From Octopus sinensis (Eukaryota): 64,000 nucleotides of DNA. The translations under genes were made by a program, and so were the position numbers. The DNA lies in NCBI RefSeq assembly GCF_006345805.1, contig NW_021832602.1, positions 124,001 through 188,000 on the forward strand, written 5' to 3'. This document shows, one piece after another, positions 1-64,000 of this stretch. Position 1 is the first letter of the stretch. Each line of letters opens with the position of its first letter. Under the pieces are notes generated by a model that worked only from the letters and a program-made list of their open reading frames with translations, was not told the DNA's origin and made no database searches.

Positions 1-83
1 CCTCATCAACCACCAAAGATCTCATTAAAACTCTTATTTTTTAAATAAAAAATATTTCTAATAATTACTTACCAGTAATATTA

Positions 84-413
84 TGTCACAGGCGCTGGAC
101 ATTACCGAACGCAAAGGGTTACCCCTCGTGGACTTAGAATTTGATAGAACACACAAAACAGGTTTATTTTCACAAAAAATATCGGACATAAAGTTAAGGG
201 CAAGTAGGAGGCCTTACTCACAAAGTCGTCCATTGCTATTTCCTTCTCCTCTCTAGAAACTTTCGGAACTGGCTTTAAACAAGGTCACCAATCATAGGAA
301 AAGTTTCCTGAAAGCTCGGTATTTGTCTCGTAGATTTACACCAAAGGCCACTTTGAGCGCTAATCTTCTCGTGTTTTCCAGTAGTTTAATAATTCTTGCC
401 TTAGAAGGGGACA
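84..413 (-). mobile_element. LTR (~330 bp) of an LTR retrotransposon; decayed internal region probably continues to ~1440
   Basis: TGT...ACA ends (tgtcac at 84, gggaca at 413). On the minus strand a purine tract (ggctggaagggtggatct) precedes it and AATAAA lies near its 3' end. A homologous copy is at 34395-34620. Confidence 0.6.
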
Positions 414-1447
414 AGATCCACCCTTCCAGCCTGAAACGAACAAAAACGAAAAATATTTATTTAAAAAGAGGCTGTTATTTCATTAATAAATTATCTTAAT
501 TTTTAGTTACCCAATTGTTAATAGAAAACCTAATAAATTATGCCACGTGTAAGCACGCGTTGACATTTATTGTTGTCCTTTTACATTATTTGGTCGATCT
601 TTATTTTTTTATTTAATTGGATTAGAATGAATATTTTGGGATGTAGTTTATTTTAACGGATAAATCATCTGAAATTTCATCATTTTGTAATATTTGCAAG
701 TTTATTCTTTCAATCTGTTTATTCCATTTATTTTGAAATCTCCTTTATCTCTATTTATTGAATTTCACCTTATAGAACTTTCTATCAAAAAATAAGGTGA
801 AATTCAATAAAGTTCTGTTCTTTATATTCTTATAGCAGATTTATATTTATTTGTTCCTGGATTTGTTTAAAAAGCCTGAGTTGCTTATTTTAAATTAAAA
901 AATTTTTTTTTACTTCTAATTTGAATGATAATTTCGATCATCCAGTACACGCATTTTCACCTGCAGCAATTTCTTGCATACCTGCCCCAAATTGACTGCA
1001 ACATTAAAAGATATGTTTTTATTTTTGGGACATCTAGAGAACAAAATAACCAATTTATACTTTTCTAAATGTCTTAGTACATATTTCTCATTTGATCCGA
1101 TGGTGGTAACATTAATTTTGATCTCATGTTATCCTTTTTGATACAAAACTGATGTTAGTTTATTTATTATTTTGATTCGTTTCTTGTCCGTTTTTTTCAT
1201 TGTTACGTCGGACATTCGTAATTCAACAATATTGTTTGAAAATATACTCGAAATTTGTACAATCTTTCCTTATGAAGACTCGAATTTTTGAAAAGCTTAA
1301 AATCTTCTGACTTATGTTTTAGAGGCGAGTTTGTTGACGTTCCTCCATGTTTTACCAATTCTGGTGTCTATTCGTTTTATCTCCGTCAATTCAGTTTTGG
1401 AAGTATCAGGAACCATTTGTTAAGCACCCGTGGGGAACTGTTTAGTA

Positions 1448-1560
1448 CAGCGGTTCTCAACCTGGGGTCGAAAATCAGCCCAGATCGATCGTAAGGGGTC
1501 GAAAATGAAATACTTGGGGTTCGAAAATAAATTTAATAATTTTTTCATTTTAAATTAAGT
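1448..1560 (+). mobile_element. Isolated left end of a hAT element
   Basis: cagcggttctcaac TIR followed by ggggtcg subterminal repeats; same TIR type as 9034. Confidence 0.55.
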
Positions 1561-1625
1561 TAGTTTATTTTTAAAGTGGTAAACCTTTGTTTTTTAAAAT
1601 TTTTAAAATTACCATGCTTGTTTTT

Positions 1626-1860
1626 GGCCCCCTTGGCTGAAGCTTAAGCTATGAATAATGGATCTGGGCAGTCGTGGGTTTGATTCCGAAGGAGGCTATT
1701 TTCATCCTGGGGTCAATTCTCGTTACCGTTCTCCTGCCGGCACGACACAGTTGAAAATGGGGATCTCTTACCTTCCTTCCGGTCTTAGCGTGGCGTTATG
1801 GGGTCCACCATGTCAGTTGTAAATTCCATTCGGATATGGAAACGCTCAGGAGACACTTAA
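1626..1860 (+). other. Degenerate tRNA-like sequence, possible tRNA-derived SINE head
   Basis: ggccccc/ggaggct can pair as an acceptor stem. A-box-like tggctgaagctta and B-box-like gggtttgattcc are present, but the anticodon arm is poor. Confidence 0.35.
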
Positions 1861-2152
1861 TGCCTACCATATTTTACATTATTGTTCAATGGAGGTCCGA
1901 AAATCTTATCCAAAAGTCGATGATGTGATAGCTAGCGTACAAGCTTCTATTAGGAAGAAAAAAAAGCGACAATTGTTGTTTTCAGAAACGAGGAAATTTT
2001 AGTAACTTCTACGAAGAGTCCATTGAAAAATGAGAGATTAGTACAAAGTTTATGTGCAATTTCGCATTGCTATTCACATGTTCCAGGTTGTTCTTAAATA
2101 GTAATTTATAGAAAAAATATTAAAATTTGAGAGTAACGAATGCACAATAGAC

Positions 2153-4328
2153 CAGTGTTTCTCAACGTTGGGCCCCAGGCCCACTTGTGGGCCTGAGAAA
2201 TTTTGAAATGGGCCTGAAGATTTAATTGGGCCTGGAGTGGGCCTCAAAGAAAATATGTTAATACTAATACTAATAAATCTTTATTCGTTATTATTTTCAA
2301 ATTGATTTGATTTGTTTTTAATTTAATGATATTGTCATATTTAAATTTAAATATTATAGGCCTGATTGTATAGTTCATGTCAAAAGTACACAAGGAAAAA
2401 AGGAAGACTACACGCAAATACCAGACTGATTTTTTATTACTAGGCTTCATCCCATCAAGTGCTGATTCTAAGAGGCCTGAATGTGTGGACTGTGGCTTAG
2501 TAATGACAAATGTTTCCATGAAGAAATCAAAATTGTTCGCCCATCAACAGTTGAAGCATCCTGCTTCTGTTGGAAAGGAGCGCAGCTATTTCAGGAAGAA
2601 AGTGGAGTTACGCCAAAAGAATGCTCCAAAAACTTTAGAATTCTGCTTAAAAAAAGCAAATGAGCATAATAACAAGACACTAAAAGTCAGTTATGCAGTG
2701 AGTGAACTGGTTGCTAAGGTGGGGAAGCCACATACAATTGCAGAACGTCTGGTGAAGCCAGCAATGTTGATCTGTGCTAAAGAACTGCTAGGAGAACAGG
2801 CTGCCAACATTCTACAAAAAATCCCATTGTCTAATGACACAGTGAAGAGAAGGCAAATTGAAATGGCAGAAAACCTCGAGAAACAGCTTGTGGAAAAATT
2901 AAAAGTTTCTAAGTTCTCACTACAAATTGATGAGACAACAATCAACAATTCTGCCTTATTACTTACTTATGTCCGATATATTGATGCAATGGGAATTCAT
3001 GAAGAAATGTTATTTATAAAAAAGTTGATTGACACACGAAGCGACACTATATATGCGGCTGTTTACGACTATCTGTACGATAATGGGATCCCTCTGTCAA
3101 ATCTGTTGCAGATTGCAACAGACGGTGCCAGCGCTATGACCGGCAAACAGAATGGCTTTGTAGCTAATTAAAAAAAGTTGCCCCTCATATATTGGCAATT
3201 CATTGCATCATCCATCGAGAACATCTTTGTGCTAAATCTCTCAATGATGACATGGAACATGCATTGAAAGTCGCTGTTTCAACAGTGAATTTTGTCAAAG
3301 CCAATGCTTTGCATGACCGCCTATTTCAACATTTATGTGAACATGAGGACCACCAGAGACTCCTCATGCACACTGAAGTGAGATGGCTTTCCAAAGGAAA
3401 TTCCCTAGTTCGTCTTGCTGAAATGTGGGATATGGTTCTTATTTTTGTTCATGACATGAAAACACAAGCTTGTAGCAAGAAGCAGAAAGATAAAGCTGAG
3501 ACTTTGTTTTCAGTGATAAATAACAACGATACAAAAGCAAGGATTTTTTACCTGGCTGACTTATTCGCACATGTCAACCAACTGAACATGACACTGCAAG
3601 GGCGAAATGCTAATCTGATAGATAGTGCTGAGAAAGTACGCTCTTTTTTGAACAAGTTATGTCTCTGGAAGATGCATCTTCAAAAAAATGAATTTGCTTA
3701 TTTTTGTAATTTTGCCAAAACTGCTCCGAGCTCAGAAGTAATCGCAAGCTGCACTGACCACTTGAAATGCTTGAAAGAAGATATGACTAGAAGATTTAAA
3801 GATATCATCGAAATGAATCCGCCTAGTTGGATTATAGATATAGCACATTTTGACGTATTAAGTGAAAAAGACATTGATCCTATTATTGCTGGAGAACTTC
3901 TTGAACTGAAGGAGAACAAGTATTAATGAAAAATATTGAAAGGGATGGCTTATATGGATGGATGAAAGTAGAATCGATTCATCCATTACTCTTTGAAAAA
4001 GTTGTTCCGTTGTACTTGGCTTTCCCACCACTTGGTTGGTTGAGACAGGATTTTCTGCAACAAACGATTTACTCACAAAAAAACGCAATCAATTGCAGAT
4101 TGAGAAGAGAGGAGACTTACGTTTGAGGTTGAACCAAGATCTGGAAATTCAACTTGACAAATTGATAGATAGACATCAAGAGCAGTGTAGTCATTGACAT
4201 TTTAATAAGATTTTTTATGTTAATAAAAATACTTTTTTGTTAATCAAAGTTTTATTAAAGGCAATGGGCCTGAGATTTTATATGACCCTGAAAATGGGCC
4301 TCAGGGAAAAAAAGGTTGAGAAACACTG
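2153..4328 (+). mobile_element. Near-complete hAT (Buster/ZBED5-SCAND3-like) transposon
   Basis: TIR cagtgtttctcaac...gttgagaaacactg; 8-bp TSD caatagac (2145-2152, 4329-4336); gggcctg subterminal repeats. Confidence 0.95.
2377..4197 (+). pseudogene. Buster-type hAT transposase with about 3 single-base frameshifts (possibly sequencing errors)
   Basis: BED finger (CVDC...H...H), FSLQIDET, ATDGASAMTG, HCIIHREHL, HTEVRWLSKG, and FPTTWLVETGFS after frame repair; ends QEQCSH*. Confidence 0.9.
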
Positions 4329-4695
4329 CAATAGACTACGCATATTCGACTCTTAGTGTAATGGAATTTGGGAAAGATAATTAGAGGTCAAAAATATTTG
4401 GAGAAGAGAATTTCTGAAATAAGTTTTGTCTTCTATTGTCTCGTATAAAGTTTAAACTAAGAACTTTTAAAGTTTAAGTTGAGAAAAAATAAAATTAATT
4501 TTTTTAATTTTAAAGTTAAAAATTTTGGTTTATAGACAACAAAAATTTTTTTCGATAATCGATGAGACTCAAATCCGAAACCAACAATATGTCGCGGTTT
4601 TGGTGAGATCAATCAAACTCCCTATAGGTTAATAAAGTTAACTTTTTAAGGTTACATTTTTCCAATTTTTAAGGTTAAAAAATGTTCGCCCTAGT

Positions 4696-5190
4696 CATTA
4701 TCAAATGATGCAATGAAACCGTCAAAATTGTTGGATCATCTTAGATGAAAACATTCGGATAAAAAGGATAGACCATTAGAGTACTTCGAAAAATTAAAGG
4801 ATTCACTTCGTAAACAAAAAACGATTGACACTGTTTTTACAAATAGCAATGAAAGAAGTTGTTATTATTTAAAATTATATATAGGAGGACTAATTGCATT
4901 TATAAAATCGCAATGATTATTGCCAAAAATGAGAGTTCCCACGTTTCTGGTGAAAATCTCATCAAACCATCTATATCAGTGATTCTATCAGATTTGATGG
5001 GTTTAAATCCTGACGAAATTTTAAAATCTGTAGCAATTAGCAATAATTCAGTTCACCGCAGGATTGACGAAATGTCTGATAATGTTGAACATATTTTATG
5101 TGAAAGGCTTAAAAATACTATTTTTGCGCTTCAAATTGACGAAAGTCATATATGTGACAACCAATCAATTCTATGGGATATGTCAGATTA
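4696..5190 (+). mobile_element. hAT transposase N-terminal remnant with a 27-nt intron (4858-4884)
   Basis: SNDAMKPSKL, GENLIKP, SNNSVHRRIDEMS, FALQIDES. Confidence 0.7.
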
Positions 5191-5399
5191 ATCTTATTAA
5201 ATGCTTACCCTTTAAGATATTTTGACGATCGACAAATGACGACGAAAATAATAACTTAACATCGAGTTTGTTCATTAAGTTTTGTTTTGTTTGATTATTA
5301 ATAATGAATTCATTTTAGTTAGTTAGTTAACTAATTTTAGTTAGTATTGTCTGTTGTATATAAAAATATCAGTTAGTATTCTCTGTTGTATTGGAAAGC

Positions 5400-5562
5400 A
5401 TGCGCCCGGAGTATAAACTCCTTCCTACAGCGGAGAAGCATGCAATTAAATCGGAGTCGAGAACAATCACAAAAGTGGCCTGCCCTGTAAAATGGATAAG
5501 TTTACCCGTCGAAGACATTTGCTCGGGCTTGAAGAGGAGGAAAATCGACTGAAAGCAGACTA
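5400..5562 (+). mobile_element. 3' tip of an R4/Dong-like LINE
   Basis: Homologous to the reverse complement of 41443-41560 (ccctgtaaaatggat...aaaatcgactgaaagcagac). Confidence 0.55.
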
Positions 5563-6195
5563 AAGAAAGGTATTTACCTTGTTATCGAGTGTATAGTATA
5601 ATGCTCGACAAAAATACCTTTTTATTTGTCACTGTACGTGCAAATATTATACTTATCACACAGTTCTTACATTTTGAAATTCTTAAATTCTTTCGTTATC
5701 AGAATGATAGGTGGTCCAACAAATAGATAATCGTTTTAATAGCCTCAACCATGGCATACTTATTAATATTATAAATACCCGGGAATATGATTTGTTCATT
5801 GATGAATAACGTTCTAAATCGACTGAGTCTGCAATATATCTGCTCGTAATGATGGGTGTTATCTCTGGTTTGGCGTTGATTAATCAAAGGTACATCTGCA
5901 ATCTCTATCCTTCTCAGATTATAATACGTGCATTCTTAGCTTTCTATACACATCACCTACGAGAATGTACGGAATTTCATTCTTAAAGACAATTGATCTG
6001 GATATTCTGAGGCATTGGCTGGGACTTACACTCATTATCGAAGACACTCAACCAATACAAGTAAATTTATAGTTGATTTTGTTCACAGAAAATATAATTT
6101 AATAATTAATATAACATAAATTTTTTAAATATTTTTTTTAAAAATCAATTAAAAAATAATAAATATATTTTTCCACATATCTTTTAGTGGTCCAA

Positions 6196-8411
6196 ATGGA
6201 TCAGACATTTAAATTCTCCAAATACACAGAAATAATGAAGACCAAATTCCTCAGCCAAATAAACTTCAACTCGGCATCCAAGAAGGTAATAAAAACCTAA
6301 AAAAAATATTTACCAGCTACTCGTATGGGACCACACCCTCAAAGACCTAATCGGCATGTTAATCGACATAGAAAGCATTCAAGTCAAACAACCTAAAATA
6401 ACACTCAGAATGAGTGGACATCCTCCACAACAGTCTCCCGCCTCACCACCCACACGAAGGACTACTCCACAATAATATTCATCCTCCGTCCCCACGTCCA
6501 CACTCTCGACAAAGTGACCTCCTATATCGAAATGTAATTCTCATCCACTCAACCACAGCCACGAATCCTCGAATGCACCAAAAGTTGATTTCCAGTTTAT
6601 TTTCGTGCCGCAAGTGACCCAAGTGTGCAGAGAAACCCTGAAAGGTCTGTTGGCGGAGGTGGAGAGTGGCATATCCTCGTTTCCACTGTTCCTTCACCCC
6701 ACAAGTCCTCATGTTTTGTCGATGGAGAGGGAGAATGCCTTCCGAGTAGTCATGTTGGGACATGTAGGACATATTTCTGGAGAATGACAATGTCGCTCTC
6801 TTTGAGGTGAGTTCTGCACTCGTCGAACTGCAGAGGACTTATGGGGTTGTGGGGGAAATATATGGGAAGGGACTTAAAGCCAAGGTTAGCCTCATTTAAT
6901 CACTTTATTAATATAGTTCTAGTTATTAGTATATTATTTAATGCTTAATCCGCTATGCAACAACAATATTCATACTTGAATGTACCAGTACAAACAATTT
7001 AAATCTATTAATTAATGTGTGCCAATCTAAAATTATATCTTAAATAAATTAATTATTACTTTTAAACTAATATTTTTAGTCAGTAGTGAATATGATGTTG
7101 ACACTTATGGAAGGAGACTTTCCGAGAAGCATGATTGACGGACTGATCCTCTTCGAGCGTCCCTCTGACTTCCTTTCCTGTCTGATGACCCAACTGACGT
7201 ACGACGGACTTATCCACGAGTGTGTCCCCGTCTCCAGAGGTCCCCAGACTGGGTCATTCTCAGGTCAAGCCGAGTTCGACGATCCCCGATTTGCTCGACC
7301 CGGCAACCCTGAAACACGGAGAAATGTCGCCTTAGATCCAAATGACGTCATTTTCCGTGAAATTACCGGGAAGAGTTACAATGCGGTGGGACATTTGTTG
7401 AGTCTGAAATCGCGGGAACTCAATCGAGACTGTGAGCGGGGGATGACTCACAATCTGGCACAAATGAAGGAATTCACATCCAGGATTGAATCCGTGCTTG
7501 ATCTTAAAACAAGTCTGGCAACACGTCACTAATTTTGGCCGTAATTTCTTAGACATTACAATCGCGGAGATTCTCTCAGATTATGTGAACGACCCGAAAT
7601 TCCGTGAAAACATCGGCACGGAACAAGGTTGGGAAATGAGTGTGAGAGACAGCGTTTGTTCGGGGAGAGGGCATCGATCGAATGAAAAACTCGGTGGAGG
7701 ACGCCATAATCCGTGGAGATGACCTGACTAGGACTCTCCGCCTGGTTTGTCTTCAGTGTGTCTGCAATGGCGGCTTCGACTTCAAACTGTTGCAGGATTA
7801 CAAACGAGAACTCATTCAGGTGTCCACTTTGCTTATTCTCAGAGTTATGGGTTTGGTCAGATATTCATTACTCTTGCCAATTTGCAGAAGGTAGGACTAT
7901 TGGCGCAGGGGGGAAAGAAGAAACAGTCAGTTTTGTCTTTGTGTCCCCCAATGGAGGACGTCGATGAGGTCAATCCGTCTGATCCTTCCTACGTCTTTGC
8001 AATCTACGCTCCACTTATTTCCCGATTATGTCCTGCCATTTTCCGAAATCGGAGTCTGGACTTACTAAAGGCTGTTCCCGGTCCCACAGTGTTGTACTCG
8101 CAGACGCAAGGGGAGAAGACTTGGCTTAAACGGAGTGTGTTGGTTTTGGGTTGACGTAGGCGATTCGATTGTGTCCTTGAGTTCTCGGCGGTCGAATGTG
8201 GTGGACACGAAGGTGGTTCTCGTTTTTTTCATTGGGGGAGTGACACAAGCTGAGATTGACGCACTTCGGTTTTTGTCGGGGCAATCAAGTCAGTTTAATT
8301 TTTTTGGAGGAATTAGATGGCTGTGAGTATGTGATTGGGGCTACCAATATTATCAACGGGACGGATTTGATCAACTCATTAGCCGAGCCCCTTGAATTTT
8401 CCATGACATAA
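6196..8411 (+). CDS. VPS33: Vacuolar protein sorting 33 (Sec1/Munc18 family), about 12 exons
   Basis: Removing introns 6286-6316, 6383-6408, 6534-6558, 6746-6767, 6885-7079, 7240-7263, 7525-7552, 7628-7652, 7820-7842, 8135-8159 and 8289-8316 gives an open frame. Motifs: IIFILRP, FIFVP, LSME, IYGKG, LMTQLTYDGLI, SYVFAIYAPLISRL, LVFFIGGVTQAEIDALRFL, ATNIING. Stop TAA at 8409-8411. Confidence 0.92.
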
Positions 8412-9033
8412 TCAGATTTTTATAACACAATATTTTTCTAATTTTCATTATGACTTTAAATTATTATTTACGGCCACAGGGCCGATAGGACCATTTGGTC
8501 ACACAAAACATTTAACCACGTACTTTCACGCAAACAAGGGTGAAGTGTTGCGCTGCTCATTTCCACGTGTTTTTTCGCTTATCACTTTAAACAATTTTTG
8601 TCATTCAAAATATAATGCACTTGACTATTTCAATCAAATGGGTTTGAGATCGACCTACATTTTGGGAATTTCTGAAAAGAATTCAATCACCCAATGCCTA
8701 TTGTGAAACAAACTCCCAAATTGAACATGAAATTTAGAAACGACATTTAGAAAGGGATACAAATTACAGGCAATAAATATTTATATTTAGTTAAACCGGA
8801 AATAACCAATTGTACGTATTCGACAGGCTCTTTAAAATCAGTTTTGATAAAAAATATAAATAATTGGAGAACAAATATACAAAATTCGAAACAACAAACG
8901 ATGTAAATTCACAATAATTTTTAAAAACGGACCAAAATAATAACTTTTATTGTTTTTTGTGCTGCACAAGCTTTGTCGTGATTCGTGGCATCGCGAAAGT
9001 GCATAAATAATACTCTATTTTGTATTTATAGGG

Positions 9034-9940
9034 CAGCGGTTCTCAGCCTTTTTTAGACTGGGGACCACTTTTGCACTATAAAATTTTGTGGGGACCACCT
9101 TAAATAAAATAAACATTTTTTGGTATTAGCGCACAATTTTTGGCCTCGTCAGGGCCAGGTTTAGACATGTTCGAATATTTATTATAAAAATAACATGAAC
9201 ATTATGAAAATAACAGAAAATTTAATAGTAATTTAGTGAGATTTCTGATCTTGTTTGCTCAGAATAATTTTACTTATATCAGGCTCTATGTTCGACAAAG
9301 CTACTCGCATATCATCTTGTACCCGTAGTCTATTTCTATATTTTGTTTTTAGAAAAGTCAGACACGACATCGCCATTTCACAGTGATAAGTAGTGGGGAA
9401 TGCAAGTATTGATTCCAATGCAGTTTTACTCAAAATGGGGAATTCTTTCGCCATCTGACACCTAACAATAAAAAGTAATTATTAATGAGAATACCAAAAA
9501 TCTAATAATGAAGTACATTTGAAAATAATCTAAGCAGACTGATTACATTGAAGTTCAATCAAGCTCTGCTGAAAATTGAGATTGGGGCAATGAATTTAGT
9601 GAATCCAAATTGTACGTAAGAATCCGACCAAAGACGACGATTCTTGTTAACCATAACTAGAATGATAAACCACGCTAATCAAATCAGATTAATTTCAATG
9701 TTTTTGATTTATACTTAATTGTACAATTAGTTTTAAATTTAATATATTGTTATTTTTCGAAAATTCCGGGGGACCACTAAAAATTTTCTGGGGACCACGA
9801 TTGAGAACCGCTTGATTAATTTCAATGTTTTTGATTTATACTTAATTGTACAATTAGTTTTAACTTTAATATATTTTTATTTTTCGAAAATTCCTGGGGA
9901 CCACTAAAAATTTTCTGGGGACCACGGTTGAGAACCGCTG
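9034..9940 (-). mobile_element. Non-autonomous hAT (Buster-like) with a duplicated terminal segment
   Basis: TIR cagcggttctca...tgagaaccgctg; TSD ttataggg (9026-9033, 9941-9948). Dimerisation-domain remnant FPTTYHCEMAMS with a 33-nt intron at 9462-9494. About 125 bp of the end is tandemly duplicated (9687-9812 and 9813-9940). Confidence 0.9.
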
Positions 9941-9945
9941 TTATA

Positions 9946-12023
9946 GGGTTTTCGGATCAATATAATAATTTTTCGAACCAATATAATAATTTTTAAATTA
10001 AATAAAATTTAAATTTTATTGACCTGAATTTACTGTTAATGGATTCACATAATCAAAATGCTTCTGAATATTCAATCGAACCAGCGATGGTTCGCCGACA
10101 AATAATATCTAATGATGTGAGAGAAAGTATAATAAACAAATCTTTAGATGGATATTCAACCAAAGATATTGCTCAACTGTTCGACAAGAAATATCAAACC
10201 GTTAACAGTATTTTGAAAAAGTTCTTTAAAACGGGGGAAGTTATTCCATCTAAACGTGGTGGAGATAGAAGGTCTAAGCTAACAGACGAAATGAAACAAG
10301 AATTAGTTGAATATGTTGATGAAGATTGCACCAGATCTTTGAAGGATTTGTGCGAATGGATATTTTTCAAATTTAATTTGAAATTATCAGTGAGCACCGT
10401 CTCCAAGGCTTAAAATTTTTTTCATTATACTCTTAAAAGAGTTACATTAATACCAGAAAGAAGAAACTCAGTTTCAACTATAGAAAGCAGAAGACAATAT
10501 GCAACAGATTTCACAAATTTGGAAGCTTTGCATAATGATAAAGCTTTAATATTTTTGGATGAAGTTGGCTTTAAGGTCATTAGACCTTCTCGAGGAAGAA
10601 GTAAAGCTGGACATTCGGCATATTTATCAGTTTCGGCATCCCGCAGTCGAAACATATCGGTGGTAGCTGCAATGAATAAATATGGGATGTTATTCCATAA
10701 AATTCATGATAAGGCAGTTAACGGAGAAGATTTCAAAACCGTTTTACTAAAAATAAAAGCATTATGTTTATCGAAAGATATTACTAATCCTATTTTTGTT
10801 ATGGATAATGCGAGGATTCATCACTACCGTGGACTGGAAAATGGTACTGAAGTATCAACTATAATCAGGAAATTTTTGCCACCATACTGTCCATTTTTAA
10901 ATCCTATTGAAAATATTTTTTTCAGTATGGAAAAACTTGGTAGTCCGTGGTAAAGCCAAGAATGAAAAAGATCTTAGATGCCTAATTACATCTAAATTCA
11001 ACGAAATAACAAGTGAACATTGCGGATCCTTCTACAGAAAGATGTTAACGTATTTGAATAGATGCTCAAATTCTGAAGTGATTCAAGAATAACGATAATT
11101 TATTCTTTTTGATCTTTTTTTCTTTGAATTTCTTTGAAATTAAAAATTATTATATTGATTCAAAAAATTATTAGGTACTTGTAGATTTCATGCTGCACGA
11201 AATAAGGCTCTGAATAACCTATTAACAAGAATAAAGTAATTACAATTACCCTTCCATTTGTCAGAGTATATAACTGAACCCGGTGCGATATTTCGCTGTA
11301 TCGCGGCTGTCAAAGTTCTTTTCGTGCGATCTGGAACCATCTCCAGGAAACACTCATTACTTCCTCGACAGATTCCCCCAAACACCCATTGTTGAGGGAG
11401 AATCCGTCCTGCATTATTCTTTCTTTTTGAATAGAATTTTTATGGAGAAGGCAAGTGAGCCATTTGGACAACGCTTTCGACGAATTATTAGACGCAATCG
11501 TTGGATATCGCCCACCGAACGTCACACTACGTCGAAACAACTGAACTTTTTTGACTTTAATAACTTTTTTACTTTGTCGGTATAGTCTTAACACCATTAA
11601 GACGTTAAGAATTCAAAATTTTATTTAAAAAAATTTATAATAACGTGGAATATTTATTAATAAGTAAAAAATAAAATTTCTTAGAATTTCAGATAGAAAA
11701 TCATTATCATAATCTTAAGCTGCTGATGATCGAGAAGACGTTGCCTCTCAGGATCGCAATGGATATTCTTTGGAACAACCATTGCTTCTCCCGATTCGGC
11801 ATTGTTCATTTTTTTCATAATAATATTTACAAATTTATAATAATATTTACAAATTCGGCATTGTTCATTTTTTTTAATTTTTCATATTTTTAATCAAAAA
11901 AATTTTCCAAAATTAAGTTAGAGCCTTATTTCGTGCAGCATGAAATCTACAAGTACCAATTATTATATTGGTTCGAAAAATTATTATATGATTCGAAAAA
12001 TTATTATATTGATCCGAAAACCC
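9946..12023 (+). mobile_element. IS630/Tc1-superfamily DD34E transposon; transposase 10039-11092 with 2 homopolymer frameshifts
   Basis: TIR gggttttcggatcaatataataatt...aattattatattgatccgaaaaccc flanked by TA. HTH region, FLDEVGF, and FVMDNARIHH...LPPYCPFLNPIE with 34 residues between the second D and E. Confidence 0.9.
11174..11957 (-). mobile_element. Merlin (IS1595/ISXO2-like) element, internally deleted, nested in the right subterminal repeats of the IS630-like element
   Basis: 38-bp perfect TIR ggtacttgtagatttcatgctgcacgaaataaggctct; 8-bp TSD aattatta; VFGGICR...VPDRTKRTL...IYSDKWKG|YS with a 31-nt intron at 11219-11249. Confidence 0.9.
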
Positions 12024-12189
12024 TATATTAATCCGTCTGTTATCTGTTGGAGCCGCAGAGTTTAGACTAGTTTAGCGAAGATAAATTATTCTTTCCTTAA
12101 CTGCCATTAGGATTGACTCTACAACTTTTTTGGAGACATAATTAAATTTAAAATCAATCCTTGTAAATGGATACGTAACCATTATTAAA

Positions 12190-13060
12190 AAAGAAACTAA
12201 TCAACTAAGTAATTTTACTAACTAAGTCCAGAGCCTTCGAAGTGAGCAGAAGGTGGCACTCCACGGACCTCCTCCCCTTCTTCCTCCTCTTCTCTGGAAC
12301 TGTAGACCTTCGAGAAGGTGCAGTCCAGCGCCTCTCGTTGACTAAACGTCAGGAAAGGGCTGGATCGGCGAGCATCAAACGAGACACTTAACAGAGTCCT
12401 CTTAAGAACAGTTGACTGTATATAAGCCTGTAGAGACTTATCTACATCCAACTGTCTTAAGTACCGCTTGTGGTATTTGGTGACCAGTCCATCCCATGTC
12501 ATCACACACGGGATGACATGGACTTTGCACTGGTGCATCAGTCCTAGCTCGTTTGCAAGGAGGTCATACTTCCTCCTTTTCTCCACTTCCACTATCTGGA
12601 AACGGTCTAGGCACGTGATGCCCACCTCCACGATAACAATCTCCCCGGTGACCTTATCGTGGACCACAATATCGGGTCTGTTGTGCTGGACAACGATCGA
12701 GGTGCGTATGGGGGTATCCACTTTAATGCACACCCGCGAGTTCTCACACACCGATTGAACTCGATGGGTTCGCAACTTTCTGGACCGCCTCAAGCCATAC
12801 TTATTGCAGAGCAAAAGATGGAGGAACCTCACCACCTCGTTATGCCTCCATGTGTAATCATGGTAAAGCATACTCCCGCACTTCGTGGCTAAATGGTCAA
12901 CGGTCATTGCCTTACTCTTACAGTGGTTACACTGTTTCCGTTGACCATTAAAAAAGTTTCTATCCTGCAAATATGAGAACAACCCTTCTGATCGGGGAGA
13001 GTTATTCCTATATTTCAGCCACGTTGATGACGACGATATGTCAATGTGCGGGTTGTCACA
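12190..13060 (-). mobile_element. 5'-truncated R4/Dong-like non-LTR retrotransposon (RLE type)
   Basis: CNHC...HLATKC zinc knuckle, RHNEVV, HNRPDIVV, IVEVGIT, K.RKYDLLA. Confidence 0.85.
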
Positions 13061-13290
13061 TTAATGTCAATAAAGTTATATTAAGAGAATTTTGAATAGC
13101 TGTCCATTTCAGGATTAAGATACCAATGGAGATTACAATCGGGAACGTCTTTTTACAGAGGGTCAAATCTTAGTGCTCGACATGTATCTTTTTCAAATTA
13201 TGTATTTATCTTTGTGACTAGCGCATCTAACACTAATAGAGCTAAAAAGTGGAACAAAGAAAAATTGGAACAAATAATCAGGTTAGTAAA

Positions 13291-14094
13291 TTAGAACACC
13301 GAAATTGTTAATTTAAGATAATCTTTTGGGCATAGAAGATTGCTGGGATTAGTGTATCGGCAGCGGTTGCAATCTATTGTGAGTAAACAAACACACCATA
13401 TGCTTGTGCTTTGATTATCATAGTCATTTCTACACTTTTGGTGTCTAATTCAATGGACAGCCAACTTGTTTCATTAGTCACTTTCGTAATCCTTATATGA
13501 GAATAATAAAGTATACATAGTGGGTTGAGACCCATTCGTGTATATGCACATTTTCGTTCTCTCAGTAATACTACACAATCAGTAATGTAAAATACTAAAG
13601 TTTGAGCGGACTAATGATTTTTGGTGGTAGAAAAATGGTATTTGATGGCATATAACTTTAATGTAAAAATAGGATTTGTACAGCTCTGTTAAAGTGCGTA
13701 GACTTGCAAAGGCATTTACATCAATGTAACGAAGATTACTGCATAAATAAAGTTTTCTAGTGATTTAAAATATTTGAATGTACATCGAGAATAAGCCAAT
13801 CACTCTATCAAATGAGTTGTTTAGTATTCTCTTTAACGAGTTTCCTCGACACTCACTGGTATTAATGAAATGTTATTACAATGATATCAAGTTGGGTAAA
13901 TTCGAAAATATTTCTTTATTTGGAAATTCAACGTAATCTTGAATTAGAAGGTATTCTGTATGTGTCGAAACGTGTTCTGTATTAAATGTACAGTTTTGTA
14001 ATTCAGTTTCATTAAAATTTTTCGAAAACCGTTCTGTTATATTACATTCGTTTTGGATCACAGAGCGAACAAAAAGTAGAACAAGTGGAACCAT
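13291..14094 (-). CDS. Secreted leucine-rich-repeat protein (~217 aa, 7 exons)
   Basis: Exons 14094-13880, 13855-13784, 13756-13682, 13655-13596, 13570-13517, 13491-13397 and 13373-13291, joined by 23-27-nt GT-AG introns, give a 654-nt open frame. Hydrophobic N-terminus; LRRs FSNLPNLISFECRGNSLKRI and NLRYIDVNAFASLRTLTELYM. The 3' end is less certain. Confidence 0.75.
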
Positions 14095-14142
14095 TCTAAA
14101 TATAGGTCATATTTTATTGTTAACAACTCATTGGTTAGACAT

Positions 14143-14622
14143 TTAATTGATAAATTTTTTAACTGTTTTTGTTAATATACAATAATAGTTTATTTTTAAC
14201 TGTTTTTTTAATTGAATATCTTTTAATAGTTCTCTGAACTGTAGAATTGGAAATTCCAACACATAATGATATTTTTCTTTGAGACATTCCAAGTTTATAC
14301 AGAGTGATAATTGAGGCACGGTTACCGAAACTAACACGAGGCATTTAACGAATGAAATATATATTGAGCATTAAAATATCAGATGAAGGTGTATTTAATA
14401 ATAATTAAAAAAAATTAATGAGTGGTCCTGAACATATGCACGGGTCAAAATTTATTGACTGCTAAAAATTCAATATTGTAAAATTTTATGGAAAAAGAAA
14501 AAGTACAAAAGTTATTTATTCATTTAATATTAAAATTTGTCTAAGAAAGTCAAGCCGTAGCTGCCAAATATATATAGAATTTAAAAATAATTGGGTGGTC
14601 CGGAACATTTGCACGGTACTGT
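14143..14622 (-). mobile_element. Tc1-like element 5' end with HTH remnant
   Basis: cagtaccgtgcaaatgttccggaccacc TIR with an inner direct repeat; MPRVS...GMSQRKISLCVGISNSTVQR. Confidence 0.7.
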
Positions 14623-14694
14623 ATATTACTTTACACATATATTCCGAGGCGTAATGACAACAAAAAATTTTTTTATTCGGATTGTATAAATATT

Positions 14695-15306
14695 TGCTGC
14701 CTTCTTAATGATGAAGCCGTAAGAATTGGAGTTTGTCTGCGCCTCGGTCTACGCGTTTATGCAAAACACCAATGCCGGTGCGGCGTGTGGACCGACGAGT
14801 TTGGATATCACTCCCTCTCATGTCGAAACGGAATTGGACGTTCCTCACGGCATTCCGAAGTGAACCAGATCATCTGTCGATCTCTTCGAACTGCTGGATT
14901 CCGCACACAATTGGAACCTGCAGGGATTTTTGTAGAGGACGGCAGAAGACCCGATGGGATGACCACATTTCCATTTCAGAGGGGAAAGTGTCTGATTTGG
15001 GACGTCACGTGCGTGAACTCCTTTTCCAACCAGAATATCAAGTTGTGTATTGAAAATCTGGGAGCCCCGTCTGAACGGGCTGAGAAGAGAAAGGGTGAGA
15101 AATACGCTGGAATTGGGAATGGCAGAGTGTTTGTCCCCCTGGCTGTTAAGACGTCAGGAATACAGGGACCTTCTACTCGGACCCTACTCCAGCGGATTGG
15201 CTCACTAATCGAAAGGGTTACTGGCGATCCGTGTGAGCACCGGTATTTAACCGAAAGAATATCTATAGCCATAGTCAGAGGCAATACTCTGGCTATCTGC
15301 CAATGA
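14695..15306 (+). mobile_element. 3' fragment of a CRE-clade non-LTR retrotransposon
   Basis: HSLSC...RHSEVN, RRPDGMTTFPFQRGKCLIWDVTC, FVPLAV.TSG, ISIAIVRGN. Confidence 0.8.
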
Positions 15307-16539
15307 CGATTTTTCTCTTGACCTAATTTGATTATAACTAATAAAATTCCAAAATTCCTAAAAAAATATTTTACCTCTGAAGCATTTCGAGTAATGACTG
15401 GATACTTCCATAAAATCCGTAAATAAATCATTTATAAATTGAACAAAAATTGGCTAACTCAATATTATTCATAAGATATCTGTAAATAAGCAAATTTGTG
15501 AAATTATTCAATAATAATTTGGTGAAAAGTACATTGCACGAATACATCTTCCAGCCTATAACTTTCTTCAATAATTACTCATTTGTGTTTCTAACATTGT
15601 TTTTGACAATTTGGTATTTATTGTAGTATCTACCAGAACCTCTAACAAATCATTAGATACTGCATTTTTCACTAATCATCAGTCGTTCATTGACAGAAAA
15701 TATATCAATATTGTCAATGGAGCTCAAAAAAAAACTCATCTTTGTCGTAAACTAGAATTTTCAGTTTCGTGCTGGACGTCGTATGCAATAAAGCGTGATC
15801 TAGACAGGCTATTTCCGTTTGGCGAGGGTTTCCTTACCGCGCAGTTTATCATCACTGAGTCATAGTCTGGCTATTTCAGAGTCCACGACTGAAAGTGTCA
15901 GTTGGAGGACTACAAGGAGGCACTGAGTCGCCTTCCTTTCTTTTTAATGTGCAATAAAGTCGATTATCTGTCGCTATCTCTGCCAAATTGGCTTTGCTGA
16001 CTAAATTAAGCTCCAAACTCTTTGCTTAATGTAGTGAAATACGTTTACACCAGTAAAACATGGCTTGCGAAAAGGCACAAATAAAGGTCACTAACCTACC
16101 TTACATAGTGAGATAGTGGTCACCTAACCAAAGAAGAACTGCGATCTGTTGCGCTTAACCAAGGGAATTAATTGACCCTACTTCTGTTGTACTCCATTGG
16201 GGGGAACATATTGTCCACACCCTTCCTCAAACACATCAATTCGTCATATTACTTAAAATGACAACGCCAGGGGACCAAGTCTACTGAGTGTCGGCAAAGT
16301 CAAAGAGAGGACCTGTAAAATAAACCATGGTCATTTAGTATGTTCCACAGCGTTTAATGTTCTTGGGTGAATTGGGTCCTTCTCTTTGGAAACTCTTGGT
16401 CACAAGAAGGAACCCACAATCAGAGTAACCTATCTTGGCTAGCCAGTTAATGACCATCTAACAAGAGTGTGATCTATGCCTTTAACTAAACTACTCAGTG
16501 ACTAGAAATGGTCACCCAACCAAATAGGTGATTAACTGA

Positions 16540-16979
16540 AAATGGCATTTGATGGCATTGCGATAATATTTTCAACCCCGAATATGGGCCAATCGTAAAA
16601 GTTCACATTTTCTTCCTGCTCCACAACTAATTCCAATATTATGAATAGGAGCATTGTCAATTATAAATGGAGATCTTGTACGCCTGAAGACCTGCATTCA
16701 TTAATTAACTCTTTCATCCATTTACAGTCTTCTCCTCTGTAAGAACCTCTTTTGCATTGAAAATTAAGCAATGTTGTACATTGCACTTATACAATGTAGG
16801 TTAGAGCCTCTCGAATTTGTAATAATGGCAAAAGAACGAGATCCTATTTTTGATCGTCCTTCTTTTCTCTTACAATATAAATTAAAATTAAATTCATCCA
16901 TCCAAATTAAAGTTCTTCAAACATTTGTTCATTATTTTCAGGTGAATTTAAGTTTGTAATAAACTAATTGAAAATGGTA
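16540..16979 (-). mobile_element. IS630/Tc1-like remnant
   Basis: FIIDNAPIH motif on the minus strand; terminus gaaaatggta matches the reverse complement of the TIR start at 17672. Confidence 0.55.
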
Positions 16980-17285
16980 TAGAAATGGTCACCCAACCAA
17001 ATGGGTGATTAACTGAGAGAGGATATCCACCTGGTGATGTAAGCAGGGTAATTAATTCTCATCCAGGAGGCCAACACGCCCCCATAGGAGCCTACAAAGA
17101 CAATTACTTGTGTTTTGGAGGGAATAAATAGTCAATTAAACTGACGTAGTATAACATGAAGTGATCCACCTGACATGTAAAGGTAGGTAAGCATGCCAAT
17201 GTCTAAATTACGTAATTGCCTAATCGACCCTTCAACAAGACTGGGGAATTTTTATTGGTTGTTTTGAGTGAAAATAATTGAAGGG

Positions 17286-17670
17286 TTAGTAAGAGGCCAT
17301 GTCACGAGTGGGCTTAAATATAATGAAAAGTGGCTACTCGTTTGGACTGACTGGAGACCGAGTTGAGCCTACGAGCCTCCCAGTCCTCATTGGTCGAGTA
17401 AATCTAATTGAGTGAACGTGCATACATTTTCCAAATCATTCAATTTACAACGAATTCTGTGAAGGTGTTGGATGGACTGTTCTCTTCCCTTCCTAATGGA
17501 CAGTCCACACTCACTTATCCTCTCACACACGTCCTGGAAGGCAATCTCCTCTCTAGGACATGCCCGCAGTTGACTGTCCTTAGACTCCATTTGCCACTCT
17601 GCCACACCTCACTACAAATCCTACCCAGGCTGGCAATCCTACTGTCCTACAAATGTGACCAATGCCTACT
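17286..17670 (-). pseudogene. 3' part of an uncharacterised intron-containing gene (paralogous to ~54880-55242)
   Basis: Introns 17404-17425 and 17313-17337 give ...RIRCKLNDLEN|IYSTNEDWEARRLNSVSSQSKR|PTRDMASY*. Differences from the second copy include synonymous changes. Confidence 0.55.
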
Positions 17671-17671
17671 A

Positions 17672-18476
17672 TACCATTTTCAGTTCAAGTTTGACATTTT
17701 TTGCACCAATTTTGACAATGCGATATTCAAATTTGACAATGCGACATTCAATTTTTGAACTGTTCCTCGATCCTCCTCTCGGCTGCGGTTCCGCCTCTTA
17801 ATTAGTGATTTCTTTACCTTATAAACCATAACTTGATCCATGTTAAAAAAATAGCGAATACATTTTGACACTTTTGCATCAATTTTGACTTTTGCCGATT
17901 TGTCATTTATTTTATATTTTCTGATTCGTATCTTTGTAAACTTGGAGGTAGAAGGGATGCTACGATAAAACTTACGGATGATGATATGAATTTGATAATT
18001 GAAACAATTGAGAATAATCCATCGATAACATTGAAGGAATTACGAAAATTGGTAAATAATAAAGTTTGTATTGCGACAATATATAACCGACTTGATGGGC
18101 GATACCTACAAAATGCTGCGAAGAGAACCAATTTCTAGGAATAGTCCGGAAAATATAGAAAAAATAAAAATATTTTCATTGGATTATCAACGTAATACAA
18201 ATAGAAAAATACATTTGGGCGAAACAAATTTTAATCTTTTTACGTTAAAAAAATTCGGCCGATCCTTTATAGGATCACGTGCGATAGTTCCAGTAAGGGC
18301 AAGCAAAGGAGTGAATCTTAACGTTATTTTGGCAATTGATGACAGTGGAACAATTGTGAGATTTGAATCACACATTGGATTTATACAATCGAAATTTTGC
18401 AATTTTATGACGGCATTATCTGACAACAAGTTGTTCAATAAAAGTTATTCTAAGTTTCGTTGGAAAATGTGTTCAT
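17672..18476 (+). mobile_element. IS630/Tc1-like transposon remnant, truncated by a LINE
   Basis: TIR-like start ccattttcagtt with ttgacaatgcg repeats; IENNPSITLKEL, GETNFNLF, NLNVILAI. Confidence 0.65.
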
Positions 18477-21400
18477 AATCGCGTTAGCTCAATAATCCTC
18501 GTCTCCTGGAATTTTTCTCCTCTTGTGAGAGCTTTCCACCAACGCACCATCAGCACTTTCATTCTCCGAACACAAGATTTTCCGTTTACTTCATCCGAAG
18601 GGTCCTCGCAAGATTGATTTGCCACTTCAGCCAACTGACTGGTTGCCGTAATGAATTCCTTTTGAGACGTATGGATTCCATGCCTATGTCCACCACAATT
18701 GCCTCCAATGCTTCTCATGACAAGTCCCTGAATGTACGTTCTTGTCGGGCCTTCAACGGATAACTTCTCCATATAGGCTTTGTAACACGTTGAAACCCCC
18801 ATCCCACGTCAGCACAATCGGAATAATTCGGACTGGTGCCCCGTAAAGCAGGTGTTCTCAACCGGGGGCGAATCGCCCCCCCTAGGGGCGAAAATTTTGT
18901 ACAAGGGGGCGATAATTTTTTACAGGGGGGCGATAATATATTTAATAAAATATTCGAATTTTAATATAATACAAGTATTTATACATGTTAATTTTAATAA
19001 TGTTTCAGATTTATTAATATTTTTTCTATAGTGTTTATCCTTAAATTTTATATTTAAAGTAGCACGCTGTTTTTACATTCTTGTTTGGTATCTAAGATGT
19101 CTTCTTGCTCAAATAAGAAAAGTCGTCATTATCAAAACGAATATTTAAAATATGGGTTTATTCAAAGTACTGAAGATACAAAACAGCCTTATTGTCTTAT
19201 TTGTCAATGTTCTTTCTCAAATGAGGCGATGAAGCCATCACGATTACAGGATCATTAAAACGCAAGCACCCGGATTAAATGTCAAAGCTGATTGAATATT
19301 TTCAAAATTTAAAATACAATTTTGAAAATAAGAAAACGATCAAATCGTTATTCACAAAGCCAGTACATGATGGTTATTTAACATTTATTTATATGTAGTT
19401 GTGGGTGCGCACATCGCTTCTTATAAAATTGCTAAAATTATTGCGAAAACTTCCAGTTCTCATACTATCGCAGAAATCTCATACTATCGCAGAAAATGCG
19501 GATATATCTCTTAGATTCAAAGATTTGTTTGATTTGGAATTTGAAGCATGGATGATTGATCCGTTTTCATGTGTGCCAGAAGATATGAACGAAACAATCC
19601 AAGAAGAGATAATTGAATTGAAATATAATGAAGAATATTTTCACAGATTTCAACAGGATGGTATCTCTAAATTTTGGCAATCAAAAGATCTACAAATGAA
19701 ATTTCCAAATTTATGGAAGGAAATGAGTAATGTACTATTGACATTCCCTACCACTTATTTAGTTGAAAGTAATTTAGTTTTGTCAATCATAATACACAAT
19801 GTGAAAGAAATAGACTGGAAGTGTGTTATAGAGGCGATATACGCCTAAAGTTGAGCAGAATTAAACCCGACATAGAATATTTAGCGAGTAAACATCAATA
19901 TCAAGGGTCTCACTAATAATTTTTAATAAAAATTCAATTTTTTACATTTGATTTATTATTTATATTTTGATTTTGAGTTATATACAAAAACAACCAATTA
20001 AGGGACAATGCCCAAAAATTTTTAAATTGTATGTGGACAAGGGGGCGATAAAATTTCAAAGGGGGGCGACAAAATATCTAAGGGGGCGATGAACAAAAAA
20101 AGGTTGAGAATGCCTGCCGTAAAGCATCTTTAGTTCTCCAGCCAGCAAATCGTATTTATGCAATTTCTCAACTTCGGTTTGTTTGAGTCTCTCCTGCGAT
20201 GTAATCCCCACCTCAATTATGGTGATCTCATTCTTCAATCTGTCATAGATAAAGATATCTGGCTTATTGAACTGAACTTGCGTATCAGTTAATATTGGTG
20301 TATCTACTCTTATCTCAAAATTTCGAGTCGATAAACTAGACTGTACTGAATAAGACTTTAGTTTCACAGTTTTCTTTATTCCAAACTGTCTGCATACGTG
20401 CAAATGGATGCATCTCACTACCTCATTGTGCCTTCTCGCATAGTCACTGTTTAGCATTCTGTTGTACCGTGTAGCCATGTGGTCTACTTTCTTTTTAGTT
20501 TTTTGCAATGATCACACAGCGCACCACGCGCAGAAGAAAAAAAACAAATTTCTATCTTGCAAGAGGCAATACAAAGCTTCACTCCTTGGTGTATTGTTCC
20601 CTTTGTACAGCCACTCGCTAGACATTTTGAGGTCGGAGTTAGAGTCTTCTTTAAACCTGAACAGGATAGAATGGAGTGACTTGTTCTTTATTTTGTTGGA
20701 CAAATATTGTACATGAGCCTCTCTCAGAGATTTGTCAGTGATAGATTGTTTATCAGTCAATCCGTATTTAGAGGCAAGAAATCCTGCGATTGTCGCCATA
20801 TGCGGTTTTTCTTTTTTAATAACCCGCAGGATCCCCGACCTCCTAAGGCAGATAGCCGACTTCTCCAAGGTTTCCGGAACATGGAGCAGCATTAGTTCAC
20901 TTTTAAAAGCAATTGATGTCAACCCCCTTCCCATGCTCTTTTTTGAGAGGTATAGCCGCTCTTTATTGGCTGGCTTCAGGTGTATTTTCAGTGTTGTAAG
21001 TAATCTTCGTATTTGGAGATCAATATCGTCAAATTCGAAAGGTTCAATATTGATTAGCCCAATGTAGTAATTATATAAAGACAGGGCATACTCGTTGATT
21101 GCTTTGAAGAGGTTCGCTGAGTTTAGTTTTGTCTTTGGTAATCCAGTAACTCTTTTTTTAACATTCTCGAGAATTGTCTCCAACACTTTTTGTTTTTGTA
21201 CATTGCTTCCCCGGTCTTCAAGCACTCCTAGGTTCCATTCCATCCAGAGTTCTGCAGCTCTCCAATGATTCTAGATTAGTCGCAGACTTCTGAGAGTTCA
21301 TTTCAAGCCCCGCAACCTCAAAGTACTCAACAATAATATCCATCATTTTAATGACAGTTTCTTCTTTCTGTGCAAGAATCTTTAGGTCGTCAACAAAAAA

Positions 21401-22022
21401 TAGGTGGTTCGTAGAGTATGCCAACATACTGGGGTCTTCCTGACCAATCCACAGCTTGGGAAATTTGGAATTAAGTATTCTGCTCAGTGGATCTATTACC
21501 AGTACGAACAATTGCGGGGATAAGGCGTCTCCTTGTAGAATTCCACAATTCAATTTAACAGCCCCAATTCTCTTTCTCCCAAAGTGAAGGCAAACTGTCC
21601 ACCTCTCCACCAGGCTTTTTATAAAGTTGATTATCCATAAGGGAATTCCCGAGCAGTCCAACACATGAAACAGGAATTCGTGATCCACCGAATCAAAGGC
21701 TTTCTTAACATCCACCCATGATGCACAGAGATTATTGCCATATTCTCGATTATGCACTGATTGATAAGGGCTTGTTCCTTAGCACCCTGACATTGTCTCC
21801 TCGTTCCCAATTGATTTTCAGAGACCAAACCGAACGCATCCACATAGTCAGAGAGTTTGATGTTTACACATTTTGTCACAAGTTTATAGAGAGCAGGCAT
21901 GCACGTTATTGGGCGCAAATCACGGGGATTTTCACAAACTTCTTTTTTCGGAATCATGTAAGTGACGCCCGTATAGAACCAGTCTTCAGGGATGTGTTCC
22001 TTATTTTTGCAGGCGGGTAATA
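18476..22022 (-). mobile_element. R4/Dong-like LINE (RT + RLE), frameshifted and interrupted by a hAT
   Basis: LRPITCMP, WVDVKKAFDSV, GILQGDALSPQLF, FFVDDLK, RRHNEVV, NKPDIFI, KYDLLA. The frame continues across the hAT insertion (MLYG|APVRIIP). Confidence 0.9.
18849..20116 (+). mobile_element. Internally deleted hAT (Buster-like)
   Basis: TIR caggtgttctcaacc...ggttgagaatgcctg; TSD ccgtaaag; gggggcga subterminal repeats. BED finger fused to the C-terminal domain; 26-nt intron at 19373-19398. Confidence 0.92.
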
Positions 22023-22420
22023 TCAATTTTTCTCTAATAGTCTGATTCTTACGGTTTTGGATATGAGCTCGGCAACGAGGTAACTAGCTTCTAAAGCTCT
22101 TTGAGAAAAGTGAAGTGTTTTAACGAATGTGGCACTGTAAGTCTCCGGGGATTTTAACATGTTCTTGAAATATGATGATTTCTTATCTCTTAAAGAAAAG
22201 TGCATAGTGGCTAAATGCCTTTTCATCTTAGAAGGGACCATCCCATCATTTGAAAGAATTTTACTGCATACAATACACCTTGGTAGTGGCAATGCACAAT
22301 CTCCATTCCATGTGAATCCATAATTCAAATATTTTTCAGAATAAATTCGTATTTTTTTGTTTTTTTATTGGCCGAAGATTGAGGAGGATGTGAACCACCA
22401 AAAAAATTGCTCATAACTAA
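22023..22420 (-). mobile_element. hAT transposase N-terminal (BED) remnant
   Basis: YGFTW...PRCIVCSKILSNDGMVPSKMKRHL. Confidence 0.7.
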
Positions 22421-22539
22421 CTATTTTAATTTTAAAATTTTTCAAGTTTTTTTAATTGAATTAAAATATTATTATACAACTATAAAAGTCAACTGTTCTT
22501 AAGAGGACTCAGTCAACTGTTCTTAATTTTTCTAAATGA

Positions 22540-23986
22540 CAACGGCCGTGCATTGAAGAACACGCCTGCCAAACTATACTCCCGGGTACTTGCCAAAATC
22601 AATGGCCTAAACCAGGGGTCGGCAAAAGCAGGCTCGCGAGCCTTTAAAGGCTCTTTAACTCTTACGGTAGACTCTTTCAATTTTTAACTATTTTTTTAAT
22701 AAATGATTTCAATTTTAACTATTTTTTTTTTTGTTAATAACAAAAAATCTTTGCACGTTTAACATTAATTTTTTGTGGTACATCGATATATGCCTAGCAA
22801 TAAAAAAATTAATAAAAAAATCGATAATGCGCGATATTTTCAATCAAAATGGACTGAAACTGTTGCATTCACGTCTAATTCAGAACAACTACCGAAATGT
22901 CTCATTTGCCAGGAAAGTTTGAATCAAAATAAAAAGTCAAATTTAGAGAGACACTTTAACACAAAACACTCAAATTTCGCAAAAAAATATCCAATTGGTG
23001 ATTCCCGAAAGAAAGCTGTAGAAGAACTTGCAAAAAATAATCAGATTAAGAATTCCGCTTTTAAATATTGGTATCACAATGCCAGGACTGCAAATATTGC
23101 CAGTTTTTTGATAAGCCACGAGATCGCAAAAAGAGAGAAAACAATTACCGATGGCGAATTTATAAAGGCATGTTTCATTAAAAATTTGCATACGGAATTT
23201 TGACAATATTCGGGTCCACTTATATGTGTGAACAAAGTTTTTCTCATATGAATTACATACAATCGAAATTAAGGAACAAAATTACAGATTCGAATTTGGA
23301 ATCTTATTTCAGATTAAAATTAACGACTTACGACCCAGACATTAACCAACTCTCCAAAGAAATGAGGAATCACATTTCTCATTAATGCGTCTAATTAATT
23401 TAATTTTTTAAAATGAATTCTTAATTATTTTTTAAATTAATGTCTATTTAATTTTATGAATTTAAATTTTTGACAAGTGGTAAAAGGTGGCTCTTCAATT
23501 TTTCGAAATTTCCAAAAATGTTCAAAATTGGCTCTTCTCCAAAAGTATTTGCCGACCCCTGGCCTAAACCAATGTTCACAGCCAATGAAAAAAATCCACG
23601 ACTTCATTTCAACGTCGTCCATTCTAAGGCTGAAGCCTAACTCTGTCCTCAACAAACTCCCTCCGGAAGTTCACCCCTCCGAATTGCTTCTGGAGCGTTC
23701 CGCTCAGATCAACCTTGCTCGTTTCCGCTCGGGCCACCACCACTCACTAAACTCCTACGCTCACTCATTGAACGCCGTGATCTCCCCGGTATGCAACCTC
23801 TGCTGTGCCGAAGATCACTCAACTGACCACCTTTTCCGCTGCCCTGTTCTCCTCCCTGTCCGCAGGAAATTTGCTGTCCACTCCCCCGAGGTCCTTTGGA
23901 GCAACCGCGAAGGCGCTGTCGTTTCTGCTAGCCGCCGGTCTCATACCCTAATGTGAGACCGGGTTATGCAACAACAACAACAACAA
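22540..23986 (+). mobile_element. 3' end of an APE-type LINE (I/Jockey/Nimb-like) with a (CAA)n tail, interrupted by the 22613 hAT
   Basis: LARFRSGHH..LNSY...CNLC....HSTDHLFRCP zinc knuckle; (caa)6 tail at ~23969-23986. Confidence 0.75.
22613..23561 (+). mobile_element. Non-autonomous hAT (SPIN/GTF2IRD2-like)
   Basis: TIR caggggtcggcaaa...tttgccgacccctg; TSD gcctaaac; BED finger plus FGSTYMCEQSFS. Same family as 51302-54600. Confidence 0.92.
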
Positions 23987-24104
23987 TTTTTAATTATAAA
24001 CTGAAGATCAAAACTAATAACCCAATCAATAAAAATATAGATCCAGTCATTCAAACTTTCTGTGACCTTCTTGTAAAAATTAAACCACCTTCTTGTAAAA
24101 ATTA

Positions 24105-24375
24105 AACCACGTTGGGAACGTGACCTGTGTAGATTCTTTTTCCGAGACGCTTTTGCCCTGGACAGCATGTTCTCCAGGATACACATGCGCGCTTGCGGAG
24201 GAGAGGAAGAAGTCGAAATACGTACTCCTTTCTGGCGCTTACGAGTTCGTCCGCATTGCTTTTGAGACCACTGGCGTGATCGGTAAGGAGGCCGAGAGGT
24301 TATTGCATATGCTCGGCGATAAAATTGCTTTGAAGACCCATGACCGGAACAAGGCGAGCTGGCTCTTCCAGCCAC
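24105..24375 (+). mobile_element. CRE-like LINE fragment
   Basis: W.VTCVDSFS, KKSKY, IAFETTG, ASWLFQ. Confidence 0.65.
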
Positions 24376-24419
24376 AAGTTAAGACTTACCGACTTACCTG
24401 CCACCCAGACATTATCTTT

Positions 24420-25662
24420 TTAAGGACCTAAGGGAGGCCTTTGAGGGACAATTCCTGGGAGTCCGAGAGCTCCTCTCAACATCCTAAGAGATGGGCTTCT
24501 GACTTTCTTGAGTGCGTCAACGTACTTCTCCCTGTCTTCACAGAAGTGCCAGGCATGAACGCCATAGGTCAACACGGGTAACACCATGGCGTTAAACACG
24601 CGTAGCCAAGCACCTCTCCGCAGTCGGAAAGCACGCAACGCGCCTAATCGCTGCATTGCACGCATTTTCGTACGTGCAATGTGATAATCAAACTTACCGG
24701 ACGGCTTAAAGAGCACGCCCAAATAAGTCATCCGATCAACTGCAGCAATTGCTGACCCGTTCAGCAATAACCTAGGGACATAATTAGTGTAACCCCTCGT
24801 CCTTTTACAGACTTTGAGTACACTGCACTTGTCCGCACGCGTCTTTACCCCTACTCCCACACCAGTTTACAAGTCCATCCACAGGAACCTGTAGCCTACG
24901 ACTCGCACAATAAGGTTTCATCGAGTGATCTCAGAGGATGATGTAGTATGCATAAATTACCATTTCAGTACGAGCATTGACTGGCATGGGCGCAGATGCC
25001 ATAAAGACATTAAAAGCGTGGGACTCAGCACAGAGCCCTAAGGGACCCCGCGAAGGACTGTTCTGACTTTAGAAAAGACCCCCAGATGCCGCACGACCTG
25101 TCCGCGAGATTCAAGGAACCCCGACAGCCAGCGCCTTAGACACGGAGAAACCCCACACGTGGCGAGGGAGCTCCGGAGGCCGTCGTGCCATACCGAGTCG
25201 AAAGCCTTTTCAATGTCAAGACTAACTAACATACCGCACTCTTTCTTCTGAAGGGCCCACTTCATCTCAGAAAACACCTTCCGTAAGCAGTCTCCACACG
25301 AACGACCCTCCCTGAAGCCCCATTGGAACTCGGGGAGGGCATCAGCCACCGTCAGCTCCTCCAGGAGCCTCATGAGACATCCTGGGTTTTCGATAAGAAT
25401 TACCTCAGCCACTTTCCATCTAGAGGGAATCATCCCAAGTCGCAAGCTCCCGCTAAACAAGACCTGTAAGGCGGTGATCAACAAAGGCGGGGCCTTCTTA
25501 AAGATGGCCATAGGGATCCGATCCAGATCCGCCGCAGTGTTCTTACTTCGGGAGATCGCTGCCAAAATCTCCGCTTCGGAAATATCGCCTGCATCGTTCC
25601 TTGATATGCCCAGCTGGCAGCGCTTGTCACACGACAATATCTGCTGGACAGTATCAAAGATC
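24420..25662 (-). mobile_element. Jockey-like LINE RT fragment, same family as 60600-63604
   Basis: QWGFREGRSC, LDIEKAFDSVWH, GVP*GSVLSP, TYLGV. 25350-25660 is nearly identical to 63225-63604 apart from a deletion. Confidence 0.85.
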
Positions 25663-25719
25663 TCTCCAGTTGTTTTAGATTTTATTATGATCGCCCCGGA
25701 TGGTAGAATTTCCACCACT

Positions 25720-26893
25720 TCGTAGATGTTAACGTCGATGTGTTCGTTCAGATTCCCTTTTTTGGTGTGTGTATATTGGAATCCACAAAGACTTTTCTTA
25801 CTACTTTCATGCCAACTTCATATACATTAACATCGTTGGCCCATTTTCTTTGCTTAACCATCTTTTCCGCTGCCTTGTCCGACCATTTTATCGCCACACA
25901 ACGTCTTCCTCTCTAACTTTAAATATCCATTTTGAATATTCTATTTCGATCTCTGGATTGATTTCTGTATTATTCCAAGAATCAATCTCTCCCAATAATT
26001 GATTAATTTCAGGCTCTGAATAATGCACATAAATTGTTTCGCTAGCATATTTTTGAGGGTTTGATTCAGCCGTTCAACTTGGGCTTGAACCCAGGGACAT
26101 CTTGCTCTTCCGCGTACGTGTTTTATATTAAATACATTGCACATTTCTATTGCAGTGGAGTTAACAAACTCTTTTCCATTATCCGTGTGCAAAATTAAGG
26201 GTTTCCCGAAAATAAGAATAACATCCTTAATTTTCTCTGTAACTTCTTTGGCTCTTTTTGTTTTTAAATGACTAGTCCAACAAAATTTTGAAAATGAATC
26301 CAGTCCTACTAACAACCAGGCATAGCCTTGATTTAATTCAGTATAATGACGAAGATCAATAAGGTAAAAAATGTATCTCTCTCTTACTAAAAAGCCCTGA
26401 TTGGCTGTATTCCGGGTCTTGTATTCATTAAATTTTTCGCCTTGCATACCGGGCAAGAGTCCAAAATCCTCATAACATCAGATCTGTTAACTCCATAAAC
26501 AATTTCTTTTAATAGACCCATTAGTCTATCACGCCCGGGATGCCCATTTGATTCGTGTAATTCATTGATGAATTTCATTTTTTCATTCATCTCACATGAA
26601 GAAAAATCACGCAATAACACTCCAGGTGCAGCACGAAAGTATAAAATTTCCGACGATTCAAATCGTTTTAATATAAATCGTCTGGCGGTCTTCCGAAAAT
26701 TTCTTTTCGATTGAGAACAAGAATCGAGGTATGTTCCGTTCCTCAAATATTCAAGCCTGGGGGTCCCTTCAAGCCTGTGACAATAATTATTATTGTTTTT
26801 CTGTGAAAAATTTTTTTGCCCCTGAAAGTCCCGGATTTTGATTATTGAAATCAATAAATGTCCCGGATTTCTAGAATAATAAAGTTGTAAACA
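25720..26893 (-). mobile_element. Ginger/TDD-like (KRBA2-type integrase) DNA transposon remnant
   Basis: HHCC zinc finger (H...GHPGRD...CPVC), IDL, DSFSKF, HTDNGKEF, QVERLN; TGT terminus at 26893 with aaatccgggac repeats. Confidence 0.7.
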
Positions 26894-28268
26894 TAATTCT
26901 TCGTAGTGCAGAGCAAATTCCTCTGACAGTGAACGTCATAAGTTTGGCATTAGTGCAATAGAGGAATGGCACTATCTCAACCAAACAGTTAACAAGAAAG
27001 TGACTAGAATAATCACGACTGTAATATATCAAATATCTGTAGTCGTTTTTAGATATACAATTTGAACGTGATATAGTCTCAGTTTATGTTCTTCAGGTTA
27101 AATCGTCATAGGCAGGTTTAGGCATTTGGTAAAGTGAATTATGACTTTATCACGAATAGTTGTACTGAAAACAAATGTTTTTTGTCTTTATATCTTTAAC
27201 AATACCATGACTGTATTATTTAATTCCCCACTTTTAAGATCAGTAAACAAAATCGGCAAAATACAGAGCTCTCTTCCAACAATGAGTTTTTTCCTTTTAT
27301 TATTCCACGCCTAAAAACCTGCGACGGGTCGTGTGCCTCTTTGACACCATCAAGTTGTATTTAAAATATGGACAAAACTGTTTTTGGAATATCGACTTTG
27401 TAACCACTCTTTCCCATTTTAGGCTGACCAGAAACGTGTACATACACAGATGTCAGGAATAGTTCACTTGCTACTTCTAAGTGGCTCCGAAAACCCTACT
27501 TAAAATGAATTTAGACATCTAGAAAAAGGATCCAATCAACGTTAGTTGACGTCCACTCTCAGAAAATAACACGCTAAGAATCAATTTCACGATCAATATG
27601 TTACCAACGTGCCTCAAACTGAAAATCACTCGAACAAAGAAAGAATTAGGCTTATTTATCAGACGTCTACTTCATATGATTGTGAAAACTTCGATTCTCA
27701 GATCAATAACAAAGTAGTGGATTGATTGAATTAGCATCAGTCTTTAATTAAAATAATTTATAAAGATCGAGAAAATTGAATCAGGTAAAATGACTTCTTA
27801 AAAAATCGTTTTACAGTTCGATGTCACTAAATTGTATTTCTAATAAATATAAAAACTTGATATTTCGAATAATTATATATTATTGAGAAATGCTTTTAAT
27901 AGAATAACAAATTATATTAAACATTATAAATTATAAATTGATGGTAGTGCACGTCTTGTCAATATTATGCAAATTGGACTTGTGTAATTATATTTGTAAT
28001 ATACTAGAAATAGATTTTCATTTATTGTTAAAGAAACAGGAGTCAAAATTATGTATACAATAGTATATTTTTGATAAGTTTTTCCATAATTAGGTTTATA
28101 TTAATAATATAATTACAAATTTAGTCTAATTTTTTAGTATAATGAAAGAATGAAAAAAGAATAAATATTATTATAAATATTTATTTATTTAAAATTTATA
28201 AATTTTATATTAATCCAAAAGAAACAATTGATATTTCTGACTCGTTGATTTAGCTTGGTTACATTTCA

Positions 28269-29750
28269 ATGTCTTTTTGTCAATCTCGAAGAAAGTATAC
28301 AGCTGAAGTATACCTAAAAAATGACTTGTGGATTAAAGTAGTTCACATATGACAATATCCTTAGGGATTCGTTGCCTCAGGAAACGCTGACTCGTTTATG
28401 ATAGACTTTGACCAGTATTCCAGAATCTGTAATCCCTTAGCCTTCCATCGGGGACGTATCTCTTGAATCAACTGAGAATCCCAGGAGAGTACTCCGAAGT
28501 GACCAAAGTGGAAACTGGCATGGAAATAGAAGTTGACTCACAACTTCCTATTTTAGGTCCCCGTCAAAATTTCCGGAAGTAATGCCGTTGGTTGGTCAGC
28601 CTGCAAAGTCGATCGTGTCCGTGGAGAATTCTTTTCTGTGATTGGCGGAGAGGGCACCAACGCCTCTTACACTGTCGATGAAGTCCGAACCGTCACTCAC
28701 AAGTATCTCCCAGTCCTGACAGTTGTAGTCCCACGATGGACAAAAGAGGAGCTCCCCGCTACCACTTTGCCCAAATTAAAGTCCCTCAAGCACTATTAGA
28801 TAGGTTGTGGTGGTCGTTTACTGTTTAGCGTGATGAGTGCAGAAAGCATTGCCAAACTTACTGAGGACTGCAAAGAGCCAGTCTCAATTTCTGTGGATGA
28901 GTCGACTGGGCTGCTTGATTTGATTGTATGTGTTGTGGTGTGACTGGCAGACTCCGAATGCGGCCGAATTGAGGCAAGTTGTGAATATTGCGGACATGCA
29001 CATCAACTTTATTCGGACAGAAATGAAACTAAATTCCCAATTGGTTTCAATGCAGTGTCGAATGTCCGGAGATTTGACAAATGTCAAGCCTGGGACTATC
29101 ATTGACGTCTTCAAAGTGGACAAGTCTCTGATGTGTCACGTCATCGGAACCAAAGGAATTAATATTGACACTGCACGTAAAATACGCGGAATTCTGGACG
29201 TGGTCGTCGATGATGAGACCTCGTCTGTCAAAATTGCCGGAAATGTATTTGTAGAATATTGAGAGTGTTAGAACGCGTCCTCGGTGAGTAAGGCGAGGAG
29301 TATGTTGGAGTATGTCGAGCAAGTCATTCCCATCGAGCAGTCCTTGATTCGTATGCCTGGTGGATTCATTGTAGAGAGAATTTATGGACAGAAGGGCGAG
29401 AATTTACAAAAGATTGTGGATCGTGCGGAAGTGCGGAGACTATTTACGCATCACAGCGAGGAGGAGAAGGTGTACGAATTGCACATCATTGGCACAAAGA
29501 AGAATGTCGATTCGGCTGTGTTTATGCTCTCATTTGTTATTCGACGTGTTGAGGTTGTGTCTTTTTATGATTTTAGTCATTTGTGGCAAAACTCACTCAG
29601 CTCAATGAATTGAGGGACAAAATCCGGCAAATGGGTCTTCATAACAAGTTGTCTGAGGGTGAACTGGAACGTGAAAATGCTGCGAATTGTGGTATTATTT
29701 GTTTTGTATTGTCAGTTGAAGTTCAAAATGATCTCTCTGAACAAATTTAA
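28269..29750 (+). CDS. FMR1: Fragile X family RNA-binding protein (2 Agenet, KH0, KH1, KH2), no RGG tail
   Basis: Removing about 10 micro-introns gives an open frame collinear with FMRP: AEVYLKNDLWIK|GFV, EIE|VPV..VGWSACKVDRVRGEF, IKVPQAL, ADMHINFIRTEMKL, VIGTKGINIDTARKI, KARSMLEYVE, IYGQKGENLQKIVD, IIGTKKNV, LRDKIRQMG. Stop TAA at 29748-29750. Confidence 0.88.
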
Positions 29751-29873
29751 ATTAATTCCTTACTATTCCCGTTAAATTATGCTTCCTTTTATGATTTTCA
29801 ACTTAGAGGGTGTCTGTCGGTGTAGATAATAGGGTGGTTTGCTTTCATGGGAGATATGTTTGTGAAATGATTG

Positions 29874-30482
29874 TTAGCTTGGACCTAATATGTTTTCTCT
29901 CGTAAAGAGTTTTTTGAATTTGAATAAAAACAATTCATACCAATTTCGAGCATGAAATAGCATCCAATAGTGTGATTTTTTTTCATAGATAATCGTTTTC
30001 ATAATCCAGTTATTGAAATGATTCTTAAATGCCTTAATTATTTCTGGGTCACATGGCTTAATTAAGGAACTTGTATTTTTTGGAAAAAATGTTACGTCGT
30101 CGTTTGAAAGTTTGGCAGAAACAGCTTGAAAAGTTGCATTGTCAATTAAGCATGCTATTTTCCTTATTTCCTTCCTCATTTCCTCCTTAAATCGAGATAA
30201 CTAATTTTCAAAATATTTTTTGTCATCCACAAAGCATCATATTTAATGTCGATTTCTTTCAGATTCACATCTTTTAATACTCTTGGTGACAAGGTTGCAC
30301 TTTACTGCATTTCTTGAGTGCACGGATGGACAGATTCATGTCAACGCACAGTCTACATCTTTTTGGTATCAAATATCTGAACTGAGATGTCAAACGTCAT
30401 TACTGTGTTTTCTAATATTCGAACTGTGATGTCAAATATGTTAATGTCAAAATTACGTATCTAAAAAAATATACAGTCGAAC
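29874..30482 (-). mobile_element. pogo/Tigger remnant
   Basis: ACLIDNA, FFPKNTSSLIKPCDPEIIKAFK. Confidence 0.6.
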
Positions 30483-30610
30483 CAAAATATTTATTGATAA
30501 TTTAGCGAACACAAAGCACAACTTTTAAGATCAATAAAAGATTAAATATATACTAATGAACAAAAGATTGAGTTTTAATTTTTAAAAATGATATTTATTT
30601 TAGTAATGAA

Positions 30611-31225
30611 ATGAAAGGATTTAAGTTTAAAATTGTTAAAGATATTATAAATGGCAATTTGGGCGATTTATCCGAACGTATAACAAAATGTATGCATTTT
30701 GCAGACAAGAATACCGATAAGTATGATAAACTGATTAGTCAGCATTCCGGTATTGTCAACCTATCCATTTTCTCGATTATTATTCAATCTGTTGAAAAAA
30801 TATTTATAATCACATTTTATAAGACTATTATAATACTTTATTTTCTTAGAATTGTCGAATTTATTGGAACAGATTGAAGATAAAATTAAATCGGTACAGT
30901 TAAAGGTTGATGGCATGGTAAATTGAAAATTTATTTTATTTTAGGAGAAAGATGGAGAGAAAATGCGATTCGAAGAATTCAATATCCGCAGGTGACAGAG
31001 AGATTCTCGACGCAGTTGATCAATTAATATCAATATTGACATTGCTGAGAGACAAGAGAGCTCTTGGAAAACATTGATCGGATCCCTTAGAATTTGTCGT
31101 ATGATCCACGTACTCAATTCCAAACTCGTTTTGGACCTTAGAATCAATTTTCGAACATTTCTAAAAATCCATATTTCATAAATGACATGGAAAAAAAATT
31201 AGCTGAACAGGAAAAAAATAAATAG
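30611..31225 (+). CDS. Putative WAVE/SCAR-homology-domain-only protein (model not fully resolved)
   Basis: Spliced DIINGNLGDLSERITK...S|ELSNLLEQIEDKIKSVQLKVDGM|EKDGEKMRFEEFNIR and terminal SKNPYFINDMEKKLAEQEKNK* resemble the WHD pattern. One in-frame TGA near 31017 is unexplained. Confidence 0.4.
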
Positions 31226-31419
31226 TTTTTCTCTTAATCTATATAATCCTTTATAAAGTAAAAATATAATGTAATCCTGTTTTGGGATCAATTTAAATTA
31301 TTATTTTCTAGAAGCAGTAAAACACAGTATATAGCTAGTTCTATGTAGGAATTTCCAAAGAAAATATAAGTGATTAATGCTGATGATGTCAACCTAATCT
31401 CTTTAGCTCTTTACTAGGA

Positions 31420-31680
31420 GACAGTGAAGATATCGTACAGAGAAAAACCTTGGGAAACGCGGCATTATACAGGCTGAAAAACCTATGGTTAAAACGGAAA
31501 GAGAATGACATAAACCAAAAGATATTGTTATGCGACGCATTTATCAAACCAATCCTTTTTTACAACTCTAGGACTTGGGACATCTCAAAAGAGGAACTGG
31601 AGAGGCTAGACTCGTTCCACGGGAATCATCTAAGAAACATAATTGGACTGTCCTGGCCATCCAGGATCTTCGGAGTAAAA
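31420..31680 (+). mobile_element. RTE-like LINE fragment
   Basis: IKPILFYNSRTW...ERLDSFH..HLRNIIGLSWP; related to 38162-38620. Confidence 0.7.
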
Positions 31681-32959
31681 TGTAATATAAAATAATCTGA
31701 AAATTGTAAAGAATATATTGGCATTTAGCGACGACCTGTACTCTTTGAGAAACCTAGCTAGTTCTCTAATATTTTTTCCGTATATGCGGGGTTATAAATA
31801 TTATAGCTTTCGTGAAACTGTTAGGAATTTGAATAAATTTAGATTATTCGATATTTTCAAAAAAACAAAGTACTTTAATTTGACCTTTGACCCAAGTTGT
31901 TTTTTCAGTGTAGAGAGCCTTGCCTTCCGTGTTTAGTTAATAATGGATATCTTAAACATCATTTTGAAACTATTTATTTAACTTCCCACATGCCAAAACA
32001 CACCATCATTCTCTTTTAACATCGGACTTTAGCATCTCCAAAAACGACCAGTAATAACTGCATAGAGAACTTTTCATTAGCGAACAAAGAAGTTAATTTT
32101 TCTAACTGGAGCCGTATCCGGAATTATTGAGTCCTTATCTCATCAGTTTTCTTTAATTGTTGGCGGCTGTGAAAACGCTAGGAAGGGGGTGACGTTCCAT
32201 CCGGAACTCCATATATGTTTGGACTCCGTGTGTGATGAGATTTCACGACGGCGTCACTCATCAAACCCAATCGGAGCTTCCAGTACAGACCGCCCAAGAC
32301 CAGGAGAATATTAGCAGATACCCAGGACTAAAGAGAATATTTGCAGTTCAAAATAATTGATTTGACGTTTGAATAAAAGCACGATTGAAATTCAATTTTT
32401 GTATTAAAAAATGAACGCATAGTCACTATACCAAAAAGAAAAAAGTGTCTCATGCTTTTATCATGACCATCGGGAGCTACTAGAACTTTAATTTAGTAAG
32501 AAAACCGGTAACTCTAGTGAGTTAGAAACCGATAATTCTAATTTTATTGGTAGCTATAAAGGAAATCTGTCGATCAGCATTGATCAAAACATAAGAAACC
32601 CCATTAAATGATAGTTTGGCTCATGTTGATGAACAATGCTGAATTTTATTGTAATTGACAAAAAGATAAAACAGCCATAAACAGAGCTTTCTATCGATAT
32701 AAAAATCGAACTAATCTTTAATAATATAAAATTTCCCTAAAAAGTTTTCCACCATATTCTTCATCTCAATAAAAGTCTTTAAAAATGTCGACTTTTCTTT
32801 ATCATAAATTGATAGTATCTCATTTAGTATGAGAAGATGGAGGAGATAAGAGGACAACATTACTTTAGGTGCTGCATATGTATATTCTTTCATGTTTCGG
32901 AATACAAACAAGAATAGTTGGATGTAACTATTACTATTTTAATGAAACAACTCGTTATT

Positions 32960-33181
32960 TGTAGTATTTTATTCCATCAACCTCACCCTCTTAGGGCCCA
33001 CGTTCACTGCACAGATGGGCAGATTCATGTCAACGCGCAGTCTAGATTCAGGGGATACCTCTTCAACAGGCATTGATAACCCGTACCTTGTCTCGGCTTG
33101 CATGCTTTCTAAGGTCTTCCGCAACACAAGTGTCTGGATGTATGCCTTCACCCTGTCCTCCACGCAATAGTTAGATAACAC
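32960..33181 (-). mobile_element. R4/Dong-like LINE 3' fragment
   Basis: KAYIQTLVLRKTLES matches the AYIQS.VLK.TL ends of the other copies. Confidence 0.6.
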
Positions 33182-33989
33182 TTATAGTTTGCAAAATGGT
33201 ATGTTAAATTTGGCTAAATCTAAATAAGACTATTTTTAAAAGAATCAGCTCAAGGCTTGAATTTTGAATTTTAAAATAATCAGTCAGTTTATATTAAGAA
33301 ATGCATACATGCTTGTGTAGGTGGCAAATAAGTGTAATAATACTGTATCAATGATCACAACAAATTTTATGTGTAATTCTGAAAATAAATCAATTCCACA
33401 GAAACTCAGGTTTAATAAATATTGTGGATATCCAATTAATTTCATTCTTTTACAGACTGTCTATTATTGTATTTCACAAAATAAATTGATTTATATGTTA
33501 AATCAATCATACTTTCAAATTTTCCACGAATCTCAAACTGATCAACAGTTGAAAATAGAAACCAATTATCTATCAAATCAATTTGAGTTAGTGGTCTCAA
33601 ATTTTGATTACTTTGTGTAGCTTCCTTTGGAACCAGTCGAATATCGTATTTAACAAAAAAACATGTTTTCGACCGAATACAAAACCTAATACACTAAATT
33701 CTACAACAAATAGTTATACTATAAATACTCCTCCCACTGAAATGACTTTCAATCAAAAACCGTACAAAAAAATAGAGATCAATAGATCAATTTGCGAAAA
33801 CAACTGGACACGAATCACGATCTTTTTAATAATGATGTAGTTATTAGTTACTTTGTTTACTCTTTTAAAGTTATGAAAAAGTCAATTTTTCACGATATTA
33901 TTTATTTTTGATGGGTTTTTGTTTGGGGCGGTCCTGCACTGACTGTATAAACTCAATTCGATAGTATCAAAGGCACATGATTTTGGCTT

Positions 33990-34620
33990 ATCAACCAGTA
34001 TTATCTGTTTAGATTTGTCAAGATGGCTGACTTTCCAAAACATGTATGCATCTCAACTAAAGTGCTTATTTATACCGATGAAATTATTATTACGGACGAA
34101 GCAGCCCTTCTGACAAAATAGGAAATAAAACCAATAAATCTATTTAGAGCAAATAAAACAGCAAATAGCAGGAGAGTACTTGACTCTGACTCTGAGTATT
34201 CGCATTGATATTTGGAGGTCCTGATCGTTTTTGTACCTGTGAGTCTAATTTTCTAAAAATGGAAGATGGGAGAAAGACATTATCCTAAGGAAAAAGCGGA
34301 GTACACAAATGATCATGTGCCTGATCAAATTTTGTCTATCCCGGAGACTGTGCTATTTATTTTCGGACAGCTATTCTTCTTGTGCAGATTTATGAACTGA
34401 AGGGTGGATCTGGTTCTCCTTTAAAGCAAGAATCATAAAACTACTGGAGAAAAGGAGATGATTAGCGCTTAGGATGGCCTTTGGCGTGACTCTGAGAGAA
34501 AAAATATTGAGCAGGTACGATAGATTTTCTATAATTGACGACCTTGTCGAAAACTAGTTCCAAAAGTTCCTAGACGAGAGAAGATAATAACAATGGACGA
34601 CTTACTGTGTAAGATCTACC
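33990..34620 (+). mobile_element. LTR retrotransposon 3' remnant with PPT and partial LTR
   Basis: 34395-34620 is homologous to the reverse complement of ~205-430 (gaagggtggatct, aaactactgga, gattagcgct, caatggacgactt). Confidence 0.6.
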
Positions 34621-35613
34621 CTAACCCTAACCCTTTTAAATAAAATAGTTAAAATGTATGTAAATGAAAAAAATTCTGACACTTACGTTGAAGTATGTGA
34701 ACATTTAGTTGAACTGTCTGACTTGGAGAAGAATTCTAATAAATCAGCTGCCACTTGTTAATTATTGAAGAATTCTCGACTAACTCGATGAACCATCTAG
34801 GAACTAGATTTAACAGAACGCTCATTTCAGATTAAATTAGAACATAATGAGACAGTGATATGAATTTACATTAAAAACATTGATTTAGAATGAAGCTAAA
34901 AGATTAAAAAACTACTCAGTTCAGATTACTATGTCAAATAATTTGTTTGAAAATATTGATTGTGAAAAGAGTCTTAATGATGATATAAACATTATATAAA
35001 ACTGATATATTCATTTACGACAAAAAGGGCGCCGCAATATAAATCTAATACTTTTTAAAAAATGGCATTTAGTCAGCAGCTAAGATAAGAGTAATTCACA
35101 AGGCAAAAATGAAGGTTTTAGTTATTGTGTGTACATTCTTAACGACTGCTAAATATATCATAAGTTGATTTAATCTGAAAATACAGTTTTACTCCGATAG
35201 GAGTCGTTTTAAAATTGACGATCACTTTTCCACGCTTGCCACCTTTGAAAACGAATGGCCTCTGTGACTTATCACACTTTTAGAGTAATATTAGAAGTAA
35301 CTATTTACCTCAAAAAATGGAATTATGCACAAGATCTCTGCTTAAGAACAAAGTCTGCTTCAAATATGAAGATAAATTACTAGAAACATTAAGAGCACAG
35401 TTAGCAAAAATTCAGGAAATAAATCCAAAATCAGCTTTTCAGTCAGGGATTAAAAGAAATCTCACAGAAATTGAAATTTTTTTGTTACCATATAAATGTT
35501 GGTCTCATCCAATTTCAGCTAGAAAATAAAAGCATTGTTTAGATTCAAAAATAAAGCACTTGATATGACTTTACCTATATTTTTAAGAACACTTGATGTG
35601 ACTTTACAATATA

Positions 35614-36450
35614 CAGTTTGTTCAAAAAAAACGTGACCACTTGAAAATGTGTGTTTTTTCAATTTTTATTGATTCTTATGTAAAATTTCCAAGGAATACC
35701 GAATTTAAAACCTTTCTATCTACACAATTCAATTTTTATTTTTGTCACTGTCGGCTACATTTTCAAAGTAACTACATATTACAAAAAAACATTGTTCAAA
35801 AAAAACGTGACCAAAATTATATTAGTATTTAATATGCTTCCCTTTCGCCTTATATATTTCCAGAACTCGTTTGTGGAAGCTAAAAATATATTTTCTTATT
35901 AGTTCCGGGGGGAGGTTGTTCCAGATTTTCAAAACTTCTTGCTTTAAAGTTTCCTTATCAAGCCTTCCCAAAATTGCGTAACTGAAACTTTATATAGGCT
36001 CACACATGCTCGATTGGATTGAGATCTGGACTTTGTGCAGGCCAATAAATTGTTTGATTTTTTTTTCTTCAAGAAATTTCGTTGTGATTCGAGCTGTATG
36101 CTTGGGTCGTTGTCGTGCATAAACCAAAGTCGTTTATTAAACTCATTTTTCCGGCGGATGGTTTAAATTTTGTGCTAAAATTTGCAATAATGCGCAGCCG
36201 TCATAATTCCGTCAATAAAACGAGCCGGCCTACTCCATTGGACGAAATACAGCCCAGGCGCTAGAACACTTCCTCCTCCAAATTTAACTGTAGGTAAAAA
36301 ATGATATCTTTCACCGCGAAAAATCGAACATTATTTCTTTTATTTGCTGAAAATAACTCAAATTTTGTTTCATCGGAGAAAATAATTTTGCCTAGATCTT
36401 CAGCCGAGATCCCTAAATAATTTTCAGGAAATAATTTTTTCTTTAAATGC
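35614..36450 (-). mobile_element. Tc1 remnant
   Basis: TIR cagtttgttcaaaaaaaacgtgaccac with an inner repeat; HDNDPSIQ, WPAQSPDLNPIE. Confidence 0.75.
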
Positions 36451-37479
36451 GTATTTATTTAACAGCATGACAAGTCAACACTTAAAATCTATTCATTTCA
36501 ACGCTAAAACGATGATCTATGAGGAAGATATCCTTTTAATCAACACCAGAATAAGAATGTCTATCAATGGAGAAATACTCTTAATCACCGCTACTACGAC
36601 GGTCTGATACTGCAATCAAAGATCATTTACCTGTCAACTATAAAGGTCACCCTGGTCGCCAGCGTAGTTAGCGACATAATATTTAGTACAGATGATAAAC
36701 GTGAAACATTCATTGAATCGATACTGATGCTCGACGAATTTATAGATTTGGAATTATTTGACAACTGAATACTTCTTGATTTAGAAGACATCTCAAAGTT
36801 GAATTTATTTGAAGATTTTCTAAAATAAAAGCTAGAAAAGTCAAAACTGAATTCTTTGTTAGTGTTTCGTAGAGAAATGCAACGATTTTTATAGAAAAGT
36901 CAATTGATCAATCATTAATAAAATTGACAAAACTACCATGTTTTACAAAAATTCTTTTGAACACGTTTTCTGATTATAACTCAACTTGTGGTGACTCATT
37001 GATTATTAAAAATCTTTTTTTCTTGCCATTTAATGAATTTATATGAACTGATCGTTTTATGTCTACTTTGATCAATTCTATAGTTAATTTATAAGTTTTT
37101 AGTACCATTATGTATTTCTGCTTTATCTGATTTATAATTGAAAAGATTTTCCATATTTCTTCCAAAAAGTATTTCTGAGTTTTTTATCATGTCCATCTAC
37201 ACAATCCACCATCTGTTGAAAAAATTAAATGTTAAGATACAATTTTGCAGGATTTTAGCAAAATTTTTTTAGATATATACTTATTGGGAATCCATAACAA
37301 ATCAGATAGGCAAACTGATAAATTCAGAGTCCATTTTGTTTATTTTAGAATTTGGTTTAATTTTCTTAGAAGGCATATAAGATGTTCAAACATGATATGA
37401 TGCGACTAAGTACTTTGAGCAAGCGACTAAGTACTTTGAATCATTTATTTAGGCATTCTTTTACTTTTTCACTCCCGAC

Positions 37480-37880
37480 TCCCGTCCCTCTTCACTCCCG
37501 AAAAAAGATTGGGAAGGACTTCAGTCGACTTAAAGCTGAATAATATGTCCGTACCCTTCTACAGGAGTCAGACGGTCCTAGGGGTAACCCTAGACATGCA
37601 CCTCTGTTTTTCCCCACACGCAGACAACCTCCTTTGCAAATGCGAAAAAATGAACATCCTTCGAACTCTATCTGGTATATGGAAAAACGGGCCGCACCCG
37701 GTACTGGCAAATATCTACCGCCAGTACTTCGAACTATCTATTGCCTACGCCTGCGGATCATGGAGTCCGCGGTTATCGTGGTCCAACAGGAGGCGAATCG
37801 AGGAGACCCAACAAAGGGTTTTCAGATTAACCAATCGTTGGTCGCATGATAGCCAACGCCCTATTATCGGCATATAAACA
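37480..37880 (+). mobile_element. LINE RT C-terminal fragment
   Basis: VLGVTLDMHLCF..H, IYRQY...IAYACGSWSP. Confidence 0.6.
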
Positions 37881-38159
37881 CTTTGAAGATGTGAAAGAGT
37901 ACTTTGTTCGCAAGTAAACCAAAGTTTAAATTAAATGAACAATAATTCAATAGTTTGAACCAGACCCCTGTTTGGAAGAGCACCCCCGGTTTCTGGGACA
38001 CTTTAAAACACGTGATTTAAGTGTACATAAAATTTATTTTTTATATTTAGGGCATTTTATGAAAAGAAACAAAGACTACATTAAAAATATATTGCAAATA
38101 TAAAATTCTGTGGATCCCCTCATTTTTTCTTGGACCCGTTGAAAAACGCTGGTTTAGAT

Positions 38160-40060
38160 TGTCAGAGTCCTTCAATCGACCCCGATGACATCATAATTCT
38201 CCACAAGGGTCTTAGGGAGACATCCTCTTCGACGTCCTCTATAAGTTGGATATTCATTATGCTAAAAAATTCCACCATTGCGATATCGCGAGGTGTTTCT
38301 TCATTCATCCGTAAAATATAACCAAATAGGCGCAAACGAGCTTTAATAACATCCAGACTTATTGGTACACATCTAGTCAGCATGTATAATTTTTCGTTCG
38401 AAATTTTCTTTGGCCAAGAATAATCGAAGAGTCTACTGAGTTGGTCTCTGTGAAAAGAGTCAAGTTGTTCCATGTTTTTTCTTGACGGACTCCAAGTACC
38501 TGCGTTGTACATGAGGACTGGTCGTTATATAAGCGCAGTCGCATCTTCGCATGAATTTTTTTTCTCAATAAAATCGATTGTAGCTTTTTGACTATTATTG
38601 TGGCTAAGATCTTCCATCGTGTAATATCTTTTGAGTTGCCAAGTAAATGAGTTCCATTAAGTGATTGTCCAGAATTTCGATTTGTTCTCTTAGATCTCTC
38701 AAAGCTACCTACAGATAAACGATGAATAATAGGCGCGATAGCGTATCTCCTTGTGGGGTTCCAGAATTGGTAGAAAATTGTATAGTTTCCTTAGAACCGA
38801 CTTTGACAAGTAGTTCAGTTTCAGCCAATAGCAAATGTATCATGCGCAGACTGTCTTTATCAATAATGTCTTTCGAAAGCCTTACTCATGTCGACTCCAA
38901 GGATATGAAAGGATCGTTTGTACTTCTGTCATGATGTAATTGTTCACTGGTGGCTCCAAACAACATTAGCTGTACATCTTTTGGGTTTGAGACCAGTGTT
39001 CCCTCTAAGCTGCGCGCGTGCGCGGCCGCGCAGCAGTTTGCACCTTGCTGCGCAGCGAAATTTTTTTCTGCGCAGTAGAAAGTATAATATTAAAAATTGC
39101 TATTTTTTTTAATTTTTTATATGAATTTATATATTCTTATTTTCATTTCAAAACGTTTTTTTTTAATGGTTAAACGAAAACGTGTCTATATATTGATATG
39201 AGACTTAAGAAAAATTCTCCTTCTTTTAAGCCGGAATGGTTGATAGAGTACGTCGAAACCTTAACACCAGATTCAAAAATTCCCCAACATGTGCAACTGG
39301 GTGATATTTTTAGTTTTTCCGAAGACTGCGGAGTTGTTTGTAAAAATATGTGGCGACGCTAAAGCGATTGTGATTTTGCGAGTGGAAAAAACTGGGATAT
39401 ATGGAAATTGGATTATCTGAAGAGACATATTACCCATAAATTCATTCAGATTCAATAATAAAATTAAGAATTCGAGCAGGACTGGAATCAGCTGCTTGCT
39501 CACAGAGTCTAAGGATGACCGACAGATGAGATTCAAAATGAGTGATCGTGCACGACTTGAGATTGACCATTTGGAGATGATCATGCGAATCAAGTTCTAT
39601 TTAACAAGTGGGAATACAGTGGATCTTGATCGAGTATACAAATTTGGATACAAAATAAAAAACAGAAGAGATATCCAATTGACTAGACTATTTTTTTAAC
39701 CATTGGTTTTTTAATTGAAATTTCCCCCCCCCCAAAAAATTTTTTGCACACGTCACTTTATAACGCTGCACAATGCAATGTGCCCAGCGCGCATAGCTAC
39801 CACTCGCTTAGAGGGAACACTGTTTGAGACCACTCTGACTGTAAGAAAGATATTGATTGACGGACTTTGATATAAGGTCTCAAATAATAGTTGATAGAGT
39901 TTTCCTTAAAGTGGTGACTAGTAGTGATAGTCTTAAGTTTCCAGACGGGCCCTTTCGTTTTCCTGGTTTCTGAATGGGTATTAATACTCCTGTCCCAATC
40001 GGGAGCGGACGATGCAGAGCAAATGCCTTGTTCAATATTTATGCAAAAGAGCTCGTTAGA
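38160..40060 (-). mobile_element. RTE-like LINE remnant interrupted by a hAT
   Basis: GTPQGDTLSP, YNAGTW, LDSFHR.QL, ISNEKLY, RLRLFGYILR. Confidence 0.75.
38994..39822 (+). mobile_element. Non-autonomous hAT (ZNF862-like C-terminus)
   Basis: TIR cagtgttccctctaagc...gcttagagggaacactg; TSD tttgagac; RARLEIDHLEMIMRIK. Confidence 0.88.
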
Positions 40061-40245
40061 CTATTGGGGCATATTTAAGTGACTGTTAATTTTGTTAAAA
40101 ATATTTTTCATATGAAATTAAATAGATAAAATTTTTAATAATAGTAAATTTGATTGTAATTTTAAAATAATGTATTAGAATGGTTTAGCACTATAGAAAA
40201 TAGACTTATTTTATCGTGGTTAATTCTGTCGTCGTTTATTTAATA

Positions 40246-40773
40246 ATGGATCAAACTTTTCTTATGATAAAGCCAGACGGTGTACAACGAGGATTAGTGG
40301 GCGAGATAATTTCTCGGTTTGAACGACGAGGATACAAACTTCTGTCGATGAAATTTATTAATGTTTATTTAATCAGGTCATCTTTAGCCATCAGAAGAAG
40401 TGTTATCTAGGCACTACGAAGAACTTAGAGATAAACCATTTTTTAGCAAAATGGTTAACTATATGGCTAACAGTGGACCTGTGGTTCCAATGGTATTTTA
40501 TTTTCAAAAATCAATTAGGTCTGGGAAGGAAAAAATATCGTAGCTGCAGCGAGAAGAATGATCGGAGCAACAAATCCCCAGGAGTCAAATACTGGCACAA
40601 TTCGAGGCGATTACGGAATCGATGTGGGAAGGTGTGTATGTGGGTTTATTAATTTAAGGAACATTATTCACGGAAGTGATTCAAATGAAGTGCCGGAGAG
40701 AAATCGCGATTTGGTTTAGTCCCCAAGAAATATCTGGCTGGAAGAGCATGCTAAATGATTACATTACGAGTAA
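40246..40773 (+). CDS. NME: Nucleoside diphosphate kinase (NME1/2-like); last exon has apparent homopolymer deletions
   Basis: [36 protein letters not shown]|VWEG, GTIRGDY, R|NIIHGSDS. Introns 40363-40387, 40493-40518, 40632-40658. Confidence 0.95.
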
Positions 40774-41439
40774 TTCTTCATTGTTGGTTTCTTTCTTAAC
40801 CTAATAAAATTGTTCTAATTTTTTTATATCCCAAGATATTTGAATGATCTTCAATTTATAAACTTGTCCTTTAAAAGAGTGATCAATTTTTTATTTGAGG
40901 CTTTTACTTGGAAAAAGGGCAGACTTTTACTTTAATTATTTGAGTACAGTACGCAAGCGGAATTTCTGTTTCAAAGACTATGTTGTGATTTTTATATTCA
41001 GACACCTGGACTTGGCATAATCAATATTGTAGACAACGTGATTGTTATTTTTCAATTGATAGTTTGTTAATTCTTGATTGAAAAATAACTAATTATAATT
41101 GATTTTTTTTATTTAGACAAATTTAATAATGAGAATACTCTCAAAATGGCTGTACCAGAGGATATCGATCGCAATCTTGCGAGGTAACTCGCTTGCAATC
41201 CGAGGCGCAGCCACTGCTGACACTTAATTAGCTATTTTGAAGAACTCTTTTTCTCTCAAAATAGATGATTCAAACTAATGTGATAAGTAAGATCCTGCAA
41301 CAAAGGCTGGCTGAGTACAGTACAGAATGGCATGGATAATTCACAAAAATCATCATCTAGATAAATTAGAATAATCACATATTCATTAATAAGATAAGAT
41401 GTTTATTAACCATGGAAACAAATAAAATTAGTTTTTAAT

Positions 41440-42380
41440 TAATGTCTGCTTTCAGTCGATTTTCCGTCTCTTCGAGGCAAAGCCAATCTCTTCGATAGGC
41501 ACACTCATCCATTTCACAGGGCTGTCCTCTTTTGTGATCGTCCTTAAGCTCGACTCAATGGCCACACTCGGCACAGCTTCCTCCGTTGTTCCATTTGTAA
41601 AACCGGGACTTTAGGGATTCGTCCGACGGAATCATTCCAAAGTTATGTTCTGCACGCATACTCCTCAATGTTTTCCGGATAACCAACAACTGAATATAAG
41701 TTCGAGCACTGTCGAAATATATTGCTCGGGACAAACAATTCTTTCCCTCGGTGTTCGTTCGATTAGTTAATTGTGACTGTTGTTTATGTCCGGCTGCCAC
41801 TATGAAGTGCAACTTTGGGCTAATAAATAAATTGTCGAAAAATAGATTACGGTCCTGTATAATGTACAGAAGCCCTTCGGCTCTGGTCACTTAATTCCAT
41901 TCGAAAACCACCAAGACGATTCCTTTAGATATACGTCCAAATCTTCATAGAAATTAAACAAAATGGAGTTAAGGGGTTTCTTCGCATCCCCTTAATTAAG
42001 TACTTTTCTTGTACATCCTTCAAAAAATTCAGTTTTGGGCTTTCCGAAGTTGCAAATTGGAACTTTCTGTTAAGGAATTCCTTGATAGTAACCACGTGTG
42101 TTCTTTGATCTGGCGGCTTTCAAAATTACATCTCTCTTCAAACAATAAGAAAAATACATCTAAATTTTGTTGAGAAAATAAAGAAGCTTTCGCTCACTTA
42201 TATTTACCACAGGGAGCAATTCTATTCCTATTTAATCTCTTGAAAAATAAAGTCTATCTATGTTTCCAGGCTTGATGGGATATCAGGACCTTCCAAACAT
42301 TCGTGTCAATATTCTCAAATTCGCATAGTCTGAATTTAATGAACCCGATGTAATAATGATACAAGGACAAAACAAGGCGT
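41440..42380 (-). mobile_element. Decayed R4/Dong-like LINE
   Basis: EGLLYIIQDRNLFF, TYIQLLVIRKTL. Confidence 0.65.
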
Positions 42381-42407
42381 TCTACAATATGAAATAAAAA
42401 ATCAAAA

Positions 42408-42479
42408 GGGCGTTTAGCTCAGTGGTAGAGCTTTCGACTGCAGATCGAATGGTCGGGGGTTCGATTCCCTCTGCGCCCT
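42408..42479 (+). tRNA. tRNA-Cys (GCA)
   Basis: Cloverleaf with GGGCGT/GCGCCC acceptor, D-loop AGTGGTA, TTCGA-CTGCAGA-TCGAA anticodon arm and GGTTCGATTCC; discriminator U; T-run terminator. Confidence 0.95.
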
Positions 42480-42765
42480 TTTATTTATTAAAAAATCATA
42501 AATTTTTATTATTATTAATTATCAAGACACATTCCGTAGGAACATAAACAAAGTTATTTCAACAACTTTGGATCCATGGGTTTAATCTCGGTGAATTTGG
42601 TGTAATTTATTAAATTTGGAAATTGCCATTCCATCTTATCCTCTGCTACTAATTAAATTCGTCTGATTAATTGTTTCGATCTCTTCAAAAAAATTTATTA
42701 AATCACAGTGATAATTTTTTTTTGTTTCTACATTGATGATTTAAATATTCGTTATCAATTAATAT

Positions 42766-43200
42766 CGATTAATCGAAGGGAAGGCCAACGACCTTACTGA
42801 TCGCCAAAATGTTACTCCTGAGAACGGCGATCGAGAACCGCTGGAAAAGCCAGTCTACCTCCCGAGGGTCGTAAGTGCGCATGAAGATTTTGGTCCCGAG
42901 TTTGCGAATAAAGTTTTTCCGTCTTTGGACTGAGAGCACCCGACGTTTCCACCGCAATCGGCAGCACGAGAAACTTATCCGAAAGGCCGGAATATTTTGT
43001 AAGTTTTTTATCTTCGGCTTTTATAGCAGCGGATTTATCCTCCGGATCACACGAAGTTGGGTGTGAGGCAGAAAATGTGTCCCAACAGGTTGCATCCCAT
43101 ACGACTGCTTTTCCACCCTCAAAAGGGAAGATGGTCGTTCCATCAGAGCGTTTCCTGTCACCGCAGTCGAGACCTGGTTGTTCAGGACCGAAGATCCCAG
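42766..43200 (-). mobile_element. CRE-like LINE 3' fragment
   Basis: KRSDGTTIFPFEGGKAVVWDATC, KLTKY, PIAVETSG, FQRFSIAVLRSN. Confidence 0.8.
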
Positions 43201-44689
43201 GCTGGCTGAGACATTCGATCCTTTGGAAGGTAAAGGCCTTCTTCCCTTCAGGCTCCGCTAAAGGGAGCCACATTTATGTCCAAAGAAAATTCAGAAAAGG
43301 AGAATAGAATTTCCATGACAAGTGTGTGGCTCGAGGAGAAGTACAAAAGAAAAGCAGGGAAAGATGGATCGGAACATGAGCGGATGCCGAGACCGCCGAA
43401 GGCTACCGGGAGGGTTGCCTGTCTCCAACCTCTATCGTCAAAGGGGTAATTGCATATGTTTTGAGTGCAATCACGGATAAGGTGGTCATTGGTGGGTTCC
43501 AGGTTGATTATAAACAGCAGGGGTTAGAGAGGTGTGTCGACATTCGTTTCAAAACCGCTTTCAGAAATATAATCAAACATCAACAGATAATTCTGTCTTT
43601 CCAGCAGTACATGTATCATTCTGACTTTGTCCTCAGGCAGGAAACTCTGCAGGACCCCTATAAGTAAATTAAATTAACAGACGAAAATGACGTATCTTTT
43701 TTATCATATGACAATAAAAAAATTTTAATCAATAAAATCACACTGCATCAATTTGAACCGTTGACACACCCACTTCTGAAAGAAACACTGAGGTGATGTA
43801 TAACAGAAATAAGGCAGATATACGGAGCTGGTTGAGGGCGCACTCAAATCTTTAAAAGTCTCTATATCCAGATTATGTCTCACTTTATTTGTCTTGATTT
43901 ATTTATGGAAAGCTTTAGTATTAGTTTGTCCAACAAACTTAGGAGTTATCAATGTGTATATTATTAAAACACAGTTCATGGGGTAAGAATATTTAGGGTG
44001 TTTTTCAGCAATAAAATAATGTTGTGTAAATTGAGACATCCCTGCCAATTTAGTAATTGATCGCAGGGAAGACATCGCAGGCTCTGGGAAAACAGGCTTC
44101 AGGTAAGTTAAAATTCACGTTAAGGTATTCGATTATAGTCTGATTTAGATTTGATTACTACTCTGATTCATTTAAGTGAACTTATATCTTTTGGCCGAAG
44201 AGAAGTCTTATGCCCTTGGAGGCTTCCAGTTACTTCGCCCTAAATAAGAAGAGAGCATAAGTTTCAAAACCATGTCGTCGTTCATGACTGTGAGGGCTAT
44301 CTGCCCGGTCATCCTATTTTAGTATTCTTATTGATTTGAAGTCGCTAATAGCACGAATTGGTTCGACTACATTTATAGCATCATGCTATAAGAATGTTGG
44401 GAATGATTCTGGAAGCGATAAGAGTTTTCCAATTTTCTCTCTGATCAGTGACAAAGGGTTAAAAGAGTTTCACCTCAAATAGGTATTCCGAGTACGTGTT
44501 CAGGAAAAATGCGTCGTCAATAGGGACGGACAAGTATTTTGCTGAATGACAGATTTTAGATTTGCAACGAACGGCGGTGTTCATCAAGTTTAACCGGTCA
44601 ATGTTGCTGATATTATAACTAAGAAATACATCCCGTTCATAATTTCATTGTTTGTGGAAGATAGTAACTCCCCACATCATTTTTAGCAT

Positions 44690-46140
44690 AAGGCCGGTCA
44701 CATTTTTTAACCTTAAAAATTGAAAAAAATTAACCTTAAAAAGTTAACTTTATTAACCTATAAACCAAAATTTTTAACTTTAAAATTAAAAAAAACAACT
44801 TTATTTTTTTCAACTTAAACTTGTAAAGTTCTTAGTTTAAACTTTCATACGAGCCAATAGAAGACAAAACTTATTTTAAGAACTATTTATTGAAAATTGA
44901 CATAACGTAATTTTCCAGATTTTGAGTACTAAAGTTTCTATTTGACCTCAAGAAACTCCTGAATTGCGAAAAGTATCGTTCGACAGATCTGAGGATGGCT
45001 GACAGTTTTGAAGGAATGAATAATCTTTAGGAGAGATATTTTTGTATTCCATATTAATAATTTTCGTTAGATCGGTTCCGAAATTCTTTTCTCCAAATAT
45101 TTTTTAACCTCTATTTCATCTTTCCCAAATTCTATAACACTAAGAGTCGAATATGCGTAGTCTATTGTGCATTCGTTACTTTCAAATTTTAATATTTTTT
45201 CTATAAATTACTATCTAAGCACAACCTGGAATGTGTGAATAGCAATGCGAAATTGCACATAAACTTTGTACTAATCTATCATTTTTCAATGCACTCTTCG
45301 TAGAAGTTACTAAAATTCCCTCGTTCTCAATTAACTCGAAAATATTAATCACTGAGATTAAATTTTTTGAATAATAAGATGCAGCTTTTAACCAGGTACC
45401 CCATCTAGTCAATACGACTTTTGGTGAAATTCCAATTTCTGAAAACAACAATTGTCGCTTTTTGTTCTTCCTAATAGCAGCTTGTACGCTAGCTATCACA
45501 TCATCGACTTCTGGATAAGATTTTCTGACCTCCATTGAACAATTATGTAAAATATGGGCGACGCAATTGACATGGAAAAAATTAGGATATAGATTTTTTA
45601 AAACTTTCCCGGCTAAATCGTAAATGAATTAAGACAATACCGGCCATCATATACCTTGCAGCATCAGAAATAAGAAGCATAAAATTATCCCTTTCAATCA
45701 TAAGATTTCGGATCAAATCATCAACAATCTGGGCTATAATATTTTTTGTATGTGCAAAATCAATTTGCTTGAATGAGACAAAATAAGTAATTTTAGGGTG
45801 TTTGATTGATCCCACCAAAACCGCGACATATCGTTGGTTTCGGATTTGAGTCTCATCGATTATCGAAAAAATTTTTTGTTGTCTAAAAAATAAAATTTGA
45901 TGGAATACTTGAATTTGATCCTGAAAGAATCCATATATTCATTAGCAATATATTTAGCACAATTTCTAGCTTGTGATTGTGAAGGAAGTGAAATCTGGTT
46001 GCATTTGAATAAATCTGTAAACAAAGACATCGATAATTTAACCTTTTGGAACGTTCAATTCTTTCCCGTGGCTTCAGGGCTAAATTTTTATATCTGTTTG
46101 GGTGATTTTGGCATGCTTCGAAGCTTTTTTAACAGTTTCT
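44690..46140 (-). mobile_element. DUF659/CGGBP-like hAT-related transposon with micro-introns
   Basis: IIDETQ, LLISDAARYMMA|AGKVLKNLYPNFFHVNCVAHILHN, VLTRWGTWL, ERYFSQF. Introns 45613-45640 and 45201-45225. Confidence 0.8.
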
Positions 46141-46379
46141 GCACCAATATTTTCTCACGTTTCAGCTTTAAAGCTTCTTTAGGTCTCTCACAGCTCCAAT
46201 AATTTGCAAAGTGGCTAGAAAACGTCATGTCCACTTTAATTCATTGTATTTTACATCGGCACCATTTAATTGCAAAAAATTATCCAAAGAATTGAATGCA
46301 TCATCAATAAAATTAAGATTATTTTAGGTTACTTTTATATACAGAAGTAAGATGATTATCCAAGGGAAATTGTCTTGAA

Positions 46380-46918
46380 AACGGCCCGAAACATAAGTCA
46401 CAAATGACTGTTAAATGGTTACTAAAGAATAAAATAAATGTTTTATAATGGCCAAGGCAATCACCAGACCTAAATCCAATCGAACATTAATGAAAAAGTT
46501 TAAAAATGAACGTTGGTTTAAGGAAACCGAAAACATTCACGATTTAAAAACAATGTGATATTAAGAATGAGAAAAGATTACTCCATTTGAATGTCAAAAG
46601 CTTATTTATCCTTGCAAAAAGAAATGTAAGCAATACTATTTAAAAAGGGAATGGAACTAAATATTAATTTGATTTGTTCCATGACTTTTTATCTTCAATA
46701 AATTGATTTTTACAGAAAAAGCGCTAATTGTTGCAGTATAAATTACTCAAGTCACTAGTTTTTTCAACAATTAATCTAAAATGTCTTATATTTTAAATTT
46801 CCTTTTTATATTACAGTCCTTAATATATTAAATCTCCAACAAGAATTAGAAAAAAATAAATTAGATAAAAAATTTAGTAGAAATATCCAAGCGTTCCATG
46901 ACTTTTTTGCTCCACTGC
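46380..46918 (+). mobile_element. Tc1 3' remnant
   Basis: PKHKS, WPRQSPDLNPIEH; terminal atgacttttttgctccactg with an inner repeat. Confidence 0.7.
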
Positions 46919-47019
46919 ATGAATTAAAGATATATGAAGTCATTCAAGGATGCATAACTCTATTACCTCTACAATTAAAATTTTTTAGATAAAGCAGAGA
47001 TTTAAATTTTTAATTAAAG

Positions 47020-47930
47020 AAAGCATCTATTTTGCAGGACAAGGCGTTGAAACCTTTCGGCGAAATTATAGTCCAGCACCGACAAGAGTGGGACTGGCAG
47101 ATGTCCAAACCCAAGAGTAAACAGATGCAAACCTGCAGGACTCATCGAGGAATCCCGTGGTAGGGATAGGAAGTGCTTTGAGGCAGTCTCTCGTATGTGG
47201 CTGACAACCGCAGTTTAGTGAGGGCAGTTAAAGTGTTTTAGCAGAGAGGGCAAAGAACAGTGGGCCCAGTAGATTCGAAAAAGAAAGTGTGTTTACAAAA
47301 AAGGGAAATGAATAAAACGTAGAGAGGTTGATGGATATCTAGATAGTGTGCTTGAGAACTTTTATTCTCGAATATGAAAGTTATTAATACATGTACTGCA
47401 CAGTGAAATGATGCTTAATTACTACTCGGAGGATTTATTGTGGTCAATCAAAAATTTCACTCAATGCTGACTGACGAGGTATGTCCTTTCTATGAGTTAA
47501 GATGACTGCAGGGAGATGAAGTTTTTTTTTGGCAATTGAGAAATTCATAGGGTAGATCCGTCACCATGGGTTGAGGCAGCTGTACATAGAGTATGATTTG
47601 GTACTCCAACTGTGACAAGTCGGAGTCAGTCCAGTCTGAGTTTTAATTGGTTTAATTTTGATCGAATTTTGAATGAGGCGAATGAGATATTCTTTGCTTT
47701 TTGAGAGTTTGAGAGTCATTATGTGGAGTGTCGTGCTGACCATGTTGGACGACAAAAGCCTAGTATTCTGAAATGTGGTAATGCGAAAGGAATTTATTAT
47801 TATTTGCATGCTACTCCCCAATCTGGTCAGTATGGGACGATCACCTACATTAGTAGTGCCATTGCTACTTTTGTTAAACTTTTCCGCATTGATGCTGATA
47901 TTATTGATTGTCGTATTTTCTAATTTTACA
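47020..47930 (+). pseudogene. Decayed gene-like segment with micro-intron-like motifs and a hydrophobic C-terminus
   Basis: G-rich composition like host-gene 3' halves; candidate intron gtatgtcctttctatgagttaag; no clean frame. Confidence 0.25.
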
Positions 47931-48316
47931 TAACATTTTTGGTGGCAAATGAGTTTGTCAAAATAAGAATGTATAAAATAAAGTTAATTAAAAATGGCTG
48001 TATGGCTCATATGGTTTTCTCCAATTCTTGAGAAAAAAGAAACCATTTTCAACCATTCAAATAAGTCTACACATTTTTGCTAGCAAATATCCGAACAGTA
48101 TACTTTCACGTGAATTTGTCAAAGACTTCATACTGATTTATAATATTTATGGAAATATTATAACAGCCGACAAAAATAGAGACCTTTAGCTTTCAGAATA
48201 AAAAACAATATTTTATTTTTGGGTTAATACTATTGTTACAGATCTTTTTAATTAATCTTTTTGCTCGAATAAATTTTAAACCTAAAACTATAATTTTATA
48301 ATAAATAAATTATTAG

Positions 48317-50707
48317 ATGGATTCGTCATCATTACAAGACTTGGTGGATCTATTCCAAGATGTACAAATACACCAATCACCTGCAATGTTCATATTCTAA
48401 TAAAAGAATATATTAGATTGTCCAAAAGTAATTGGCTCGACATACTTAAAGTACTGCAACGAAAGGAATACATCAATTTGGTATTCTCACGCTCAGGTCA
48501 GTATATAATGACTGAAACACACATCAAGGACTGTTTATCCCACCAAATTAACTTGAAAGGTAAATATTGTAAGTTTTGTTAGGTTTTTTGAATATCCAAA
48601 AATTTGCTAATTACTTAAATGTGTGTATTAATGACATCAATTGTATTATTGAAACATTTCTAACCGAAAATACGCACATCGACAAAATAGACGACCAACT
48701 ATATTCAAAGTATTCTATTTAATTAATGATAGTCAGTTTTACCAAGATTTAGCAAATAAATTAAGGACATTACTCTTAAATAATCTACGAATAAGGCTAG
48801 TTGATATAACATTGGAGTTGGACATTCCCTACTCTCTACTCCTCAAGGTACCTTAGTCGTCTTAGTGAAGGTCATATCCCAAAGGATTGAGGGAGTCGTC
48901 CTCAGTGAGGGAGGAGATGTGCTCTACTCTACTCAGGCTGTCGACCGATGTGAGGCAGTCATTCGAGGAATCACTTGTGCTGCCATAAAGTGTGTAATTC
49001 TACTGTATTGTAGGCCTATTCCTCTCCTTCTGTTGAAGGAAAGAGTGGAGGGAGTGGATGTCTTGTATAAGGGTTGTCCTTGTATTATTTAAAACAAGTA
49101 GAGATGCATATAAAGAATAGCCTTGATACATTTGGTCTTATAAGTATGTACTAGTATATATATGTTTAGAGTATTCCTTATATGATAAATGTGGTATCCG
49201 TAATGTGTTTAAATACACCCAAATGGTCACACAAGAAAAACTTTACCACCTGACCACGTGTTGCATAACATTATCTAAGCGCGAAAATATACTCGAAATA
49301 ATTTTGGCGCTACTGAGAACTAATAAATATATTGATTTAGTCACAATTGTAACCTCTCATATAATTATCTTCTAAGCTGCCAGAAGAATTTGAAGGTGAT
49401 GACGTCATCTCCTTTATATCTGAGGTGGACCTGGAGAGTCTGGACTGTCGAATAGAGAAGGAGAGGTGGATAATCTTAGAGGACTACGTCGAGTCCATAA
49501 CTCAGAAGCTTCGAGAAGGCATGATGGAGTACGCTCATCAGGTTAATATATATTATATTTATTATAGAATTTGGATAGGATTAAAATAGTCTTAAACCAA
49601 ATGGAAAATAAAAGTTTTATAAGCTCCGCAAAGTGAAAAGAGGTTCAAAAAAATACCCCCTCAGTGGAAAGATCATTCCGCATGTGAGCCCGGACTGTCT
49701 AATCCAGTAGGAGGCAAATATAATTCCATTTTATACAAAAGATGAGTATTTTGAATTCTTCAGAGTAAACTGTCCGTCGAATGAGGAGATGTATGAAGTT
49801 CTAGTCAATATATTTGACGAGTAAGTAATGTAAGTATTGGTAGTGTGCTGGTCCGGGAATTTCAGTTTGTCGTAAGGCAGGCTGTTGAAGAAAGCAAAAT
49901 AATTAAAAGTTGTGATTCGAATGGTCAAATTTCGTATATTCGAGATTATATTGGCACGTGGATACCCCAGTTTTTGTGTTATGGAAAGGGCTTGGAGTGC
50001 CTCACAACAGAATCGCAAAATATTCGCTCCATTTTTGAAAATCATTTATTAAAAAATGTCGGTTTTCCACTTGTTGATTTTGTTTTACGAGAGACTGCAA
50101 TAAGAGAGAATATATTAGAAACTGATTATATAATTGATTCACAGGTAACAATCATTAATATATGATAAGATGAAAAGAATGGATACCCTAAACAAACTAC
50201 ATTCATCACTGAGAAATGACTTTGTCTCAATCTACGACACTGCAAAGACAGTTTATAGAGTAGTCTAAAACATCTTAGAGTACTTTGATTGAGTTGTTGG
50301 GAAAGTTGATTCACAGCCAGTTTGGACTGGATATTCCACAGTTGGACGATGAGATAGAAAGGTGGTGTGAGTGTATTTGTGTGTAGAGAAGTCGTCCTGA
50401 AAAATAGAGCCAATCTGAGACAAGTACTGGAGACGAGGAAAAGTGAGGCTGCTGTGTTTTTGGGAGGAGTGTCCCTCTTGTTTAATATTGTGACTGAAAT
50501 GACATTGCTGATTCCAGGGCGGTGTGGAGGGGTGGTGTGCCGTATGTTAGCGGGGAGTATTACCCCACACGAATGTGCTCTCTTGGCCATTTGCGAGGGT
50601 GACTATCTTTTTTAATTGTAGAGAGTGCTTGTCGGCAGTTGAGAAGCGGGGGATGTGAGGTCAGTGAACAGATGAATGAACTAAGAAATATTATTTTGAA
50701 TAAGTAA
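48317..50707 (+). CDS. UFL1: E3 UFM1-protein ligase 1 (multi-exon; internal exons not all resolved)
   Basis: N-terminus LFQDVQ...|LSKSNWLDILKVL...SGQYIMT...G|FLNI...LNV; AVIRGITCAIK|PIPL; C-terminus LLFNIVTEMTLLIPGRC...ALLAICE matches UFL1 LLFQ...LHAPGRC. Stop TAA at 50705-50707. Confidence 0.85.
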
Positions 50708-51301
50708 TTAGTCTTCTTGGGGTGTTAAAACTGAATTATAAACACTAAATAGCAGTAATATGTATTCTTTGCCAACTTTTTCCATAATTTCTCGTTTGAG
50801 AGTGTTATAAAATTAATCTATTACACATTAGATAGCGACATTTCTCAGTTCCATCTAAATCCTCAATAGAACACGACTACGATCTAATTGTGGCTCAAAA
50901 TGAAGACCGTTTTTCATCAGAATCACTCATTTGACACGAGATCAGATTAGAAAACAGCGAATGTGACTTAAAAGTATAAGATTTAACAAAATCAAGGCAA
51001 AAGACGAGAACCTGGCAACTCTCGACAAAGACACGTCGACATTCTCGTCATAATTCCAAACGAGACCTCAAAACTGGGAGATCGCCAGTCAAAAGTTATC
51101 TTTAAACAGAAGTTATCTGTTCTCGACTCTAAACGGGAAGAAGGTGAGAGAGAAATAGAAGAATAAATCGTATCATCAATAAACCAGAAAAGGAGAATTG
51201 ACAGTCCTCGACAACATTCGATCCCACTAGCCCAAACTGGTCAAACAAAAAGAAGTTTGAGGATAGGAGGAACATCTGAAGGGTCAATAAATAGTCTAGT
51301 C

Positions 51302-54300
51302 CAGGGGTCGGCAAAAGCAGGCTCGCGAGCCTTTGAAGGCTCTTTAACTCTTACGGTAGGCTCTTTCAATTTTTAACTATTTTTTTAATAAATGATTTCA
51401 ATTTTTAACTATGAGAAAAAAATTCATTATGACGAATTAAGTGATGACCAATGGCTGCAGAAATTTTATTTTATGGTTGACATAACATCAGAATTAAACA
51501 AACTTAATTCAAAATTGCAAAGGAGTGGAAATATTGCATTTTTCATGTATGAGGAAGTGATATTATTTGAAAAAAATTAATTCTGTTTAAAGAGGATATA
51601 GAACAAAATTTTACATCTTCCTAAATTACGCCAATATTTGACAAAATGATCGAACTATAAATAAAACTTATTTTAAAAATGCTCTTTTGTATATGAAGGA
51701 ATCTTTCAATGACAGGTTAAAAAGAATGTTTAAATATAAAAAGGTTTAAGGATTTTAGGAAAGAAAAAGCAAACATATGGTTCGTTATAAAAACCCTCTA
51801 CGTCAGTGGTTCTTAACCTTTTTTAAGTCAGCGCCCCCTTTTGACACAATTTCGAAGCTTCAAAATTTCAGCGCCCCCCTATTATTTAATTTATTTTTTT
51901 TCAATTATAGATTTATTTGGCAATTTTTTCGCCAATTGTTTCATTTTAATATTTTCGAATATTACTTATTATTTTTTTAGAATTAAAAAGGGTATTCACA
52001 AACCAAACTTTTTTATATAAAAAAATTTTAGTGACTGCCTTGTGCTTGATGGAATTTGTCAATCGTTTTATGTCAGCTTCAATAGTCGACAGACTTAGTC
52101 TCAAATCTCCTCTATTCACAATTTGTAATTTATTTCTTTTTTTGGTCAAAATATTAGAGACTGCACTAAATCCTCTTTCAACTAGATATGTTGAAGGAAA
52201 TGCTATTATAAGTGTTTCAATTTCATTCCACAATAAAGGATATTTTTTTCTATGAGTAACCCAGAATTGTTGATATCCATATTTGTTGAAAATGACTTTA
52301 GCTTCAAAGTCATATTTCAGATTTAATAAATTTTCTGTTATTTCTTGAGATAAATTAACGTTTTCAGTTTCAAATGGATTTATATACCAATCAAAAAATT
52401 TTAAATTTTCTAAATCTTCAAAGCGGATTTTCATGTCATCTTTTAACATTTTTAGATGCAAGCAAAAGCATTCACAGTCAGAATCCGTTAATTTTTCGAC
52501 CTAATAAATATTATTACAAAAAATAACCCCAAATTTTTGTAGATTTGGAAAATTAATAAAAATCTTTTTCTTAATATTGTTTTCATAAAGTTGTAATTTT
52601 TCAATAAAAGGCATAATAATTCCTTTTACATTTATTAAATTGATATTGTTTCCTTGCAAGCTAATATTTACTTGGTTGATTTTATAAAAAATATCAGCTA
52701 GATAAGCTATATCAGCTTTCAATAAAATCAACTTACTAAAATGATTAAGGAATATTACCTAAAAATTCTCTGCTCATGTAACTGACAAAATTCTAAGATT
52801 GAATCATACAATTCAAAAAATCGACACAAACAGTTTCCTTTTGAAAGCCATCTAACATGGGTATGCAAAAGAAGTCGTTCATAATGCTCATCGTTTTGTT
52901 CACAAATATGTCGAAATATTCTCGAATTCAATGGGTGCATTTTAATACGATTTATTGCACATATGACAACATTTAGTGATTCATTCAGCCTCTCACTTAA
53001 ATTTTTCGCAGCTAAATGCTGTCTGTGAATGACGCAATGGATTGTAAAAATATTCGGTACTTTTTCCTTCATATATGCCAAAAACCCACGATGAACTCCA
53101 ACCATCGCAGGTGCCCCATCTGTTGAACAAGCAAAAATATTGCTAAGGGGTATTTCATGTTTCAAAAAATATTGTTCAACAGTTTTGAAAATTGTTAATC
53201 CTCTTGTATCGAGTTCAAGGTGTTCAGAAAATAAAAATTCTTCTTGAATTACATCATTTTGATTAATATAACGTACGTAAACTAATAAAAGTGCAACACT
53301 ATCGTTGAATGTCGATTCATCAATCTGAATTGAAAATTTTGTTGTTCTTAAAAATGCACATAGGGTTCTTCGATATCAAATGCCATTTCATCAATTCTGG
53401 AAGAAACAGAACTATTACTCAAAGGAATTGATGAAATTATTTGTTCAGAATCACAATCAACCATTGAATTTAACACTTCTTTGATAGCTGGTAATATTAA
53501 TGACTCTCCAATAGTATGAGGTTTTCCTGATTTCGCTATCAATTGCGATATTTTGTATGATGCTAATAGGCCTTTTTCAAGCATCTTCGAATTTTTTGTA
53601 AATAGTTGATTAATCATAAGACGATTTCATAATTATATTTCAGATTAGAAAAATAATTGATATCCGCATCAAGTTTGTCAGGATGACAAATCTTAAGATG
53701 ATTTAGCATTCTTGAAGGCTTCATTCCTTCATTTGTAAAGACCTTTTTACACATAAGACACATTGGAAGTGAATTGTTATGGTCGTAGGGTATCACTCCA
53801 AACTTTAGGTATTCATCCGAATATATACGTCGTTTTACTTTTTATCAGACATCTATAAAATATAAATAAAATATTTATTAAAAAGTTCTAAAATATTAAA
53901 TACAATTAACAAATATTTATAAATATTATCAGTGAATAATTTTTTTACGTACACACAAGACAATTTGAATTTAGAATTAATAGAAAAGCACGTGATAATG
54001 ATTTACAAAAACTAATAAAATATTTATAATAATTAAAAAAATTAAAATTCCAGCGCCCCCCTAATATGTTCCAGCGCCCCCAGGGGGGCGCCAGCGCCCC
54101 CGTTAAGAATCACTGCTCTACGTGCTAAAGTCAGCAATTTAAATTATTTTGCCATTTGAAATCAACGCAGCTGAGTTCGAAATGCAGCTATTGGACTTGA
54201 CATGTAAGAAATTATGGGCATCAAAATTATTCGTCTTTCAGAATTATTTGAAACCTTGAAACAGAAACATTGTCTGGTAAAATTAAAAATGATATTAATG

Positions 54301-54600
54301 TTATACAAAAGAAACTTGAAGATGTGATTCTCGAAACTTGGAATTCTCTTCCAGATTCTTATTATGAATTAAAAAAATTGCATAAGAAGTCTCCAAAGAA
54401 ATGAGGAATCACATTTCTCATTAATGCGTCTACTTAATTTAATTTTTTAAAATGAATTCTTAATTATTTTTTAAATTAATGTTTATTTAATTTTATGAAT
54501 TTAAATTTTTGACAAGTGGTAAAAAGTGGCTCTTCAATTTTTCGAAATTTCCAAAAATGTTCAAAATTGGCTCTTCTCCAAAAGTATTTGCCGACCCCTG
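51302..54600 (+). mobile_element. Non-autonomous SPIN-like hAT hosting a nested hAT
   Basis: TIR caggggtcggcaaa...tttgccgacccctg; TSD gtctagtc; ends nearly identical to 22613-23561; WLQKFYFMVDITSELNKLN. Confidence 0.92.
51804..54115 (-). mobile_element. Near-intact Buster-type hAT; transposase ~53852-52009 with two micro-introns
   Basis: TIR cagtggttcttaac...gttaagaatcactg; TSD ctctacgt; gcgcccc repeats. BED finger, IQIDEST, STDGAPAMVG, HCVIHRQHL, HTHVRWLSKG, FPSTYLVERGFS. Introns 52736-52758 and 52501-52527. Confidence 0.93.
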
Positions 54601-54879
54601 GTCTAGTCTAATCAGAAGAGTGTAGAAATGATCAAAATTTGGAAAACTCCGTGATCAATATGAGCAGGTGATCCTCAATATGGAGGCACATGTGATCTAT
54701 AGAGATTTCGGACATATGCCGTCATCAGTAAGGAATATGAACAGTATGACGAACAACTGAACAGTCTGTTTGTTTATCATAATATATCTAAAACACGCCA
54801 ATTAGAGCAATTGACACAGGTAGGCATTCTCCAAAATCTGTCCAATCTGCGCAAAGACAGCTCGACTACTCCTAGCACA

Positions 54880-55242
54880 TTTAATTGTCAAATTGTCACA
54901 TTTGTAGAGTCTGTACTCCCACATTGCCAGAGCGGAAACTGAATTGTAAAGACAGTCAACTGCAAGCATATCAGTGTGGTACTCAAGAAAAGGAGGAGAC
55001 CGCCTTCTACAACGTCTGTGAGAGGATAAGTGACTGTGGATAGTTCATTACGAACGGCAGACAACACTCAATCCACGACCTGGATAGAATTCGTTGTTAA
55101 ATTTAAAGCTTTGGAAAATATATGAATATTGACTAAATTAGATTTACTCGACCAACGAAGACTGGGAAACTCAAGTCGATCTCCAGTCAGTCCAAACGAG
55201 TAACCCACTATATTTAAGCCCACATGTGACATGGCCTCCTAA
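54880..55242 (+). pseudogene. Second, decayed copy of the uncharacterised gene at 17286-17670 (probably extends upstream to ~50900 across the hATs)
   Basis: Shared gacagtcaactgc, tgtgagaggataagtga, agaattcgttgt, ttagatttactcgaccaa, gtgacatggcctc; in-frame stops and a GT>AT donor. Confidence 0.55.
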
Positions 55243-55265
55243 TCCTTACTAACAATTACAAAAAA

Positions 55266-56534
55266 TTATCTTCTCACAAAACAAGCAATAAAAAATCCCC
55301 CAGTCTTGTTCTTTGAAGGGGAAGACCGGACACACAATCTACCGACCTTCTCCACTCCGCGATGTCTCCACTTCCTCATAAGACCCCTCAGACGAAATCG
55401 GTCTCCACAGGAGGCGAGTGCCTTAGTCATAGAACACCCAAATGCATACAAATTGAACGACATGTTCATTCTCCTCGACATTAATAGAGCAGGTTGAGTA
55501 GATCACACGTCTCACTGAAGGAAAGGACAAGGCATGGATCAGAATCCGTCTTTGGAATGCCCTAAGAGACCGAATCCGCGTTCTGTACTCCTCGCATTGG
55601 GTGTCCGGCCTGACAGAAGGACATTCCATCCCTCGAAAATATCACCCACACAACCTGAGCCAGAACAGGAAGGGTCCACCAGAATGTGAGTCACCTGGTC
55701 GAACGAGGGGTCATTTGGGTCCACCGACAGAAAGTCTTTGTGTAAGACTGTGGCAGAGGAACACCCAAAAAGTGTCATTTGCCTTTGGAGGACTTGAACT
55801 CTCTCGGAGTCGATATCAAAGGCAAAAACCCTGCCCGAATTTTTCATGGTGGCACACAAGAGAGATGTCTTATTCCCAGGGGCAGCACAACAGTCAATCA
55901 CGTGAGCGTGGAGAGGAGGTTTGAGCAAGTGGGCGGCCAAACATGAAGCCTTGTCTTGAAGGACTACTCGACCCTGAGTGTACAGAGGATGAGTGTGGAG
56001 ATCAGTCATTGGCGGAAAAACTAATAGATTTGGACATGTTGGATCGATTTTGTAATTACTTAATCCCGAGTGGTCAAAATGGTCACAGACTACTTTGATG
56101 TTGGCTTTGATTGTATTCACTCGCACGTAGCGTGGAATGACGACATTGCCAGTTTCATTCAAATCAACGAGCGAGAATGATTTTTGAATAACGTCACGGT
56201 TACGGTTGAATATTTTCTATAGCTTAACATGAAATAAATACTTGGAATTTCCTCGCTCTGTGGATTCCTTTGCCAAATATATATTCGTGCAATAGAATGA
56301 GGGAAAGGTCTTCATTTTGTATGAATTGGGTGATTTGGGGGAATTTGCTTATGACTTTGTGTAGAATAGTGAATTTATTGCAAGTGCCTGATAGGATAGA
56401 GAGAAGGGAGTTTTTATTCTAAATGTTTAGGTTATTTAAACTTTAAATTGGCTTTTGTATATTAAATTTTTAATTCCTCCATATCCGTTTCTGTGCTGAT
56501 GCAAGATATCTGCAGCCTCCTTGTACACAGACAT
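55266..56534 (-). CDS. NSUN5: rRNA m5C methyltransferase NSUN5 (Rcm1-like)
   Basis: MSVYKEAA...IKNLIY; PRYVRVNTIK, LQDKASC, IDCCAAPGNKT, LVDPSCSGSG, VIYSTCSINVEENE, TGGFFIACFVR*. Micro-introns present; the 5' exons are not fully resolved. Confidence 0.93.
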
Positions 56535-57113
56535 TGTTCTCACAAGCTGTGGCCAACTTTTGAATAATATATTTAAATACGTTTTTTAAATAATCAGTAT
56601 TTAATATAATTCAAATAATTACTTGTGGAATATATACCCATTTATTTAACTCCACAATCGTTGTCTCACGTGAGACCAGTCTTCCATCTTCACAAGAACA
56701 AGTCCTATCTGTTCACATTTAAAAGTGAGTATCAAAATGGGCAAGACAGCCCTGAGGAGTGTCAATCAATAGAAAAGCAGATTTGAAGTGTCATCCGCAG
56801 TGTCATAAGGAGATGTTCAATCTTGACAAGTTTTTAATATTATTAAATACTCACACGGTCTATATGCTATAAACACCCACAATCACTAAAACTGTGCTCT
56901 TCTTGTTCGATTCCGTGTTGGAGTGGTCGCCTGTCTTCCGGGATTTGTTTTTTTGGCAAATCCCCGTCATTTTCTGACCCCTTTTGGCGGACAGTATACT
57001 CTTAGCATATAAATCCGACCCCTCCCTCGATGCCCTCAAAATGTTGTAGCCCAATTCAGTTACGTCCTAATATCCGTAAACCTTTTTATCACCAGAGTCT
57101 GAGACTGGATAAA

Positions 57114-58372
57114 ATGGAAAGTAAAAAATCAAAGCAAGCCAAATCAAATGGCAGAGCATTTCAAACTTCATGGATTAAAGAATATGGATTGCTGAACAGA
57201 GGTTAATATTTTATTTTTAGGAGACAAAGCTTTATGTGTGTTATGCTCGGGCCAAATTGCCTTCCGAACATCCTCAATAAAACGCCATTTTCAAACTATT
57301 CACAAATCATTATCTGAGAAAACTAAGAATGAACAAAGAGAAACAATTGCATCTCAGTTAAAAAAAAGAACTCTCAACAATCAGAAACACTCAGAACACT
57401 TGTTAACAGTCAATCTGATTCAATCCGTGGTAATTAAGTTATTTCCCATGTTATTGCGAAGCATGGGAAGCCTTTTTCTGATGGTAAATATATAAAAGAA
57501 GCATGGATAAAATGTGCACCATTCTCATTCAATGAAAATCTAAAAATTATAGAAAAAATAAAAAACATTACCCTCTCACGAAATAAAGGAAAGAATTTTG
57601 GTGATGAGTGAAAATATCTCTCTTCAACAAAGTAAAGATATTAAGTTCTGTGATTTCATTTTCCTTTGTGTTGACAATAGTACTGACATATCTGGATTGT
57701 CACGCCTAGCAATTTTTTCAGATATTACTTATGTATAACAATATAAGATGGTTGAGCCGTGGAAAAGTTCTTGGACAATTTTTCCAGTGTTTGGATGAAG
57801 TGCAAATATTTTTACAGGGTGAAAAAGTAATTGATAAGTATCCACAATTAATCGACCCTGGATGGATCCTTAAACTAACATTTTTTGCAGATTTTACGTG
57901 CCATTTAAATGAATTGAACTTGAATTTGCAAAGGGGTAATAAATTATTATATCACACGATTGATTCAATTCAGGCATTTGAGGCCAAATTGGTCGTTTTT
58001 AACCTTGACGTACTTTTCAACAATTTTAAATATTTTAAAAATACTAAAAAAATTCCTAAAATTAGATTTACTTTTCCATGCAAAAATAGATCTATTTAAA
58101 CAAATTCTAGAATTTTAATCGTTAATTCAGTTAGTAATTCATGAATTTTCTTCGAGGTTTGTTGAATTAAAACTAACATCCAAATTTATAATATATTACC
58201 TAAATAAATGGTTATTTGAAGAAGATAAATAATTAAAATTATTTTAGTAAATGATTCTTTAAATTGAATCCGTTTTAGGTAAATTTGGTTTTTAAGGTAA
58301 TAATTTTGCTAGGCACATCTAAAATTGTAAATTTCTATTTATGGCACATCGGCTGAAAATTTTTGCAATCCC
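57114..58372 (+). mobile_element. SPIN/GTF2IRD2-like hAT remnant with a 19-nt intron (57202-57220)
   Basis: RAFQTSWIKEYGLLNRG|DKALCVLC...IKRHF, IRWLSRGKVL, LTFFADFTCHLNELNLNLQ. Confidence 0.75.
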
Positions 58373-58379
58373 TGATATA

Positions 58380-58800
58380 TTTGCAATATTTGGAATCACA
58401 CGAATTTATCCAAATGCTGGTTTACTTTACCGTCATTTTCACTAAAATGAATAATTTGAGTATATCACTTCAAGGTACAGATGTTAACATACAAATGCCA
58501 CGAAAAAATAACTGCATTCAAAAATAAATTATCTCTTTGACGTCGGCGAATAGAAACATACAATCTCACGAATTTCCGATTTTAGAAAAGATGGTTGACA
58601 ATTCAATAAATCCTACTCTTTTTTAAGAAATCATGTCTCATTTAAAAGTATTGTATATTTCGAAACGGATCTAAACATTTCAGATGAATGGACTTTGAGT
58701 CCATTTTTGTATAATCTGAAAATTGTGTCAGATGATCATGAACTCGAAGAAGATCTGATTGATCTCCGAACAAACAATGCACTCAAAATAGAGTTTCGCC
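58380..58800 (+). mobile_element. hAT transposase C-terminal remnant
   Basis: IFTKMNNLSISLQG, EDLIDLRTN. Confidence 0.5.
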
Positions 58801-60599
58801 AGTAGCCTTCTTGGTGGGAAGGTTTGAAGGTCCTCATTATGTAAGTAAAAGACATCTTTGTCGTTCACTTTAACTAAAATGAAGAATATAACTTTTTAGC
58901 GGGAAGGTTTTAAGGACCTTATCATCGAGGATATTCTCGATATTTTAGATTTTCAATCAATAGAGGTTTCCGGTAATTGCTGAGGCAGGGAGGCGCTTGA
59001 TGCCTATGTAAAGGAATTTAATTCTTCCCGCAAACCTGACGGCTCTAAATAAATGTTATGGTGGAATACGGCCCAGTACTGTTGGGAACGTTCTTTACGC
59101 CCGACGACCAAAATTATTTGCCGTTCGGTTGTTCAAAAATCAAGTTTAATTTTAATGCCGACCCAACTGGGCAAAGTTTTTGAGTTTCTGGTGAATATTA
59201 AACTTAAACCTGGTGACATAATACGTGTCAATTTTCCTATTTGTTGCTAGGCCATCAGTATTCGCTCTTGCGGTTATTTATTTCTGCCATGCTACCTATC
59301 GTCGTTGTTCGCTTCCACTAATTTCGTCAAAGTCTATTCTTTTTCCCTTTTCTGAACAAAATGAGTTGTCATAATATGACGCAGGTGCCAACGAATAGGT
59401 TTCTCGTGGGCTTAAAATCCCGGAAATTCCTTTAGTCCAAAAGAACTGGGATGATATAAACTCACAAATAATTGAAATTATCCGTTTACACACCGTCTCA
59501 GTTGGCAGGTATTAATTTCGTTGGTCAACTACATTCGGCCGGTTAGCTTAATGCGTCACAGATCTCGACAGCCAGTATGTTCCTGGACAACAAATCAGTC
59601 CGCATCGACATCTGTATACGTCTTGGCATTGAGATTCGACAGCGAAGTTGTTGCAGGTGTGGCAAAATTATCGACAAAAGCTAGGAATTTTCTAGGAAAC
59701 AGCTAGATAGGCATTTTGCAGATCATGCTAGAGTGCACACTAATTAAATCACCTAAAACCTCAGACCAATCAAAGTTACGACCGTCATTATAATAGGTAT
59801 GCCCAACAATTCCAGCCAGCCTATCGCGCTGAGGAACTTCAACACCCATGTTAAGATAGTACATACAACTAATAAGAGAGCGACTGCCAATTTCTGTTTG
59901 TTCGTTGAAGTCTTGTCTCGTATTGAGGTTTTGATCCCTATAAATTGATAAAAGAGCGCCCTGCTTTCTCTCCTTCAGCAGGAAAAGAAATATGAATAGT
60001 ATTAAGCTTTTTTTCTAACGTTATCTCCTCATAGTCGCTATCTTTTAAGTTTTTTTCTGCTAAGAAATCGATCTTATTGGTTAATGTTCAAAATGACGTT
60101 TTATAGAACCTGGTTTCATATTTTTTCATATGACATCATACAAACTTTCAGTTTTATTATATGATGCAGGAACGTCATGAAGGGTTTCTTTTAAGAATTG
60201 AATAGCCTCAGGATCCGAGCAGTTTGTTGACATGCCTAAGATAACAAAATCGTATCACATCAAAGCTATTAATTTATGATTCTTAACGATTGTGTATTAT
60301 ATTGTCGTTTCTGTTTGTGTAATATAAAATGCGGGATAAAGAATTTTGTAAATTCTCATTAATTCCCACATAAACATCAAAATTTATTGAGTTTATTCGA
60401 AATTATTTTTTGCAAGTACCCAGAGCATTCATTAAATCCGACATTCCGCTCAACAAACTATTTATCCCATTGTTTAGAAATTTTTTTACGGAGCTTCTGT
60501 AAGAGTACTCTTATTATCGAAGGCTAATTATTTTTAAATTAATTCCGAGATAGGCAGACTATTACTCTTCTCTTATAGTTTCTTTTTATTGGCGTGCGA

Positions 60600-63500
60600 C
60601 TGAATAGGCAAAAATGAGAGTATTAAAGCAGAAAAAAGGGGTGCAAAGCGATCGGGATCAGAAGGGGATGTGGTAGAACCTATTCAGGTAGCCCGTGAGG
60701 ACGGCTGGCGTACCGTGGGGAAACCTAAATGTGTCGCTTGCCGTCCAATCTTAAACACCTTAGGTACTCGCAACTCGTCTTCGGAGATGAATCCACAGTC
60801 AAAGAAGACCGCTCGCGCCGAGGATAGAACTACCTTCGGCGTTGTAGCACGACTAGAGGTCCGTCCCACCTGTGGAAAGGCCTCAGTCATCAAAATCCTA
60901 GGGATTTTGGACTCGATACAGCCGTCTAAGCGGTATCGAGTCCTGAAGAGGGAGCCCACCCAATTCCTGCTTGGGTGGGAGAAGTCTGAGGACTTTTTCA
61001 GTTTCGAAAGGGAGCTGGAAAAGTCCATCCCGTTCGGTCCTGGCATGCATCGGCTTGTCAGGTTCGAACGCAAGGTAGGGCAGGTAAGAGTCCTCCTCCT
61101 TGGGGTCCCCCGGGACTTCGAGGATAACGACCTTTTAGAGCACCTGCAGAGGGAGTACCCTAGTGCCTCAGCCATTGCACGCTTCAAGCAAGGTTACCGG
61201 CCTCTTGAAGTGGTGGAGGTCACGCTGGGATCTCCTGCGGAAGCCGAGCGCCTCATACTGCTGGGTACGAGGGTCGGCTATGTTAGGCTTCGTGCTGTCC
61301 GGCCCCGCCCGAAAGTTACCCAATGCTTTCGGTGTCAGGGTTTCGGGCACATAAGCACGAGGTGTCCTGAGAAGGCGAAGTGCCTGACCTGCGGTGGGGA
61401 GCATGGTCGCAAAACATGCCCCTCGCCACCTACGAAGAGGTACTGTGTCAACTGTGGTAAGTTAGGACACAGTGCCAATTTCAAAGGTTGCCCTAAGTTC
61501 AAGGAGGCAACCCGAAAGGTAGATGCGGGTGTGATCTCGAAGGTAAGTCGCGCGGCTAGCGTCGCAGCTCCTGGGCCACAACCTGGCAAGCGGGCAAAGC
61601 AGTCCAAACCACCCAAGACTGCTTCGGTGGCAAGGCCTGTGAAGCCTGCAAGCCACATTTCGAGCGGGTCGGTACCACCTTCGCCGACAAAGTCGGCTGA
61701 GCCGCCAGTAACATCCGAGTCAGTTCGGATGCCGAAGCGTGCTAAGCCTTCCGAGTGGGCTACAGGTGATACCGCCCAGCAAAACCTAGGGGGGGAAAAG
61801 GCGTCCTCCATACGTGGAAATGCCACCGCACTCCCCCCCTGGCGAGCGTGCTCCCCAGGACACCATTAGTCCTGAGGTGCAGTTGTGTGTGTGCCTACTA
61901 AAATTATGTAGGGCGACGAAGTGCAGTGTAGCAGATATGCTACAATGCAACATGGCTGAGGCCAAGAAGATCCTTGGCGAGGAACCAATATGATGCTCAA
62001 CATTATATCGGTGAACGCGCGCTCCTTGTCCGGTAAAGGAGACGCCGTTCAGAGGATGTTGGCCAGCACGAGTGCGGACATTCTGGTGGTCAACAAAACG
62101 AAGGTAAAGGGGGGTCCGTACGTAGTTGATGGCTACAACTGTTGTCACATACCCTGGAAACAGGGGTCAATATGTGGCACGGGAACTAGCCTCTTCTACA
62201 AGCCGTACCTCGCATTGCAAAGTTCAGGTTTATGTTCTTGTAGCCTATGCGAATTCCTTCAAGTAAGGATTCGTATAGGTAACTTTACATTTCACCTAGG
62301 GGCGATGTATTCGAAGAACTTTACGGCGTGTTCCTGGCACGTACGGGAGTTCTTTGGAAAGCATCCAAAGGCGATGGTTGTTGGAGACCTGAATGCCAAG
62401 CACATAGAGCTTGGTTTCAGGGTAACCAATGCGCATGGTTTGGCTCTGAAGACGCTGGTTGAAGACCTCGGGCTGGAAATCCGGACTTCAAGTGAGCCAA
62501 ACCACATCGATTCGCGAGGCGGACGAGACTGGCTAGGGCTTGCTCTGGTCAGTCCTGTAATGCTAAATTGGGTTAGTAAAACAATTTTATTGCCCGATAT
62601 TGGAAGCGACCATCTGCCTCTATTGCACGAACTCCGCGAGCCAGTCCCTCAAAGGGTTCCGGGATACTTCGACCTCCGGTCGGGTTCTTGGGCCAACCTG
62701 GAGAGGTTCATGGCCAGCAGGTTGCCCTCACTTCTGGTGGGGAATACCTGTGCCAATATACGTGAGTTGGAGGCGTTAGATAATGGAATCAATGCTGTTC
62801 TGACTGATTATATGCGAGATAATTTTAAATAGAACTCAGTGCAGGGTAAGTCACATTCCACGCTCCCATACCGGGTCTTAAATAAAATTAAGTTTAAGCG
62901 CCGGCTATCCAGACAACGGGACAAATGCGTTTACGAGGAAAACCGCGTTTGGTTTCGTGGCTGGATTAGCCGGCTTTGGAGGGAGATCAGAAGAGAAATC
63001 CGCGAATTTGAAAGTTCACGGTGGAGCGCGTAGACGCCCGCTTCCCGGACTTCTGGAAACAGTTGAAGAGCCTGTCGGAGAGAGGGGTAGCAAATTCAGT
63101 GCGCCTTAAACGCTCTGATGGAACCCTCGTTTCGGACCCGGTTGAGGTGGCTGAAATATTTTCGACCCACCTCGATAACATCTCTGGAACTGACGGAAGC
63201 CAGTTCGTGGAGACATCGTCCTTTGATACTGTCCAGCAGATATTGTCGTGGGACAAGCGCTGCCAGCTGGGCATATCAAGGAACGATGCAGGCGATATTT
63301 CCGAAGCGGAGATTCTGGCAGCGATCTCCCGAAGTAAGAACACTGCGGCGGGTCTGGATCGGATCCCTATGGCCATCTTTAAGAAGGCCCCGTTGTTGAT
63401 CACCGCCTTACAGGTCTTGTTTAGCGGAAGCTTGCGACTTGGGATGATTCCCTCTAGATGGAAAGTGGCTGAGGTAATCCTTATCGGAAAACCCAGGATG

Positions 63501-63604
63501 CCTCATGATGTCCCCGGGGAATACAGGCCCATTTCCTTGCTTCCCGCTGTACCTAAAATTTTAGAAAGGATTATGCACCGAAGGCTCCTGGAGGAGCTGA
63601 CGGT
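60600..63604 (+). mobile_element. Jockey-clade LINE: ORF1 gag (3 CCHC knuckles) and ORF2 APE-RT, 3'-truncated
   Basis: QCFRCQGFGH, CLTCGGEH, CVNCGKLGHSANFKGCP; ISVNARSL, VGDLNAKH, GSDHLP; WKVAEVILIGKP, YRPISLLPAVPKILER. Ends at gagctgacggt. Confidence 0.92.
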
Positions 63605-63609
63605 ACCCT

Positions 63610-64000
63610 ACAGTGGATAACTTAATTGCCTCCATTAAAGGACTTGTTCTCAAAAACAGTAGTCGAAGGCAACTATTTTCTGAAATAGGACTACCTCCAG
63701 AACTTATTGTTACTAGATGGGGAAGCTGGCTTCGAGCAACCAAGTACTACGCGGAACATTTCTCCAGAGTGTTGGAAATATGTAATTCGTTAAAAGGAGA
63801 ATCCCTATTGATTCGGAGGGCAAAAGAATCAATAAACCATGAAGGACTTTTTAATGGTTTAAAAGAAATATGGAATCACTATTCTTCATTTGCAGATGTT
63901 TTTCCTGAAATTGAGTCCACAAACTTTTCAATCGAGAAGGCTATTAATTTTTTGAAAATACTCGATCTGAAAGAAGATACCTGCAAAATAAAAGAATATA
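63610..64000 (+). mobile_element. DUF659/CGGBP-like transposase fragment (runs off the window)
   Basis: VDNLIASIK...RRQLFSEIGLPPELIVTRWGSWLRATKYY, homologous to 45215-45535. Confidence 0.75.

What the first reader, a model, noticed from the sequence alone, without database searches (positions are those of the whole stretch)
6196..8411. C-rich to G-rich skew gradient across host-gene blocks, resetting at an AT-rich intron
Seen, counted by hand on the + strand: 6421-6480 C26/G5; 6841-6880 G17/C2; after the 195-nt AT-rich intron it resets, 7141-7200 C21/G11; 8101-8160 G24/C7. NSUN5 shows the same left-C/right-G shape (55321-55380 C24/G8; 56281-56340 G19/C4). FMR1, NDK and UFL1 look similar by eye. 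Introns follow the gradient (gtcaaacaacctaaaataacactcag early, gtgtgttggttttgggttgacgtag late), so protein constraint does not explain it. Young TEs do not obviously show it. Inference: a strand-asymmetric mutational process is anchored on AT-rich spacers at ~0.5-1.5 kb scale. Candidates are very dense replication origins, or gene-sized amplification/excision units; somatic amplification and circular DNA are reported for dicyemids.
Basis: partly seen in the sequence, partly recalled or inferred. Interest (0 to 1): 0.75.

Follow-up and report, generated by a model that had tools for sequence, protein, structure and literature searches.

The report
Mirrored mutation scars around AT islands
In a tiny-intron parasite genome (likely a dicyemid), silent sites in genes are A/C-rich just after and G/T-rich just before AT-rich patches, including most long AT-rich introns tested, a mirror-image pattern that likely records damage to briefly single-stranded DNA, most likely at meiotic break sites rather than at dense replication origins.

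Summary
All six hand counts are exact. The gene is a Sec1/VPS33-like gene, and its 11 introns, including the 195-nt one, are missing from spliced contigs. In 2.05 Mb from 9 contigs, 198 of 247 coding blocks run from A/C-rich to G/T-rich at synonymous sites and intron cores. The shift fades 450-600 nt from the edge and grows with the AT-richness of the neighbouring gap. It is absent at convergent 3' ends, and near strong islands the two ends are almost exact reverse-complement mirrors. Ten of 12 curated long AT-rich introns reset it, but modestly (p 0.009; 0.07 without the three RNA-checked cases). The spectrum is mainly C>T on the strand whose 3' end faces the island, which is the geometry of break resection. 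Canonical origin polarity and gene-sized amplification units fit poorly. A 5'-C/3'-G gradient is known in fungi (PMC3315797). This scan reported the same gradient on at least six other pieces of this genome. Mechanism is inferred: resection 0.38, transcription-linked 0.30, replication 0.17.

The parts
6196..8411 (+). Sec1-family (VPS33-like) gene, 12 exons, 587 aa
   Evidence: Pfam Sec1 on 4 of 10 ORFs tested; 11 introns skipped in spliced contigs; open frame with a single terminal stop. The VPS33 label is recalled; Pfam gives only Sec1.
6070..6190 (.). AT-rich island upstream of the ATG (likely promoter, likely nucleosome-depleted); limits approximate
   Evidence: Sequence; GC 0.23 at 6000-6199. 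Promoter role is inferred.
6196..6495 (+). A/C-rich zone after the island
   Evidence: Neutral keto:amino 9:56; all sites G36:C86
6585..6884 (+). G/T-rich zone before the long intron
   Evidence: Neutral keto:amino 35:19; G88:C58
6885..7079 (+). 195-nt AT-rich GT-AG intron (GC 0.21; lowest 50-nt window 0.06), reset point
   Evidence: Joint in 4 of 4 runs; composition
7080..7379 (+). Modest A/C-shifted zone after the intron
   Evidence: Neutral keto:amino 24:31, p 0.035 against the preceding zone
8112..8411 (+). G/T-rich zone before the 3' end
   Evidence: Neutral keto:amino 55:16; G90:C47
8412..8470 (.). AT-rich patch after the stop codon; limits approximate
   Evidence: Sequence
6383..6408 (+). 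26-nt A/C-rich short intron (early)
   Evidence: Left out in 2 of 4 runs
8135..8159 (+). 25-nt G/T-rich short intron (late)
   Evidence: Left out in 3 of 4 runs
55266..56534 (-). NSUN5-like gene with the same gradient (left C, right G on +)
   Evidence: Pfam NSUN5_fdxn-like E 8e-18; model; thirds -0.18/+0.18/+0.17
28269..29750 (+).
   Evidence: Model; raw GC skew -0.01/+0.15/+0.29
48508..50052 (+).
   Evidence: jump +0.24

Best explanation
Silent sites flanking AT-rich islands carry a mirror-image excess of transitions, as if C>T (and less A>G) were raised on the strand whose 3' end points at the island, and this likely records deamination of single-stranded 3' overhangs left by resection of recurrent, probably meiotic SPO11, breaks at nucleosome-depleted sites. 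Shown: the skew, its neutrality, polarity, range of about 450-600 nt, dependence on island strength, near-symmetry, and resets at most AT-rich introns and a few exonic points. Inferred: that the islands are nucleosome-depleted, that breaks form there in the germ line, that the sites are stable over long times, and that deamination is the chemistry. A small sense-strand G/T excess in mid-gene is likely ordinary transcription-associated asymmetry on top.
For: Neutral and general: 198 of 247 blocks, 9 of 9 contigs; same shift in 8 of 8 four-fold families, and in intron cores. Mirror symmetry at two-fold sites next to strong islands: 5' G/(A+G) 0.379 and C/(C+T) 0.575; 3' C/(C+T) 0.356 and G/(A+G) 0.624. 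The 3' signal needs an island: +0.17 with a core of 14% GC or less, +0.01 without, -0.02 +/- 0.04 at 14 convergent ends. Absolute-distance decay with a plateau in blocks over 1.6 kb. Intronic islands act on both sides, +0.14(0.07) before and -0.16(0.08) after; 10 of 12 introns reset. Same-polarity steps inside coding blocks on both gene strands: 16 of 187 blocks at z<-3 against 5.1 expected (profiles). No clear CpG or TpC context, and GC dips near edges. A SPO11-like gene with 21-27-nt introns is present. Literature: human hotspot flanks show strand-asymmetric C>N and A>N mutations in the resected zone (PMC7615360, passages; matching its polarity to mine is my reading). Arabidopsis breaks concentrate in AT-rich promoters, terminators and introns (PMC5880243, passages).
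Against: The far side of 136 promoter islands is nearly flat (keto about +0.01, GC skew about +0.04), and the far side of 110 3' islands does not flip sign (+0.06 in the first 100 nt); young TE-derived intergenic DNA may explain this but I did not date it. Private differences in short repeat copies near islands lean the wrong way (C>T 269/6216, G>A 224/6148; genic islands 11/271 vs 4/272). Relative to the mid-gene level the 5' shift is about twice the 3' shift, and in 21 tandem pairs the upstream gene gets +0.09(0.05) against -0.19(0.04); in 9 pairs with gaps of 230 nt or less it was about 0. 5' ends without a strong island still show -0.13. GC and TA skew are uncorrelated across 763 tiles (rho 0.016). 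The intron test is small, curated by me, and p is 0.07 without the three RNA-checked cases. In fungi the pattern is much stronger in C. albicans than in S. cerevisiae or S. pombe (PMC3315797); C. albicans lacks a known conventional meiosis (recalled). Dicyemids multiply largely asexually (recalled), which dilutes a meiotic signal.
Confidence: 0.38

Rival explanations
1. Transcription-linked mutation at nucleosome-depleted islands. Each island starts or stops transcripts in both directions, and R-loops of transcripts running toward an island (antisense at starts, sense at ends) expose the same strand to deamination. AT-rich introns and exonic steps would be cryptic promoters.
For: The skew is confined to gene bodies; gene-far islands and the upstream side of promoters are flat. 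The 5' shift exceeds the 3' shift relative to mid-gene and persists weakly without a strong island. The same 5'-C/3'-G shape in fungi is ascribed to transcription (PMC3315797, parts 1-2 of 4 read). Antisense R-loops peak at rice TSSs (PMC6673715, passages).
Against: Ordinary bubble or R-loop deamination of the coding strand gives the opposite sign at 5' ends. Convergent 3' ends terminate transcription yet show nothing. Absolute two-fold values are mirror-symmetric regardless of gene direction.
Confidence: 0.3
2. Replication-linked asymmetry. Either weak origins sit at most islands with yeast-type polarity (leading strand A/C-rich), or forks pause when they run into islands and expose the lagging template.
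For: Symmetric about islands and independent of gene strand. In yeasts the leading strand is A/C-rich (PMC3459929, passages). Nearly every yeast intergenic nucleosome-free region may load Mcm (PMC10945306, passages). G-rich sequence lies upstream of metazoan initiation sites (PMC7506530, passages).
Against: Canonical lagging-template deamination gives a rise of GC skew across an origin, also at yeast Mcm sites (PMC10945306); here it falls. The skew fades over a fixed 450-600 nt and plateaus instead of changing steadily between anchors. Anchors about 1 kb apart are denser than I know origins to fire (recalled).
Confidence: 0.17
3. Selection on RNA (5' structure, R-loop avoidance, U/GU-rich 3'-end signals) shapes the gradient.
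For: The 3' shift at four-fold sites is mostly a gain of T.
Against: It is equally present in spliced-out intron cores, reaches hundreds of nt, is absent at convergent ends, and mirrors across strands.
Confidence: 0.05
4. Gene-sized amplification or excision units.
For: Somatic rearrangement, amplification and circles are reported for dicyemids (PMC6543705, passages).
Against: Somatic events are not inherited and cannot set synonymous composition. The reported circles (median 702 bp) yielded only mitochondrial domains. Contigs run 294 kb to 1.3 Mb across blocks. No back-joint within the two genes appeared in the laid contigs, though these behave as transcripts.
Confidence: 0.03

Closest known systems
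Opposite GC skews at 5' and 3' gene ends in unicellular fungi (McLean and Tirosh 2011, PMC3315797; parts 1-2 of 4 read)
   Same: Coding strand C-rich at 5' and G-rich at 3' ends, plateau in the middle, present at four-fold sites.
   Different: Here TA skew changes in step (A-rich 5', T-rich 3'), whereas the fungal AT skew is flat. Here the 3' signal needs an AT island, the pattern resets at long AT-rich introns, and flanks outside genes are nearly flat. The organism is an animal by inference.
Strand-asymmetric mutation in resected flanks of human meiotic hotspots (PMC7615360, PMC11922761; passages)
   Same: Loss of C and A on the single-stranded 3' overhang on each side, flipping across a point.
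   Different: Seen there as new mutations over 1-2 kb at PRDM9 sites; here as fixed composition over about 0.5 kb at AT islands, with no break map.
Arabidopsis SPO11-1 hotspots in AT-rich promoters, terminators and introns (PMC5880243; passages)
   Same: Same three classes of anchor, graded by AT-richness.
   Different: The passages I saw report no base skew; breaks are mapped there and only inferred here.
Replication-associated skews (bacteria, human S-jumps, yeast; PMC3459929, PMC10945306, PMC11874978; passages)
   Same: Skew jump at a point, independent of gene strand; yeast polarity matches.
   Different: Canonical sign is opposite; the scale here is sub-kilobase with a plateau.
C>G skew at plant and fungal transcription starts (PMC555766; search listing and start of abstract only)
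   Same: C-rich coding strand just after the start.
   Different: That listing covers the 5' end only; the mirrored 3' and intronic components are extra here.

Membership tests
Fungal-type 5'C/3'G gene skew | Coding strand C-biased at 5' and G-biased at 3' end | tested here: met
   Intron cores -0.15 to -0.20 at 5', +0.21 to +0.30 at 3'; four-fold -0.19 to -0.23 at 5', about +0.04 at 100-300 nt from the 3' end but -0.10 in the last 100 nt
Fungal-type 5'C/3'G gene skew | Present at four-fold degenerate sites | tested here: met
   8 of 8 families shift
Fungal-type 5'C/3'G gene skew | AT skew flat along the gene | tested here: not met
   Four-fold TA skew -0.10 at 5', +0.17 at 3'
Fungal-type 5'C/3'G gene skew | Strongest C bias in promoter or 5' UTR | tested here: not met
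   GC skew upstream of predicted ATGs lies between -0.05 and +0.08; starts are predicted, not mapped
Meiotic DSB resection footprint | C and A lost on the strand whose 3' end faces the centre, flipping across it | tested here: met
   Composition only:
Meiotic DSB resection footprint | Symmetric on both sides of the anchor | tested here: inconclusive
   Met at two-fold sites and intronic islands; about 1:2 in tandem pairs; not seen in intergenic flanks
Meiotic DSB resection footprint | SPO11 present in the organism | tested here: met
   TP6A_N hit on C8459 next to a predicted Topo VI A-like gene with 21-27-nt introns
Meiotic DSB resection footprint | Asymmetry in recent mutations | tested here: inconclusive
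   Short repeat copies lean the other way; only about 270 C and 270 G sites near genic islands
Meiotic DSB resection footprint | Breaks mapped at the anchors | not testable with these tools
   Needs SPO11-oligo, END-seq or DMC1 ssDNA sequencing
Replication-origin skew jump | GC skew rises across the origin (canonical) | tested here: not met
   It falls across islands; matches only the yeast A/C-rich leading strand
Replication-origin skew jump | Skew changes steadily between adjacent origins, scaling with distance | tested here: not met
   Fixed 450-600 nt decay and plateau in long blocks
Replication-origin skew jump | Fork direction switches at the site | not testable with these tools
   Needs OK-seq or SNS-seq
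Dicyemida (organism) | Tiny introns, about 37% GC, about half repeats, co-assembled with a large host genome | tested here: met
   Modal intron 23-26 nt, GC 35-38%, 50% repeat cover, against 38 bp mean, 36.7% and 48.9% in PMC6736024 (passages); G000 is 2.72 Gb with a second, large-scaffold SPO11 hit
Dicyemida (organism) | Phylogenetic placement | not tested
   One homolog search with an 86-aa exon found nothing; no tree built

The most novel reading that the evidence does not exclude
This animal genome carries a readable fossil map of long-lived meiotic break hotspots. Promoters, AT-rich introns and some GC-rich exonic points are each flanked by a half-kilobase resection scar strong enough to set synonymous codon use gene by gene, and the unexplained 5'-C/3'-G skews of fungi and plants could share this cause.
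Probability: 0.3. Interest if true: 0.8.

Novelty: new variant of a known kind. Interest (0 to 1): 0.52.

Why it matters
The cause of gene-end GC skews in fungi and plants is unsettled. A compact animal genome in which the skew is large, transition-based, mirror-symmetric, absent at island-free convergent ends and reset inside genes separates the anchor from the transcript ends, and makes break, transcription and origin models directly testable. If resection is the cause, hotspot positions and tract lengths could be read from sequence alone. It also biases codon and amino-acid use by position, which matters for placing these long-branch animals in trees.

Tried and rejected
1) First intron test (24 of 30 predicted long AT-core introns reset) was rejected: Pfam and peptide reading showed many were merged tandem genes, e.g. 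tetraspanin/MBTP1 and RMI1/eIF1A. It was replaced by 12 curated introns: 3 shown by spliced contigs, 4 by Pfam continuity, 5 by domain architecture or recall. Left out: merges, unresolved gaps (jumps -0.30, -0.14, -0.04, +0.09), two introns too close to the gene start, and an enolase gap with no AT core whose jump was about +0.34. 2) First gene-finder setting over-called introns and was dropped; the final setting split the target gene at its long intron, so statistics use blocks. 3) Gene-far islands, repeat DNA and private differences in short repeats gave no support. 4) No RNA holder was listed as such; spliced contigs were used only for intron positions. 5) Homolog search for organism identity found nothing. 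6) A/T polarity inside promoter islands: none. 7) No shared motif was evident by eye at 9 exonic steps; no motif search was run. 8) Literature: 'dicyem' + 'GC skew' returned 2 papers, both on mitogenomes; searches for resection-derived compositional skew returned 1, 0 and 2 papers. The library lacks most subscription papers and I opened no supplements, so absence from print is weakly shown.

Full report
Observation. All six counts are exact. The region is one plus-strand Sec1-family gene. Contigs from 4 runs in 3 studies lack 11 GT-AG segments, ten of 22-31 nt and one of 195 nt at 6885-7079, which gives an open 587-aa frame. The runs are not on record as RNA and one shares a sample with the possible source of the DNA. 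At neutral sites keto:amino goes 9:56, 35:19, then across the long intron 24:31 and 55:16. The first rise has p 1e-8, the reset p 0.035. The pattern left A/C, right G/T is its own reverse complement, so NSUN5 on the minus strand showing it says nothing for or against transcription.

Context. The window lies on a 294-kb contig of a 2.72-Gb assembly. A short repeat from the window led to other contigs, and I analysed 2,047,187 bases from 9 of them. GC is 35-38%, half the sample is repeated within itself, and the modal intron is 23-26 nt. This matches published dicyemid figures (PMC6736024, passages). Two SPO11-type hits exist, one on a scaffold over 62 Mb and one beside a tiny-intron gene, as expected for a parasite co-assembled with its host. 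The dicyemid label is inferred; no tree was built.

Method. I wrote a self-trained gene finder. On the test gene 9 of 10 predicted introns were right and 9 of 11 were found. Long gaps are ambiguous: permissive settings merge tandem genes and strict ones split the target gene. Statistics therefore use 249 blocks of exons joined by short introns, from 224 gene models.

Generality. In 198 of 247 blocks with enough sites the 3' end is more G/T-rich than the 5' end (mean 0.244 +/- 0.019), with a positive mean in 9 of 9 contigs. Four-fold sites, intron cores, all 8 four-fold families and two-fold sites agree. Two-fold G/(A+G) is 0.426, 0.560, 0.578 and C/(C+T) is 0.548, 0.477, 0.414 at 5', middle and 3'. 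The shift depends on absolute distance, fades by 450-600 nt, and long blocks have a plateau. No clear dinucleotide context stands out.

What anchors it. Amplitude follows the AT-richness of the neighbouring gap: 5' -0.27, -0.16, -0.13 and 3' +0.17, +0.07, +0.01 for cores of up to 14%, 14-22% and over 22% GC. Fourteen convergent 3' ends, none with a core of 14% GC or less, show -0.02 +/- 0.04; 22 divergent 5' ends show -0.25 +/- 0.02. Next to strong islands the two ends mirror each other in absolute terms (0.379 and 0.575 against 0.356 and 0.624). Part of the apparent 2:1 excess at 5' ends comes from measuring against a mid-gene level that is itself G/T-shifted.

Reset inside genes. Twelve curated long AT-core introns give a mean jump of -0.14, with 10 of 12 negative, against +0.064 at 914 short introns (p 0.009; 0.019 without the discovery gene; 0.068 without all three RNA-checked cases). 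With four-fold and intron sites only it was 9 of 12. Two of the RNA-checked introns (L120, 136 and 62 nt) were chosen for checking because their jumps were large. Several gap limits are approximate, and rows left out are listed under Tried and rejected. Following a lead from earlier scan notes, I also found same-polarity steps inside coding blocks: 16 of 187 at z<-3 against 5.1 expected, several in GC-rich exons with no island, on both gene strands, with local amplitudes up to about 0.5. An AT island is therefore the usual anchor but not a necessary one.

Results against a simple island model. About 2,200 islands far from genes show no skew. The intergenic side of promoter islands is almost flat, and the far side of 3' islands does not flip. 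Private differences in short repeats lean the wrong way (all). Upstream genes in 21 tandem pairs get about half the downstream amplitude, and about none in the 9 closest pairs. GC and TA skews are uncorrelated across tiles. Intergenic DNA here is largely repeat-derived and may be too young to have built a skew, but I did not date it.

Mechanism. The composition reads as extra C>T, and less A>G, on the strand whose 3' end faces the anchor (inference). Deamination in a transcription bubble leaving the island, or on the lagging template of a fork leaving it, gives the opposite sign. Three processes expose the right strand. Resection of a break does so by its geometry, and human hotspot flanks show C>N and A>N asymmetry (PMC7615360, passages; PMC11922761, passages), while Arabidopsis breaks favour AT-rich promoters, terminators and introns (PMC5880243, passages). 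R-loops of transcripts running toward the island would too (antisense R-loops at rice starts, PMC6673715, passages). So would forks pausing at islands, or origins with the yeast A/C-rich leading strand (PMC3459929, passages), although skew rises across yeast Mcm sites (PMC10945306, passages). I commit to resection at 0.38 because one rule covers polarity, symmetry, island dependence, silent convergent ends and intragenic resets. Transcription follows at 0.30 because the signal is confined to genes and is stronger at starts. Nothing here maps a break, a transcript start or an origin.

Comparison and novelty. The gene-level shape is published for fungi (PMC3315797, parts 1-2 of 4 read), where AT skew is flat and the promoter carries the strongest bias; neither holds here. 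I found no paper on it in dicyemids (limited library, no supplements seen). This scan has already reported the gradient on at least six other pieces of the same genome, mostly read as transcription-linked, and one with an intronic reset; none near this window. Those notes are unchecked and not independent support. The tests added here are the island-dependence and mirror test at two-fold sites, the convergent-end control and the multi-gene intron test. Verdict: real, a new variant of a known kind, mechanism open; interest 0.52.

Noticed in passing
L010 about 7760; L002 about 2130 and 4110; L008 about 4770; L012 about 5250; L186 about 8650; L103 about 2190: Sharp G/T-left to C/A-right steps inside GC-rich coding blocks with no AT island, on both gene strands; five lie in the first 125 kb of the window's own contig.
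   Followed up: partly
L202 (G000:C8459:149365-152478): SPO11/Topo VI A-like gene with 21-27-nt introns; a second SPO11-type exon lies on the very large scaffold C7 (L201), consistent with two organisms in one assembly.
   Followed up: partly
L188 about 4876; L101 about 8577; L195 about 3721; L174 about 658: Unrelated same-strand genes only 48-83 nt apart (isochorismatase/cofilin-domain, LSM/NAD(P)H-hydrate dehydratase, TPR/PRORP, RMI1/eIF1A), which raises operon-like transcription or trans-splicing; not tested.
   Followed up: no
window 6061-6188: A GT...TTTTAG AT-rich segment ends 7 nt before the ATG of the target gene; it could be a 5' UTR intron or a trans-splice acceptor. No laid contig reached it.
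   Followed up: no
window 9020-9220 and 9700-9930: Young short repeat with at least 40 matches at 97-99% identity on many contigs, likely a MITE; used to find contigs of the same organism.
   Followed up: partly
L008-L009 (contig 79162-81555) and L011 (104684-106201): Tandem array with a unit of about 95 bp; related copies occur in inverted orientation and on other contigs.
   Followed up: no
all 9 contigs: CpG observed/expected is 0.84-0.98, suggesting little germ-line CpG methylation; four-fold GC differs between contigs from 0.38 to 0.58.
   Followed up: no
window 2518-3635: Transposase-like ORF pieces upstream of the target gene (label recalled).
   Followed up: no
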